Position numbers and translations under genes: made by a program
Shown here: positions 1 to 49,316 of the stretch, piece after piece
How positions within the stretch are numbered: position 1 is the stretch's first letter
Layout of the letters: each line of letters begins with the position of its first letter
Notes under the pieces: model-generated
Databases searched by the model: none
The model's input: the letters and a program-made list of their open reading frames with translations, nothing else
Told to the model about the DNA's origin: nothing
NCBI GenBank assembly: GCA_030672385.1
Contig: DAOVGN010000066.1
Span: forward strand, 1-49,316
Origin: Deltaproteobacteria bacterium
Lineage (GTDB): Bacteria > Desulfobacterota > B13-G15 > RBG-16-54-18
Direction of reading: 5' to 3'
Length of the DNA stretch: 49,316 bases

Positions 1-213
1 TTAGCCCAATATGCCTTTCTTGACCCTCATCGTGTCATCGCAGAAGATGTAACCCATAGCGGTGAGGAGGACCGTTTTTATTGTGTTGGCCGTGTGGGCG
101 ATGGGATCATGACCGTGCGATTCACCTATCGGGGCAATGTCATCCGCATTTTTGGTGCGGGGTATTGGAGGAAAGGGAGGAAAATCTATGAAGAACAAAA
201 TAAAATATACTGA
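1..213 (+). CDS. brnT: BrnT-family (DUF497) toxin, 5'-truncated by the window edge
   Basis: Frame 1 is open from nt 1 to TGA at 211-213. It has no Met, so it is absent from the ORF track. The translation ...DRFYCVGRVGDGIMTVRFTYRGNVIRIFGAGYWRKGGKIYEEQNKIY resembles the C-terminal signature of DUF497/BrnT toxins. It overlaps the following antitoxin gene by 26 nt. Confidence 0.7.
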   Translation, partial: LAQYAFLDPHRVIAEDVTHSGEEDRFYCVGRVGDGIMTVRFTYRGNVIRIFGAGYWRKGRKIYEEQNKIY

Positions 214-427
214 TGGGCCAATGGGGGAATTGAGGGTCGTGAAGGATTTTCTCCCCTCACCGGATCAATTGGTCCTGAAGGAAGAAAACGTTAAGATAAC
301 CATCTCTTTGAAAAAATCGAGTGTAGAGTTCTTTAAAAAAGAAGCAAAAAAGCATCATACCTCATATCAAAGGATGATTAGGCAGGTTATAGATTGGTAC
401 GCTTCGCAGTATCGAAAAAGTGCCTAA
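188..427 (+). CDS. brnA: BrnA-family antitoxin (small DNA-binding protein)
   Basis: ATG at 188 lies inside track ORF 137..427. The product MKNKIKYTDGPMGELRVVKDFLPSPDQLVLKEE...HTSYQRMIRQVIDWY is typical of BrnA antitoxins paired with BrnT. The overlap with brnT suggests translational coupling. Confidence 0.7.
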   Translation: MKNKIKYTDGPMGELRVVKDFLPSPDQLVLKEENVKITISLKKSSVEFFKKEAKKHHTSYQRMIRQVIDWYASQYRKSA

Positions 428-460
428 CCTATACCCCCACAGGTGCTGGGCTATTTTCCC

Positions 461-490
461 TTGACACCAATGCCCCTTTTCGTTTACAGT
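461..490 (+). promoter_or_regulatory. sigma70-like promoter for tRNA-Val
   Basis: TTGACA (461-466), an 18-nt spacer, then TACAGT (485-490), about 15 nt upstream of the mature tRNA 5' end. Confidence 0.45.
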
Positions 491-504
491 TTTGTAATAG
501 TCAT

Positions 505-579
505 GGGCGGTTAACTCAGCGGGAGAGTGCTACCTTCACACGGTAGAAGTCACTGGTTCAAATCCAGTACCGCCCACCA
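505..579 (+). tRNA. tRNA-Val (anticodon CAC), CCA encoded
   Basis: Folded by hand. Acceptor stem 505-511/569-575 (7 bp), D stem 514-517/525-528, anticodon stem 530-534/542-546. The anticodon loop is TTCACAC with CAC at 537-539. T stem 552-556/564-568 with TTCAAAT loop, discriminator A576, CCA at 577-579. Confidence 0.93.
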
Positions 580-629
580 CATTTGATCTTACCACGACCG
601 CAGGGAACGAGAGGAGATCGGTGGTTAGA

Positions 630-671
630 CCGCAGGGGAAGAAGAGGTCCATCCTCATCTCTGCGGTTTTT
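630..671 (+). terminator. putative intrinsic terminator after tRNA-Val
   Basis: CCGCAG (630-635) pairs with CTGCGG (661-666) and is followed by TTTTT (667-671). An inner GAGG/CCTC pairing is present. The loop is long, so confidence is moderate. Confidence 0.4.
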
Positions 672-697
672 ACTTTAGGTAGGTAGAGGAAACAGCC

Positions 698-1450
698 ATG
701 TCAGGTCACTCAAAATGGTCACAGATTAAGCGGAAAAAAGGTGCCCAGGACAGCAAGCGGGGGAAGGTCTTCACCAAGCTGATCAGGGAGCTTACGGTCG
801 CTGCCCGCATGGGTGGAGGCGACCCGGAGGGTAATCCCAGGCTGAGGGCGGCCATCGCTGCTGCCAAGGCTGATAACATGCCCAAGGATAACATCGAACG
901 GGCTATTAAAAAGGGCACGGGAGAACTGGGCGGGGAAACAATCTACGAGGAATTGGTATATGAGGGGTATGGCACTGGTGGGGTGGCGGTCCTCATCGAG
1001 GCGATGACGGACAACAAGAACAGGACCACTTCAGATATCAGGCATATCTTTTCCAGGAGTAACGGCAACTTGGGGGAGGCGGGGTGTGTCTCGTGGATGT
1101 TTCACAAAAAGGGATACATCGTGGTGAAAAAGGAGGATGCGGACGAAGACAAGTTGATGGAAGTAGTCCTCGAGGCAGGAGCGGAGGATATTCAGGAGGG
1201 TGAGAAAGAATACGAGGTGACCACTGATCCGCAGGCCTTTGAGGCCGTCAAGGAGGCCCTGGAGCAGGCAGGGATTGCCTACCAGCTCTCTGAGATCACC
1301 ATGCACCCCCAGACTACCGTGCAGCTAGACGGTAAACATGTCGAGCAGATGCTGCGCCTCATGGAACTGTTGGAGGACCATGACGATATCCAAAAGGTCT
1401 ATGCGAACTTCGACATCCCCGAGAGCGTGATGGAACAGTTGAGCAAATGA
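698..1450 (+). CDS. yebC: YebC/PmpR-family DNA-binding transcriptional regulator
   Basis: 250 aa. The N-terminus [28 protein letters not shown] is the family hallmark. It sits immediately upstream of ruvC, which is conserved synteny. Confidence 0.93.
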
Positions 1451-1959
1451 GGGTATTGGGGATAGACCCCGGTACACAGGTCATGGGATATGGGATAGTA
1501 GAAGAGGATAAGGGGGAATTGGGCCACATCGGCGATGGAATCATCTCCCCCCCTGGGGAACTACCGGAGAGACTGAAGGGACTTTACGATGGGTTGTTAG
1601 AAGTGATCCGCACCTACTCCCCTGAGGTGGTGGCCATGGAGAGCCCCTTTTTTTCAAAGAACGTGTTAAGCACCCTGAAATTGGGGCAGGTACAGGGGGT
1701 CATCTTCTTGGCAGCAACCCATTCGTCTCTCGCTTCCTTTTCCTACACGCCTATGGAGGTCAAGTCCGCTGTCGTCGGCTACGGGAGGGCCGCCAAGGGC
1801 CAGGTGAGGGAGATGGTAAAGCGCCTCCTGGGGCTTGATCAGCCCCTTTCCCTGGACGCCTCCGATGCCCTGGCCGTGGCCATTTGCCACATCCACACCG
1901 CTGAGCTCAAGCAGCGGTACCAGAACGAAATACTCCCGCACCAAGCCCCTAGAAGATGA
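1447..1959 (+). CDS. ruvC: crossover junction endodeoxyribonuclease RuvC
   Basis: 170 aa. [10 protein letters not shown]...GYG is the N-terminal catalytic Asp motif. 4-nt overlap with yebC and with ruvA. Confidence 0.92.
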
Positions 1960-2549
1960 TATCTCAGATCCGCGGCCGATTGGCCCACAAATCTCCCGAG
2001 GCGATCATCATCGACGTCAATGGGGTAGGATATGGCGTCAAGGTCCCCCTTTCCACCTTCTATGAACTTCCCGGAATAGGGGAGGAGGTCCTCTTGCAGG
2101 TCCACACCTACGTCCGAGAAGATATCCTTCATCTGTACGGCTTTTTAACCCCAAAGGAAAAGGAGCTCTTTTGTCTATTGATCGGGGTGTCGGGGGTGGG
2201 ACCGAGGCTGGCCATCAACGTACTGTCCGGCATTTCGGCCAATGACCTGGAGAGGGCCCTGAGAGATGAAGACCTGCTCAGTTTGACCCGCATCCCCGGC
2301 GTGGGGAGGAAGACCGCGGAGAGGATGTTGGTGGAGTTAAAGGACAAGGTGCTGGCACCCGACGAGGCAGTAGTCGGTGGCCTTCAAGGCAAGGAGGGGC
2401 TGGTCAAGGACGCCCTTTCCGCCCTGGTCAACCTGGGATATACGAAGGGCCTGGCTGAGGGGGCTGTACGGGGAGTGCTGCGGGAAAAGGGGGATGATCT
2501 CTCTTTAGAGGAGCTCCTGAAGGAGTCCTTGCGGCTCCTGGCCAGGTAG
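1956..2549 (+). CDS. ruvA: Holliday junction branch migration protein RuvA
   Basis: 197 aa. MISQIRGRL...VIIDVNGVGYGV and the helix-hairpin-helix segment LIGVSGVGPRLA...LTRIPGVGRKTAERM. Confidence 0.92.
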   Translation: MISQIRGRLAHKSPEAIIIDVNGVGYGVKVPLSTFYELPGIGEEVLLQVHTYVREDILHLYGFLTPKEKELFCLLIGVSGVGPRLAINVLSGISANDLERALRDEDLLSLTRIPGVGRKTAERMLVELKDKVLAPDEAVVGGLQGKEGLVKDALSALVNLGYTKGLAEGAVRGVLREKGDDLSLEELLKESLRLLAR

Positions 2550-2558
2550 TGAGGGATA

Positions 2559-3572
2559 GTGGTGAAGGATAAACCTGTTGTCTCAGAAGAGGAAATCCGC
2601 TTTGAGCAGGGGATACGCCCCCTATCTTTCGCGGAATACGTGGGCCAGGAACGGGTTAAAGAGAATCTGAGGGTCTTTGTCGATGCCGCAAGCGAGCGGG
2701 GGGAGGCCCTCGACCATGTCCTCTTTCACGGCCCCCCCGGTCTGGGCAAGACCACCTTGGCCCACATCATCGCCCACGAGCTAGGCGTGGGAATCAAGGC
2801 CACCTCCGGCCCGGCCATAGAGCGACCGGGGGATCTGGCGGCCATCCTCACCAATCTGCAGGAGAGGGATGTCTTCTTCATAGATGAGATCCATCGACTC
2901 AACCGAGTGGTGGAGGAGGCCCTCTATCCGGTGATGGAGGACTTCAAGTTTGACATCGTTATAGGCCAGGGGCCCAGTGCCCGGGCCATTAAGCTGGATA
3001 TCCCCCCCTTTACCCTGGTGGGGGCCACCACCAGGGCCGGGCTTCTCACATCTCCCCTGCGGGACAGGTTTGGGGTGGCCTTCAGGATCGACTATTATTC
3101 GCCGGAGGAGTTGGCAATCATTGTCAAACGATCAGCGCACATCCTGAAGGTAAGCATAGATGAGGAGGGAGCTTGGGAGATCGCCTCCCGCTCACGGGGT
3201 ACCCCCAGGGTAACCATTCGTTTTTTGCGCAGGGTGCGGGACTACGCCCAGGTCAAGGAGGACGGCTCTATCACCAAAGAAGTGGCACAAAGGGCCCTCG
3301 CCCTGATGGAGATCGACCATCTGGGCCTGGATAACATGGACCGCAAGATCCTGCGAACCATCATTGAGAAGTTCAGCGGGGGTCCGGTGGGTGTAGATAC
3401 CCTCTCCACAGCCATCAGCGAGGAGAAGGACACTATCGAAGATGTATATGAGCCCTTTCTCATCCAGAAGGGGTATATCAATCGTACCTCCCGCGGGAGG
3501 GTGGCCACTAAACTCGCCTATGAATACCTGGGGTTGCAACCACAGGGTGTCATCCAAGAGGAACTCTTTTAA
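2559..3572 (+). CDS. ruvB: Holliday junction DNA helicase RuvB
   Basis: 337 aa. Walker [12 protein letters not shown], Walker B FIDEIHRL, and a RuvB C-terminal winged-helix region. GTG start. Confidence 0.93.
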
Positions 3573-3646
3573 TGACCGAATCCTTACCCCTTTGATTCCG
3601 CTTTTTTGGCCCCTTTCCCCATTTGGGGTACAACAAAGAGAAGAAG

Positions 3647-4246
3647 ATGTCCGAAGTCCCCTCGATATATATATCGGCCCTCCTGCTTGCAGCGGGTAAG
3701 GGGGAGAGGATAAGGGGGGTTAAACAGCTCCTCCCCCTGGGGGAGAAGCGTATGGTGGAGGTATCGCTGGATAACCTCCAGGCCTCCAAGGTCGACAAGA
3801 TCGTAGTAGTCCTCGGTTTTGCGGCCAAACAGATCCTTCCCTTGCTGGAAGGGAATGAACGGGTCAAGGTAGTGATAAACCCCTCCTTTCGGGAGGGGAT
3901 GAGTACCTCCATCCACCAGGGGCTGAGGGCCATAGACCCCCAAACCAAGGGGGTCCTCATTGCCCTGGCCGACCAGCCCTTCATCCCCCCGCAGGTGATA
4001 GACCTCCTCATCGAGAGGTTTACCGAGGGCGACAAAGGGATTGTGCTGCCGGTCTATCAGGGCAGGAGGGGACACCCGGTGATCCTGGACAGGGAAAAGT
4101 ATAAGGGAGAGCTCTTTGAGCTGCGGGGTGATGTGGGAGGGAGGGAGATAGTGAGATGCCATCCGGAGGACGTCCTGGAGGTGGAGGTATCCTCCTCCGG
4201 GGTGGTGTTGGACATCGATAACTGGGATGATTACAAGAGGATCTAG
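3647..4246 (+). CDS. MobA-like NTP transferase (MocA/molybdenum-cofactor cytidylyltransferase family)
   Basis: ISALLLAAGKGERI...KQLLPL, LADQPFI and GHPVIL motifs. The track ORF starts at TTG 3623; ATG 3647 is preferred. Confidence 0.75.
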   Translation: MSEVPSIYISALLLAAGKGERIRGVKQLLPLGEKRMVEVSLDNLQASKVDKIVVVLGFAAKQILPLLEGNERVKVVINPSFREGMSTSIHQGLRAIDPQTKGVLIALADQPFIPPQVIDLLIERFTEGDKGIVLPVYQGRRGHPVILDREKYKGELFELRGDVGGREIVRCHPEDVLEVEVSSSGVVLDIDNWDDYKRI

Positions 4247-4258
4247 GAGGAGTGAGGA

Positions 4259-5065
4259 ATGAAGAGGGTGGATCTCATCGCCATCGGGAGGGAGATCTTA
4301 CGGGGACAGACATTGGATACCAACTCACACTGGTTGACCAAGAGAATAACGGCCATGGGGGGGGAGGTAGAACGGATGGTGGTTCTCGACGATGACGTGC
4401 AGGCCATCGCCAGAGAGATAGGGGTTTCCTTTCGGGACGGTGCAAAGGTGATCATCACCACCGGAGGTCTAGGGCCTACCTTCGACGACAAGACCCTGGC
4501 TGGTATCGCCGAGGCGACAGGGTGTCCCCTGTCCCTGCATCCCGGGGCCCTGGAGTTTGTGACCCGCCGGTATCGGGAGTTTTTCGAGCAGGGATTTGTG
4601 GAAAGCCCGGAGATCACCCCCGCCCGTGAAAAGATGGCGCACCTGCCTCAAGGAGTTGAGCCCATGGACAACCCTGTGGGGGCGGCCCCTGCCGTCTTTC
4701 TGAAGACTCCGCGTGGGGTGATCTTCGCCCTGCCCGGCGTACCTAAGGAGATGAAGGCGATCTTTGAGGCAGAAGCCTTTCCCCACCTCAAGGATATACT
4801 GGGTGCCGAAGTCTATCTGGAAGAGGTGGTGAAGACTGGGATGGGGGATGAATCGGTCCTCGGGGAGCTCATCGAGAGGGTCATGAAGCGAGTCCCCGGG
4901 GTCTATCTCAAGTCAAAACCCACCCACTTCGGAAAGGACGTGGAGTTAGAGGTGATCATTACGGCCGCCAGCTCCAGCGAGGAGGAGGTCCACAGGAGGG
5001 TAAAGGAAGCCGAAGGGCTTCTCCTTGACCTCGTCAAAGCCCACCCCACTCGTACTGGAGGATAG
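4259..5065 (+). CDS. CinA-like molybdopterin-binding (MoCF biosynthesis) domain protein
   Basis: 268 aa. IAIGREILRGQTLDTNSHWL and TTGGLGPTFDDKT motifs of the MoaB/MogA/CinA N-terminal fold. Confidence 0.75.
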   Translation: MKRVDLIAIGREILRGQTLDTNSHWLTKRITAMGGEVERMVVLDDDVQAIAREIGVSFRDGAKVIITTGGLGPTFDDKTLAGIAEATGCPLSLHPGALEFVTRRYREFFEQGFVESPEITPAREKMAHLPQGVEPMDNPVGAAPAVFLKTPRGVIFALPGVPKEMKAIFEAEAFPHLKDILGAEVYLEEVVKTGMGDESVLGELIERVMKRVPGVYLKSKPTHFGKDVELEVIITAASSSEEEVHRRVKEAEGLLLDLVKAHPTRTGG

Positions 5066-5073
5066 CGCAGGCG

Positions 5074-5607
5074 TCAGTGGCGCCAATAGGGATCATACCA
5101 GGGATGCCACCACGAATACCATCCCCAGGGGTCCCAAAGCCCCCATGGGTATGGTTCATACGGACGAGGCTCTTCTTTCTCCCACAGATGAATATCTTTG
5201 ATTAAGAGATATGGATAGCGATACTCTATCTCCCCCAGCGGCAGGACCTTCTCCCCCTGCACTGTTCCGGCGATGGTCACTTTTCTCCCCTTTCGGTAGA
5301 TCTCGCTGTCGAGAAGACCCTGATAGAGGGCCAAAAAGCGTCCCTCGGAGCTATCAATCTGGATCGGCATGCCCTCTTGGTCCAGTTGGGTCTGATACAC
5401 CTCCAAGAGGGTCCCCTCCTTTTTATTCAACGTCTTGACGATAACCCCTCCCAGCAGGACCACCTTATCCTTATACGCGTTGGGGTCTTTGACCAGTTCC
5501 GAAAAGATGATCTCCTTATCCACCTCTTTCAGGACGTCTCTGGAGATGGCGTGGACGCAGCCGGATAAAAAGACAAGGGCCATCACGATCGATAAAAGCC
5601 TCCGCAT
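5074..5607 (-). CDS. Slp-family outer-membrane lipoprotein with Trp/Pro/Tyr-rich C-terminal tail
   Basis: Start at ATG 5607, preceded by GGAG. Signal peptide plus lipobox MRRLLSIVMALVFLSGC. Paralogous to the upstream gene (shared motifs below). The tail is PYPWGLWDPWGWYSWWHPWYDPYWRH. Confidence 0.75.
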   Translation of the reverse strand: MRRLLSIVMALVFLSGCVHAISRDVLKEVDKEIIFSELVKDPNAYKDKVVLLGGVIVKTLNKKEGTLLEVYQTQLDQEGMPIQIDSSEGRFLALYQGLLDSEIYRKGRKVTIAGTVQGEKVLPLGEIEYRYPYLLIKDIHLWEKEEPRPYEPYPWGLWDPWGWYSWWHPWYDPYWRH

Positions 5608-5626
5608 CGCTCTCCTCTCGAAGCTT

Positions 5627-6142
5627 CTAAAAACCCACACCGACCCCAAAACCGAAGTGCACCCGGGGTTCTGCAGAAGAGGCCTCCTCTTCTGGCCAGA
5701 GATAAAGCTCCCTCTTCTCGATAATGGGATAGGTATACTCTATCTCCCCTAGCGGACGCACCTCTTTCCCCACCACCACACCCGCTACGGTGACCTTCCT
5801 GCCGTGGCTGTAGATGGCCGGATCGAGGAAACCGGGGGCTGAGAGGATAAACCTCCCCTCTGATATGTCCTTCGCGGCTGGTTTACCCCGAAAGCCGAGA
5901 GGTCGTTGGAGGACGACGACCACGGTTTTATCCGGGAGGTTTTGGGTCTCAATGATGTCCCCTCCCAAAAGCAAGGTCCTCCCCTTATAGGCCTCCGGTT
6001 CTTCCAATAATTGTTCAAAGCTGACATTCTGATCAACTTCCCTCAGCACCTCCCTAGAGATCACCGATGCACAACCAGCCAGCAAAAGGATAGTCAGTAC
6101 GGCAATAAATAAAGGGGAAAAACCACTCCTTACCACACTCAT
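5627..6142 (-). CDS. Slp-family outer-membrane lipoprotein (paralog)
   Basis: 171 aa. Lipobox LLLAGC. Shares the motifs ISREVL.EVD, LLGG.I and PLGEIEY.YP with the downstream paralog. ATGA overlap with the GAF gene. Confidence 0.75.
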   Translation of the reverse strand: MSVVRSGFSPLFIAVLTILLLAGCASVISREVLREVDQNVSFEQLLEEPEAYKGRTLLLGGDIIETQNLPDKTVVVVLQRPLGFRGKPAAKDISEGRFILSAPGFLDPAIYSHGRKVTVAGVVVGKEVRPLGEIEYTYPIIEKRELYLWPEEEASSAEPRVHFGFGVGVGF

Positions 6143-6915
6143 CTCCCCACCTCCTCACCTCGTTTTGCCTTCTCCTCTTCCTTACTCCACATATCCTCCA
6201 GGGCCTGCAGACCCACCTCCATCTCCCCTATCTCCTTGAAGATGACCTCGGCATACCCCCTTACGCCCCCGTCGTGGGCCTTCTTATGCAATCTGCGGGC
6301 GAAACCACCGATGATCATAAACCTGTTGCGCAGAAAATGGGCTATGGACTTGATCAACTCCTCCCGATTTTCGTGCAAACGGATGATCTCTTTTACCAGT
6401 TCCGCCTTCCCCACCGCCTCCCCTATCAGACCGGCCATAATCAGGAGGTACTCAAATTCTTCCTCAGATATAGGAGTTTGCTCCCTGCCCGAATCGACCA
6501 CCAGCACCCCAAACTTCTCCTCCTGCTGCGTCCTGGCGTCCAAATATCTCAGGGGCACCACCGCCTTGATCTTCACATGATCCTTCAGGGTATGTTCATA
6601 GCCGTTGGTCTGGGAAGGATCTGTAAGGTTCAGGGGCCTCCCCTCCTCAAACACCTTCCACAAAATGCTCCTCTTCACGATCTCCTTGGAGGTTTGAAAA
6701 TCCTCTTCATAGTCCCCCATCCAATACCTGATCACCAATCTCCCGTCCTCTAAGACAGCGTACCTGGCCCTCTTTCCCAACCTCTTATGTATGTGCTCCA
6801 GGGCCCTTCTGATGATTACATCCTTGTCCAGGGACGAACCCAGAAGACGTGCGATATCGATCAGATCTCCACAACGCCTCTCTAATTCCTCCAATTCGGC
6901 ACTTTTAGAAATCAC
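6139..6915 (-). CDS. GAF domain protein with a HisKA-like (DHp) helix but no ATPase domain
   Basis: 258 aa. GAF-like N-terminal region. The C-terminal H-box-like segment is SIAHFLRNRFMIIGGFARRL. No N/G1/G2 boxes follow it. Confidence 0.6.
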   Translation of the reverse strand: MISKSAELEELERRCGDLIDIARLLGSSLDKDVIIRRALEHIHKRLGKRARYAVLEDGRLVIRYWMGDYEEDFQTSKEIVKRSILWKVFEEGRPLNLTDPSQTNGYEHTLKDHVKIKAVVPLRYLDARTQQEEKFGVLVVDSGREQTPISEEEFEYLLIMAGLIGEAVGKAELVKEIIRLHENREELIKSIAHFLRNRFMIIGGFARRLHKKAHDGGVRGYAEVIFKEIGEMEVGLQALEDMWSKEEEKAKRGEEVGR

Positions 6916-6965
6916 CTCTTCTCCTCAACCATCCTGTGTCTTTCATTATAGCACCCTTGTCATCA

Positions 6966-9245
6966 TCAATCTACCCTCACCCTCTCTCTTCCCCATAGGA
7001 TATTCATCCCCAAAACCAAGATGGCGGAGAGGTTCAAGGCGATGATCAGGTAGATCCCCTTTTCTATCCCCAAAATGGGCAATAAAATGACGCTGATGAC
7101 CAGGGCTCCGGCAGCGGAGCCCAGGAGATCGACACCGTTGATCAGGCCCCCTATCCTTCCGATCTCCTCCCTCTCCCCCAGGTAGATCTTGTTTGCCAGC
7201 GGAAAATGGACCCCCCCGAGAAATCCAGCTACTAGTGTCAGGAAGGGAAAGATCAGCTCCATCAGGCGAGAGAAGGATGTTGGGAAGACCCCCTGGTGGA
7301 GACCCAGGATGAACAGAAGTACGCCGAGGGCGTAAAGGGGAACCCCAGCCTGGACCATGAGCAGAAAGCGCAGGGGCCTTCTGATATCTCTCAAAAGAGC
7401 AGTGATCATCCACCCCCCCAGGGCGAGCCCAATCATGTAGGCGGTGATGATCACCCCAATTTTATAATAGAGATAGCCGTAGATGATCTGAAAGGCAAGG
7501 ATGAGGATGACCTCTAAGGCGATCTCCGAAAACCCCGTGACAGAGACAGCCCATAACAGGGGGGCAGAGGAGGACCTCCTTCCTCTCCATAAAAGGACGA
7601 GTGTGATGATGGCGAGCAGACACAATACCCACTCTATCCTCAGGCCCAACATCCGCACAAACCACTTCTTTAACAAAGGGGTATATTGGGCACTCCAGAG
7701 GACGATGTCGTAAAAATAACAGATGGGATGCAGATCCTTATTTATTCCCGCACCTTTCCCCCGCTCCAAGATGGATCGGAGATAGTGGACCCTCTCAGGG
7801 GAAAGGTTGAAGAGGATGTAATATTCGCGGACATATTTGAGTTGTAAGCCCCTGAGGCGTGCCCGTTGGACCAGGGTCCCCGGATCTGAAATCAGGATCC
7901 CCTCTGATCCCGTCCCCAAAAACCTGGCCACAGGACCTGGTAGGACCACAACCTCGGGGAAGACCTCCTTCATGGTCCAATAGATTGAACTCAAGAACTG
8001 GGCCAAGGTATGGCCTATGACGTTCTCCGAGGAACTGACGGAGAGGTAAAATATCCCTCCCTTATGGAGGATTTCTTTCACCTCGGCGAAAAACTCCTGC
8101 GTGTAGCAGCGGTTGAGCTGGGCAGTGGTTGGATCGGGCAGATGTAAGATGATCACGTCGTACCCCCTCTCCCCTCTCTGGATAAACCTCCGCCCATCGG
8201 TGTAAATGATCTGTATTCGAGGATCATCCAGGGGCGAGGTGGCCTCGGGGGGGAGATATACCCTCCCCGTCTTGATCAGCTGCGGGTCCAATTCCACGTA
8301 ATCCAAGTGGCGGATAGAGGGGTGCTTTAAGCACTCTCCCACCAGATCGCTGACCCCTCCTCCGACCAATAAAACCTCCCTCGGTCCTGCATGTTCCAAG
8401 AGGGCGAAGTGGACCGCCTCTTCGGCCGTCAGGAGATCGGGGTAGGTAAAGTTCCATACCCCGTTCTCAAAGAAGCTCACCTGGGGGCCATCGGTGATCA
8501 CGGTGATATTGCCATAGATGGTGTCCTCGCTGGCGATCACCTTATACCCCCTCCACCCCCACCCCTTGGAGATGAGGTCGAGCTCTCCCCCGTAAAAAAT
8601 CAGGGTACCAAGGAGGAGACATATCCACAGGATGGCCATGGGCCTCAGTGTCCGACCGAGGAGGAAGGAGGAGAGGGCCAAGAGGGCAGCGGTAAGCAGG
8701 CAAACCTGCCAGGGATTTAAAAAATGGATGAGGAGATAGCTAAATGCTAGCCCTCCTATCCCAGCCCCCAAGGCCTCGTAGACATAGACCACCCCTACTG
8801 ACCTTGCCTCTTTTCCGAGGATCTCCCCGAGGAGGCTGCACCCCAGTGCAAAGAGAAAACCAGAGAAGAGACAAAAGGGGATGAGGAGGAAAAAGATGCC
8901 CATAACCATCTGCGGCAAGGAGGCGATTTCTCCCACAGGTATCCCCAACAGGGGGCGCAGATAACGGGCCAGCAAAAGACTGGCAGGAAGTAGGATGGCG
9001 AGGATCAACTGGACCATGGCAAAGAAGGAGAATTTCCCCTTGATGCGATCAGAAAACACACCCAAGGCGGCACTCCCCAATGCCGTCCAGAGGAGCCAGG
9101 CCGACAACATCACCCCTGTCGAGAGCTCATTGCCGGAGAAGACCACCATGAGCTCACGGAGCAGGATGATCTGTGCCAGGAGGGCCCCCAACCCCGTAAG
9201 GACGAAGGCAAATACTGCCCTTTCTTTCTCCCTCCCCTCAGCCAC
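6966..9245 (-). CDS. fused polytopic membrane domain / spermidine synthase-like aminopropyltransferase
   Basis: 759 aa with hydrophobic N- and C-terminal multi-TM regions. The central class I methyltransferase-fold motif is VLLVGGGVSDL...LDYVELDP...YDVIILHLPDP, typical of spermidine-synthase-like proteins. Confidence 0.8.
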   Translation of the reverse strand: MAEGREKERAVFAFVLTGLGALLAQIILLRELMVVFSGNELSTGVMLSAWLLWTALGSAALGVFSDRIKGKFSFFAMVQLILAILLPASLLLARYLRPLLGIPVGEIASLPQMVMGIFFLLIPFCLFSGFLFALGCSLLGEILGKEARSVGVVYVYEALGAGIGGLAFSYLLIHFLNPWQVCLLTAALLALSSFLLGRTLRPMAILWICLLLGTLIFYGGELDLISKGWGWRGYKVIASEDTIYGNITVITDGPQVSFFENGVWNFTYPDLLTAEEAVHFALLEHAGPREVLLVGGGVSDLVGECLKHPSIRHLDYVELDPQLIKTGRVYLPPEATSPLDDPRIQIIYTDGRRFIQRGERGYDVIILHLPDPTTAQLNRCYTQEFFAEVKEILHKGGIFYLSVSSSENVIGHTLAQFLSSIYWTMKEVFPEVVVLPGPVARFLGTGSEGILISDPGTLVQRARLRGLQLKYVREYYILFNLSPERVHYLRSILERGKGAGINKDLHPICYFYDIVLWSAQYTPLLKKWFVRMLGLRIEWVLCLLAIITLVLLWRGRRSSSAPLLWAVSVTGFSEIALEVILILAFQIIYGYLYYKIGVIITAYMIGLALGGWMITALLRDIRRPLRFLLMVQAGVPLYALGVLLFILGLHQGVFPTSFSRLMELIFPFLTLVAGFLGGVHFPLANKIYLGEREEIGRIGGLINGVDLLGSAAGALVISVILLPILGIEKGIYLIIALNLSAILVLGMNILWGRERVRVD

Positions 9246-9969
9246 CTCTCCCCCTTCCAGCCACCACCAAGGTAATCTCCCCCTTGATTTGTCTCCCTCC
9301 CAATCCCTCTATAACCTCGGTTATCCCACCCCTGATCACCTCCTCGTACAATTTTGTCAGCTCCCTGGTCATAACGATCTGTCGATCCCCACAAATATCT
9401 CTCAAGTCCCTCAAGGTGCGCAGGAGGCGATGGGGGGCTTCATAGAGGATAATAGTCCCCCGCAATTCCCTTATCTCCTCCAACCTCCTCTTCCTCTTGC
9501 CTCCTTTAGGGGGGAGAAACCCGAAGAAGTGAAAGGAGTCTGTGGGAAGTCCGGATACGGCAAGGGCCGCGATGAGGGCAGTGGGGCCAGGGATGGATAT
9601 CACCTCCACCCCCTCCTCTATGGCCCTCTGTACCAAGCGAAAACCAGGGTCGGATATCCCAGGGGTGCCTGCATCGGAGATCAAGGCTATCTCTTCGCCT
9701 TCAACGATTCTCTTAACCAAGATCTCCTTCTTACTCGGCTCATTATGCTCGAAGAGACTGGTGAGAGAAGCCCTTATCCGATAACGCCCCAGGAGCCTCT
9801 TCGCCCTCCTGGTATCCTCGGCGGCGATCAAATCCACCCTGCGCAAGACCTTGATGGCTCGGAGGGTAATATCTTCCAAGTTACCTATCGGGGTAGATAC
9901 CAGGTAGAGTCTCCCTTTCCTCCTTACCATAGGGGCTATCCCTCCTTCTCCCCCTTGCTCTCCTCCCAA
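9238..9969 (-). CDS. rsmI: 16S rRNA (cytidine1402-2'-O)-methyltransferase RsmI
   Basis: LYLVSTPIGNLEDITLRAIKVLRRVDLIAAEDTRR and ISDAGTPGISDPG motifs (tetrapyrrole-methylase fold). Confidence 0.9.
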   Translation of the reverse strand: MGGEQGGEGGIAPMVRRKGRLYLVSTPIGNLEDITLRAIKVLRRVDLIAAEDTRRAKRLLGRYRIRASLTSLFEHNEPSKKEILVKRIVEGEEIALISDAGTPGISDPGFRLVQRAIEEGVEVISIPGPTALIAALAVSGLPTDSFHFFGFLPPKGGKRKRRLEEIRELRGTIILYEAPHRLLRTLRDLRDICGDRQIVMTRELTKLYEEVIRGGITEVIEGLGGRQIKGEITLVVAGRGRGG

Positions 9970-10712
9970 AGGGCATCCATCTCGACCAGGGATACCTCGT
10001 GAGGCCCCTTACCCTCCTCTTTCAATCTCTTCTCTATGTATTTAAACCTCCCCACAAACCTATCCGTGGTCCTCCTCAGAGAATCCTCGGGCTCTACGCC
10101 GATGAACCTGGCCAGATTTACCAGGGTAAAGAGGAGATCCCCAAATTCGTCCCTTACCTTTTCTTCCTTCTCCTCTCGCAAGGCCTCCTTAAACTCCCTT
10201 AGTTCCTCCTCCAGTTTCTCCCAGACCTGATCCCTATCCTCCCAATCGAATCCCACCTTGGAGGCCCTCTGCGTCAACCGGTAGGCCCTCATAAGGGCGG
10301 GGAGGTGTCGGGGAAGGCCATCCATCAAAGATCTGCCTGGTTTCTCTTCGGCCTTCAGCCTCGCCCAATTGGCCTCTACCTCTTGGGGACCGGAGACCTG
10401 GGATCTACCAAAGACATGGGGGTGCCGACGGACCATCTTTTCGGCCACCCCTTGGACCACATCATATATGTCGAAAGAATCCTCTTCTTGGGCGATCCTG
10501 GCCATGAAGATAATATGAAAGAGGAGGTCCCCTAATTCCTCCTTGAGCCCCTTGTCATCACCCCTGTCCAGTGTTTCTAAGATTTCGTAAGTCTCCTCGA
10601 TGAGGAAGGGCTTGAGGCTATCCTTGGTCTGGCGGCGGTCCCATGGGCATCCACCCTCCCCCCTCAACCTGGCCATGATACCCACTAGATCATCAAATCC
10701 CTTTCTCCCCAT
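9936..10712 (-). CDS. mazG: nucleoside triphosphate pyrophosphohydrolase MazG
   Basis: 258 aa with two tandem MazG domains: CPWDRRQT, EETYE...EELGDLLF and a second EEL.EF...EFGDLLF. Confidence 0.9.
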   Translation of the reverse strand: MGRKGFDDLVGIMARLRGEGGCPWDRRQTKDSLKPFLIEETYEILETLDRGDDKGLKEELGDLLFHIIFMARIAQEEDSFDIYDVVQGVAEKMVRRHPHVFGRSQVSGPQEVEANWARLKAEEKPGRSLMDGLPRHLPALMRAYRLTQRASKVGFDWEDRDQVWEKLEEELREFKEALREEKEEKVRDEFGDLLFTLVNLARFIGVEPEDSLRRTTDRFVGRFKYIEKRLKEEGKGPHEVSLVEMDALWEESKGEKEG

Positions 10713-10853
10713 CTTGCCTCCTCTTGCTTCAGATTAAGGCAATATCAGTGGATTTGCAAGGCGAAAAGGGGACTGGGGGACCAGATCCAGAACAACCTTC
10801 TTGTGGATAATCATCACCGGATATGGTAGCATTTTCCCCATAGGGGGAAATAA

Positions 10854-11864
10854 ATGAAAGAGGCTTACCTCTATGAGAAATTACCTCAAGGGAAAGTCCG
10901 TTGTCATTTGTGCCATCATTATTGTGTCATCGCCGACGGAAAAAGGGGACTTTGTTACGTCCGGGAGAACAGAGGAGGAACCCTCTACTCCTTGACCTAC
11001 GAAAGGCCCATCTCGGCCAACGTGGACCCCATTGAGAAAAAACCCCTCTTTCACTTCTTGCCGGGAAGCAGCGCCTTCTCCATCGCCACGGTGGGGTGTA
11101 ACTTCCGCTGCCTCCACTGCCAGAATCACGACATCTCCCAGATGCCCATAGAGGAGGGGAGGATCTCCGGCGACAAGGTCTCGTGTGAGGAGATTGTCTC
11201 CCTGGCCCTCAAATACAAAAGTGCAAGCATCGCTTATACCTATACTGAGCCAACCATCTTCTTTGAGTACGCCTACGATACAGCCAAGATCGCCCAAAAA
11301 AAGGGGATAAAGAACAACTTCGTCACCAATGGCTTTATGACTTCAGAGGCCCTGGAGATGATCGCCCCCTATCTAGATGGGGCCAATGTAGACCTCAAAT
11401 CCTTCTCGGAAAAATTCTACCGAAAGGTATGTAGTGCGAGCTTAAAACCCGTGCTGGAGGGCATCAAGAAGATGAAAGAACTGGGGATCTGGGTGGAGGT
11501 CACCACCCTGATAATACCCACTATGAACGACTCGGATGGGGAATTGCGGGAGATCGCCCGCTTTATCCTCTCTGTCTCCCCGGAGATCCCCTGGCACGTC
11601 ACCGCTTTTTACCCCACTTACAAGATGCTGGACAAGCCGAGGACCCCCCAGGGGATCATCAGGAAGGCCAGCGAGATTGGCCTAGAAGAGGGCTTGAGAT
11701 ATGTTTACTCAGGAAACATCCCCGGAGAGGAGGGAGAGAACACCTATTGCTACAATTGCAAGAATCTGCTTATCCGCCGTTTGGGATTTCAGATGTTGGA
11801 AAATAAGATTAAAAAAGGGAAGTGCTTTCACTGTGGCACCCCCATCGATGGGGTAGGGATGTAG
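10854..11864 (+). CDS. AmmeMemoRadiSam-system radical SAM enzyme
   Basis: 336 aa. N-terminal Cys cluster CHLCHHYC...GLC, radical SAM motif GCNFRCLHCQN, C-terminal CYNC...CFHCG. Confidence 0.85.
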   Translation: MKEAYLYEKLPQGKVRCHLCHHYCVIADGKRGLCYVRENRGGTLYSLTYERPISANVDPIEKKPLFHFLPGSSAFSIATVGCNFRCLHCQNHDISQMPIEEGRISGDKVSCEEIVSLALKYKSASIAYTYTEPTIFFEYAYDTAKIAQKKGIKNNFVTNGFMTSEALEMIAPYLDGANVDLKSFSEKFYRKVCSASLKPVLEGIKKMKELGIWVEVTTLIIPTMNDSDGELREIARFILSVSPEIPWHVTAFYPTYKMLDKPRTPQGIIRKASEIGLEEGLRYVYSGNIPGEEGENTYCYNCKNLLIRRLGFQMLENKIKKGKCFHCGTPIDGVGM

Positions 11865-12044
11865 GTATTACCAGGACGGACCCTGGACGCTGACTACATC
11901 ATCCTTGACCTGGGAGCAGGTGCAACACACCATGTCCTCGATTTCTTTTTCATCTCGGAGAGGGGGATCTTGCTCATTACCCCTGAGTTTACCTCCCTGG
12001 AGAATGCCTACAGGTTCTTGAGGGAGGGCTTCTTCCGGAGGTAA
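11865..12044 (+). pseudogene. remnant of a MinD/ParA-family P-loop ATPase gene (internal fragment only)
   Basis: An open frame with no start codon begins directly after the stop of the preceding gene. The translation LDADYIILDLGAGATHHVLDFFFISERGILLITPEFTSLENAYRFLREGFFRR resembles the Walker B/switch region of MinD/FlhG-like ATPases. The P-loop-containing N-terminus is absent. Confidence 0.55.
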
Positions 12045-12218
12045 TAGAGCCACCATAAACCGTGGCAAAGCTCAGGGGATATGGACCCCATTTGATCTTC
12101 TCGAGTGGGTGGAGGAGATGGACAATGAGGTAAGGAGGATATTAAGGAGTCCCCTCCTTTGCGATCTTCATGTCTCCCTTGAACCATTCTTTGGGAAACA
12201 GTGGCCCAGCCTCCCCAC

Positions 12219-13187
12219 TTAGACCTTCCTCATGACCACATAGTCGGCCATCTCGAAGAGAATCTCCCTCTCTGGAGAAGGATCAAGGGTCAGCAATCTA
12301 TCCTTCCCCTCATTCAGGTACTGTTGGGCCTTGGAAAAGGTGTAGCCTATGCCATTGTACTTGTCGATAAAGGAGACCACCCTCTCCAGGCCATCAGGAG
12401 GGAACTCATCGCTCTGGACGACCTCCTGAATCTCCCTCTTCTCCTCGCTGGTACATTGTTCTAAGGCATGGATGAGGGGCAAGGTAATCTTCCCTTCCTT
12501 GAGATCACTGCCTGTATCCTTCCTCAGGGCTTCTCTCTCCCCAATATAGTCCAGGCAATCGTCCACTAGCTGAAAGGCAATCCCCACCTGGAGACCATAG
12601 TGAGCCAGGGCCTCCTCCACCTCCAGCGGTGTCTTTCCCAAGATGGCCCCGATACGGGCAGCAGCAGATATCAGGACGGCTGTCTTGTTGATGATCAACT
12701 CCAGGTTTTCTTCCTCTGTTAGGGAGAGGTCCGCTGTCTTCTCCATCTCCATGGCCTCCCCTTCTGTCAGGGCGGTTGTAGCCATGGTCAACGTCTTGAG
12801 GATTTCCAGGTTTCCTATGTCTATCCCTATGGCCAGTGACCTACAGAAAAGAAAATCGCCCACCAAGACACTATATTTATCTCCCACCTGTCTGTTAGTT
12901 GAAGGGCGGCCCCTCCTGACCTCGGCGTTATCGATCACGTCATCATGGATGAGACTGGCGGTGTGAATGAACTCGATGACCACGGCCAAGGGGATATGGT
13001 CTACGCCATTATAGCCGCAGAGCTTTGCGGAGAGCAAAAGGAGGGCGGGGCGAAACCTCTTGCCGCCACGCATGATCAGGTCTGCCGCCTCTTCGGTGAT
13101 GCGAGGAACTTGGGAGGTGAGAAGACTATTAAGCTCTTCCTCGACCTTTTGCAAATCCTCCTTGATCAGTTCGAGACCCTTCTCCAT
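12219..13187 (-). CDS. polyprenyl diphosphate synthase (long-chain, IspB-like)
   Basis: 322 aa. First Asp-rich motif LIHDDVIDNAEVRRGRPS, second FQLVDDCLDY. Confidence 0.88.
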   Translation of the reverse strand: MEKGLELIKEDLQKVEEELNSLLTSQVPRITEEAADLIMRGGKRFRPALLLLSAKLCGYNGVDHIPLAVVIEFIHTASLIHDDVIDNAEVRRGRPSTNRQVGDKYSVLVGDFLFCRSLAIGIDIGNLEILKTLTMATTALTEGEAMEMEKTADLSLTEEENLELIINKTAVLISAAARIGAILGKTPLEVEEALAHYGLQVGIAFQLVDDCLDYIGEREALRKDTGSDLKEGKITLPLIHALEQCTSEEKREIQEVVQSDEFPPDGLERVVSFIDKYNGIGYTFSKAQQYLNEGKDRLLTLDPSPEREILFEMADYVVMRKV

Positions 13188-13266
13188 GATATGATCTCCC
13201 TCCGGCCTTTATACAAAAAGCCCCCCTCCTTGTCAAAACCTTTTTTACCCCTGTAATATGCTTTTA

Positions 13267-13296
13267 TTGACATTCGGGGGGTGAGAAGGATAATAT
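13267..13296 (+). promoter_or_regulatory. sigma70-like promoter upstream of the first GT39 gene
   Basis: TTGACA (13267-13272), an 18-nt spacer, then TAATAT (13291-13296). Confidence 0.45.
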
Positions 13297-13341
13297 AGTT
13301 TCTCATCTGGCAGGGGGATTATTGACTCGAAATAGCCATCG

Positions 13342-14961
13342 ATGAAGAGATCATTTTTTTTAATTATCATTTTACTCGCGTTGGGAAGCACCCTCTTTTT
13401 CTACAATCTAGGGGGTTGGGATCTCTGGAACCCAGACGAACCCCGTTACGCCCAGGTCGCAAAGGAGATGCTTTCTGGACAGGGGTGGTTTGTTCCCCAC
13501 TTAAACAGTGCCGTCTACTTCGAAAAACCCCCTTTTTTCTTCTGGTCGATCGCCGCAGCCGCAAAGCTACTGGGGGCAATGAATGAATTTGCGGCCCGCC
13601 TCCCGTCCGCTATCTTCGCCGTACTCACCTTGATACTCACGTTTCTCATGGGCAAAAGGCTCTTTAATGAGAAGGTAGGTCTCTTTGCCGCCTTGATCCT
13701 GGCAACCAACGTAGAATTTTTCTGGCTCGCCCGCAGGGCCAACATAGATGTTACGCTGACCTTTTTTACCACGGCGGCCATTTTTCTCTTCTACGTGGGT
13801 TTTTATCGACAGAGAGGACGGTGGGCCTTTTACTCCTTGGCCTATTGTGCCATGGCCCTAGGGGTGTTGACTAAGGCGCAGGTGGCATTAATCGTCCCTC
13901 TTTTGGTGATAGGAGGTTATTTCCTCATCCAGAGGGAGTTTACATTCTTCAAAGACCGCTCTCATCTTCCAGGATTGGTTCTTTTCCTGGCTATCATAGG
14001 CGGATGGATCGTGCTGACTTCTCTCTCTGGAGGAGAAGATTACATTAGGGGACTCCTGTATCATCGGACTACCTCACGATTTTTTCAAGGACCATCCCAT
14101 CAAAGGCCGATTTATTACTACCTTGCGAGGTTCCCCGGAGATTTTATGCCCTGGGCCATTTTCTTTCCTTCAGCCTTGATCTACGGTCTTTCAGCAAAAG
14201 GTCGCAGACGCGAGTTCATTTTCCCCTTTTTTTGGTTTTTGGTGATATTTGTTTCGTTCAGCCTCGCCAAAGGCAAGCGTGAGCTCTACCTTTTACCCCT
14301 TTATCCAGCAGTAGCCCTTATGGTGGCGTATCTATGGGGAGAAATCCCTTTTGGCGCAAAAGATGCTGAAAAGAAACTTATCTCCATTCCACTCTTTATA
14401 TTAACAATCACCTTGGCCCTCGCAGCCATAGGCCTACCCATCGTGGTGGCCTTGAAGGGTCCCCGCTATCTGGAACATCCCTGGGAGATAGGTGTGGTCT
14501 GCGGCCTCATCTTGGGTGCAGGGGCATTACTCTGTTTTCTTGCCCAACGCTATCGACGCCTAGATCTCCCATTTTATTTAATCGTCATCATGATGTTCGC
14601 CTTTGGCCTTTATTCTACTGGGCGCATATTCCCGGAGATTAACCCATACAAGTCTGCCCGTCCCATCTCTCAGGCAATCGTCAGTATCATGAGGCCAGGA
14701 GATCAGCTTGGGGTTTATAGACTTCAAGGATCGGAGTATAACTACTATACCGGGCTAGAAAAAATCACAAGGGCCGAAACCGAGGAACAACTGACCGATT
14801 TGCTCCGTTCGCCTCAGAGGGTTTTTTGCATTATGCGGGAAAGACACTATGAAAGACTGAAGGGAGGTTCCACCCTTCAGTTCTACATGGTCCTCAAGGG
14901 ACAAGTGGGACACAGACGTTTGGTCGTCATCAGCAACCGCAACACAAATAGGAAGATGTAA
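13342..14961 (+). CDS. GT-C fold glycosyltransferase, family 39 (ArnT/PMT-like)
   Basis: 539 aa, polytopic. The N-terminal loop motif WNPDEPRYAQVAKEM and FEKPPFFFW is typical of ArnT-like enzymes. Confidence 0.85.
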   Translation: MKRSFFLIIILLALGSTLFFYNLGGWDLWNPDEPRYAQVAKEMLSGQGWFVPHLNSAVYFEKPPFFFWSIAAAAKLLGAMNEFAARLPSAIFAVLTLILTFLMGKRLFNEKVGLFAALILATNVEFFWLARRANIDVTLTFFTTAAIFLFYVGFYRQRGRWAFYSLAYCAMALGVLTKAQVALIVPLLVIGGYFLIQREFTFFKDRSHLPGLVLFLAIIGGWIVLTSLSGGEDYIRGLLYHRTTSRFFQGPSHQRPIYYYLARFPGDFMPWAIFFPSALIYGLSAKGRRREFIFPFFWFLVIFVSFSLAKGKRELYLLPLYPAVALMVAYLWGEIPFGAKDAEKKLISIPLFILTITLALAAIGLPIVVALKGPRYLEHPWEIGVVCGLILGAGALLCFLAQRYRRLDLPFYLIVIMMFAFGLYSTGRIFPEINPYKSARPISQAIVSIMRPGDQLGVYRLQGSEYNYYTGLEKITRAETEEQLTDLLRSPQRVFCIMRERHYERLKGGSTLQFYMVLKGQVGHRRLVVISNRNTNRKM

Positions 14962-15080
14962 AAGGTGAGAACCATTGTTAAACCTCATATGATAGAAAAG
15001 GGGAAATGATATCATCCAATTAACCGCATGGAAGAGATACCCCCGTAGCCAGTAAACCTTCTTGAACACTTTTTTAGGAA

Positions 15081-15109
15081 TTGCAAAAAAAGGAAGATGG
15101 GTTTATAAT
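15081..15109 (+). promoter_or_regulatory. sigma70-like promoter upstream of the GT2 gene
   Basis: TTGCAA (15081-15086), a 17-nt spacer, then TATAAT (15104-15109). Confidence 0.5.
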
Positions 15110-15160
15110 CTATGATCTTTGTGAAGATTGCCAATAAATTTTTTTATATGGATTCTCTCC

Positions 15161-15871
15161 ATGGATATCTCCATCGTAATCCCAGTCTATAATGAAGAGG
15201 ATAGCCTCAGGCCCCTCATTTCTGAATTGAGGGGTGTATTGAGTGGGTTGGGCAGATCCTATGAAATTATCTTCGTGGATGACGGGAGCCGGGATCGGAG
15301 CTTTGAGATATTGAAGGAGGCCGTCTCCTTGGATCCAAAGACAAGGGTAATCCGCTTCAAGGAGAACAAGGGGCAAACAGCGGCCTTCGATGCCGGATTT
15401 AAGGCCGCTCTGGGGGATATTGTGATAACCATGGATGCCGACCTCCAGAATGACCCCCAAGACATACCGCACCTTTTGAAAAAGATAGGGGAGTTCGATG
15501 TGGTCTGTGGGTGGAGGTACAAGAGAAGGGATCCGTGGATAAAGATCGTATCCTCTAAGATAGCCAACCGCGTAAGGAATAAGCTGAGCCAAGAGGATGT
15601 TGTCGATACGGGCTGCTCCCTGAAGGCGTACAGGAGGGAGTGTCTGACAAGATTGAAGCTCTTTAACGGCATGCATCGTTTCCTCCCCACCCTCCTGAAG
15701 ATGGAGGGTTTCAAGGTAACCCAAGTCAAGGTAAATCATCAACCGAGGAGGTTCGGCAAGACAAAGTACAATACAAGGAACAGAATTGTCAGGGGTTTTA
15801 TCGATCTTTTGGCCGTCCGCTGGATGAAGAGACGGCACCTAGACTACGAGATAGAGGAGGTCATCAGGTGA
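15161..15871 (+). CDS. family 2 glycosyltransferase (polyprenyl-phosphate sugar synthase, ArnC/GtrB-like)
   Basis: MDISIVIPVYNEE..., FVDDGSRD and MDADLQNDP motifs. The track ORF begins at TTG 15128; ATG 15161 gives the canonical N-terminus. Confidence 0.88.
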   Translation: MDISIVIPVYNEEDSLRPLISELRGVLSGLGRSYEIIFVDDGSRDRSFEILKEAVSLDPKTRVIRFKENKGQTAAFDAGFKAALGDIVITMDADLQNDPQDIPHLLKKIGEFDVVCGWRYKRRDPWIKIVSSKIANRVRNKLSQEDVVDTGCSLKAYRRECLTRLKLFNGMHRFLPTLLKMEGFKVTQVKVNHQPRRFGKTKYNTRNRIVRGFIDLLAVRWMKRRHLDYEIEEVIR

Positions 15872-16137
15872 ATGCATGGTTGATCGTCGGCTTTGGGGGA
15901 CAAATCTGCTTTTTTATGAGGTTCCTGGTCCAGTGGATCGCCTCGGAGAAGAAGGGAAAGAGCGTCATCCCCATCTATTTTTGGTACCTCAGCCTCTTAG
16001 GAGGCTTGACTCTCTTGACCTACGCCATCCATATCAAAGATCCCGTCTTCATCGTGGGGCAGAGTATGGGGGCATTCATTTATATACGGAACTTGATGTT
16101 GATCTACAAAAACAGAAAAGAAGTGGTTGAGGTCTGA
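15868..16137 (+). CDS. lipid-A-disaccharide-synthase N-terminal (LAB_N) domain small membrane protein
   Basis: 89 aa with 3 TM segments. GFGGQICFFMRFLVQWIASEKKGKSVIP..FWYLSLLGG is characteristic. 4-nt overlap with the GT2 gene. Confidence 0.8.
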   Translation: MNAWLIVGFGGQICFFMRFLVQWIASEKKGKSVIPIYFWYLSLLGGLTLLTYAIHIKDPVFIVGQSMGAFIYIRNLMLIYKNRKEVVEV

Positions 16138-16207
16138 GAGGTAATGGCTGGCAAACCGTTTTTTTGATCAGGTATATAGAATATTAAAAAAAATCAATTC
16201 ATCATCA

Positions 16208-16708
16208 TTGAATGGGCTTGAAGTCGGTTGTGGTAAAGGATATTTGCTTTCCAGGCTTTATAAAAAAGGCGCTGTTGGCCGTATGGCCGCAATTGAGATA
16301 GATGCAAAGTGGATAAAATATGCAAAAACATATCACCCTGTTTGCAGTTATTTCATGTCAGACGTATATAAGCTAAATTTTAAGGCAAAATCATTTGATT
16401 ATATTATTGCAACAGAAATTCTTGAACATTTAACTGATCCTGTTGCAGCGATTAAGGAAATCAGGCGAGTTTCTAAAATCAATGCTGCTATTATTATCTC
16501 TGTCCCTTTTGAGCCGTTTTTTCACTGGAGTAATTTGTTAAGGGGAAAACATTTAAAAAGATTGGGGCGAACTCCTGAACATGTAAATTTCTGGAGTAGA
16601 GGAGAAATAAAAACTCTGCTAAGTGAATTTATTGAAATTGAAGAGGAATATTATTTGTCAACATTTCCCTGGCTGTTATTCCATGGCAGATTTAAGCCAG
16701 GAAACTAA
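16208..16708 (+). CDS. class I SAM-dependent methyltransferase (5' end apparently frameshifted; see findings)
   Basis: Motif I LEVGCGKGYL sits at residues 4-13 of the track ORF, which has a TTG start. Post-I acidic motif IEID and later motif IIATEILEHL. Low-GC gene. Confidence 0.75.
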   Translation: MNGLEVGCGKGYLLSRLYKKGAVGRMAAIEIDAKWIKYAKTYHPVCSYFMSDVYKLNFKAKSFDYIIATEILEHLTDPVAAIKEIRRVSKINAAIIISVPFEPFFHWSNLLRGKHLKRLGRTPEHVNFWSRGEIKTLLSEFIEIEEEYYLSTFPWLLFHGRFKPGN

Positions 16709-16714
16709 TATACA

Positions 16715-18169
16715 TTGAACATTAATATGAAACATTCTGTTGTATTGATTAATCCTCCTTTTAGTCTTGAGGACCGGTATGGAAAGGATATGAAACAGTT
16801 CGGCGCTGTAACTGAGCCCCTGGGGCTTGCCTATATCGCTGGTTACCTTGTTTCAAAAAATATTTTAGTCAGAATTATTGACGCTCCAGCAGAAAACCTG
16901 GCAGGAGATGATATTATTAAAAGCATATTGACACAAGCAGAAGAGATTATTGAAATTTCAATGCTGACACCGTCATTTGGCGTTGTTAGGAATCTGTGCA
17001 AAAAAATAAAACATGTATTTCCGGATTGCATGGTTGTTCTGGGTGGTCCACATTGCATTGCACTGCCGGAGCAGACACTTCAGGAGATTCCTGAAGCAGA
17101 CATTGTCTGCACTGGAGAAGGCGAAAAGACCATGGCTGAGATTGCAGAAAAAGATAAAAATTCAGATTTCGGAAGTATTAAAGGGATTTGCTATCGAAGC
17201 GGGGATAAAATTTTAAGAACTGAGGAGAGACCATATATAAGGGAATTGGATACAATCCCGCCGCCTGCGCGTCATCTTTTGCCCATGGAGAAATACCATT
17301 TAACTGCATCCCGTGTGGAAGGTGACTCATACTGCCCGACAATTATTGTTGCAAGGGGGTGCCCGTTTTCATGCACATACTGTTCCAGGACTTTTGGGCG
17401 AACATTCCGTGCCCACAGTGTCAAGAGAATTGTTGAAGAGATCCAGTCACTTGTCGATATGTATCAGATTTCCCAGATAAATATTGAAGCAGACACCTTG
17501 ACTGCGAAAAAGAAATTCATAAAGGAACTCTGTAATGCTCTTATAGATAGTGGTGTTAGTAAAAAAATCAAGTGGACCTGTGAGAGCCGGGTAGATACTG
17601 TTAATGAAGAAATCCTGAGACTAATGCGGAAGGCTGGATGCTGGCAGATAAGTTACGGTGTTGAAACTGGGAGTCAGCGTCTACTAGACCTGATAAACAA
17701 ATCTGTAACACTTAAACAGATAGAGGATACTTTTAAAATAACCAAAAGGGCTGGGATAACCATTCGAGGTTTTTTTATGTTGGGACTGCCGACTGAAACA
17801 AGAGAGGAAAGCATTGCCACCATAGCATTTGCAAGAAAGCTGGATCCTCTGTGGGCTCAGTTTACAATAACAGTTCCATATCCTGGAACAGTAATGTTTG
17901 ACGAACTTGACAGAGCAGGGCAGATAAAGTCATATGATTGGAGCAGTTATAATACATGGTCAGGTTGGAAAGGTGATGGTGTGATGCCTTTTATTGCTGA
18001 AGGAAGGTCGATTGAGGAACTTGCCAGCCTTCAGAAAATGGCATTAAGGAAATTCTATCTCCGGCCTTCTGTAGTGGTTCGGTTCCTTTCAACAGTCAAA
18101 TCTTTTCATGATTTGAAAAAATATTTTATTGGATTCCGGGTGTTGATAAAAAGCAGGCTGGCGAGATAA
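16715..18169 (+). CDS. B12-binding domain-containing radical SAM protein
   Basis: 484 aa. The N-terminal cobalamin-binding-like domain is VVLINPPF...PLGLAYIAGYL. Radical SAM motif RGCPFSCTYCS. An alternative ATG start is at 16727. Low-GC gene. Confidence 0.85.
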   Translation: MNINMKHSVVLINPPFSLEDRYGKDMKQFGAVTEPLGLAYIAGYLVSKNILVRIIDAPAENLAGDDIIKSILTQAEEIIEISMLTPSFGVVRNLCKKIKHVFPDCMVVLGGPHCIALPEQTLQEIPEADIVCTGEGEKTMAEIAEKDKNSDFGSIKGICYRSGDKILRTEERPYIRELDTIPPPARHLLPMEKYHLTASRVEGDSYCPTIIVARGCPFSCTYCSRTFGRTFRAHSVKRIVEEIQSLVDMYQISQINIEADTLTAKKKFIKELCNALIDSGVSKKIKWTCESRVDTVNEEILRLMRKAGCWQISYGVETGSQRLLDLINKSVTLKQIEDTFKITKRAGITIRGFFMLGLPTETREESIATIAFARKLDPLWAQFTITVPYPGTVMFDELDRAGQIKSYDWSSYNTWSGWKGDGVMPFIAEGRSIEELASLQKMALRKFYLRPSVVVRFLSTVKSFHDLKKYFIGFRVLIKSRLAR

Positions 18170-18213
18170 CATATTTGCAGTTTGAAAATGGATAAAGTGT
18201 GGAAGGAAAAATC

Positions 18214-19761
18214 ATGAATGAAAAGAAGTATGAAAGGCTCTTTTGGCCCTTGGCCTTAGGGCTTTTCATCTTCCACCTCCTTTACATCTGGCTTACCCCT
18301 TTTGATCTTGCCCCTGACGAGGCCTATTACTGGGATTGGGCTCGGAACCTCACCTTGGGTTATTATAGCAAACCCCCCTTGGTGGCCTGGGTGATTGCCC
18401 TCTTCACCCGTCTTGGTGAAGATCACCCCTTTTTCATCCGCTTGGGGGCAGTGCTGTTCTCCTTGGGGAGCAGTATTGTCCTCTTTTACCTGGGCAAGGC
18501 CATTTTTAATCCAAGGGTGGGTCTTTGGGCCTTCGTCATCGGCAATGCCACCCCAGGGCTCGCCGTGGGCTCTGTCATCATGACCATCGACCCCCCATTG
18601 ATGTTCTTCTGGGGGCTTACGATCTTATTGCTGCATCTAGCTACGTCAGGGAAGGGGAAAGGATATTGGTACTTGGCAGGAGTCAGTTTGGGTCTGGGGC
18701 TCCTCAGTAAGTATACTACAGTTGCCTTGATACCCTCTCTCTTTTTCTATCTTACCCTCTCTCCCAAGAGGAGATTTTGGTTGAGGACAAAGGAGCCTTA
18801 CCTCTTTATTTTCATCAGTCTGCTCATCTTATCCCCCAACCTCTATTGGAACTATATCCACCAATGGACCGCCTTCAAGCAACCCGCTGGACTGGTAGAA
18901 AACAGAGGCCCTAACCTCGAAACCTTTGTCTGGTTCTTGGGCCCCCAAGTCGGTATCCTCTCCCCAATCAGCTTTCTCTTGGTGATCTATGGCCTTTGGC
19001 AGGGGGGTAAGTGGGGGATCTTCCACAATGACGACCGCTATCTCTTTCTCTTTTGGCACTCCATTCCCCTGTTGGGCTTTTTTCTCATCCTGAGTGTCTT
19101 TTCCGTCTGTTATGTGAATTGGGCTGCACCGGCCTATTTCACGGCCTTTATCATGGCCGTGGGGGTAATCTGCGAAGGGAGTTGGCGAGACAAGATCAAG
19201 AGATGGGTTCTGGTCTCGGCGTTGCTTCTGGGAATCATTACCTCTTTCTTTACTTATAATATGGATATGGTAAGGACCTTGGGCCTTGGGGCCCATATCC
19301 CGGCCAAAGATGTACCAACCAATAGGTTAAAGGGATGGAGAGAACTGGGGGGTGAAGTAAGCAAACTCCTTGCCGACTTGGGAAGAGAAAAGACCTTTAT
19401 CATCAGTAATAAGAGGCAGATTGCCAGCGAGCTCGCCTTTTATGTGGAAGGGCACCCCAAGGTTTACACCTTGAACCTGACCGGCCTTGTTAAAAGCCAG
19501 TATGACCTCTGGGAAAGTTTCGAGGGTAAGGTCGGCCTAAATGCGCTCTATATCACCAAACTCGGCCGCCACCCCCCAAAAAGATTTGCCAGTGCCTTTG
19601 ATACGGTAGAAGAGATAAAACAGGTAAAGATCTATACGGGAAAGGAGTTTGTTAAAGGTTACTCCATATTCTATTGCCAAGGGTTTCACGGGCTAGATCT
19701 TGGTGCACACCTGCCTCCTTTAAACTTGAGGAGTAGGGCAAGTTTAAAGAAAAATAACTGA
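18214..19761 (+). CDS. GT-C fold glycosyltransferase, family 39 (second ArnT-like paralog)
   Basis: ATG 18214 is preceded by GGAAGGA. Motifs DLAPDEAYYWDWARNL..GYYSKPPLVAW. Polytopic. Confidence 0.85.
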   Translation: MNEKKYERLFWPLALGLFIFHLLYIWLTPFDLAPDEAYYWDWARNLTLGYYSKPPLVAWVIALFTRLGEDHPFFIRLGAVLFSLGSSIVLFYLGKAIFNPRVGLWAFVIGNATPGLAVGSVIMTIDPPLMFFWGLTILLLHLATSGKGKGYWYLAGVSLGLGLLSKYTTVALIPSLFFYLTLSPKRRFWLRTKEPYLFIFISLLILSPNLYWNYIHQWTAFKQPAGLVENRGPNLETFVWFLGPQVGILSPISFLLVIYGLWQGGKWGIFHNDDRYLFLFWHSIPLLGFFLILSVFSVCYVNWAAPAYFTAFIMAVGVICEGSWRDKIKRWVLVSALLLGIITSFFTYNMDMVRTLGLGAHIPAKDVPTNRLKGWRELGGEVSKLLADLGREKTFIISNKRQIASELAFYVEGHPKVYTLNLTGLVKSQYDLWESFEGKVGLNALYITKLGRHPPKRFASAFDTVEEIKQVKIYTGKEFVKGYSIFYCQGFHGLDLGAHLPPLNLRSRASLKKNN

Positions 19762-19864
19762 GAAGGAAGGTTTCAACTTTGGGTGGTGGATGAAGGTGAT
19801 ATACGAGATCTACCCCCCTCTGCCGTTATTTTTGGTATAAGTATCTATTTAAATGAGGAAAGGA

Positions 19865-20326
19865 CTATAACCTCTCTGGATGGTTCCCCGCGAAGCCTAA
19901 ACGAACCAGGATCTCCTGTTCCTTGGCCTGCATCTTTGCGGCCTCCTCAGGAGCACCCTCATGTTCATAGCCCAGGAGGTGAAGGATTCCATGAACAAGG
20001 AGGAGGGCCATCTCCTGCTGTAGTGTGATACCCCTTTGCTGAGCTTCCCTCTCGGCCATCTCCGTCGAAATCACCACATCACCCAGCAGATATGAGTGTA
20101 AGCTCTTATCCTCCCCCTCCCCCATGGCGAAGGCGAGGACATTAGTCGGACGGTCTCGGGACAGATATTCTTGGTTGAGTCTCGTTATCTCATCATTACC
20201 GACCAGGAGGATGCTCAACTCTTTCTCGTGAGACCCCAAGTCGCTTAATATCCTTTCGGCTGTTCTCCTTACCTCTTCTGGCCTTACCCGTTGCCTCTTT
20301 TGCCGGTTTTGAACCAACACCTCCAT
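19865..20326 (-). CDS. ybeY: rRNA maturation RNase YbeY
   Basis: 153 aa. Zinc motif HGILHLLGYEH. Confidence 0.92.
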   Translation of the reverse strand: MEVLVQNRQKRQRVRPEEVRRTAERILSDLGSHEKELSILLVGNDEITRLNQEYLSRDRPTNVLAFAMGEGEDKSLHSYLLGDVVISTEMAEREAQQRGITLQQEMALLLVHGILHLLGYEHEGAPEEAAKMQAKEQEILVRLGFAGNHPERL

Positions 20327-22601
20327 TCTTCTGCCTCTCCTCTTCTTGCTGAGCCTCTGGATACTCTATGCGATGGTGATGGGCGGCATTGAGAATGACA
20401 TTAAAACTCTTAGCGATCTCATGAAGATCCTTAAGCGTCAACTCACACTCCTCTAGCTGCCCATCGATGAAGATGTCATTGGTGATCTTTTGAACCAGCC
20501 CTTGGATGCGGGCAGGGGTGGGATCCTCAAGGGTGCGGGAAGCAGCCTCCACAGCATCGGCCAACATCACTAGCCCCGCCTCCTTCGTTTGCGGCTTAGG
20601 TCCAAAATACCTGAAGTCTCTCTCATCCACCTCCTGTACACCCGGATCCTCATGCTCCTTGGCCTTTTGATAAAAATAGTTGATGAGCCTGGTGCCATGG
20701 TGTTGCCCGATGATGTCGATGATTTTACTCCCCAATTTATACCTTTTCGCCAGTTCTATCCCATCCTTCACATGGGAAACAAGGATCAAACTGCTCATGC
20801 TAGGGGTGAGCTTATTGTGTGGGTTATCCCCTACTCTTTGGTTTTCAATAAAGTATTGCGGTTTTTTGGTCTTGCCGATGTCATGATAATAGGCACTTAC
20901 CCTGGCAAGCAGCGGATTGACGTTGATGGCCTTAGCCCCTGCTTCTACCAGATTCCCCACAATCATACTGTGATGGTAGGTCCCTGGGGCCTTCATGAGC
21001 ATCTCTTTCAAGATCGGTTGATCCAAATTGGCCAGCTCCAATAGCTTGATGTCTGTCGTATAACCAAATACCGACTCCACGATCGGGGCCAACCCCACCA
21101 CAACCACCCCGGCAACCACCCCTCCTGCCAATCCCATCAATAGGTCAAAGAATATCTCTACCTCAAAGATCCTGGCGGTGATCATACCCTGAAAGGAGAT
21201 GAGGAGAATATATGTCAACGCTACTAGAAGGCCACCCTTTATTGGCTGGAACCTCTGATCGCAGCGAGCCACGCTGTGGGCCCCTACTATGCTTCCTATA
21301 AAATAAAAAATGGGAAAGAAAATCCCCTCCTTCAACAGGAGACCGGTGAGGAGGCTGACAAAGATGGAGTAGACCAAGGCTACTTCGGAATTAAGGACTA
21401 TCCTGATCAACATGGCACCGGCAACTACGGGGAAGAAGTAGTAATAAGAGCTGAGGGGAAACCGGGGAAAGGCGCCGGCAAGGGCCTCGGCGACGAAGAC
21501 AGAAATCCTTGCCATCCCCAAAGAAGAAATTAACACAAGGGTAAAGAAGAGGATGTCTTTATTGGCGAGGGATACCTTTTTGATGTTCTTCGTGGAAAAT
21601 AGGTAAAAGGCTGTAATAAAAAAGCACGTTAAAAAGATAAACCCCAAGATCATCACTAGGGCACTGCCCCCCTTGCGCCAGCCTTCGCTGAGGGCCTCTA
21701 GTTTGAGTATATCTTCCCCTGTTACCCTTTCACCCTTCTTCAGCAGTATCTCACCCCTCTTGATCTGGAAAAAGACAGGCTTTACATGGTTGCGCGCCTC
21801 CTCCCTCCTCCTGCTCGTCTCCTGCCTGTTGAAGGTAAGGTTGGGAAGAATGAGATTGTGGGCAACTTTAAAAATCACCCCCTTGAGCTCTGCCGGGATG
21901 TCCTTCAACTGAGGTCCTTCAAGGGTCTTTTTAATCATCCCTTTAGCCTCGCCGCAGTCTGGGAGGGAGCTCAAATCCCTCCTTATCTCCTCCTCACCTG
22001 TTTTGATGTTTCTCACCACAATCCCCTCTTCCTGAAAGAGGAGTTCCCTGTTGCTCACAACGCCCTTCTTCATTAGGGGAGCAATTAAGCCTACTGTGCT
22101 TTTTAATGCCCCCCGACTTTTTAATGCCTGATATTCTTGAGGAGAGAGGGGAAAACCCAAGATCTTTTCCACTTCTCCCTTTAGACCCTTTTCTCCCATT
22201 TGCGTTTCTGCGGCCTTATATCTCCTCATTAAGGAAGCGATAGAGTGTATAACTCCTTCAATCTCTGGCAGTACCGAAGGGTCATAATCATAGACAGGAA
22301 GGACTCTACTCGCTGCGGCCTCCCTCTTTTTCTCGGTAGCCTTTTTGTCTCTTACCAAAAGGTCGCTGTCTGACCTAACATCCTTTACAGCCGCATCTCC
22401 TATCTTATAGGTGGGAGGGGCCACCTCCAGGGCGGGTGACAGGAAGGCAGCGATGGACAAAGAGGCAAAAGCCAATAATAGCCATCTCTGTACATGCTGG
22501 CTCTTAGGGGTGCGCCAAAGAGGTCTACCCTTTATTTTTCCCCATAATAGTAAAAGGGGGAGGATCCCCCCCCTTCTTTTCAACCGCTCCATTGCCTTCA
22601 T
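20196..22601 (-). CDS. pgpH: 7TM-HD membrane phosphohydrolase (PgpH-like, HDIG domain)
   Basis: Extracellular N-terminal domain, seven hydrophobic helices, and an HD domain (HHSMIVGNL...YHDIGK...GQHHG). Start chosen at ATG 22601, just after the phoH stop; the track ORF extends to 22697. The 3' end overlaps ybeY by 131 nt. Confidence 0.85.
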   Translation of the reverse strand: MKAMERLKRRGGILPLLLLWGKIKGRPLWRTPKSQHVQRWLLLAFASLSIAAFLSPALEVAPPTYKIGDAAVKDVRSDSDLLVRDKKATEKKREAAASRVLPVYDYDPSVLPEIEGVIHSIASLMRRYKAAETQMGEKGLKGEVEKILGFPLSPQEYQALKSRGALKSTVGLIAPLMKKGVVSNRELLFQEEGIVVRNIKTGEEEIRRDLSSLPDCGEAKGMIKKTLEGPQLKDIPAELKGVIFKVAHNLILPNLTFNRQETSRRREEARNHVKPVFFQIKRGEILLKKGERVTGEDILKLEALSEGWRKGGSALVMILGFIFLTCFFITAFYLFSTKNIKKVSLANKDILFFTLVLISSLGMARISVFVAEALAGAFPRFPLSSYYYFFPVVAGAMLIRIVLNSEVALVYSIFVSLLTGLLLKEGIFFPIFYFIGSIVGAHSVARCDQRFQPIKGGLLVALTYILLISFQGMITARIFEVEIFFDLLMGLAGGVVAGVVVVGLAPIVESVFGYTTDIKLLELANLDQPILKEMLMKAPGTYHHSMIVGNLVEAGAKAINVNPLLARVSAYYHDIGKTKKPQYFIENQRVGDNPHNKLTPSMSSLILVSHVKDGIELAKRYKLGSKIIDIIGQHHGTRLINYFYQKAKEHEDPGVQEVDERDFRYFGPKPQTKEAGLVMLADAVEAASRTLEDPTPARIQGLVQKITNDIFIDGQLEECELTLKDLHEIAKSFNVILNAAHHHRIEYPEAQQEEERQKNGGVGSKPAKEATGKARRGKENSRKDIKRLGVSRERVEHPPGR

Positions 22602-22605
22602 ACCC

Positions 22606-23577
22606 TCAACCCTCCATGGACCTACCGTTCCTCTCGGTTTCCTCATAGGCCTTGATAATATCCTGAACCAAGGGATGCCTGATGACATCCTTCTCACTGA
22701 AGTAAACGAACTTTATTCCCTTAATCTTCTTTAAGATATGTTGAATCTGGATCAAGCCCGAGGTCTTCTCCTCAGGTAGGTCAACCTGGGTAATATCCCC
22801 AGTGATTGCCACCTTGGAGCCGAAACCCATCCTGGTGAGAAACATTTTCATCTGTTCCGGCTTGGTGTTTTGAGCTTCATCTAAAATTACAAAAGAATCG
22901 TTCAATGTCCTGCCCCGCATGAAGGCCAAGGGGGCCACTTCGATAATTCCCCTCTCCATCAATTTTGATGACTGATCAAAGTCCAACATGTCTTGAAGGG
23001 CATCATAGAGGGGTCTCAGATAGGGATTGATCTTTTCGTAAAGATCCCCTGGCAAAAAACCCAGCTTTTCCCCTGCCTCCACAGCAGGACGGGTCAAGAC
23101 GATGCGCGCAACCTCCTTCTTCATCAAGGAGGCGAGGGCCATGGCCATGGCTAGGTAGGTTTTGCCAGTGCCCGCGGGCCCTATTCCTACTACCATATCA
23201 TATCTTCTGATGGCATCGATATATTCTTTTTGCACTACACTCTTGGGGGTGATGACCTTTTTTTGCGAGGATATATATACCGTATCCAGAAAGATATCTT
23301 TCAGATTGACCGACCTGTCTCCTGAGAGGATCCGGAGGGCAAAATCGATATCGTTGACATAGATCGGATAACCACTCTCCAAGAGCTTCTGAAGCTCCCT
23401 TAATAGCCTACTGGCAAGTTCAACGTCTAATTCATCCCCTTCAATGATAGCCCTCCCCCCCTTGGTATGAATCTTTACCTCTAGCTTTTTCTCTATGGCC
23501 TTCAGGTGGTCATTATGGGGACCGAAGAGGGCCTTCGCCTCCTCTATGTCTTCAAAATTTAAGTTCTTCTGCAACAA
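22606..23577 (-). CDS. phoH: PhoH-family ATPase
   Basis: 323 aa. Walker A GPAGTGKTYLA, Walker B ILDEAQN. Conserved phoH-pgpH-ybeY synteny. Confidence 0.92.
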   Translation of the reverse strand: MLQKNLNFEDIEEAKALFGPHNDHLKAIEKKLEVKIHTKGGRAIIEGDELDVELASRLLRELQKLLESGYPIYVNDIDFALRILSGDRSVNLKDIFLDTVYISSQKKVITPKSVVQKEYIDAIRRYDMVVGIGPAGTGKTYLAMAMALASLMKKEVARIVLTRPAVEAGEKLGFLPGDLYEKINPYLRPLYDALQDMLDFDQSSKLMERGIIEVAPLAFMRGRTLNDSFVILDEAQNTKPEQMKMFLTRMGFGSKVAITGDITQVDLPEEKTSGLIQIQHILKKIKGIKFVYFSEKDVIRHPLVQDIIKAYEETERNGRSMEG

Positions 23578-23745
23578 TTCCCCTCTTGTTTCTCTTCATT
23601 GCCTTTATCCCATGACTTTCGGGACAGCATCCTCTTATACCACTCTAACCTGCTACTTGCAACATCATACAGCAAACCTCAAAGAAAATGATATCCAAAA
23701 TCCTCAATTTTTTGATCTCAAGAGGAGATTCTGAGCTGCATATCT

Positions 23746-24516
23746 TTAAGAAATTTTCTCCCTTATCTCATCCATGATCTTGGAAAGTATCTCGCCGGCA
23801 GGTCCTTGGATGAGATAATCAGATACAGACCCGGTCAGGGCTGTGGGTTCCATGTTTATCTCCACTACTTTAGCTCCGCTTTTCTTCGCCACAATGGGTA
23901 TTTCCCCCGCAGGGTAGACCACCGCCGAGGTCCCTATTACCAAGGCCAGCTCGCACATCCTTGCCTCCTCAGAGGCCTTGGTCTGGGCCTCCCAGGGAAT
24001 GGGTTCGCCAAAAAAGACGACATCCGGCTTCAGTATAAAACCACAATTATTACATCGGGGAGGGATATCTTCTAAGGATAATGAAGATGCCTCTCGTCGA
24101 TACCCACACCCCAAACAGACCAACCAATGGTTGGAGCCATGAAATTCAATGACCTCCTTACTCCCCGCCCTTTGGTGAAGTCCATCCACATTTTGGGTGA
24201 TCACGGAACTCAAAAGGCCCATCCGCTCCAATTCCGCCAGAGCGACATGGGCAGGATTGGGTTCTGCACCCAGAACAAGCTCCATCATCTCCTTTAACAT
24301 CTGCCAAACCTTTTCCGGATTAGCGCGAAACGCATTGATATGAGCGTACTCCTCAGGATCATATCTGCTCCACAACCCCTGTGCACTTCGAAAGTCGGGG
24401 ATGCCGCTCTCCACTGAAATCCCTGCACCGGTTAAGGTAATGGTCTTTCGGGAATTTACAATATCCTCAGTAGCCCTTTTTATCAAAACTTCCTTTTTCT
24501 TCAGCCAATCACTCAC
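23746..24516 (-). CDS. cobB: NAD-dependent protein deacylase (Sir2 family)
   Basis: 256 aa. GAGISVESGIPDFRS, TQNVDGLH and the Zn ribbon CLGCG...CNNCG. Confidence 0.9.
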   Translation of the reverse strand: MSDWLKKKEVLIKRATEDIVNSRKTITLTGAGISVESGIPDFRSAQGLWSRYDPEEYAHINAFRANPEKVWQMLKEMMELVLGAEPNPAHVALAELERMGLLSSVITQNVDGLHQRAGSKEVIEFHGSNHWLVCLGCGYRREASSLSLEDIPPRCNNCGFILKPDVVFFGEPIPWEAQTKASEEARMCELALVIGTSAVVYPAGEIPIVAKKSGAKVVEINMEPTALTGSVSDYLIQGPAGEILSKIMDEIREKIS

Positions 24517-24712
24517 GTTTGCCCTCCGTGAAATATGCGAGGCTTTTAAACTTTCTAGGCCTTAACGGGTTGGTTACATTATAACAAAAGGGTAAAGGCC
24601 CGTACAGTTTTGCGGATAGAAAGGACAAGGTTTTGATGAGGAAATCTCACCTTTATGGTACCCACCGGTTTGGCAAATATACCTAATACTGAAATGGACA
24701 ATTGTATCGAAA

Positions 24713-25303
24713 TTACCGCATACCCGGCATTGACATCTTTGCATAGCCTGCAGGTATCTCGAATAAGGAATCTGCGATGCTTTTTTCTTGTATGTTCTTG
24801 TACTCTGTAAACGTATAACTAGATAGTGCTTTATGCTCTGATTTAATGGGGTAACTGAGCTTTTTTGAAAACCATTGGATCACAGTCCCCATGGATCTAT
24901 CATGATAGATATATTGATATCTGTCACACATATAGCCGTTTACCTTTTCTTTGCCGAGATATTTTTTATCAGCCATATTCCCTATTCTCTGTCCTATGTT
25001 AGGGTCATTCGGCGAACCCTCGCGGTTCGACATCTCCATATACATCCTTTCCTCCGGCATCAGGCTCCAGATCACCCCTTTGTCTCCCCTCACAATGACC
25101 ACCTGTTTTCTTCCTCCCTGGAAAAACTCTTGTCTTATCTTGTCTCCTTTAACATACACCTTGCCTGTAAATGTCTCTCCACGCTGTTTTAGGATCATGT
25201 CTGCAGAAAATTCGGCGGCAAGACTCAAGCCGGAAAGGGCAAAAATGCCCATAACTGCAACAATCAATAACATGCCTAAACCTGAAAACACTCTTTTTTT
25301 CAT
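24713..25303 (-). CDS. secreted hypothetical protein (DUF4412/LolA-like appearance)
   Basis: 196 aa. Signal peptide MKKRVFSGLGMLLIVAVMGIFALSGLSLA. Low-GC gene. The family assignment is from memory only. Confidence 0.5.
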   Translation of the reverse strand: MKKRVFSGLGMLLIVAVMGIFALSGLSLAAEFSADMILKQRGETFTGKVYVKGDKIRQEFFQGGRKQVVIVRGDKGVIWSLMPEERMYMEMSNREGSPNDPNIGQRIGNMADKKYLGKEKVNGYMCDRYQYIYHDRSMGTVIQWFSKKLSYPIKSEHKALSSYTFTEYKNIQEKSIADSLFEIPAGYAKMSMPGMR

Positions 25304-25631
25304 CTTCCCTCCTTCTTATGACTTGTTATTTCTCATTACCCTTCTTATCAGCTTTCAATCCTTCTTTTTCTCACATCAAAATGCCCCTCTACAATGTCTT
25401 TATTTTCTAGAACCCCTCTTCTTGCAACATCTTAGGCAAAAAGAGATTAGTCTGTCAATAAAATTTCTGTACATCTAGTGGCTTCCAAGAAAGTGTTTCA
25501 CAAAACCTACATAGAGCCGGCTATTTGCCCTTTAGCCATTGATGGATCTTGGTTAACATGGTAGATTAAGCAGGCTACCCTGAGCTGTGGGGACAATTTG
25601 GCATCGCTTGAGTTGAAAGGATTATCTAAGG

Positions 25632-26912
25632 ATGAAGGATTCAGAAAGGTTCTTCCAAGAGGCGAAAAGATATATTCCAGGAGGTGTGAACAGTCCGGTG
25701 CGGGCCTTCCGGGCAGTGGGGGGCACCCCCCTCTTTATCCAACGTGCCCAGGGGTCGAAGATCTGGGATGTGGATGGGAATGAATATATCGATTACGTGG
25801 CCTCCTGGGGTCCTATGATCCTGGGACATGCCCATCCCCGGGTCGTAGTGGCTGTGCAGCGTGCTACCGAGAAAGGGACCAGCTACGGGGCCCCCACGGC
25901 CCTGGAGGTGGAGCTCGCCTCGCTCATTGTGGAGGCGATCCCATCGGTGGAGTTGGTGCGGATGGTCAACTCCGGGACCGAGGCGGTGATGAGCGCCATC
26001 CGGCTTGCCCGGGGTTACACCAAGAGGGATAAGGTCATCAAGTTCGAGGGATGCTACCACGGCCACTCTGATGGCCTCCTGGTGCAAGCAGGCTCTGGCG
26101 CTACTACCTTCGGAATTCCTGACAGCCCCGGAGTGCCAGATGACTATGTACGTAACACCCTCTTGGCACCATTCAATGACCTGGAGGTGGTAAAATATCT
26201 GATGCGAGCCAACCCTGGCCAAATTGCCTGCATCATCCTGGAACCCATCGCCGGGAACATGGGGGTGATCCCCTCCCAGGAGGGGTTTCTCGAGGGGTTG
26301 CGAAGGCTGTGTGACGAAGAGGAAATCGTCTTGATCTTCGATGAAGTGATCACCGGCTTCCGAGTGGGATGGTCAAGCGCCCAGGGGCTCTATGGGGTGA
26401 TGCCAGATCTCACCTGCCTCGGAAAGATCATCGGCGGGGGGCTACCGGTTGGGGCCTTTGGAGGGAAGAGGGAGATCATGCAAGAGCTGGCACCGGTAGG
26501 AGGAGTCTATCAGGCCGGGACCCTCTCCGGAAACCCCCTGGCCATGACCGCTGGGATAGAGACCCTAAAGCTCCTGAAGGAAGAGGAGGCTTATCAGAGT
26601 CTGGAAGAGAAGACCTCCTATTTGTGCACCGAGGCCGAAAAGATTGCCCGCACAGCAGGTACCCCGACCTCTTTCACGAGGGTTGGTTCCATGTTCTGCA
26701 CCTTCTTCACCCCGGGGCCGGTGGTAGACTATGCCACGGCCAAAAGGAGCGATACCGAGGCCTTCCGGCGCTACTTCTGGGCCCTGTTAGAGCAGGGGAT
26801 CTACATCGCCCCCTCCCAGTTTGAGGCGGGGTTCCTCTCCCTGGCTCACACCGACGGGGACACCGAGAAGACCCTCTCTGCCCTCCATCATGCCTTCCAA
26901 GCCGCCTGTTAG
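25632..26912 (+). CDS. hemL: glutamate-1-semialdehyde 2,1-aminomutase
   Basis: 426 aa. [20 protein letters not shown] and the PLP-lysine context [16 protein letters not shown]. Confidence 0.93.
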
Positions 26913-26922
26913 AATAAAGCCC

Positions 26923-28302
26923 ATGACTATAACCGGTGAAATCGCTCGCTTTGCATCCGAACTGAAATACGAGGATCTACCCCCTGAAGTGGTAAACGAG
27001 ACCAAGAGGCTCATCCTCGACTCCCTCGGATGTGCCGTAGGGGGATTACGGACCGAAAAGGGGGCAATAGCGGTACGGTTGGCACGACGCCTCGGAGGGC
27101 CGTCAGAGGCCACCATCGTGGGCACTAGGGATAAGGTATCAACTGCTGCCGCTTCTTTTGCCGCTGGGGAGCTGATCAATGCCCTCGATTACGAGGCCCT
27201 CCTATCTCCACCTGACCATGCTACCCCCTACGTCATGGCGGCCCCTTTGGCCATCGGGGAGATGAAGAAGGTATCAGGTAAGGAGTTCATCGTTGCCGTT
27301 GCCCTGGCCCATGAGGTGGCGACAAGGATCGGCGCAAGCCTGATATTTGGCGATCGGTTCGGCGTCAAGATTCCGGAACATGAGGGACTGATGTCCATTC
27401 CCACACCTGGATATGGCCTGTGCGCATTTGGAGGGGTAGCTGGTGCAGGGAGGTTGTTGGGCCTCAGCGCTGACAAGATCGCCCACGCCATGGGGATAGC
27501 CGGCTACATGGCTCCTGTGCCCATGTTGGCGAAGTTTGCCTTCACCCTTCCTTCCTCAATGTCCAAGTACCTCTCAGCCGGGTTTTTGTCCCAGGCAGAG
27601 GTCACAGCAGTCCTCTTGGCTGAGATGGGCTATACCGGGGATAGAGAGGTCCTCGAAGGTGAATATGGGTTCTGGAGGGCCTTTGGTTGCAATGGATGGA
27701 TACCAGAATCTATAACAGAGGGGTTGGGAAAAAGGTGGTATTCCCCCTATAGGATCTTCTATAAGACATTCCCATGTTGCGGGGCAATGCAGAATGCCCT
27801 TGCCCTTTTTCAAACAATCATCACCGACAATGGCCTTCAGCCTGATGAGATCGAAGAAGTACGGGCACAGCTCAATCCTCTGGCTGCGCTCCCTCTGTGG
27901 CAGACTACTCAGATAGAGACCCACATCGAGGCCCAATTTAGTGTGCCCTATGTCTTCGCCGTCATGGCTCACGGGATTGAGATAGGTCCCTCTTGGCAGG
28001 CACAGGAGACCTTCAGCGATCCCAAGATCGCCGAATTTATGAGAAAGGTCAAGGTCTTCACCCATATGGATGGCGATGCTAGGGAGAGACCTGATGTCGA
28101 GGTATTACTTCACAGGGGAGCGAGAAGGAAAGTACACTCCCGAAGCGGCCTTGCATTGAGAGACAAGATGACGGATGCGGAACTAATAGAGAAATTCAAG
28201 AGGAATGCCCGCACTATCTTGGATGAGGAGAGGACAAATAGAGCCATAAATTGTGTCCAGCGAATGGAGGACCTTTCAGACATCTCACAGCTTTTGCAGT
28301 GA
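26923..28302 (+). CDS. MmgE/PrpD family protein (2-methylcitrate dehydratase-like)
   Basis: ATG 26923 lies 11 nt after the hemL stop. IARFASELKYEDLPPEVVNETKRLILDSLGCAVGG is the typical family N-terminus. Confidence 0.85.
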   Translation: MTITGEIARFASELKYEDLPPEVVNETKRLILDSLGCAVGGLRTEKGAIAVRLARRLGGPSEATIVGTRDKVSTAAASFAAGELINALDYEALLSPPDHATPYVMAAPLAIGEMKKVSGKEFIVAVALAHEVATRIGASLIFGDRFGVKIPEHEGLMSIPTPGYGLCAFGGVAGAGRLLGLSADKIAHAMGIAGYMAPVPMLAKFAFTLPSSMSKYLSAGFLSQAEVTAVLLAEMGYTGDREVLEGEYGFWRAFGCNGWIPESITEGLGKRWYSPYRIFYKTFPCCGAMQNALALFQTIITDNGLQPDEIEEVRAQLNPLAALPLWQTTQIETHIEAQFSVPYVFAVMAHGIEIGPSWQAQETFSDPKIAEFMRKVKVFTHMDGDARERPDVEVLLHRGARRKVHSRSGLALRDKMTDAELIEKFKRNARTILDEERTNRAINCVQRMEDLSDISQLLQ

Positions 28303-28624
28303 ATTTCATATTAAGATGGGCAAAAGGGACAGAAGATAACAGATCCTTGGCCATTTCCAAGGTGTGGCTTTACTAGTTAAAATGATATTTTTTCAGCCTA
28401 ATGGAACCCTTCCTTGGCAAAATAACCACCATTTGCCGCAAAAAGCACAAAGATTGAGGATAAAGCCTCTGAGAGAATTTACAGAAAATATTTGACAATA
28501 CCTAACCAAAACAAGCTTAATTGAAGTCACTCTTTAAAGGGAATGAACCAATGAAAGGGCCCATGTAGATTGAGTTGATCGAGCTTTAAAGGGCTGGCAG
28601 CCTGAAGAGATCTCAGGGGGAAGA

Positions 28625-29533
28625 GTGTCTGACTTAGAGAGTAAGGAGTATTTAGACCCCAAGGCCATCATCACCCTCATCATCTTGACCCTGCTTTGGG
28701 GTTTTAACTACACTGCCATCAAATACTCCAACCAAGGGGTATCTCCGGTCTTCGCCTCCGCGCTGCGCTCCATCATCGCTTCGATCTGCGGGGTGATCTA
28801 TTGCTTGAGGAAGGGGGAGAGGTTATTCCACACCGATATCATGCTCTTTCATGGATTCATGGTAGGCCTCTTATTCGGCCTGGAGTTCGCCTGTATATAC
28901 TTTGGGATGCTTTACACAGATGCCGCCCGCTCCGTGGTCTTCGTCTACCTGAGCCCCTTTGTGGTGGCTGTGGGGGCCCATTTCTTTCTCAGGGGAGACC
29001 GGCTGACCTTTTTAAAGACCTTGGGCCTCATCCTGGCGTTTATGGGAATATTCGCCGTCTTTCATGGAAGGCCAGAGACGGCCAAGCCTACCATGTTCAT
29101 CGGGGATATCTTGGAGATCATGGCGGCCTTCCTCTGGGGGGCTACTACTCTCTATATCAAGAGGTTTATGGCAGAAAAGATCCACCCAATAAACACCTTT
29201 CTGTACCAGCTCTTCTTCTCCATACCTATCCTGCTAGTTGTGAGCTTTATCCTTGAGCCACAATGGGTCTACAGAATCGACTTCGCCATTGCTGCCTCCA
29301 TCTTCTATCAATCGGTCATCGTTGCCTTTTTGAGCTACTTTGTCTGGTTCAAGCTAATACACAGCTATTCGGTGAGCAGACTCTCCGCCTTTACCTTTTT
29401 CACCCCCATCTTCGGGGTCCTCTTCGGCACCATCTTCCTCAGCGAGGAATTCACCTATTCTTTGATGGTCGGCCTCCCCATGGTATCCATGGGGATCTTC
29501 TTCGTGAATTGGAGGAAAAGGACGGCAGGGTAA
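28625..29533 (+). CDS. DMT-superfamily (EamA) transporter
   Basis: 302 aa with ten hydrophobic segments in two EamA-like halves. GTG start. Confidence 0.8.
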   Translation: MSDLESKEYLDPKAIITLIILTLLWGFNYTAIKYSNQGVSPVFASALRSIIASICGVIYCLRKGERLFHTDIMLFHGFMVGLLFGLEFACIYFGMLYTDAARSVVFVYLSPFVVAVGAHFFLRGDRLTFLKTLGLILAFMGIFAVFHGRPETAKPTMFIGDILEIMAAFLWGATTLYIKRFMAEKIHPINTFLYQLFFSIPILLVVSFILEPQWVYRIDFAIAASIFYQSVIVAFLSYFVWFKLIHSYSVSRLSAFTFFTPIFGVLFGTIFLSEEFTYSLMVGLPMVSMGIFFVNWRKRTAG

Positions 29534-29608
29534 AGATCAAACCCTTCCCTCTTTCGCTCCTTTCAGCGATTCTCCCATCCTTCACCATCCTCCATGTTTG
29601 AATTCCCC

Positions 29609-29887
29609 TCATGCCCTCATCCCCCACAAAATCCAGATGCCGATGGCGATAAATCCCATACCGGCGATTAGCTTGATGACCTGAGGGGAGACCCAGCGAC
29701 TAACCTGAGATCCGATGACGACCGCCATCAAGGTCGTCAGCACCAAGGCCGAGGAGGCGGCTAGGAACAGGCCGACCTTACTCATCTCCCTATCAGAGGC
29801 GAGCAACAGGGTCGCCATCTGGGTCTTATCACCCAGCTCGGCAAGGAAAATGGCAAAAAAGACGCCAGCAAGCATTTTATAGGCCAT
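29609..29887 (-). CDS. UPF0016 (GDT1/TMEM165) half-size membrane protein
   Basis: 92 aa. Hallmark E-x-G-D-K-T motif (FLAELGDKTQ). Single-repeat form. Confidence 0.8.
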   Translation of the reverse strand: MAYKMLAGVFFAIFLAELGDKTQMATLLLASDREMSKVGLFLAASSALVLTTLMAVVIGSQVSRWVSPQVIKLIAGMGFIAIGIWILWGMRA

Positions 29888-29972
29888 CCCTTCCTCCTTC
29901 CTTATTTTCTCTTATAACATCATGTTGCTACCCCCCGCTGATGAGAAGAGAGACACCATGATAAATAGCAGA

Positions 29973-30665
29973 TCATCCCCTCTGCAGCATCCTCTTATAC
30001 CAGACGAACCAGGGGGTATCCAAAAAGCCGATGATGTTCTTGCTAACGATCTGGCCTATAATGAGGGGAAGGATGGGCATAACCCCGTAGAAGGCCAGGG
30101 GTACAAAGATCACGCTGTCCAGAGTCAGGTCCAGGAGATCACTGGTGATGCTCCGCAGCCATATCCGCCTCTCGTACTTCTTCTTTAACCAAGAAAATAC
30201 GTAAGCATCCAGGTTCTGACAGATTAGAAAGGCGATCCAGGAGGCCGCCGTAATCCTTATCCCCAAACTAAATATCCCCTGCCATGCCTCCTCAAAGGGG
30301 AAAAAGGGGGCAGGGGAGAGGCTGTTTACCATGGCGATAAAGGTCACGAGCAATACCTGGGTGATAAAGGCGATGATTATCGCCAGATGGGCCTTCTTTC
30401 TCCCATAGACCTCATTGATCATATCTATGGCCTGGGCGATAAAGGGATATATGAACACGGCGGCGGGGGCGAAAACCCGATAAACCCCCAGATCAAATTC
30501 CACGATCCTGACTGCCATGATCTGGGAGGCGCCCAGGTATATGGTGTAAAAGGCCACCAGCGCTGCAAACCCATGCTCAGGAAATTTCTTTACGATGTAA
30601 GCGCTGGCGTAGGTGACGATGGTCAAACTGACCATCCAATAGATCCAAACCGTCGGAACGGGCAT
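29973..30665 (-). CDS. yhhQ: queuosine-precursor transporter (YhhQ/VUT family)
   Basis: Polytopic. CQNLDAYVFSWLKKK and TSDLLDLTLDSVIF motifs. ATG 30665, with GGAG 9 nt upstream, is preferred over the track GTG 30695. Confidence 0.78.
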   Translation of the reverse strand: MPVPTVWIYWMVSLTIVTYASAYIVKKFPEHGFAALVAFYTIYLGASQIMAVRIVEFDLGVYRVFAPAAVFIYPFIAQAIDMINEVYGRKKAHLAIIIAFITQVLLVTFIAMVNSLSPAPFFPFEEAWQGIFSLGIRITAASWIAFLICQNLDAYVFSWLKKKYERRIWLRSITSDLLDLTLDSVIFVPLAFYGVMPILPLIIGQIVSKNIIGFLDTPWFVWYKRMLQRG

Positions 30666-30717
30666 CTTTATAACTCCATAATAGTTACTTTTCACAAACC
30701 TTGTCTAACTTTCTTGC

Positions 30718-30747
30718 AAGATACCTTCTCCACCTTACCTATGTCAA
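30718..30747 (-). promoter_or_regulatory. possible sigma70-like promoter for yhhQ
   Basis: On the minus strand: TTGACA (30747-30742), an 18-nt spacer, then TATCTT (30723-30718). Confidence 0.3.
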
Positions 30748-30774
30748 CTCGGAATTAGACAGGGAGGGAAAAGG

Positions 30775-30804
30775 TTGACACCCCCCGAAAAACTATTCCA
30801 TAAT
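30775..30804 (+). promoter_or_regulatory. possible sigma70-like promoter for the ABC permease/ampD unit
   Basis: TTGACA (30775-30780), an 18-nt spacer, then CATAAT (30799-30804). Divergent from the yhhQ promoter. Confidence 0.35.
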
Positions 30805-30911
30805 GATGTCACCTTACCGTAAAAATATTACCGGAAGCAGAAACGTCCGAGGTTGCTCGATCCCCACGGTATCTTCGGGGTTCAGGCAAAACCTCATGAG
30901 GGACTGGAAAG

Positions 30912-31715
30912 ATGGGAAACAGATTGACCTGGGTAGGACTGGTTATCATCGCCCTCTTGGTCGGTACTGCCCTATTTGCCCCGCTTCTGGCCCCCTATGA
31001 CCCTATGGCCATCGACCTAACGGGTGAACTGGAGGGGCCTAGAGCTGGCCATCCCCTAGGGCAGGATAAATTGGGTAGAGATATCCTCAGTCAAATCATT
31101 TACGGCTCACGGGTCTCCCTCTTGGTGGGCCTGGTTGTGGTGGGCATCTCCCTGGTCATAGGGGTTGCCTTGGGGGCCCTGGCCGGTTATTTTGGAGGCG
31201 TCCTCGATACCATCATGATGCGAATAGTAGACATCCTGTTGGCCTTTCCGGGTATCCTGCTGGCCATCGCCCTAGCGGGAATACTCGGCCCCAGTCTGAG
31301 GAATATCATTCTTGCCCTGTGCGTCCTGGGTTGGGTGGGATATGCTAGACTCGCGCGCGCCCAGGTCCTTGCAGAGAAGAACAGGGAATACGTCCTGGCA
31401 GCCAAGGCCCTAGGAGGAAGCCACCCCAGGATCATTCTCCGGCACATCCTGCCAAATGTGTTCGCCCCGCTCATTGTGGAGGCCACCTTCGGTCTAGCGG
31501 GGGTGATCCTAGCCGAGTCAAGCCTCAGTTTTTTGGGGTTGGGACCCCAAGATGTACCCACCTGGGGTAGGCTCCTAAATGAAGGGGCACAATACCTCCT
31601 GTTCGCCCCCCATGTCGCTACCTTCCCAGGGATGGCCACCATGCTCACGATCTTGGGGTTCAACTTCCTCGGGGACGGTCTGCGCAATAGATGGGATGTC
31701 AAGAGATTGGCATGA
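30912..31715 (+). CDS. ABC transporter permease, oligopeptide/dipeptide DppC/OppC type
   Basis: 267 aa. N-terminal motif LFAPLLAPYDP and the EAA-loop region AAKALGGSHPRIILRHILPN. Confidence 0.85.
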   Translation: MGNRLTWVGLVIIALLVGTALFAPLLAPYDPMAIDLTGELEGPRAGHPLGQDKLGRDILSQIIYGSRVSLLVGLVVVGISLVIGVALGALAGYFGGVLDTIMMRIVDILLAFPGILLAIALAGILGPSLRNIILALCVLGWVGYARLARAQVLAEKNREYVLAAKALGGSHPRIILRHILPNVFAPLIVEATFGLAGVILAESSLSFLGLGPQDVPTWGRLLNEGAQYLLFAPHVATFPGMATMLTILGFNFLGDGLRNRWDVKRLA

Positions 31716-32254
31716 AGATTAAAAGAGTACCGAGCCCCAACTTCTCAATCCGGGATGGCCACCAGGTGGATATGATCGTCATCCACACCATAAGCCTACC
31801 CCCTGGGGAGTTCGGCACGGGCTATGTCTTGGACCTCTTTCTGAATAGATTAGACCCGTCAGCTCACCCATACTTCCAGGAATTGGAGGGGACAAAGGTC
31901 TCCGCCCATTACTTTATCGATCGGAAAGGGAAGATCATTGAACTGGTGGACCCCGACCAAATGGCCTGGCACGCAGGCGAAAGCTCCTTTGAGGGGAGGG
32001 ATGGTTGTAACCCTTTCGCCATCGGTATCGAGCTGGAGGGGACCCCAGACCACCCCTTTGCCGAAGAGCAATATAGTTCTCTGGTGGAGTTATGCGTGAT
32101 GTTGATGGAGAGATATCCTCTGATCACTCCGGAGAGGATAGTGGGACACTCTGATATCGCTCCAGGGAGAAAGGAGGATCCAGGTCCTTTCTTCTCATGG
32201 GGGAGATTTAAAGATGAATTGGGCAGGAAATTGAAAGCAAATGCCCGAGGATAA
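31712..32254 (+). CDS. ampD: N-acetylmuramoyl-L-alanine amidase, AmpD type (amidase_2)
   Basis: ATG 31712 overlaps the permease stop (ATGA). SPNFS...IVIHTISLPPGEFG, HYFIDRKG, AWHAG and the HSDIAPGRKEDPG motif. Confidence 0.85.
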   Translation: MKIKRVPSPNFSIRDGHQVDMIVIHTISLPPGEFGTGYVLDLFLNRLDPSAHPYFQELEGTKVSAHYFIDRKGKIIELVDPDQMAWHAGESSFEGRDGCNPFAIGIELEGTPDHPFAEEQYSSLVELCVMLMERYPLITPERIVGHSDIAPGRKEDPGPFFSWGRFKDELGRKLKANARG

Positions 32255-32303
32255 ATAAACACAAGGTATCTGAGACACAAGAGGTCTTTAAGGGAGGTGG
32301 CCG

Positions 32304-33089
32304 ATGCCCATTATCGAGGCCTACGGCATGAGGGGAAATGTAGTCTTGGGGCAGGGAAAAAGAGAAGGGGGGGAGAACTCCCTGGTCTTCATCCATGGGG
32401 CAGGGGGTAATTATACCACCTGGTATCCTCAAAGGGATTACTTCAGCCGAGATTTCAACGTCTTTATCATGGAGCTCCCCGGACATGGAGCGGCCCATGG
32501 GGAGGGGGCCGACGAGATCAGTAGCTATGCCCTCTGGATTAAGGGGACCTTAGATGAACTGAGTGTGGAAAGGCCCTTCTTGATCGGGCATTCCATGGGA
32601 GGGGCCATCACCATGGATCTGGCACTGAGGTTTCCGGCACTCTCCAAGGGTTTGATCCTGGTGAGCACAGGGGCAAGGCTGCGGGTGGATCCCCGCATCT
32701 TAAATGGGATCAAGGAGGACTTCCCCCAAGCAGTGAAACTCATCTCTCAATTCGCATTTGCAAAAGACATCCCCCATGAGACGATGGGCTTGTGGATAGA
32801 GGAGATGAAGAAGAACACCCCTAACATACTACACGGGGACTTCACCGCCTGTGACCGGTTCGATATCATGGAGGAAGTAACGAGGATCAAAAACCCCACC
32901 CTGGTCATCTGCGGCGATCAAGATGTCTTGTCCCCGATCAAGTTCGCCCGTTATCTGGCCGAGAAGATACCCAGGGCCCACCTGGAGATCGTAGAGGGGG
33001 CAGGACATATGGTGATGTTGGAGCGCCCCGAGGAGTTCAACAAAAAGCTGGAGGCCTTCTTCCGCTCCGTGGATCAGGGAGATGCCTAG
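32304..33089 (+). CDS. alpha/beta-fold hydrolase
   Basis: 261 aa. HG oxyanion motif FIHGAGG, nucleophile elbow GHSMGG, C-terminal GAGHM. Confidence 0.8.
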   Translation: MPIIEAYGMRGNVVLGQGKREGGENSLVFIHGAGGNYTTWYPQRDYFSRDFNVFIMELPGHGAAHGEGADEISSYALWIKGTLDELSVERPFLIGHSMGGAITMDLALRFPALSKGLILVSTGARLRVDPRILNGIKEDFPQAVKLISQFAFAKDIPHETMGLWIEEMKKNTPNILHGDFTACDRFDIMEEVTRIKNPTLVICGDQDVLSPIKFARYLAEKIPRAHLEIVEGAGHMVMLERPEEFNKKLEAFFRSVDQGDA

Positions 33090-33813
33090 AGTCTATATTC
33101 CCGCTGAGAGGATTGAGGGCGAACAGATCACCCTCCAGTCCAGGGAGGCGCGGTACATCCTTAAAGTCCTGCGTCTAGACCTTGGTGATAAGGTGATGGT
33201 GTTCGACGGGGAGGGGGGTGAATATCTGACCGAGCTATGCGAGGATTACCAGGAAGGGGTATATCTGGCGGTAAAGGAGGCGTTGAGACCGGAGAGAGAA
33301 TCCCACCTGAAGATAACCCTCGGCCAGGGGCTTTTGAAGGGGGAAAAGATGAAATTCGTGATCCAGAAGGCCACAGAACTGGGGGCCGACAGGATCGTCC
33401 CCCTCGCCACCTACCGCTCTGTTCCTATTTTGGAAGGTGAGAGGGAATCGCTCAGGGTAGGGAGGTGGCGGAGGATCGCCCAGGAAGCGGCCAAACAGTG
33501 CGGCAGGACAATGGTACCCCATGTGGAGACAGTCCGTGAGCTGGAAGATTTCCTCTCTCAGAGAGAAGGAACAAAGTTGATCCTCTGGGAGGAAGAATCC
33601 ACCCCCCTGCGGGAGGTGTTGGAAAAGGTCGACCTTTCATCGGGGATCAGCGTCCTCATCGGACCTGAGGGGGGGTTCTCAGAAGAAGAGGTTTCCTCTG
33701 CCCAGACCCATGGCTTCCTCGTCGCCGGACTGGGGCAACGGGTCCTGCGGGCCGAGACTGCGGCCATAAGTGTTCTGAGCATCCTGCAGCACCTCTTCGG
33801 CGACTTGGGATGA
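33082..33813 (+). CDS. rsmE: 16S rRNA (uracil1498-N3)-methyltransferase RsmE
   Basis: 243 aa. PUA-like N-terminus (RVYIP...HILKVLRL) and the SPOUT C-terminus LIGPEGGFSEEE. Confidence 0.88.
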   Translation: MPRVYIPAERIEGEQITLQSREARYILKVLRLDLGDKVMVFDGEGGEYLTELCEDYQEGVYLAVKEALRPERESHLKITLGQGLLKGEKMKFVIQKATELGADRIVPLATYRSVPILEGERESLRVGRWRRIAQEAAKQCGRTMVPHVETVRELEDFLSQREGTKLILWEEESTPLREVLEKVDLSSGISVLIGPEGGFSEEEVSSAQTHGFLVAGLGQRVLRAETAAISVLSILQHLFGDLG

Positions 33814-33969
33814 AAATGAAGGTCTTTGGCCGCTACAAGGACCTAAGAGCCCAGTGTATAGCGCTGCTCCCTTCGTAATAGCGTATGTCAGGAACAGCCC
33901 CTGTAATTCGTAAAATTTACTACTCATTTATCTTCTCAAAGAACCAAATTTGGCAATTTGGCTCCATTC

Positions 33970-33998
33970 TTGACAATAAACAGATTTTCAATTAGTAT
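33970..33998 (+). promoter_or_regulatory. sigma70-like promoter with a long leader upstream of the 144-aa gene
   Basis: TTGACA (33970-33975), a 17-nt spacer, then TAGTAT (33993-33998). The implied leader is about 135 nt and contains hairpin CCACA-aatatc-TGTGG (34047-34062). Confidence 0.45.
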
Positions 33999-34139
33999 TT
34001 TATATAGTTACTTCTGCTATCTTTAAAGAGGCTAGCATCACTGTAACCACAAATATCTGTGGAAGGGGAGGGTGAGAACAGAATTTCATAAGGGTCCTTT
34101 GCCAGAGGAAAGAAGTCCTTTAGAAAAGGAGGTGATCGT

Positions 34140-34574
34140 ATGACTGCAAATAAGGTGGTTGTACATTATAAGGACGGAACAATTCTAAAGGGGACAACTG
34201 CAGACTTTCTTGCAAAGAGGCCGGTGTTTCATCTTAGTGTTGGAGGAATTCAAAGCGAGGAGGTCAAGGAAGTTTTTGTGGATGACCTTAAAGCCGTTTT
34301 TTTTGTTAAGGATTTCAGTGGCGATAAGAATTATAAGGAAATCAAGGACCTTGACAGCCGTCCCGGTTCAGGAAAAAAAGTAAAGGCTGTGTTCAAAGAT
34401 GGGGAAGCTATTTTAGGTTACACTCACTCAATCAACTTTGAGCAGCTTGGACTCTTTCTCGTTCCTGTTGATCCAAATAGTAACAACGAAAGAGTCTTCA
34501 CTGTCTTTTCATCTTTAACGGAATTAGAAATAAATGACTCTCCTGTTAGCCTTAGCAGCATCAAGGAGGGTTAA
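34140..34574 (+). CDS. hypothetical protein with two internal V-x-V-x-[YF]-KDG-x-[IL]-x-G repeats
   Basis: 144 aa. Strong RBS AAGGAGGTGATCGT before the ATG. Repeat 1 is VVVHYKDGTILKGT and repeat 2 is VKAVFKDGEAILGY. No family confidently recognised. Confidence 0.6.
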   Translation: MTANKVVVHYKDGTILKGTTADFLAKRPVFHLSVGGIQSEEVKEVFVDDLKAVFFVKDFSGDKNYKEIKDLDSRPGSGKKVKAVFKDGEAILGYTHSINFEQLGLFLVPVDPNSNNERVFTVFSSLTELEINDSPVSLSSIKEG

Positions 34575-34924
34575 GGGCCACGGCTGCTGTCGATAGGCCT
34601 CTGGAAAATGTACCTGAGATACTAAACCTTGCAGATGGTTCAGGCGAGATACTCTGGACGGATCAGTAGGGTGATGGATATTTCTGCAGCTTTGATTTTG
34701 GAGCCTCGGCCATGTTGACCGTCAGGGTAGAGTTGCCAAAGACCTATCAATGGATATACAAGGAATACCAAGTGGAATTTTATCACAACTGTTGTGAGAT
34801 CTGCAAGCTGATGGCCGAGGACTTCAGCGGGAAGAGAGGAAAATGTTTAAACAAACTCGAAAAGTACTATATTCAGACTCATATTTTAGTCTAGAAAAGC
34901 AAACTTATACAAAGGGAACGTAAC

Positions 34925-35143
34925 ATGCCAATATTTGAATATCACTGTATGGAGTGCAATAAAGATTTTGAAGTCTTGGTTCTCGGTGACCAAGAAGTCT
35001 CTTGTCCTATATGCGAAGGCAATAAGGTGAAGAAGCTTCTTTCTACCTTCAGCCACAAGAGCGACGGTGAGTTTTCAAGTTCCCAGGGCTCTTCCTGCAG
35101 TTCCTGCAGCGCCACCAGTTGCAAGACCTGTGGCGTTTCATAA
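34925..35143 (+). CDS. FmdB-family zinc-ribbon protein
   Basis: 72 aa. MPIFEYHCMECNKDFEVL...CPICEG..VKKL, followed by a Ser/Cys-rich tail. Confidence 0.85.
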   Translation: MPIFEYHCMECNKDFEVLVLGDQEVSCPICEGNKVKKLLSTFSHKSDGEFSSSQGSSCSSCSATSCKTCGVS

Positions 35144-35289
35144 TCAAGGTAACTATCATGCACTGCCTTGAGGGGCACCCTTGAGAAATGGAAATCTGGG
35201 TCCTTTTTTTCAACGTAACGAGGATTAAATTCCAGGAAGCCTCTGCATGGGCGATAGAAACATAGATATCATCCTCGGGTAATAAAACT

Positions 35290-36276
35290 ATGAATCATCT
35301 GCTCAGAATGATCTACTTTATCGTGCACAGAACGATCTCTTCTGAAGATACACCTGTTGGAGGACAAGCCGTCATCGAAGGTGTAATGATGCGTGCGCCA
35401 AAGAGAATAACTACGGCTGTACGCAAACCTGACAGGGAAATCCTGATCAAAAGTGATCCTTATATAGCTTTCTCACAACGATACAAGGTCTTGAATATCC
35501 CTATCCTGCGGGGTGCTGCAACGTTCTTTGAAATGTTGTTCATAGGAATCCGGGCGTTAAATTTTTCTGCTGATGTAGCCCTCGTGGAACAAGAAAAGGC
35601 TGAAAAGGGTGTGGATTGGGAACGCCCGCAAGGTCAAAAGATCAAAGATGGGCTTATGTTGGCAGGAAGCATAGTGCTTGCCTTCGCGGTCGCTATCGTC
35701 ATTTTCTTTGCCCTACCCTTGTTTCTTACCGAGGTCATTGGACTGTCAAAGAATGCCCTACCATTTAATATGGTAGCGGGAACCATACGAGTTAGCTTTT
35801 TCTTGGCCTATCTGTTGGCCATCAGCCAGTGGAAGGAAATCAGACGGATCTTTGAGTATCATGGCGCAGAGCACAAGAGTGTCAATGCCTTCGAGTCAGG
35901 TGAAGAACTCAGTATCGAGAATCTACATAAGTATAGCACCTATCACCCCCGCTGCGGGACCAGCTTTTTGTTAATTGTGGTAATGCTAGCAATCTTCCTG
36001 TTTGCGGTTGCCGATACCATCGTCGAAATAAATATAGGCCACAGGCCTACTCTCTTACAGAGATTCATCACACACTTTTCACTTTTGCCTCTACTGGGTG
36101 GGATCTCTTTCGAGCTGCTAAAACTAACCGGCAAGAAACGCAACAACCGGTATATGCAGTGGTTGGCAGCTCCTGGCCTCTGGCTGCAGAAGATAACAAC
36201 CAAGGAACCGGATGACGCTCAGCTGGAGGTAGCCATTGTGGCGCTGAAAAGTGCCCTGGAAGAATCAAAATCCTAA
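35290..36276 (+). CDS. DUF1385 domain membrane protein
   Basis: 328 aa. VGGQAVIEGVMMRAP and EYHGAEHK motifs. Confidence 0.82.
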   Translation: MNHLLRMIYFIVHRTISSEDTPVGGQAVIEGVMMRAPKRITTAVRKPDREILIKSDPYIAFSQRYKVLNIPILRGAATFFEMLFIGIRALNFSADVALVEQEKAEKGVDWERPQGQKIKDGLMLAGSIVLAFAVAIVIFFALPLFLTEVIGLSKNALPFNMVAGTIRVSFFLAYLLAISQWKEIRRIFEYHGAEHKSVNAFESGEELSIENLHKYSTYHPRCGTSFLLIVVMLAIFLFAVADTIVEINIGHRPTLLQRFITHFSLLPLLGGISFELLKLTGKKRNNRYMQWLAAPGLWLQKITTKEPDDAQLEVAIVALKSALEESKS

Positions 36277-36348
36277 ACCACTTTTTTTCCTTCCCCCGGT
36301 TTGACTGTATCATGTCAACTTTCAGCTGGAATCAAGATCTCCACAATA

Positions 36349-36828
36349 TTAAAACATCTCTTTAACATAAAAGAAAAGTATAACTCCAGAGAAAGCCAAT
36401 TTTAGTCCAATGCCCACCATGTTTCCGATAAAGACACCCCACCCGGCTCGCAGCGCCTTTTTCCCCTCTTTGCCAACTACTAGTTCTCCGGCAAATGCTC
36501 CCACAAAAGCACCGATAAGCATTCCCCATGGCGGGAAGAAGAAAAGCCCTATCAGCATTCCGATGATTGAACACCACACCCCTACTTTCGACGCCCCATA
36601 CCTTTTTGCCCCGGCGGCAGGAACTACATAGTCCACAATAGTCAGTACTATCGCTAGACCTGCCATAATAATCAAAAATGCCGAACTAAACGGCTCCCAA
36701 TTTTTGGCGTAGGAAAGTATGAGTAAGGCCAAAAAACTGAGAGGAGGACCCGGTATTACAGGTAGAATGCAGCCGGCCAGCCCAACCAGCGCAACAAGCA
36801 ATCCAAGGATTATCAATGTAATCGTCAA
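36349..36828 (-). CDS. DUF456 domain membrane protein
   Basis: 159 aa with four hydrophobic helices. GLAGCILPVIPGPPLSF is a typical N-terminus for the family. Confidence 0.75.
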   Translation of the reverse strand: MTITLIILGLLVALVGLAGCILPVIPGPPLSFLALLILSYAKNWEPFSSAFLIIMAGLAIVLTIVDYVVPAAGAKRYGASKVGVWCSIIGMLIGLFFFPPWGMLIGAFVGAFAGELVVGKEGKKALRAGWGVFIGNMVGIGLKLAFSGVILFFYVKEMF

Positions 36829-36992
36829 CGTTACACCCCTGGTGGATTATTGAAGAGTACAATTAAGTATAACATTACAACACACCGTTAAAAAATAAAA
36901 TAAAAGGAATATAGCGTTCGGTCTTGACATTACGGCACAGACGATTAATATTCACTATATCAAAACCCTCTGAGGCAAGGATAGGAGATAAC

Positions 36993-37958
36993 ATGGAGAT
37001 TACGGAAATCAAGTTAAAGGAATTAGATACTGAGAAATTCATCGCGGAAAAGGTTGAAGAGATTTCCTCGATTGTCGGTGATGGCTTGGCTATCAATGCC
37101 CTATCCGGCGGTGTCGATTCGTCAGTTGTTACCATGATTGGTCACAAGGCGTTGGGTAATCGATTAATAACATACTTTATTGAAAACGGTCTGATGAGGG
37201 AGGGAGAACCTGAACATATTGTTTCACTGTTTAAAGACTTAGGAGTACCTGTTGAGCTTGTCGATGCCCAAAAGACCTTTTTTAAAGCATTAAAGGGCCT
37301 CACCGACCCGGAAAAAAAGAGAGAGGCGATCACGCGGGCATTCTACAAGGATGTCTTCGGTAAGCTGGTGAAAAAGACCAGTGCAAAATATCTTCTGCAA
37401 GGCACTAACTACACAGATATAGAAGAGACCGTTGCCGGGATCAAAAGGCAGCATAATATCCTTGAACAGATCGGGATCGATCCGAAGGCAATATACGGGT
37501 ATGAGGTTATAGAACCGTTGGTCCAGCTTCGGAAATCAGCAATCAGAAAGGTCGCTAAAACACTAAATCTGCCAGAGGAGATATATAACCGGCCGCCTTT
37601 TCCTGGACCAGCCCTGGCTGCACGGGTAATCGGGGAGGTTACACCCGAGAGGGTAAAGCTTGTGAGACAGGCGACCAGGATTGTGGAGGATGAGTTATCT
37701 AGTAGCAGGGCATTTCAATACTTGGCGATCCTCCATGAGGATAGGGTTACCGGGATACGTGATGGAAGGAGAGATTTCGGCTTGCAAATCGAGGTTAGGT
37801 GCTGGGAAAGCACGGATGCGAAGAGAGGATCACCCACCATGCTTCCCTCTAAGGTTTTGGAGCGACTAGCAGAGCGAATTACAGCCGAGGTGCCCGGAGT
37901 TATCAGCGTTACCTATAACATAACCAAAAAACCACCTTCAACGATAGAGGCGGTGTAG
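36993..37958 (+). CDS. GMP synthase-like ATP pyrophosphatase (GuaA C-terminal / subunit B type), stand-alone
   Basis: ATG 36993 follows AGGATAGGAGA. PP-loop SGGVDSSV. The dimerisation-domain motif EPL..LRK...R.VA..L.LP......PFPGPALAARV. No glutamine amidotransferase domain in the gene or adjacent to it. Confidence 0.8.
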   Translation: MEITEIKLKELDTEKFIAEKVEEISSIVGDGLAINALSGGVDSSVVTMIGHKALGNRLITYFIENGLMREGEPEHIVSLFKDLGVPVELVDAQKTFFKALKGLTDPEKKREAITRAFYKDVFGKLVKKTSAKYLLQGTNYTDIEETVAGIKRQHNILEQIGIDPKAIYGYEVIEPLVQLRKSAIRKVAKTLNLPEEIYNRPPFPGPALAARVIGEVTPERVKLVRQATRIVEDELSSSRAFQYLAILHEDRVTGIRDGRRDFGLQIEVRCWESTDAKRGSPTMLPSKVLERLAERITAEVPGVISVTYNITKKPPSTIEAV

Positions 37959-37992
37959 TTCTAGTTTTGAGGTTGGAAAAATAATTCCCTTC

Positions 37993-38040
37993 CTTATTGT
38001 CCTATCATATCAACAATACTCAGGCAACAGAAAGACCCCT
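37993..38040. repeat. copy A of a roughly 48-nt imperfect direct repeat
   Basis: CTTATTGTCCTATCATATCA plus ACAATACTCAGGCAACAGAAAGACCCCT. Hand alignment to copy B gives 18/20 and 24/28 identities. Confidence 0.7.
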
Positions 38041-38249
38041 TTTGAGGGGCCGGTTTGCCGAATGTATTTTAGAGGTGTGAACCTTATTTTCCTCAAACTA
38101 TTTGCCACATGTCAACGGGATGATCCCAAGCCTTGCCATCAGGGGCACGTCTCGCTGTGCCCTATTTAAAAGTATCATGGGCCCAGCAATCGGGAGACGG
38201 GAAAAGACTGGGTGAGATCCATCTTGTAATGGATAATGGTATCGAATTG

Positions 38250-38678
38250 CTATTTGGAGGCAAAAATCCCTCTAAATTTCTCTGGAACTTCGACGACTCT
38301 CTTTCTTTCATAGTCGTAGAAGACGATTCCCGTCTTCGCTCGGACAACCTCTTTGCCTGTCTCTTTATTTGTAATTCTATAAAGAATATCACAGCCATAC
38401 CTGCTGAAGTCATCAGCAGCAACTTCAATCCTCAAGATCTCACCATAGAAAGCCTCTGATTTATAGAGAACGACTGAATCAACCATGATTAGACCAAAGC
38501 CATCAATATTTAACTCGGTAAAACCATATTCATCCAAAAATCTCACGCGAGCTTCATGGATCAAAGAGAGTATAGAATCATTCCCGAGATGCCCACCATA
38601 ATTAATGTCACTTATACGTACACGAATCTCCGTAGAGAATTCAAACTCTTCCGGTAAGTTCAGTTTAACACGAGCCAT
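38250..38678 (-). CDS. acyl-CoA thioesterase, hotdog fold (YbgC/4HBT-like)
   Basis: 142 aa. F.F...IRVRISDINYGGHLGNDSILSLIHEARVRFL is typical of the 4HBT family. Confidence 0.8.
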   Translation of the reverse strand: MARVKLNLPEEFEFSTEIRVRISDINYGGHLGNDSILSLIHEARVRFLDEYGFTELNIDGFGLIMVDSVVLYKSEAFYGEILRIEVAADDFSRYGCDILYRITNKETGKEVVRAKTGIVFYDYERKRVVEVPEKFRGIFASK

Positions 38679-38714
38679 CGTTCTCTTCCCGTTTGCAAAT
38701 AATGATTTTTGCCT

Positions 38715-38775
38715 CTTATTATCCTATCATTTCATTTTATCATAGTAACCATACTCGGGCAATAAAAAGACCCCT
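38715..38775. repeat. copy B of the direct repeat (carries a 13-nt insertion)
   Basis: CTTATTATCCTATCATTTCA, then the insertion ttttatcatagta, then ACCATACTCGGGCAATAAAAAGACCCCT. Confidence 0.7.
38734..38762 (-). promoter_or_regulatory. sigma70-like promoter for the thioesterase gene, embedded in repeat copy B
   Basis: On the minus strand: TTGCCC (38762-38757), a 17-nt spacer, then TAAAAT (38739-38734). The -10 element lies in the 13-nt insertion that copy A lacks. Confidence 0.4.
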
Positions 38776-38878
38776 ACCATACACCCTTGCAAGGCGCATT
38801 GACTTAATAGAGATTGGATGTTACCGTGAGAAGTGGCACTATTATGGTGAAAAAGGTTGTTACATTAAGGAGTGATCC

Positions 38879-39262
38879 ATGGTGAAGCTCATGAGCTTTG
38901 AAGAAACGATAAAGAGATACGAAGAAGGGGAAAATGCCTTTGACCTCGCCATAGAAAAGTGGGTGCGGATAAAGGAAGCGATTCAATCTGCCTACAACAT
39001 ACAGCACTTCATCCTGATAGTACGAGGCGCATCGATAAAGATCGCCCTGTGCGTTGAGTTCAATGACAACTGCCACTTATGCCCTCTAGAAAAGCTCTGC
39101 AACCGTGAAAAAGAAGGCCTCTTTGGCAAGGTTATGCGCCTCATTCAGGCCTATTGTATAGCTGGAGATATACTCCCTAGATCGACATTATTCAATCTCG
39201 TGGATCAGTTGATCGCAGAATTGGAGAAAACTAAAGAAGAGTTTATGAAGTTAAGACACTAA
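38879..39262 (+). CDS. hypothetical protein (127 aa, Cys motif CHLCPLEKLC)
   Basis: RBS AAGGAG lies 6 nt before the ATG. No recognisable family. The 3' end overlaps the convergent ndk by 20 nt. Confidence 0.55.
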   Translation: MVKLMSFEETIKRYEEGENAFDLAIEKWVRIKEAIQSAYNIQHFILIVRGASIKIALCVEFNDNCHLCPLEKLCNREKEGLFGKVMRLIQAYCIAGDILPRSTLFNLVDQLIAELEKTKEEFMKLRH

Positions 39263-39689
39263 CTCCTCTCAAACCGGAGATCTCCAAGGAGTTGAAAAAG
39301 TAGGAGATCTCGAAGGCCGCCGTCTCTAATGCATCGGAGCCGTGGACCATATTCTCACGATTATTATCAGCATACATGCAGCGAATAGTCCCCTCCTCGG
39401 CCTCCTGGGGATCGGTGGCCCCCATGATCTGGCGGCTCCGCTCGATGACCCCTTCCTCCTCCAGGACCATCACCACGATGGGGTCAGAGGACATAAAAGT
39501 AGTGAGTTTTTCGAAGAATGGTTCGCCCCTGTAGATGGCATAAAAACCTTCTGCCTCTTCCTTGTCAAGATGGACCATCTTCATGGCCACGATCTTTAGA
39601 CCCTCCTGTTCAACCCTGCGGATCACCCCGCCGATGAGCCCCTTGCGCACCCATCGGGCTTTATGATGGGAAAGGGTCCTTTCATTCAC
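39243..39689 (-). CDS. ndk: nucleoside-diphosphate kinase (with an out-of-frame 6-codon patch near the N-terminus)
   Basis: GTG start 7 nt after AGGAGG. Motifs GLKIVAMKM, EPFF, MGATDP, GTIR and catalytic NMVHGSDA. The canonical IIKPDA is replaced by HHKARW. Confidence 0.88.
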   Translation of the reverse strand: MNERTLSHHKARWVRKGLIGGVIRRVEQEGLKIVAMKMVHLDKEEAEGFYAIYRGEPFFEKLTTFMSSDPIVVMVLEEEGVIERSRQIMGATDPQEAEEGTIRCMYADNNRENMVHGSDALETAAFEISYFFNSLEISGLRGVSVLTS

Positions 39690-39707
39690 CTTCTCACCTC
39701 CTGATCG

Positions 39708-40082
39708 TTATCCTGTCTGCCTGGGTAACAAAACGGTGAAGGTAGTTGACTTTCCTTCTTCGCTCTCCACCGATATGGAACCGAGATGGGCCTCTACAAT
39801 GCCCTTGACGATGGAAAGACCTAAACCCGTCCCTACAACCCCCCTGGTCCTCTCTGACTTTACTCGGTAGAATTTGTCAAAGATCATGGGCAGATCTTCC
39901 TTGGGAATACCGATGCCGGTATCCGCCACCACCGTCTTAATGTAGTCTACTTCGGTCCCCACCTCTACCCTCACCTCACCACCTGCGGGTGTATATTTTA
40001 TGCCATTGTTCACAAAGATGATGGAGATAACCTCCACCAGATCGGAATCATCATCTACGATTAAGATCTTCGGAATAATGAT
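39708..40082 (-). pseudogene. chimeric remnant: receiver-domain N-terminus fused to the C-terminal two-thirds of a histidine-kinase ATPase domain
   Basis: AAGGAGG is followed by ATC ATT ATT CCG AAG..., with no ATG/GTG/TTG at the expected start. The frame reads IPKILIVDDDSDLVEVISIIF (REC start), then directly VNNGIKYTPAGGEVRV...DTGIGIP...GTGLGLSIV (N, G1 and G2 boxes). The REC body, DHp domain and H-box are missing. The track ORF starts at internal GTG 40037. Confidence 0.55.
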
Positions 40083-40100
40083 ACCTCCTTCACCTTGTTG

Positions 40101-41024
40101 TTATAGCACGGACCTTGGGAGCAGGCCTGCTGCTTCAACAATCTCCTGCACCTTATGTTCCCATTCAATGGCCATGAGGTGGATGCCAGAAAGCCCCTCT
40201 ATTTCCCTGAGTTCTTGAATTTGTTCGCATGTTATCTTTATGCCCTCAGAGGCAACCTTTTCTTTTCCTGCTCCCTTTAATCGGTCTATAATTTCTTCCG
40301 GGATGATAATCCCACTGACATTAGCAGCCATATAACGGGCCATACCTACAGATTTGAGTGGTGTGATACCAGCTAAGATCTTACATTTTTCATGCAACCC
40401 CATATCTACCACCTGCTTCATAAATTCTTTAAATCGCTTCATATCATAGATACATTGAGTTTGTATAAAGTCAACCCCGGCTTCTATCTTTTTGGCAAGT
40501 CTGTGAACCCTATACTGAAATGGATCGGCAAAGGGGTTAGATGCCGCCCCGATAAACATCTTGAAGTCGCCTTCTATCTCATCTCCACAGATAACCTTAT
40601 GCTCGTCCCTCATGGTTTTGACCATATGGATCATCTGAATGGAGTCTATATCAAAAACATTCTTTGCCTCAGGGTGATTTCCAAATGATTGATGGTCGCC
40701 GGAAAGGCAGAGCATATTTTTGATTCCAAGGGCAGATGCACCAAAGAGATCAGACATTATGGCTAGTCTATTGCGATCCCTGGCTACCATCTGCATGGTC
40801 GGTTCCAGGCCTTCATCGATCAATATCTTGGACGTAGCAATCGATGACATCCTAACAATGGCTGTCTGGTTATCGGTAATGTTGACTGCATCTACATTGC
40901 CCTTGAGCATGGCTGCCTTTTTTTTAACCACTTCTACATCCGTACCCTTTGGAGGCCCCAACTCGCCGGTAATAACAAATTCACCCTTTTCTAACAGCCC
41001 TTCGAGGTTACTTCCAGATTTCAT
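40101..41024 (-). CDS. metF: methylenetetrahydrofolate reductase, acetogen/sulfate-reducer type
   Basis: 307 aa. FVITGELGPPKG, AVNITDNQ and LCLSGDH motifs. 4-nt overlap with metV. Confidence 0.88.
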   Translation of the reverse strand: MKSGSNLEGLLEKGEFVITGELGPPKGTDVEVVKKKAAMLKGNVDAVNITDNQTAIVRMSSIATSKILIDEGLEPTMQMVARDRNRLAIMSDLFGASALGIKNMLCLSGDHQSFGNHPEAKNVFDIDSIQMIHMVKTMRDEHKVICGDEIEGDFKMFIGAASNPFADPFQYRVHRLAKKIEAGVDFIQTQCIYDMKRFKEFMKQVVDMGLHEKCKILAGITPLKSVGMARYMAANVSGIIIPEEIIDRLKGAGKEKVASEGIKITCEQIQELREIEGLSGIHLMAIEWEHKVQEIVEAAGLLPRSVL

Positions 41025-41713
41025 AACCTAAGATCCTCCCTTACCATCCTTCTTGGGCCACCACTGTGACTCGGTCTCCAGTCTTTGTACTTTTCAACTG
41101 GTTTAATTCGTTCCAGTTCCCCCAGAGCCTCGAGCCGTTCGATAATGAGATGCCACGCACAATCAGTATCCTTATTAATCTCGCATTTTCCATTAGACGA
41201 GCCACCGCATGGACCATTAAGGAGGCTTTTAGCGCACCTGGTAATAGGACAGATACCACCTGTCCTTTCCAGGACACAATCTCCACATCCAAGACAGCGT
41301 TCTTCCCACAGGCCAACATCTATATTGGCACCCATAAAGGTAGTGTTTAACCCTGGAATTACTCGTATAGGTTTCTCCGTGATGATGCGGTTAAAATAGT
41401 TACAGGAATGTTGAACTCCTACCCCACAGGCTATGGATAGTACGACATCAGCCTCTTTTACCTTTTCCAGAAACGCCGTATCGGACATAAACTCATCATC
41501 ACACTGGCGAATTACGATTTCGTCATTGACTTCAACCTTTTTCCCCTCATTGCCAAATGCCAGCTTCAACTCCGATGCCAAAATTTCCGCCTCTTTCTCA
41601 CCCCCTGCCTGGCAGATGGCTACACAGGTCTCACAGCCCAAGACCATGATCTTATTATAATCCTTTACCGATTCCTTGATCTCCTCAAAAGGCTTTCTAT
41701 CTGCTATGATCAT
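41021..41713 (-). CDS. metV: MetV, methylene-THF reductase C-terminal-domain (Cys-rich) subunit
   Basis: 230 aa. CLGCGDCVLERTGGICPITRCAKSLLNGPCGGSSNGKCE...CAW is the MTHFR_C-type Cys pattern. Confidence 0.85.
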   Translation of the reverse strand: MIIADRKPFEEIKESVKDYNKIMVLGCETCVAICQAGGEKEAEILASELKLAFGNEGKKVEVNDEIVIRQCDDEFMSDTAFLEKVKEADVVLSIACGVGVQHSCNYFNRIITEKPIRVIPGLNTTFMGANIDVGLWEERCLGCGDCVLERTGGICPITRCAKSLLNGPCGGSSNGKCEINKDTDCAWHLIIERLEALGELERIKPVEKYKDWRPSHSGGPRRMVREDLRL

Positions 41714-41716
41714 AAA

Positions 41717-42160
41717 TTACTCCTTGTCTTTTTCACTCTCTTGCTGGAGGTTGATCCTATATGGATTGGGTCCTAGCTTTTTAGCACGCTCGGTCATCGT
41801 TTTTACCGTTTCTGCAAACATGGGTGCTTCGGAAGCTGCGATATGAAAAAAGTCGAGCCGTTCACTCCCTAACCCGATCTCATCTAACAGCTTCTTGGTA
41901 TATTCAACCCTTTTCAAGGCCCTTAAATTTCCCTCCAGGAAATTACATGTGCCAGGCTCTCATCCCCCTACGAATATGGCGTCTGCCCCCGCCTCAAAGG
42001 CCTTTAAGATGTGGACAATCTCTACCTTGCCCGTACATAGATAGTAGACTATGCGGACATTAGTGGGATACTGAATCCTTCCAACACCTGCTAAATCAGC
42101 AGCACTGTAGGCGCAGTAATTACAGAGCATGGCCACCACTCTCGGTTCATAATCTCCCAT
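41717..42160 (-). CDS. mvhD: MvhD/FlpD-family [2Fe-2S] electron-transfer subunit, predicted selenoprotein (in-frame UGA at 41962-41960)
   Basis: Track ORFs 41960..42160 and 41717..41917 are in the same frame, separated only by TGA plus 14 sense codons. The joined product is ...VAMLCNYCAYSAADLAGVGRIQYPTNVRIV..CTGKV...ILKAFEAGADAIFVGG-U-EPGTCNFLEGN...RLDFFHIAASE. The TGA sits where MvhD proteins have the first Cys of G-C-x4-C-H/N-Y/F-x2-G-N. Confidence 0.8.
41926..41944 (-). promoter_or_regulatory. candidate bacterial SECIS hairpin downstream of the mvhD UGA
   Basis: On the mRNA strand: AAUUUCC, loop UGGAG, GGAAAUU (7 bp). The loop begins 23 nt after the UGA and is G-rich, which fits bacterial SECIS geometry. 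The stem is AU-rich and short. Confidence 0.4.
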
Positions 42161-42179
42161 TTCTCATTCCCCTTCTTGC

Positions 42180-42287
42180 GTTCATTGAGTTTGTTGGGTT
42201 TGCCTGCTTTGTTAAATCCCCTGCAGGGGCGTCGCCAAGGGCGACATTTAACAGAGTGAATGTTAAAATCCTATGAACTCAATGAAC
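42180..42287. repeat. 108-nt nested palindromic element in the hdrL-mvhD intergenic region
   Basis: The outer 12-bp perfect inverted repeat is GTTCATTGAGTT (42180-42191) and AACTCAATGAAC (42276-42287). The inner 7-bp inverted repeat is GTTAAAT (42211-17) and ATTTAAC (42246-52). The inner repeat encloses two hairpins: CCCC-TGCA-GGGG (42218-29) and GTCGCC-AAG-GGCGAC (42231-45). Confidence 0.8.
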
Positions 42288-42306
42288 AAAATAAACACAA
42301 CAAACA

Positions 42307-45300
42307 CTAATATATGGCCATCAATTTAGGAATTATCTGGCTGTCTTTATAATGCCTTACCTGGATTGCATCATTAGGACACATGGAGGCGCAAATACCA
42401 CATCCCTGGCAGGCTCCCGGGTCGATCTTTGCTACTGCATTTTCATAATCGATCTGGGGCACTCCAAAGGGGCATACCCTGATACAGGTCAAACAAATAG
42501 CACAAAGGTCAGGGTCTACCTCAGCAACAGCTCCACCCACCATCATCTCTTTGTGGGAGATAATAGTACATGCCCTGGAGACTGTCGCTTTTGCCTGGGA
42601 AATGGCTTCATCAATGGCTTTTGGTCCATGGGCCAATCCACAAACAAACATCCCCGCGGAAGCAAACTCTACAGGCCTCAGCTTTGCATGGGCCTCCATG
42701 AAGAAGCCATCCTGATTCATAGCCACCTTAAAGAACTCGGAAAATACACTGTTATCATCGCGCGGTACGATAGCCGAAGCCAGGATTATAATATCGGTAT
42801 CTATCTCCACAGGCCTCTTAATTACCTGATCCTTAACAGTCACCCTGAGCCTGCCATCTCTTTTTTCAACCTTTGGTTTGTCTTCGGTATCATAACGGAT
42901 AAACCGAACACCCTTTAATCGTGCCTCTCTGTATAAATCCTCCCTTTCTCCGTAGGTTCTTATATCCCGGTAAAGGATATAGATATCCATATCAGGGTTT
43001 AATTTCTTGAGGGTCAATGCACTATGGATAGAATGGGTGCAACATACCTTGCTGCAATAGGGTCTGTCTGGCTCCCTGGAGCCAACACACTGGATAAAAA
43101 CAGCGGTGTTTGTCTGTTTTAGCTTGTCTGCATTTTGCATAATCTCCTGATCCATATCCAGAGATAGTAAGATATTGGGGTCTTCTCCATAGAGATACTC
43201 TTCAGGCTCATAACTCTCTGCCCCATTGGCAACAATAGCTGCGCCATAACTCACCTCTGTCTCTTTGCCCTGGGCATCAGTCAATTTGCATCTAAAATTT
43301 CCTATAGTGCCATGTACCTCCTTGATCTCGGTCTGCATATGCACATCAATCAGAGGATTTTCAGTAACCTTTTTAACCATCTCTTCAAGATAAGGCTGTA
43401 TCTCTTCATCCTTCCATGTGGTATGTAATCTAAGGGCTTGGCCGCCCAGTTTATCCTCCCTCTCTATCAAATAGGTCTTAAATCCTTGTTCGGCTAATCC
43501 CAAAGCTGCCGTCATCCCGGCCACACCCCCGCCGACTACCAGGGCCTCCTGACAGATTGTCTGGGGGACCTCATAAAGCTGCTCCAGTGTCGCAGCCCTT
43601 GCTACTGCCATACGCACCAAATCCTTGGCCTTTTCCGTAGCCTTCTCAGGCTCACCCATGTGAACCCATGTGCATTGATCCCGGATATTTGCCATCTCAA
43701 AAAGATACTGGTTAAGGCCGGCTTCCCTGCATGTCTCTCTGAATAATACCTCATGTGTTCTTGGTGTACATGAGGCTACCACTATTCTATTAAGAAGCTT
43801 TTCTTGGATGACCTCCTTCATCTTTACCTGTGTATCTTCTGAACACGTGAAGAGATTAGCCTCTGCATATTCCACATGGGGAAGTGTTTTGGCATATTCC
43901 ACGATCGCCGGGACGTCAGCTACGCCACCTATGTTTATACCGCAATGGCAGATAAAGACACCAATCCTTATAGGCTCTTTACTGACATCCCGTTCAGGCG
44001 GATACTCCTTTGTTTTGATCCTGGTTCCCCTTGCTTCTGCAAGGGCAGAGGTAGCCGAGGCCGCAGCAGCACTGGCCTGGGCAACTGTGTCGGGTATATC
44101 CTTGGGGGCCTCAAATACACCACATGTATAGACCCCCTGCCTTGATGTCGTAACCGGTTCAAAACTACTGGTGTCCACGAAATTGTAATGGTCCAAGTCA
44201 ATACCGATTTTTTTAGCCAAATCAAGGGATCCCTGAGAAATATCAAGCCCTATAGATAAAACTACTATGTCAAAGTCTTCTTGAACCAGTCTTCCAGCCT
44301 CATCTGTATATCTAATTTTGAGGTTTCCAGGCTCGTCACCTGGCAATACATTGTTTATCTTCGACTTTATAAAACGAATCCCTACTTCATCCTTGGCCCT
44401 GTTATAATATCTCTCAAACTCCTTACCATATGTGCGTATATCTATGTAAAAAATAGCTGTATCTAATGGTTCAGGAGAGTGTTCCTTGGCTATCATGGCC
44501 TGCTTTATGGCATAGGTGCAACAGACGCCAGAACAATAACCTTTATCTCCAACTTGAGTATTCCTTGAACCCACACATTGTATCCATGCAATTTTTTTTG
44601 GTTCCTTGTGGTCCGCCGGTCTAACCAGATGACCTTCAAAAGGTCCGGATGCGCTCAAGATTCGTTCAAATTCCAGACTGGTTAAAATGTTTGGATTTTC
44701 AGAATAGCCGTATGTGTCATGATGCCCTGGATCAAATGGGGTAAAACCGGGAGCAAGTATAATGGATCCCACATCTATGGTGTGTTCCTGCGGGATCATG
44801 GTATGATCTATTGCGCCGGCCAGGCAGGCAGAGATACACTGATAACATTCAGAGCAGATCCCACATTTCAGGCAGCGTTGGACCTCGGCCCTTGCCTCCC
44901 CTTCTGTAAACCCCAGAGCTATTTCCTTGAAGCTGCCCTCTCGCTCCTCAAGGGATATCTTCCGCATGGGAGTCCTGGGCAGATGGGGTTCCCCTTCTAT
45001 ATCGGGCTTTTCATAGGACCAATCCTGCTCTCTTCCCTCCTTGAGATCCATGCCGTTCAGATATCGTTGGATGCTCTCAGCCGCCTCTTTCCCACAGGCA
45101 ACAGCCTCAACCACAGACTTTGGCCCATAAAAGGCATCCCCACCTGCAAAGACCCATTCTATTTCTGTCTGAAACGTAACAGGGTCAGCCTCTAAACCTC
45201 TTTTAAATGAGATACCCTCTTTTTCAGCAAAAGAGAGATCAGCGCCCTGTCCGATTGCAACAATTACTGTATCAGCATCCATACTGCTCAAGTCTGTCTC

Positions 45301-46731
45301 GTCATATTGGGGATTGAAGGCCCCTTTTTCGTCGAATACAGCGGTACAGCGCTTGAATTCTATACCCGATAGTTTTCCATCCTTTTTAAGAAAACGTTTG
45401 GGCCCAAGGCTATTGACGATTGTTATTCCCTCTTCAAGGGCCTCTTCAATCTCATAATCCCAGGCCGGCATCTCATCTCTTTTCTCGAGGCATACTAAAA
45501 TTAGCTCCTTAGCCCCTACACGCTTGGCCGTGAGGGCCACATCAATGGCCACATTACCACCACCGATAATAACTGTCTTTTCCCCAACGCTGACCTGATT
45601 CCTAAGGGCCACATCCCTCAAGAAATCAATTCCCTTGATCACTTCAGGAAGGTCTTCTCCTTCCACACGCAACATCAGACTCAGATGGAGACCGGTTGCT
45701 AAAAACAGGGCCTTATAGCCATCCTTTTTAAGGTTATCAAGGGTTATATCTTCACCAAAAGTAACCCCTGTCTTTATCTCAACACCCATATCCTGAATGA
45801 CCTTGACCTCAGCAGCGATTATTTCTCTTGGCAGACGATACTCTGGAATCCCAACGGCCATCATACCGCCTATAACGGAAAGCTTTTCAAATACCGTTAC
45901 CTGGTAACCCTCTTTTACCAAACAATAGGCTGCTGCCAAACCAGCAGGTCCTGAACCGATAATGGCCACTTTCTCTTCTCTTTTATCCTCCACCTCCGGA
46001 ACATACGGGGTCTCACTTGATAGGTCCATATCAGCCAGGAACCAGTGGAGATACTGTATAGAAAGGGGCTCATCCAGATCGCTCCGGGTACAGATCTCCT
46101 CACATGGATGATGGCAGATCCGACCGCATATACCAGGGAAAGGATGTTCCTCTTTAAAGACTTCCAGGGCCTCTCGATATTTGCCCTGGTTTATCAATGC
46201 GATAAAGCCCTGAATGCTTACATGGGCAGGACAGGTGGCCTTACATGGGGCCGTGCCTCTCTTTTCAATTGCAAAGGCACCGGGCATGGCTTGAGGATAG
46301 AGCTTATAAGCAGCTTTTCGATCGCATAACCCCTGATCAAATAGGGAGGGTATGCTAATAGGGCATACCTTTTCGCACTCACCGCAGGCCGTACACTTTG
46401 CCATATCAATATAGCGAGGATGTTCTAAGAGTTTTACCTGGAAATTCCCAGGCTCACCAGTGATATCCATTACATCAGTTAAGGGTAGTATCTCGATATT
46501 CAGATGTCGGCCACATTCCACCAGTTTTGGACCCATAATGCACATAGAGCAATCATTTGTTGGAAATGTCTTATCTAACTGTGCCATCCTGCCGCCAATA
46601 GCGGAATTTTTTTCAACCAGGTATACATAAAAGCCAGAATCTGCGAGGTCAAGGGCAGCCTGCATCCCACCGATACCACCACCTACGACCATCACTGCCC
46701 CAATCTTATCTTTTGCGATCTCTTCTTCCAT
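42307..46731 (-). CDS. hdrL: giant HdrA-like flavoprotein (HdrL type): two HdrA modules with an inserted NfnB/GltD-like NAD(P)H oxidoreductase module
   Basis: 1474 aa.
- Module 1: VVGGGIGGMQAALDLA...FPTNDCSMC...CTACGECEKVCP.
- GltD/NfnB-like part: CKATCPAH...CGRICHHPCEEICTR, IIGSGPAGLAAAYCL, IIGGGNVAIDVA, FAGGDA.
- HdrA core: IQCVGSRN...YCSGVCC.
- Module 2: VVGGGVAGMTAALGLA, IQCVGSRE...YCSKVCC.
- C-terminal 2x[4Fe-4S] ferredoxin: CAICLTCIRVCP...CQGCGICASMCP. Confidence 0.85.
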   Translation of the reverse strand: MEEEIAKDKIGAVMVVGGGIGGMQAALDLADSGFYVYLVEKNSAIGGRMAQLDKTFPTNDCSMCIMGPKLVECGRHLNIEILPLTDVMDITGEPGNFQVKLLEHPRYIDMAKCTACGECEKVCPISIPSLFDQGLCDRKAAYKLYPQAMPGAFAIEKRGTAPCKATCPAHVSIQGFIALINQGKYREALEVFKEEHPFPGICGRICHHPCEEICTRSDLDEPLSIQYLHWFLADMDLSSETPYVPEVEDKREEKVAIIGSGPAGLAAAYCLVKEGYQVTVFEKLSVIGGMMAVGIPEYRLPREIIAAEVKVIQDMGVEIKTGVTFGEDITLDNLKKDGYKALFLATGLHLSLMLRVEGEDLPEVIKGIDFLRDVALRNQVSVGEKTVIIGGGNVAIDVALTAKRVGAKELILVCLEKRDEMPAWDYEIEEALEEGITIVNSLGPKRFLKKDGKLSGIEFKRCTAVFDEKGAFNPQYDETDLSSMDADTVIVAIGQGADLSFAEKEGISFKRGLEADPVTFQTEIEWVFAGGDAFYGPKSVVEAVACGKEAAESIQRYLNGMDLKEGREQDWSYEKPDIEGEPHLPRTPMRKISLEEREGSFKEIALGFTEGEARAEVQRCLKCGICSECYQCISACLAGAIDHTMIPQEHTIDVGSIILAPGFTPFDPGHHDTYGYSENPNILTSLEFERILSASGPFEGHLVRPADHKEPKKIAWIQCVGSRNTQVGDKGYCSGVCCTYAIKQAMIAKEHSPEPLDTAIFYIDIRTYGKEFERYYNRAKDEVGIRFIKSKINNVLPGDEPGNLKIRYTDEAGRLVQEDFDIVVLSIGLDISQGSLDLAKKIGIDLDHYNFVDTSSFEPVTTSRQGVYTCGVFEAPKDIPDTVAQASAAAASATSALAEARGTRIKTKEYPPERDVSKEPIRIGVFICHCGINIGGVADVPAIVEYAKTLPHVEYAEANLFTCSEDTQVKMKEVIQEKLLNRIVVASCTPRTHEVLFRETCREAGLNQYLFEMANIRDQCTWVHMGEPEKATEKAKDLVRMAVARAATLEQLYEVPQTICQEALVVGGGVAGMTAALGLAEQGFKTYLIEREDKLGGQALRLHTTWKDEEIQPYLEEMVKKVTENPLIDVHMQTEIKEVHGTIGNFRCKLTDAQGKETEVSYGAAIVANGAESYEPEEYLYGEDPNILLSLDMDQEIMQNADKLKQTNTAVFIQCVGSREPDRPYCSKVCCTHSIHSALTLKKLNPDMDIYILYRDIRTYGEREDLYREARLKGVRFIRYDTEDKPKVEKRDGRLRVTVKDQVIKRPVEIDTDIIILASAIVPRDDNSVFSEFFKVAMNQDGFFMEAHAKLRPVEFASAGMFVCGLAHGPKAIDEAISQAKATVSRACTIISHKEMMVGGAVAEVDPDLCAICLTCIRVCPFGVPQIDYENAVAKIDPGACQGCGICASMCPNDAIQVRHYKDSQIIPKLMAIY

Positions 46732-46742
46732 TGAGGTTCTCC

Positions 46743-47615
46743 CTACTCAGATAAAAATCCCTTTATTGAGGTTATATCCATCTGATTCATTCCCAATCCT
46801 AATGTATCCCTATCAATACCCAAGCTCAATCCAAGAAGCTGTGGATATAAAATAGAGGGGAGATGATGGTTCCCACCCCGTTTGGCGAGGATCATCTTTT
46901 GAACCGTATCAAACTGGATCTGGCAGTATGGACAGGCAGTACAGAGATAATCAGCACCAGATTTCTTCCCGTCCGACAGTTTTTTTTCGGTCAAGTCCAT
47001 CGATAGATCATCATTTATTCCCCACAATGGGGCACCGCAACATTCAAGTTGAGTCGGCCAATAGATACTTTTGGCACCAGTGATCTCAACGAGTTGATCA
47101 AATATAGATGGGGCCACCGGATCATCAAATTGGACTATTTGGCTTGGGCGCAAGACATGGCAGCCATAGTGGGTAGCAATCTTAAGGTCCGAAAAGGTCT
47201 TCTCTATCTTCTCTTTTATAGGCTCAATACCTACATCATGGTAGAGGGCATAAAGAAAATGTTTGACTTCAATATCTCCCTCATATTTCAAACCTTCTCT
47301 GTTCAGAATGGTATTAATCTCTTGCCTTAAGGAAACATCTTCCTTCAAAAGATAAGCTACCTTCTTGAGGCTGCCGTAGCAGCATTTACAGAGAACCATC
47401 ACGTTCAGGTCCTCCCTTTCAGCCAGGGCGAGATTTCTGGCTGAAGAGAGAACAAATGCCTTAAAGTCGAGGTTCCTTAAGGGATATCCGCAGCAATTGA
47501 ATTCCCTTATATCCACCAAACCTACACCGAGTTTTCCTAAAATCGCCCTTGCTGAGGATTCGTATTGTTCAAGACGGGCCGGAATGTTGCAACCGAGAAA
47601 TAGAGCAACCTTCAT
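46743..47615 (-). CDS. hdrB: heterodisulfide reductase subunit B-like (two CCG domains)
   Basis: 290 aa. FLGCNIP...FNCCGYP and a second ECCGAPL...CPYC. 4-nt overlap with the upstream gene. Confidence 0.88.
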   Translation of the reverse strand: MKVALFLGCNIPARLEQYESSARAILGKLGVGLVDIREFNCCGYPLRNLDFKAFVLSSARNLALAEREDLNVMVLCKCCYGSLKKVAYLLKEDVSLRQEINTILNREGLKYEGDIEVKHFLYALYHDVGIEPIKEKIEKTFSDLKIATHYGCHVLRPSQIVQFDDPVAPSIFDQLVEITGAKSIYWPTQLECCGAPLWGINDDLSMDLTEKKLSDGKKSGADYLCTACPYCQIQFDTVQKMILAKRGGNHHLPSILYPQLLGLSLGIDRDTLGLGMNQMDITSIKGFLSE

Positions 47616-49316
47616 AATCTCTCTTCCATCTCCAGTGATGCCTTTTCTCTTACCTGTTTGATTGCTAAATTCTTCAGTTCATAGAGCACATCGGTAATAC
47701 ATACCCCCTGAGGACATTGTTCCTGGCACTGATAACAGGTGAGACAATCCCACAGCATATTTGAACCAAAGGCCAGATCCCTCACTCCCAATGCACAGGC
47801 GTGCATGATCTGGTGGGGCAACAGACCCAGGACCTCCTGAGGGTCTTCGTAATTGGCCACAACAGGACAGGCGTTGGTGCATGTTTGACAGCCAAAGCAA
47901 CCCGAAAAGGTGCTTGCCTGGGCTGATAAGCTTAGCCCGCTTTGAAAATCCCTATCAGCAGGGGTCAGAGGTAAGACCTTATCCGGTTCTTTCATTAACT
48001 CACACTCAGCAACAATAGCCTCTCTGGCCTTCGCTAAGGGTTTCGCATAATCCTTTTGAATTGTTTCCTCCTTCATCAAGCCCCGGTAAAAAGAGAGGGG
48101 TGAGAGAAGAAGAAACTCAGGATAACCCTCTTGCAACAAAGCCTCCTTCACGTTGAACCACAAATCCTGCAGGTTGATACCCACCGGACAGACCACAGTG
48201 CATCGATAGCAATTGGTACAGAGACAAATCCCCTCTTGAATATCCTTAAGCTCTCGCTCACTCAGTCCCCTGCCAGCAGCAAGTGCCTTTATTGAAGCTA
48301 TCTTCTCAGATGGAAGGATGTTCAGATTGGGAATTTGCTCTGAGGCGACAGCAACGGAACATCGGGATGTGCAGGTCCCACAATGGGTGCAGGCATCCAG
48401 CTCCATGACCTGCCTGGTGGCTATATTGGCTGGATCTGAGCTCTCTTTGTCCATAACAGCATTGGCCAACAGGCTCAACGGGCTGGCAACGATATGGAAC
48501 ATTTTACTAAAAGGAAGATAGGCCAAACCCAGCAAGCAGGCTATGAAATGGATATACCAGAGGAGGATAGGTATATTAACCCTGTCCAGTCCCAGGGCTA
48601 TCGGCCTGATGATCCTGGCCACCCCATAGCCGGTAAATGCCCATTGGGGGCGAGAGTGACACTCAACACAACTCATTTCATGGAGTTCCTTGCCCTGCGC
48701 CAGAGTCTGCGCATCAAACGGCCCCTTCAAACTGGGGGACACTACCCCATAGTCATCTACCCAATAGGCCTCCAAAGACCTAAGCTCGCGCTCATCATCC
48801 AGACCGGCATAGTCATCTACCATCTGCTGGTAGATTGAGTGAGATACAATCTTTGTGCCCTCCAGAGTAATTCCAGAAAAAATGATGATGGCCACAAGGA
48901 CAATAGCGTAATAATCCATGGCGTTGGTTAACAGACGAGGCACCCTCAAAATGAAACGCCGATAAACCGCAATAACCAAGCCCAAAATTACCAAGGCACC
49001 AAATAGATCCCTCAAAAACATAAACGGGTTGATGGTCGAAAAATAGTCTGGAAATAGGGCAGAGGTTACGAATCTATCCAAGGCATGCATCAGAAAAAGC
49101 AACACAAACCCACCATATATACAAATGTGCATGAGCCACCTGAGAAAGTCCTCCCTCAATATCCTTACGTTCAAAACAACATCAAGGACAAAGACCTTCA
49201 AAAGGGTAAGGATCTTTGCGCTGAATAAGGTCAATAGGATTCCTTTGAAGGCTGCAAAAACCCTTCCTAAGGCTGTGATCTCTCTGGCATCTATACCGAT
49301 TTTGTATCGAAACCAA
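47612..49316 (-). CDS. membrane-anchored HdrC-like iron-sulfur protein: NarI/DsrM/HdrE-like polytopic domain fused to two 2x[4Fe-4S] HdrC-like modules; possibly 5'-partial
   Basis: The track ORF (TTG start at 49234) is 540 aa. The same frame stays open with no stop to the window end, so the N-terminus may lie outside the window. There are at least five hydrophobic helices with conserved-looking His residues (MHICIYGG...LMHALD, WYIHFIA, FHIV). FeS motifs: CTHCGTCTSRC...CTNCYRCTVVCP and CFGCQTCTNACP...CLTCYQCQEQCP. Confidence 0.75.
   Translation of the reverse strand, partial: WFRYKIGIDAREITALGRVFAAFKGILLTLFSAKILTLLKVFVLDVVLNVRILREDFLRWLMHICIYGGFVLLFLMHALDRFVTSALFPDYFSTINPFMFLRDLFGALVILGLVIAVYRRFILRVPRLLTNAMDYYAIVLVAIIIFSGITLEGTKIVSHSIYQQMVDDYAGLDDERELRSLEAYWVDDYGVVSPSLKGPFDAQTLAQGKELHEMSCVECHSRPQWAFTGYGVARIIRPIALGLDRVNIPILLWYIHFIACLLGLAYLPFSKMFHIVASPLSLLANAVMDKESSDPANIATRQVMELDACTHCGTCTSRCSVAVASEQIPNLNILPSEKIASIKALAAGRGLSERELKDIQEGICLCTNCYRCTVVCPVGINLQDLWFNVKEALLQEGYPEFLLLSPLSFYRGLMKEETIQKDYAKPLAKAREAIVAECELMKEPDKVLPLTPADRDFQSGLSLSAQASTFSGCFGCQTCTNACPVVANYEDPQEVLGLLPHQIMHACALGVRDLAFGSNMLWDCLTCYQCQEQCPQGVCITDVLYELKNLAIKQVREKASLEMEERL

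Follow-up and report, generated by a model that had tools for sequence, protein, structure and literature searches.

Gene content, spacing and distribution

The window, by which we mean the whole stretch of 49,316 nucleotides analysed, ends in a cluster of six co-directional genes that was delimited by open reading frames and domain searches and runs from position 40101 to the last nucleotide on the minus strand (Table 1). In order of transcription these are memC (our name for the gene of the membrane anchor), hdrB, hdrL, mvhD, metV and metF.

Table 1. Positions of genes, domains and selected residues of the cluster within the window
Feature	Position	Strand	Remarks
metF	40101-41024	-	307 aa; catalytic flavoprotein of methylene-THF reductase (MTHFR)
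metV	41021-41713	-	230 aa; Fe-S subunit of MetVF-type MTHFR
mvhD	41717-42160	-	147 aa; selenocysteine (Sec) at residue 67
mvhD in-frame TGA	41960-41962	-	residue 67
hdrL-mvhD spacer	42161-42306	-	146 nt
hdrL	42307-46731	-	1474 aa; Moorella-type long HdrA
HdrL C-terminal site D1194/H1236	43150-43152, 43024-43026	-	D/H in place of E/K
HdrL E689/K743	44665-44667, 44503-44505	-	bifurcation signature kept
HdrL GltD/NfnB-like module	44767-46266	-	residues 156-655
hdrB	46743-47615	-	290 aa; two CCG motifs
memC	47612-49316	-	cut by window end, ORF open there
memC, two cytoplasmic ferredoxin-like domains	47693-48415	-	16 Cys, enough for four [4Fe-4S]
memC, transmembrane cytochrome b domain	48452-49316	-	residues 25-312; TM1 beyond window
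memC, putative heme b ligands	H87 49127-49129; H101 49085-49087; H280 48548-48550; H298 48494-48496	-
memC, TM4-TM5 loop core	48506-48772	-	core of a predicted periplasmic loop of ~90 residues; includes W209; candidate covalent heme c site
memC, C240-x-x-C243-H244 motif	48656-48670	-	invariant
memC, M189	48821-48823	-	invariant; just upstream of loop core

Pfam and NCBIfam backed every domain call across the six products. MetF matched PF02219 (MTHFR; 1.3e-41) and, over the MTHFR half of the model, NF006396 (5.5e-69). MetV, whose gene adjoins metF in all related loci, has 14 cysteines and the C-terminal domain PF12225 (9.2e-37). MvhD matched FlpD of Pfam (1.3e-44) and VhuD of NCBIfam (2.7e-48), while HdrB matched PF02754 (CCG) in two stretches (3.5e-22) and TIGR03288 (HdrB; 4.5e-74). 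A previous sequence-only reading had described the locus as six co-directional genes forming a Moorella-like MetVF-Hdr-MvhD cluster, and strand and domain content bear this out. It had missed that mvhD is not an uninterrupted reading frame and contains an in-frame TGA (motif VGG-U-EPGTC). Since homologues possess either TGA (n = 28) or Cys (n = 13) at this position, the TGA is a selenocysteine codon. A hairpin starts 18 nt downstream of it; no match to the Rfam SECIS models was obtained at mvhD.

Most of the genes are tightly packed, with 4-nt overlaps between memC and hdrB (47612-47615) and between metV and metF (41021-41024) and gaps of 11 nt between hdrB and hdrL and 3 nt between mvhD and metV, which counts for one coupled operon. 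These spacings agree with the sequence-only reading, but between hdrL and mvhD, where it gave 3-11 nt, there are really 146 nt. This spacer is structured (fold energy -40.6 kcal/mol, z = -1.9), containing an inverted repeat of 12 bp as well as two small hairpins, so expression of the hdrL and mvhD-metVF halves could differ.

The exact architecture of the window also occurs in L095 and L087. Because the gene order recurs on these independent sediment contigs at 60-90% protein identity, the cluster is, judged by its conservation, no chance juxtaposition. L090, L107 and L108 each show an hdrB of the window type at the edge of the contig, and metVF also follows the anchor module in L026, L030, L043, L077 and L079. 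In a soluble counterpart, L121, the genes encode, one after the other, HdrC (185 aa), HdrB, HdrA (1503 aa, GltD type), MvhD, MetV and MetF; the order in the window is the same, with a 591-aa cytochrome-fused protein in the place of HdrC.

Looking more widely, we found the anchor-HdrB pair in at least 464 species genomes. In 66 of 70 related loci hdrB comes directly after memC, with hdrA and mvhD next in most, and after these usually comes formate dehydrogenase or metVF. The anchor-HdrB-HdrA-MvhD module is paired with formate dehydrogenase (13 of 35 loci) more often than with MetVF. In Desulfarculus baarsii it lies near NuoEF-like genes. As the module is also found without MetVF, the combination with MetVF is one option among several. 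The wide spread of the module and its pairing with formate dehydrogenase had escaped the sequence-only reading.

It might be argued that the two halves of the cluster are separate, memC-hdrB(-hdrL) encoding an oxidoreductase that works by itself between NAD(P)H (or another donor) and quinone, and mvhD-metVF an independent MTHFR. The structured spacer lies exactly between hdrL and mvhD, memC-hdrB-hdrA-mvhD has differing partners elsewhere, and in Desulfosalsimonas propionicica it stands alone, without any substrate module. However, in related loci mvhD always travels with hdrA and not with metVF, and a promoter and terminator scan of 42161-42306 detected neither a terminator-like T-run nor a minus-strand promoter. 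Moreover, the arrangement is conserved over the 60-90% identity given above, and soluble clusters share the order hdrA-mvhD-metV-metF, an arrangement for which a hexameric complex has been demonstrated in Moorella (hdrCBA-mvhD-metVF; PMC9430772). We consider such a separation very improbable.

The membrane anchor and HdrB

A 99%-identical full-length relative of MemC (P0001) has 591 residues, so the window encodes residues 25-591 and the 24 N-terminal residues with the first transmembrane helix lie outside. In this relative a MetE-like methyltransferase gene is located 190 nt upstream. The protein is composed of a NarI/EMO-type cytochrome b followed by a cubane 2x[4Fe-4S] domain and an HdrC-like 2x[4Fe-4S] domain. 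Hydropathy and loop charge gave five helices with the N-terminus out and the C-terminus in, in agreement with the NarI/EMO homology. The AlphaFold (AF2) model (pLDDT 92) had as its top Foldseek match 9OJN, a membrane EtfD/EMO protein, with HdrC chains next. Pfam recognised two dicluster domains in the part of MemC encoded by the window, which alone stayed below the NarI threshold (21.4 vs 22.9 bits), but the family profile makes the NarI match significant (4.5e-7) and reaches 1.5e-14 with 9OJN. It also aligns H280 and H298 with H187 and H205, which bind heme in NarI, and a PFSKxxH motif is common to both proteins. Of 61 diverse family members, all have H101, H280 and H298, and only one lacks H87. 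Judging from sequence and model together, the anchor is a NarI/EMO-type cytochrome b with four conserved putative heme histidines. The fusion of an HdrC equivalent to a polytopic NarI-type cytochrome b, which the sequence-only reading had proposed, is thereby supported. The resemblance that it saw to DsrMK and HmcEF is one of analogy only, since the NCBIfam models for DsrK, HmcF, TmcB, TmcC and QmoC score far below their cut-offs.

Fer4_8 and Fer4_17 each match MemC in two stretches. The first Fe-S domain (C333...C400) belongs to the cubane type known from DsrK, SdhB and EMO, and the second (C497...C558) is HdrC-like; their cysteines are invariant or nearly so across the family. TIGR03290 (HdrC) matched residues 472-554 (7.6e-21), HdrC chains of the PDB were matched at 3e-12, and residues 497-577 share 31% identity with the soluble HdrC in L121. 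There is no second hdrC gene in the cluster, and thus MemC is the only HdrC-like partner within it for HdrB and HdrA.

HdrB possesses both CCG cysteine motifs in complete form (C9/C41/C42/C76/C79 and C152/C192/C193/C225/C228(/C231)), which would hold two non-cubane [4Fe-4S] clusters. In HdrABC and HdrDE such clusters are the heterodisulfide site, and the hosts of the present genes are Desulfobacterota, many of which are sulfate-reducing. The anchor and HdrB might accordingly be a DsrMK/HdrDE-like reductase whose HdrB clusters catalyse the reduction of a disulfide or trisulfide in a protein, for example DsrC, or in a small molecule. The donor would be menaquinol and/or methyl-THF via MetVF-MvhD-HdrL, and the MTHFR would have the thiol/disulfide couple in place of quinone as its second partner. 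HdrB, otherwise a side branch in the wiring, would gain a function, and a dithiol co-reductant was also considered for Sporomusa ovata by Kremp et al. However, neither dihydrolipoate nor glutathione made a difference in that organism, and the non-cubane clusters of EMO and its relatives serve only as electron relays. Neither a dsrC nor a thiol-carrier gene was found in the cluster or the scanned regions of the window, and the scores with DsrK, HmcF and TmcB speak against this explanation too, which we regard as improbable.

A further feature of MemC, missed by the sequence-only reading, is a CxxCH motif in the loop between TM4 and TM5. All 61 sequences compared, at 30-59% identity, contain C240, C243, H244, M189 and W209, and in their alignment the loop is nearly gap-free and fixed in length. 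The loop is about 60 residues longer than that of NarI (profile alignment) and its net charge is negative family-wide. Charge bias, the NarI/EMO homology and the necessarily cytoplasmic position of the Fe-S domains all predict that it is periplasmic. The motif is a candidate c-type heme site, and over this stretch the profile shows a weak match to flavocytochrome c heme subunits (E 0.012). Its conservation suggests a partner other than, or besides, quinone. The anchor might then be mainly a wire to periplasmic c-type cytochromes and not a quinone oxidoreductase. The heme c would exchange electrons with the periplasmic cytochrome pool, coupling methylene/methyl-THF straight to the periplasm, for example to a periplasmic hydrogenase or formate dehydrogenase or to extracellular or interspecies electron transfer. 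A precedent exists in Tmc and Hmc, where a cytochrome b resembling NarI is combined with a CCG protein and with heme c proteins of the periplasm. On the other hand, the cluster contains no cytochrome c gene, and a single putative heme c beside the distal heme b could equally serve a quinone site, as the twin-heme of EMO with its second, stacked heme illustrates. Since quinone linkage also has biochemical backing in other organisms, we consider a predominantly periplasmic connection unlikely.

HdrL and the proposed electron path

In HdrL an N-terminal TrxR-like FAD domain is interrupted by a GltD/NfnB-like [4Fe-4S]/FAD/NAD(P)H module, and a complete HdrA module begins at about residue 915. The inserted ferredoxin domain of methanogen HdrA, which is ferredoxin-binding, is absent from this C-terminal module, and the branch to a low-potential carrier that the sequence-only reading had predicted is not evident. 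Because the C-terminal site has D/H and not E/K, either HdrL flavin, or neither, might bifurcate. HdrL aligns end to end with the 1503-aa HdrA of L121 (47% identity), and the HdrA of Moorella (1487 aa with an inserted GltD domain; PMC9430772) has the same layout. The GltD-fused long HdrA, put forward earlier as a difference from Moorella, therefore does not distinguish the two.

The explanation that we favour, and hold to be reasonably probable, is a type IV (Moorella/Sporomusa-type) MetVF-MvhD-HdrA-HdrB-HdrC MTHFR operon with HdrC held permanently at the membrane through its fused NarI/EMO-type di-heme cytochrome b. Its genes and domains, the topology, the conservation of ligand residues and the synteny are in evidence at the locus; complex formation, heme and quinone binding, electron path and stoichiometry would, we infer, be as follows. 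MetF (flavin) and MetV (Fe-S) would trade electrons with MvhD ([2Fe-2S], with Sec for one cluster-region Cys), which would join the HdrA part of HdrL, and the GltD-like module would take NAD(P)H. Electrons might be split or merged at the N-terminal HdrL flavin site, where the E/K signature is kept. The HdrC-like and additional cubane domains of the anchor would pass electrons to the heme b on the cytoplasmic side, from which they would proceed via the periplasmic-side heme b to menaquinone; the c-type heme of the periplasmic loop may join. If HdrC feeds the membrane in this way, the non-cubane clusters of HdrB are a side branch without an assigned role. Most likely the reaction would be reversible: 2 methyl-THF + NAD(P)+ + MK <-> 2 methylene-THF + NAD(P)H + MKH2. 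With E0' values of -200, -320 and -74 mV it would be near equilibrium and so fit the Wood-Ljungdahl pathway in either direction. Should the quinone site be on the periplasmic side, where NarI and EMO have theirs, methylene-THF reduction would contribute to the proton-motive force and methyl-THF oxidation would consume it.

Comparison with known systems

A link of MTHFR with quinone and NADH has already been put forward in print as a hypothesis, namely for S. ovata, Thermacetogenium phaeum and Moorella thermoacetica. In S. ovata MetVF-HdrCBA-MvhD associates with the membrane, although the integral partner 'could not be identified', quinone-linked MTHFR activity has been measured in T. phaeum, and confurcation of MQH2 and NADH has been proposed for Moorella. 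According to cryo-EM of EMO, a NarI-HdrC-HdrB chain moves electrons between cytoplasmic donors and methylmenaquinone. The novelty claimed in the sequence-only reading consequently does not extend to the quinone/NADH-MTHFR idea; of the fused anchor no prior description was found in the literature searched. [quoted passage not shown]

Operon layout and soluble subunits

The genes of the operon and other features mentioned below are listed in the table. The first gene, memC, encodes the membrane anchor, a cytochrome b domain fused to two iron-sulfur domains. Its reading frame was open as far as base 49315. A protein with 99% identity to the window anchor (P0001, from locus L001 of GCA_030669245.1) comprises 591 aa, and the window anchor therefore lacks its first 24 residues. 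memC and hdrB overlapped by 4 nt, as did metV and metF, and gaps of 11 nt and 3 nt separated hdrB from hdrL and mvhD from metV. A preceding reading of the sequence without database searches (the sequence-only reading) had given these overlaps and gaps correctly, but its statement that all other gaps measured 3-11 nt fails at the hdrL/mvhD junction with its 146 nt.

Positions of the operon genes and of further features in the window
Feature	Position	Strand	Product or remark
metF	40101-41024	minus	307 aa
metV	41021-41713	minus	230 aa
mvhD	41717-42160	minus	147 aa
hdrL	42307-46731	minus	1474 aa
hdrB	46743-47615	minus	290 aa
memC (anchor gene)	47612 to window end	minus	truncated by window end
in-frame TGA of mvhD	41960-41962	minus	residue 67
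hdrL-mvhD spacer	42161-42306		146 nt
codon of HdrL D1194	43150-43152
codon of HdrL H1236	43024-43026
HATPase_c ORF	39708-40037	minus	109 aa, GTG start
weak terminator-like hairpin	40019-40039		overlaps start of HATPase_c ORF
stretch of low GC	16001-18000		GC 0.40
tRNA gene	505-576	plus	Rfam RF00005, 66.9 bits

The hdrL-mvhD spacer folds into a structure (z = -1.9) closed by a 12-bp inverted repeat, the arms of which (GTTCATTGAGTT...AACTCAATGAAC) enclose two small GC hairpins. A scan of the spacer revealed neither a terminator-like T-run nor a minus-strand promoter match. The spacer may act as an element of processing or stability, through which the levels of the Hdr and MvhD-MetVF parts would differ. 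The short hairpin motif of the spacer occurred only once within the window. Rfam detected no SECIS element or other RNA family within the operon, and the tRNA gene was the only above-threshold match in the window.

The genes located 3' of metF comprised an orphan HATPase_c fragment, ndk, a thioesterase gene, a GMP-synthase-like gene and a DUF1385 gene, none of them tied to C1 or redox metabolism. The HATPase_c fragment starts 63 nt from metF, contains only this histidine-kinase domain and seems to be either the remnant of a sensor kinase gene or such a gene with a wrongly assigned start. On the other side of the operon, just past the window end, L001 possessed a short homologue of MetE-like methionine synthases (positions 1-825; NCBIfam PRK00957, 4e-13; no Pfam match) on the same strand as memC, ending 190 nt upstream of it. 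Its product is possibly a methyl-THF-using methyltransferase adjoining the MTHFR operon. The stretch of low GC listed in the table may represent foreign or otherwise atypical DNA, the rest of the window having a GC of 0.45-0.57.

Pfam and NCBIfam searches agreed with the domain assignments that the sequence-only reading had made for the six genes. MetF matched PF02219 (MTHFR; 1.3e-41), MetV matched PF12225 (9.2e-37) and MvhD matched FlpD (1.3e-44). HdrB showed PF02754 (CCG) in two stretches with all ten motif cysteines present, and its match to TIGR03288 (4.5e-74) gave 249 bits, where the equivalog cut-off is 345. A single-sequence PDB search returned no relative for MetV or for the membrane domain of the anchor, and an exact-sequence lookup of HdrB gave no match in a protein collection without the window's own assembly. 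The adjacency of metV and metF with their 4-nt overlap, and the presence of mvhD and a long HdrA (with tandem TrxR-like domains and, as in the Moorella form, a GltD insert) directly upstream of them, are both features by which type IV MTHFRs are recognised.

The family assignment of MvhD thus stands, but an in-frame TGA had been overlooked. It lies in the motif VGG-U-EPGTC, and at the aligned position related loci possessed TGA in 28 cases and Cys in 13. A hairpin starts 18 nt 3' of the TGA. We assign the codon to selenocysteine because of this Sec/Cys pattern and the hairpin, no Rfam SECIS model having matched. In the anchor-linked metVF loci of the genome scan (L026, L030, L043, L074, L077 and L079) MvhD has Cys at this position, whereas the window MvhD has the predicted Sec.

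The 1474-aa HdrL had been regarded as a departure from the Moorella system, an HdrA replaced by a fusion with a GltD module. Comparison with Moorella and Sporomusa refuted this view. The M. thermoacetica HdrA (162.8 kDa) carries at its N-terminus an extra ferredoxin and an extra TrxR-like domain that is interrupted by a GltD domain; its residues 922-1487 correspond to methanogen HdrA minus the inserted ferredoxin domain, and E/K pairs are found at 696/750 and 1204/1246 (PMC9430772). The window HdrL was collinear with this description. Its HdrA segments (residues 1-155 and 628-915) surround a GltD/NfnB-like insert (approximately 156-655) with Fer4_20, Pyr_redox_2 and the dinucleotide motifs GSGPAG259 and GGGNVA390, and a complete HdrA module follows from about residue 915. 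This C-terminal module lacks the 75-residue ferredoxin domain that is inserted in methanogen HdrA, the alignment skipping from chain residue 243 to 319. The long HdrA (1503 aa) of L121, a metagenomic cluster that encodes a plain soluble HdrC (185 aa), HdrB (284 aa), MvhD, MetV and MetF, could likewise be aligned with HdrL over residues 8-1473 at 47% identity. The sole real difference between the window operon and the reference Moorella system is the first gene, encoding the anchor.

With the flavin sites located by reference to E356/K409 of M. thermolithotrophicus HdrA, HdrL has E689/K743 at the N-terminal site and D1194/H1236 at the C-terminal site, the latter in place of the Glu/Lys of bifurcating HdrA. 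Nearly every locus had E/K at the N-terminal site, and only L110-L114 and L136 deviated (D/E with R). At the C-terminal site most anchor-linked HdrAs had Asp and a variable residue, and soluble Moorella-like clusters kept Glu/Lys. Loss of the C-terminal pair does not track the presence of the anchor perfectly, however, as metVF loci with an anchor and a GltD-less HdrA keep E/K.

The membrane anchor and its predicted periplasmic loop

A homology search with the anchor gave more than 2,900 matches, the best 120 of them with at least 69% identity. The membrane domain was matched by 732 clusters at 50% identity, nearly all of proteins of 550-600 aa, and the anchor was present in at least 464 GTDB species genomes. 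The source annotation of some anchors reads 'heterodisulfide reductase subunit C/nitrate reductase gamma subunit'. An AlphaFold model built with 41 close homologues (69-82% identity) was unusable (pLDDT 46.8), and an alignment of 61 diverse sequences was used instead (pLDDT 92, pTM 0.88). In a Foldseek search with this model EtfD of M. smegmatis (9OJN) ranked first (E 3.1e-6), followed by HdrC chains and, weakly, NarI. A profile of the anchor family matched HdrC (9e-20), 9OJN (1.5e-14) and NarI chains (4.5e-7). With PF02665 the window anchor scored 21.4 bits (cut-off 22.9), and many homologues have a precomputed match to this family.

Hydropathy, the helices of the model and charge bias predict an N-out/C-in topology with five transmembrane helices for the anchor. 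Across the family, loops 1 and 3 had net charges of +5.1 and +2.7, and loops 2 and 4 of -1.5 and -7.2. The sequence-only reading had proposed a topology prediction for this product, and the outcome, a five-helix membrane domain with NarI homology, bears out the cytochrome-like fusion it described. The solved topology of the membrane Fe-S oxidoreductase EMO of S. aciditrophicus agrees with this prediction (bioRxiv 10.64898/2026.08.18.745454). The hydrophobic segment at residues 47-78 might be taken for a sixth transmembrane helix, but the model, like EMO, has two short connecting helices there, and five helices agree with the charge bias.

In a local profile alignment H280 and H298 fell onto H187 and H205 of NarI within the common motif LH...PFS(K/R)xxH. 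H101, H280 and H298 were invariant and H87 was present in 60 of the 61 sequences. The two histidines of TM2 and the two of TM5, the latter 18 residues apart, are thus the putative heme ligands characteristic of the NarI family, and we infer that the anchor binds heme b and quinone. The membrane domain is followed by two predicted cytoplasmic 2×[4Fe-4S] domains in which all 16 cysteines are conserved; domain 1 is similar to the cubane domain found in DsrK, SdhB and EMO, and domain 2 is HdrC-like. In place of a small soluble HdrC, the operon has a single HdrC-like domain, the C-terminal part of a 591-aa polytopic membrane protein.

What had been overlooked is a CxxCH motif in the loop between TM4 and TM5. 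This loop comprises about 90 residues, some 60 more than in NarI, and is almost gap-free in the family. M189, W209 and C240-x-x-C243-H244 were conserved in all 61 sequences (30-59% identity), and over the loop stretch the anchor profile gave a weak match (E 0.012) to heme subunits of flavocytochrome c. Since the loop is predicted to be periplasmic, the motif is of the kind that marks covalent c-type heme. The loop is thus a candidate site of a covalent heme c, for which M189 may be the distal ligand. An unusual second heme is held at the distal site of EMO (bioRxiv 10.64898/2026.08.18.745454), so a heme c in the anchor could belong to the quinone site or face periplasmic partners. The conserved CxxCH makes covalent heme a concrete and cheap prediction.

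A further-reaching reading, which we consider rather doubtful, is that the anchor represents a new tri-heme (b, b, c) transmembrane module with the covalent heme c beside the distal heme b. If true, it would identify the type of membrane partner that is missing from type IV MTHFRs and would connect C1 metabolism directly with periplasmic or extracellular electron transfer in uncultured sediment Desulfobacterota, and it would extend to formate dehydrogenase in sister loci.

Gene neighbourhoods and proposed reaction

The anchor-side survey comprised 81 loci, taken from the best 80 of 464 memC-positive genomes. The hdrB gene followed memC directly in 66 of the 70 loci with enough sequence. Downstream partners were counted in the 35 loci with at least 7.5 kb downstream: mvhD was present in 28, genes for an Fe-S protein and for a formate dehydrogenase with selenocysteine came next in 13, metV-metF in 4 (L077, with a shorter flank, is a fifth case) and a GltD-type HdrA was found in 2. 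The varied partners indicate that anchor-HdrB-HdrA-MvhD behaves as a platform for different substrate modules, of which MetVF is one. In eight loci of this survey a second MetF paralogue (PF02219, 1.5e-24) was encoded directly upstream of memC. This paralogue (L026, 3494-4363) comprises 289 aa, lacks a MetV and is about 33% identical to the operon MetF; it also precedes the anchor gene in L030, L039, L041, L043, L069, L077, L079, L096, L100, L109 and L116.

The sequence-only reading had suggested a survey of metV/metF neighbourhoods. Among metagenome contigs the anchored architecture did recur: L095 and L087 had the order memC-hdrB-hdrL-mvhD-metV-metF of the window, and L090, L107 and L108 showed the same type of hdrB at the contig edge. 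In L109 and L069 the order was metV-metF-metF2-memC-hdrB. More distant relatives of MetV (about 52% identity) were located in soluble Moorella-like clusters without an anchor.

The best-matching relatives are Desulfobacterota MAGs, namely Desulfobacterales, Syntrophobacterales/Syntrophaceae and Desulfatiglandales. In the loci surveyed Desulfarculus baarsii and Desulfosalsimonas propionicica were the only isolates with the anchor, and neither has metVF beside the module. In D. baarsii (L082, CP002085.1 870747-892420) memC-hdrB lie near NuoE/NuoF-like genes, a gene for an 810-aa HdrA/MvhD fusion and a sigma-54 regulator gene; D. propionicica (L138) possesses memC-hdrB-hdrA-mvhD (Sec) alone. In L007 (16364-19238) the genes for the anchor, HdrB, HdrA and MvhD (Sec) precede those for a 264-aa Fe-S protein and for a formate dehydrogenase with selenocysteine. 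The same arrangement was seen in L004, L008, L010-L014, L016, L019, L034, L037, L038 and L045, and many of the hosts are Syntrophaceae and Syntrophobacterales MAGs. The gene order of these loci points to a membrane-anchored Hdr-formate dehydrogenase complex, of which we found no description in the literature searched.

In HdrABC, HdrC passes electrons between the flavin of HdrA and HdrB, and in methanogens MvhD is the entry point for electrons from hydrogenase. To judge from their genes, the six products of the window operon presumably form one MTHFR complex. The HdrC-like domain is covalently joined to the cytochrome b via the extra cubane, and the HdrCB branch should therefore lead to the membrane. 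A cytochrome b fused to HdrC provides Rosetta-stone evidence that this branch reaches the membrane in such complexes. By elimination MetVF would dock on the side of MvhD, where the position of mvhD immediately before metV would also place it. The GltD module of HdrL would provide the NAD(P)H site. The simplest net reaction would then be 2 methyl-THF + NAD(P)+ + MK <-> 2 methylene-THF + NAD(P)H + MKH2. With potentials from the literature (-200, -320 and -74 mV) the mean acceptor potential is -197 mV, and the reaction would therefore be essentially reversible. If, by analogy with NarI and EMO, the quinone site is periplasmic, operation in the reductive direction would contribute to the proton-motive force, and oxidative operation would consume it.

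A membrane link of this kind has long been debated. The same reaction was proposed for T. phaeum, the membranes of which showed MTHFR activity towards quinone analogues, and for S. ovata, in neither case with an identified anchor. For M. thermoacetica, confurcation of MQH2 and NADH was proposed again in 2026, also with no anchor identified, and a second redox partner of the enzyme is still sought. In S. ovata the complex is membrane-associated, with an integral partner that 'could not be identified' (PMC9430772). The locus described here makes the hypothesis testable, and its conserved heme c motif was unexpected. It defines a widespread membrane module, undescribed in the literature searched and present in at least 464 species genomes, which on the evidence of gene context appears to serve formate dehydrogenase and MTHFR in sediment and syntrophic Desulfobacterota. 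The module bears on how the pathway can be run reversibly near thermodynamic equilibrium.

Comparison with known systems

With the NarI family (including DsrM, HdrE, HmcE and TmcC) the anchor shares the five-helix fold, the TM5 motif, two TM2 histidines and the N-out/C-in topology. It differs in the spacing of the TM2 histidines (14 versus 10), in an insertion of some 60 residues, containing CxxCH, in the predicted periplasmic loop between TM4 and TM5, and in its fusion to Fe-S domains. The sequence-only reading had likened it to DsrMK and HmcEF, but the NCBIfam scores were far under their cut-offs (DsrK 28/400, HmcF 31/750, TmcB 24/735 and TmcC 19/240 bits), and its placement with DsrM/DsrK, HmcEF or TmcBC was rejected.

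In QmoABC of sulfate reducers, HdrA-like flavoproteins and a fused HdrC/cytochrome b tie menaquinone to a soluble reductase, AprAB, a role that MetVF would have in the window. QmoC is an HdrC fused to an HdrE-like cytochrome b, with the Fe-S part first and the membrane part last, whereas the order in the anchor is reversed. Against the NCBIfam qmoC model the anchor scored 71.7 bits (7.5e-20; cut-off 300), only the HdrC-like Fe-S part being aligned. Domain order and score therefore exclude the anchor from QmoC. Moreover, Qmo lacks HdrB, MvhD and the GltD module, all of which are present in the window.

The class II benzoyl-CoA reductase BamBCDEFGHI of Geobacter metallireducens, in the part of its description considered here, resembles the window system in the tandem-HdrA protein BamE, the Sec-containing MvhD-like BamF, the CCG protein BamD, its location at the membrane and the link to menaquinone and NAD+ that has been proposed for it. 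The same part of the description gives it a tungsten-containing catalytic subunit, BamB, and a NuoEFG-like NAD module, versus the GltD-like one of the window, and reports no fused cytochrome b-HdrC anchor.

Closer to the anchor are EMO of S. aciditrophicus (bioRxiv 10.64898/2026.08.18.745454), EtfD of M. smegmatis (9OJN) and HdrF of D. autotrophicum (PMC2702500). In EMO a five-helix NarI-like heme b domain, the N-terminus of which is in the periplasm, precedes an HdrC-like cubane domain in the cytoplasm; its TM5 histidines are also spaced by 18 residues, a partner with HdrB-type non-cubane clusters is involved, and electrons are relayed between a cytoplasmic flavoprotein system and menaquinone, as proposed for the window. 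In EMO, however, the HdrB-like domain belongs to the same chain, whereas the anchor has a second HdrC-like dicluster domain at this place and HdrB is encoded separately; Pfam and NCBIfam found no CCG domain in the anchor. The partner of EMO is EtfAB, in contrast to HdrA(L)-MvhD-MetVF, and no etf genes were found in the window locus or in the related loci inspected. At the distal site of EMO a twin heme b is stacked and has a single His ligand, whereas the anchor has two conserved histidines there, and the CxxCH loop insertion of the anchor is not described for EMO.

The type IV MTHFRs of Moorella thermoacetica and Sporomusa ovata (Mock 2014; Kremp 2022, PMC9430772) comprise the same six functions in the order hdrC-hdrB-hdrA-mvhD-metV-metF. 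Moorella HdrA shares with HdrL the GltD insert, the two TrxR-like domains and the lack of an inserted ferredoxin domain, and its N-terminal E/K signature at 696/750 corresponds to 689/743 in the window. The C-terminal flavin site of HdrL is without E/K, as is reported for S. ovata (PMC9430772). The window system differs in the predicted selenocysteine of MvhD and in its HdrC, which makes up the C-terminal portion of a 591-aa protein that also comprises a five-helix cytochrome b domain, an extra cubane domain and a predicted periplasmic CxxCH loop. A fusion of HdrC and a NarI-type cytochrome with periplasmic CxxCH that serves MetVF-Hdr was not found in the full-text literature searched, though other reviews may mention one. 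Type IV MTHFR itself and the membrane Hdr-like anchors EMO, HdrDE, QmoC and DsrMK are already known; what is new relative to the literature searched is the fused, CxxCH-bearing anchor in a MetVF-Hdr operon.

Follow-up and report, generated by a model that had tools for sequence, protein, structure and literature searches.

Genes and features of the locus

The window, i.e. the whole stretch of 49,316 nucleotides that was analyzed, comes from a marine-sediment deltaproteobacterial MAG and carries a co-directional, tightly packed gene cluster transcribed in the order hdrC-like, hdrB-like, hdrA/hdrL-like, mvhD, metV-like and metF. The genes of the cluster and the features of mvhD are the following:

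47612..49234, minus strand: hdrC-like ferredoxin-domain gene (Pfam Fer4_8, Fer4_9)
46743..47615, minus strand: hdrB-like gene with CCG domains (Pfam PF02754, E 3.5e-22)
42307..46731, minus strand: hdrA/hdrL-like flavoprotein gene, 1474 aa, uninterrupted (Pfam Pyr_redox_2, Fer4_20, Fer4)
42160..41717, minus strand: mvhD coding sequence, 147 codons and a TAA stop (41719..41717), with predicted selenocysteine (Sec) at codon 67
42113..42124, minus strand: N-terminal C13-x-x-C16 motif with both Cys (C13 invariant; at position 16, 71 of 81 sequences have C and 10 have U)
42035..42037, minus strand: conserved Cys42 (C in 80 of 81 sequences)
41962..41960, minus strand: in-frame TGA, predicted Sec codon (U67), as judged from aligned TGA/TGY codons, the absence of metagenome variants and VhuD chain 9sfi_K
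41906..41958, minus strand: possible extended lower SECIS stem (RNAfold, -14.4 kcal/mol for a 55-nt element)
41945..41947, minus strand: conserved Cys72, the second Cys of U-x4-C (C in 81 of 81 sequences)
41944..41926, minus strand: core SECIS-like hairpin AAUUUCC-UGGAG-GGAAAUU within codons N73-F-L-E-G-N78-L79 (folding and comparison)
41021..41713, minus strand: metV-like gene, methylene-THF reductase C-terminal domain protein (Pfam PF12225, E 9.2e-37)
40101..41024, minus strand: metF, methylenetetrahydrofolate reductase (Pfam PF02219, E 1.3e-41; synteny)

Residues 76-130 of the HdrC-like protein show a weak match to Pfam Nitrate_red_gam, a NarI-type membrane subunit, which suggests that the Hdr-MvhD-MetVF module may be anchored in the membrane through this protein.

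Reading frame and identity of mvhD

The mvhD frame is opened by an ATG at 42160 of the minus strand. In the preliminary description the gene was held to be interrupted by an in-frame TGA, with the two 66-residue ORFs at 41960..42160 and 41717..41917 (minus strand) as its pieces, and this was confirmed: the coordinates place both ORFs in one frame, all 14 codons between the TGA and the second ORF are sense codons, and translation of the TGA as U gives a product of 147 residues containing ...GADAIFVGG-U-EPGTCNFLEGN.... The assignment to MvhD made there holds as well, since the joined product matches the Pfam FlpD/MvhD family PF02662 over its full length (profile positions 1-123 of 123, E 1.3e-44, 151.6 bits against a cut-off of 22.3). 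It also matches every solved MvhD/VhuD chain in the PDB, with E values from 2.6e-41 to 8.5e-34, and alignment with these structures puts the TGA where it had been proposed to lie, at the first Cys of the motif G-C-x4-C-x-[YF]-x2-G-N.

Selenocysteine and cysteine among related loci

Our search for related loci yielded 80, most of them from Desulfobacteraceae/Desulfobacterales or other Thermodesulfobacteriota MAGs and a few from Chloroflexota, Actinomycetota, Bipolaricaulota or Bathyarchaeota. At the codon corresponding to 41962..41960, 44 of the 80 loci carry TGA and the remaining 36 carry TGC or TGT. The alignment of 81 sequences thus consists of a Sec set of 45, made up of the window and the 44 TGA loci, and a Cys set of 36. 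On the protein tree the window falls inside an 18-member clade (SH-aLRT 98) whose members all carry TGA, and well-supported branches force at least three switches between Sec and Cys.

A different type of Sec-containing mvhD was observed at ten loci (L048, L061, L064, L065, L066, L068, L071, L072, L073 and L076), where position 67 is Cys and an in-frame TGA replaces the latter Cys of the CxxC motif near the N-terminus (C-x-Y-U). Zhang and Gladyshev described two Sec in archaeal members of the family and one or the other in bacterial ones (PMC1976440). Our counts reproduce this one-or-other pattern, with 45 sequences having U67 only, 10 having U16 only, 26 having neither and none having both.

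The gene order hdrA-mvhD-metV-metF is retained in most related loci, around Sec and Cys forms of mvhD alike. At 33 of the Sec and 28 of the Cys loci mvhD is preceded by an hdrA/hdrL-like gene, and at 37 and 24 of them, respectively, it is followed by a metV-like gene.

A SECIS-like hairpin within the coding sequence

The 7-bp hairpin noticed earlier at 41926-41944 is present. Its stem AAUUUCC/GGAAAUU encloses the loop UGGAG, the first stem base is the 16th nucleotide past the UGA, and the whole occupies positions 19-37 counted from the UGA, with a UGA-to-loop spacing of 22 nt. Taken alone it is statistically unremarkable, the core having only -5.2 kcal/mol and the 76-nt stretch that contains it folding no better than shuffled sequences (z = -0.45); what makes it significant is how it compares between the related loci. 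Codons 74-78 read TTC CTG GAR GGA AAT in 44 of 45 Sec loci, whereas in the 36 Cys loci they are freely variable, and none of the eight Cys loci that encode FLEGN uses GGA as the Gly codon. Recent ancestry does not account for these fixed codons, because their neighbors in the Sec loci show all synonymous forms (GGC, GGA, GGT and GGG for Gly70, TGT and TGC for Cys72, six Leu codons at position 79). Of the seven stem pairs, six or seven can form in nearly all Sec loci (43 of 45), as opposed to two to five in nearly all Cys loci (35 of 36), and local folding is more favorable in the Sec loci even though their G+C is lower (Mann-Whitney p = 7e-10).

The stem varies so little that it offers few cases of real covariation. 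The sole exception at codons 74-78, L060, has TAC...GGT, a compensatory change of a U-A pair into A-U, while a GGG codon in L001, L003 and L017 turns a U-A pair into a wobble U-G. The only population variant within the stem, 41930 T>C, likewise leaves the pair as U-G. The lower-stem pairs of the extended element are not conserved across the related loci.

The bSECIS model describes an apical loop of 3-9 nt of the form N1-G-[G/U]-N-N2 with a G in its first two positions, an upper stem of 4-16 bp, a UGA-loop distance of 16-37 nt and a minimum free energy of -7.5 kcal/mol or lower (PMC13188914). The mvhD hairpin agrees with it in loop (U-G-G-A-G), stem (7 bp) and spacing (22 nt). As for the energy, the 55-nt element, at -14.4 kcal/mol, lies within the limit, while the core alone, at -5.2, does not. 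A search of Rfam returned no SECIS-type match at gathering or permissive thresholds, only chance matches with E > 0.7. That the hairpin behaves as a bacterial SECIS is, judging by the comparison of the loci, strongly supported.

The peptide FLEGN is found in 44 of the 45 Sec forms and in 8 of the 36 Cys forms, the latter having Y or F, then L, I or V, and many different residues at the E position. As read from the alignment, the SECIS hairpin also constrains this protein motif, and the comparison of the loci illustrates neatly how a SECIS inside a coding region restricts synonymous sites and a peptide motif at the same time.

Probable recoding of the TGA and alternative explanations

We consider it very probable, on comparative grounds, that mvhD is one intact gene for a 147-residue [2Fe-2S] electron-transfer subunit in which UGA codon 67 is recoded to selenocysteine. 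The hairpin, lying within the coding sequence with its loop 22 nt past the UGA, would act as a bacterial SECIS and recruit SelB, with GTP and Sec-tRNA(Sec), to the ribosome, where Sec would be inserted and no termination would take place; SelB presumably binds the hairpin itself. The resulting Sec-MvhD would cooperate with the HdrB/C-like subunits and with the HdrA/HdrL-like flavoprotein encoded upstream, and would exchange electrons, one at a time, with MetVF, the methylene-tetrahydrofolate reductase whose genes follow immediately downstream.

The UGA could also be read through without Sec-tRNA(Sec), either by near-cognate insertion of Cys or Trp or through a lineage-wide reassignment of TGA, and Cys at position 67 is indeed functional in 36 homologues. 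Against this, TGA terminates 15 of the 40 long non-overlapping ORFs in the window; it is thus an ordinary stop codon there, and reassignment was rejected for that reason. In addition, only the TGA loci conserve a hairpin that agrees with the SECIS consensus of the SelB type, and selenoproteins with Sec at this very site are already established in the family. We regard read-through of this kind as quite unlikely.

Less still can be said for a true nonsense mutation, or a sequencing or assembly error, that leaves mvhD truncated or a pseudogene. Standard ORF calling does end at 41960, as such an event would predict, but the identical TGA is found in 44 other loci of different species. Codons 68-135 evolve with dN/dS of 0.05-0.23, next to 0.01-0.15 for codons 1-66 (relatives of ~83% amino acid identity or more, dS 0.3-1.6), and the codons downstream of the TGA are under purifying selection. 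Resequencing had been proposed as a check for TGC or TGT at 41960-41962. Four independent marine-sediment metagenome runs contain the window sequence; their contigs show no alternative letter at these positions, whereas the adjoining synonymous third-codon sites (41963 and 41966) do vary. The TGA did not arise from a sequencing error, and a pseudogene was rejected on the same three lines of evidence as a nearly negligible possibility.

Equally improbable are two separate polypeptides, of which the N-terminal one of 66 residues would stop at the TGA and the C-terminal one of 66 residues would re-initiate at the TTG at 41917, an arrangement that the equal size of the two ORFs might bring to mind. 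The 14 codons between the ORFs, with the invariant Cys72 and FLEGN, are conserved at the protein level, the Pfam domain runs unbroken across the junction, and the Cys homologues are single chains. What the preliminary description had taken for a downstream Met is in fact this TTG codon, Leu82 of the joined protein; since the codon aligned with it in relatives is CTG, GCG, GCA, CAG or AAA, the apparent start was produced by the mechanical ORF calling. The split gene was rejected on these grounds, and the low dN/dS after the TGA together with the retained inter-ORF codons speaks against split gene and pseudogene alike.

Genes for selenocysteine insertion

With the E. coli proteins as tblastn queries, no match to SelA, SelB or SelD was found in the 49-kb window, and the window and the 80 related loci together gave a single match, a selD in L069. 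ARAGORN detected no tRNA-Sec in the window or in 60 of the related loci, the sole tRNA of the window being a tRNA-Val. That none of these genes turned up in the window counts against the Sec reading; we infer that selABCD are carried by this genome.

The selD of L069, a Syntrophorhabdales MAG, lies at 4903-5922 directly upstream of a Cys-type mvhD, and its product is 39% identical to E. coli SelD. In L133, a Desulfobacterales MAG, SelD (1492-2556) is itself a selenoprotein with an in-frame TGA in SG-U-ASK. A contig search seeded with these two SelD proteins found, apart from L069's own, no assembly among the carriers of TGA-mvhD, as far as accession prefixes matched by eye can tell.

Comparison with known systems

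A current tabulation of prokaryotic selenoproteins lists the MvhD family (PMC13188914), and the precedent in deltaproteobacterial sulfate reducers on which the preliminary description relied is borne out by the literature. Sec-containing mvhD genes have been described in Desulfobacterium autotrophicum HRM2 (mvhD1/2/3/5; PMC2702500) and Desulfococcus multivorans (PMC5109826), and in the delta symbionts of Olavius algarvensis the bacterial family members use for Sec one of the two positions that hold it in archaea (PMC1976440). These marine deltaproteobacterial proteins share with the one described here the family PF02662, a single Sec in place of a conserved Cys and a gene position right after an hdrA/hdrL-type gene. 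They come from the same type of organism and habitat, and in these features we see no difference in kind.

The other precedent, VhuD of Methanococcus, proved to be exact. The best PDB match, 9sfi_K (E 2.6e-41), contains two non-standard residues X, of which the first falls opposite C16 and the second opposite U67, and VhuD (PDB 9sfi/9t1s) has the same fold and belongs to the same family as the window MvhD. The two nevertheless differ in several respects. Methanococcus VhuD has two Sec (CxxU and GU), whereas the window protein has Cys16 and a TGA at position 67 only. Archaeal SECIS elements sit in the UTR and not in the coding sequence (PMC13188914), while the mvhD hairpin lies inside the coding sequence. 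Because it contains a single Sec and scores 163.4 bits with the NCBIfam VhuD model NF045873, below the cut-off of 215, the window protein is not a VhuD equivalog. VhuD is the delta subunit of an F420-non-reducing [NiFeSe] hydrogenase, in contrast to the window MvhD, whose partners are MetVF and an HdrL-type protein; Pfam revealed no hydrogenase genes in the cluster at 40101-49234.

Among bacterial proteins, BamF of the class II benzoyl-CoA reductase of Geobacter metallireducens is likewise an MvhD-homologous [2Fe-2S] adaptor with one Sec in an HdrA-type bifurcating complex (bioRxiv 10.64898/2026.04.10.717634), but its Sec lies close to the N-terminus, at residue 19, and not at the place of U67, and BamF is more than 100 residues longer. 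In gene order the closest likeness is to the Hdr-type methylene-THF reductase of Moorella thermoacetica and Sporomusa ovata, which shows the same succession hdr(C/B/A)-mvhD-metV-metF, and in S. ovata MvhD physically interacts with HdrA, HdrB and MetF (PMC9430772). That paper makes no mention of selenocysteine or selenium. The window cluster differs from the HdrCBA-MvhD-MetVF clusters of these two bacteria in that its MvhD has Sec and its HdrA is a 1474-aa HdrL-type fusion.

Sec-containing MvhD has thus already been described, in Desulfobacteraceae and in the Olavius symbionts, and the present case is an annotation fix and not a discovery, which leaves the current understanding of the MvhD family unchanged. 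Its value for annotation is that two 66-aa "hypothetical" pieces become one selenoprotein subunit of an Hdr-MvhD-MetVF methylene-THF reductase module. For this marine-sediment deltaproteobacterium, Sec-MvhD implies that Wood-Ljungdahl and electron-bifurcation chemistry depends on selenium.

Cysteine positions and the [2Fe-2S] cluster

Five positions, 13, 16, 42, 67 and 72, are conserved as C or U (80-81 of the 81 sequences), the window protein having C, C, C, U and C there; C16 is the alternative Sec position of other bacterial MvhD. By homology to the solved MvhD/VhuD chains and from the literature, the mvhD product can be expected to bind a [2Fe-2S] cluster. The openly available texts contained no explicit list of the Cys that ligate the cluster of MvhD. 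Methanogen MvhD has a non-ligand Cys near the cluster, and the same residue is Sec19 in BamF (bioRxiv 10.64898/2026.04.10.717634), which, going by its N-terminal position, probably matches C16 here. The ten U16-type loci would accordingly resemble BamF in the site of their Sec. With the C16-like residue being a non-ligand, elimination leaves C13, C42, U67 and C72 as the four ligands, and it is plausible that U67 ligates the cluster together with the three Cys.

More specifically, Sec67 could be a direct selenolate ligand of the [2Fe-2S] cluster rather than a redox-active residue close to it, a reading that we put forward tentatively. If it holds, the MetVF-linked Hdr module has a selenium-ligated iron-sulfur cluster, and the Sec and Cys forms, as well as the mutually exclusive U16 and U67, would represent alternative tunings of one electron relay. 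The same reading would make AUUUCC-UGGAR-GGAAAU a very small SECIS, common to several phyla, that also freezes FLEGN.

The hdrL-mvhD spacer

The 146-nt spacer between hdrL and mvhD (42161-42306) contains a long palindromic element with a folding energy of -40.6 kcal/mol. This palindrome is hypervariable in close relatives: L003, L004 and L017 have a similar one of the GTTTGTTG/CAACAAAC type, L001, L005 and L007 have a different, TTTTCGATTTT-type palindrome, and in L008, L010 and L014-L016 hdrL and mvhD nearly adjoin. Metagenome contigs break inside 42163-42262, and one run has 12 other letters for 42202-42270. The element looks like a variably inserted REP/MITE-like hairpin.
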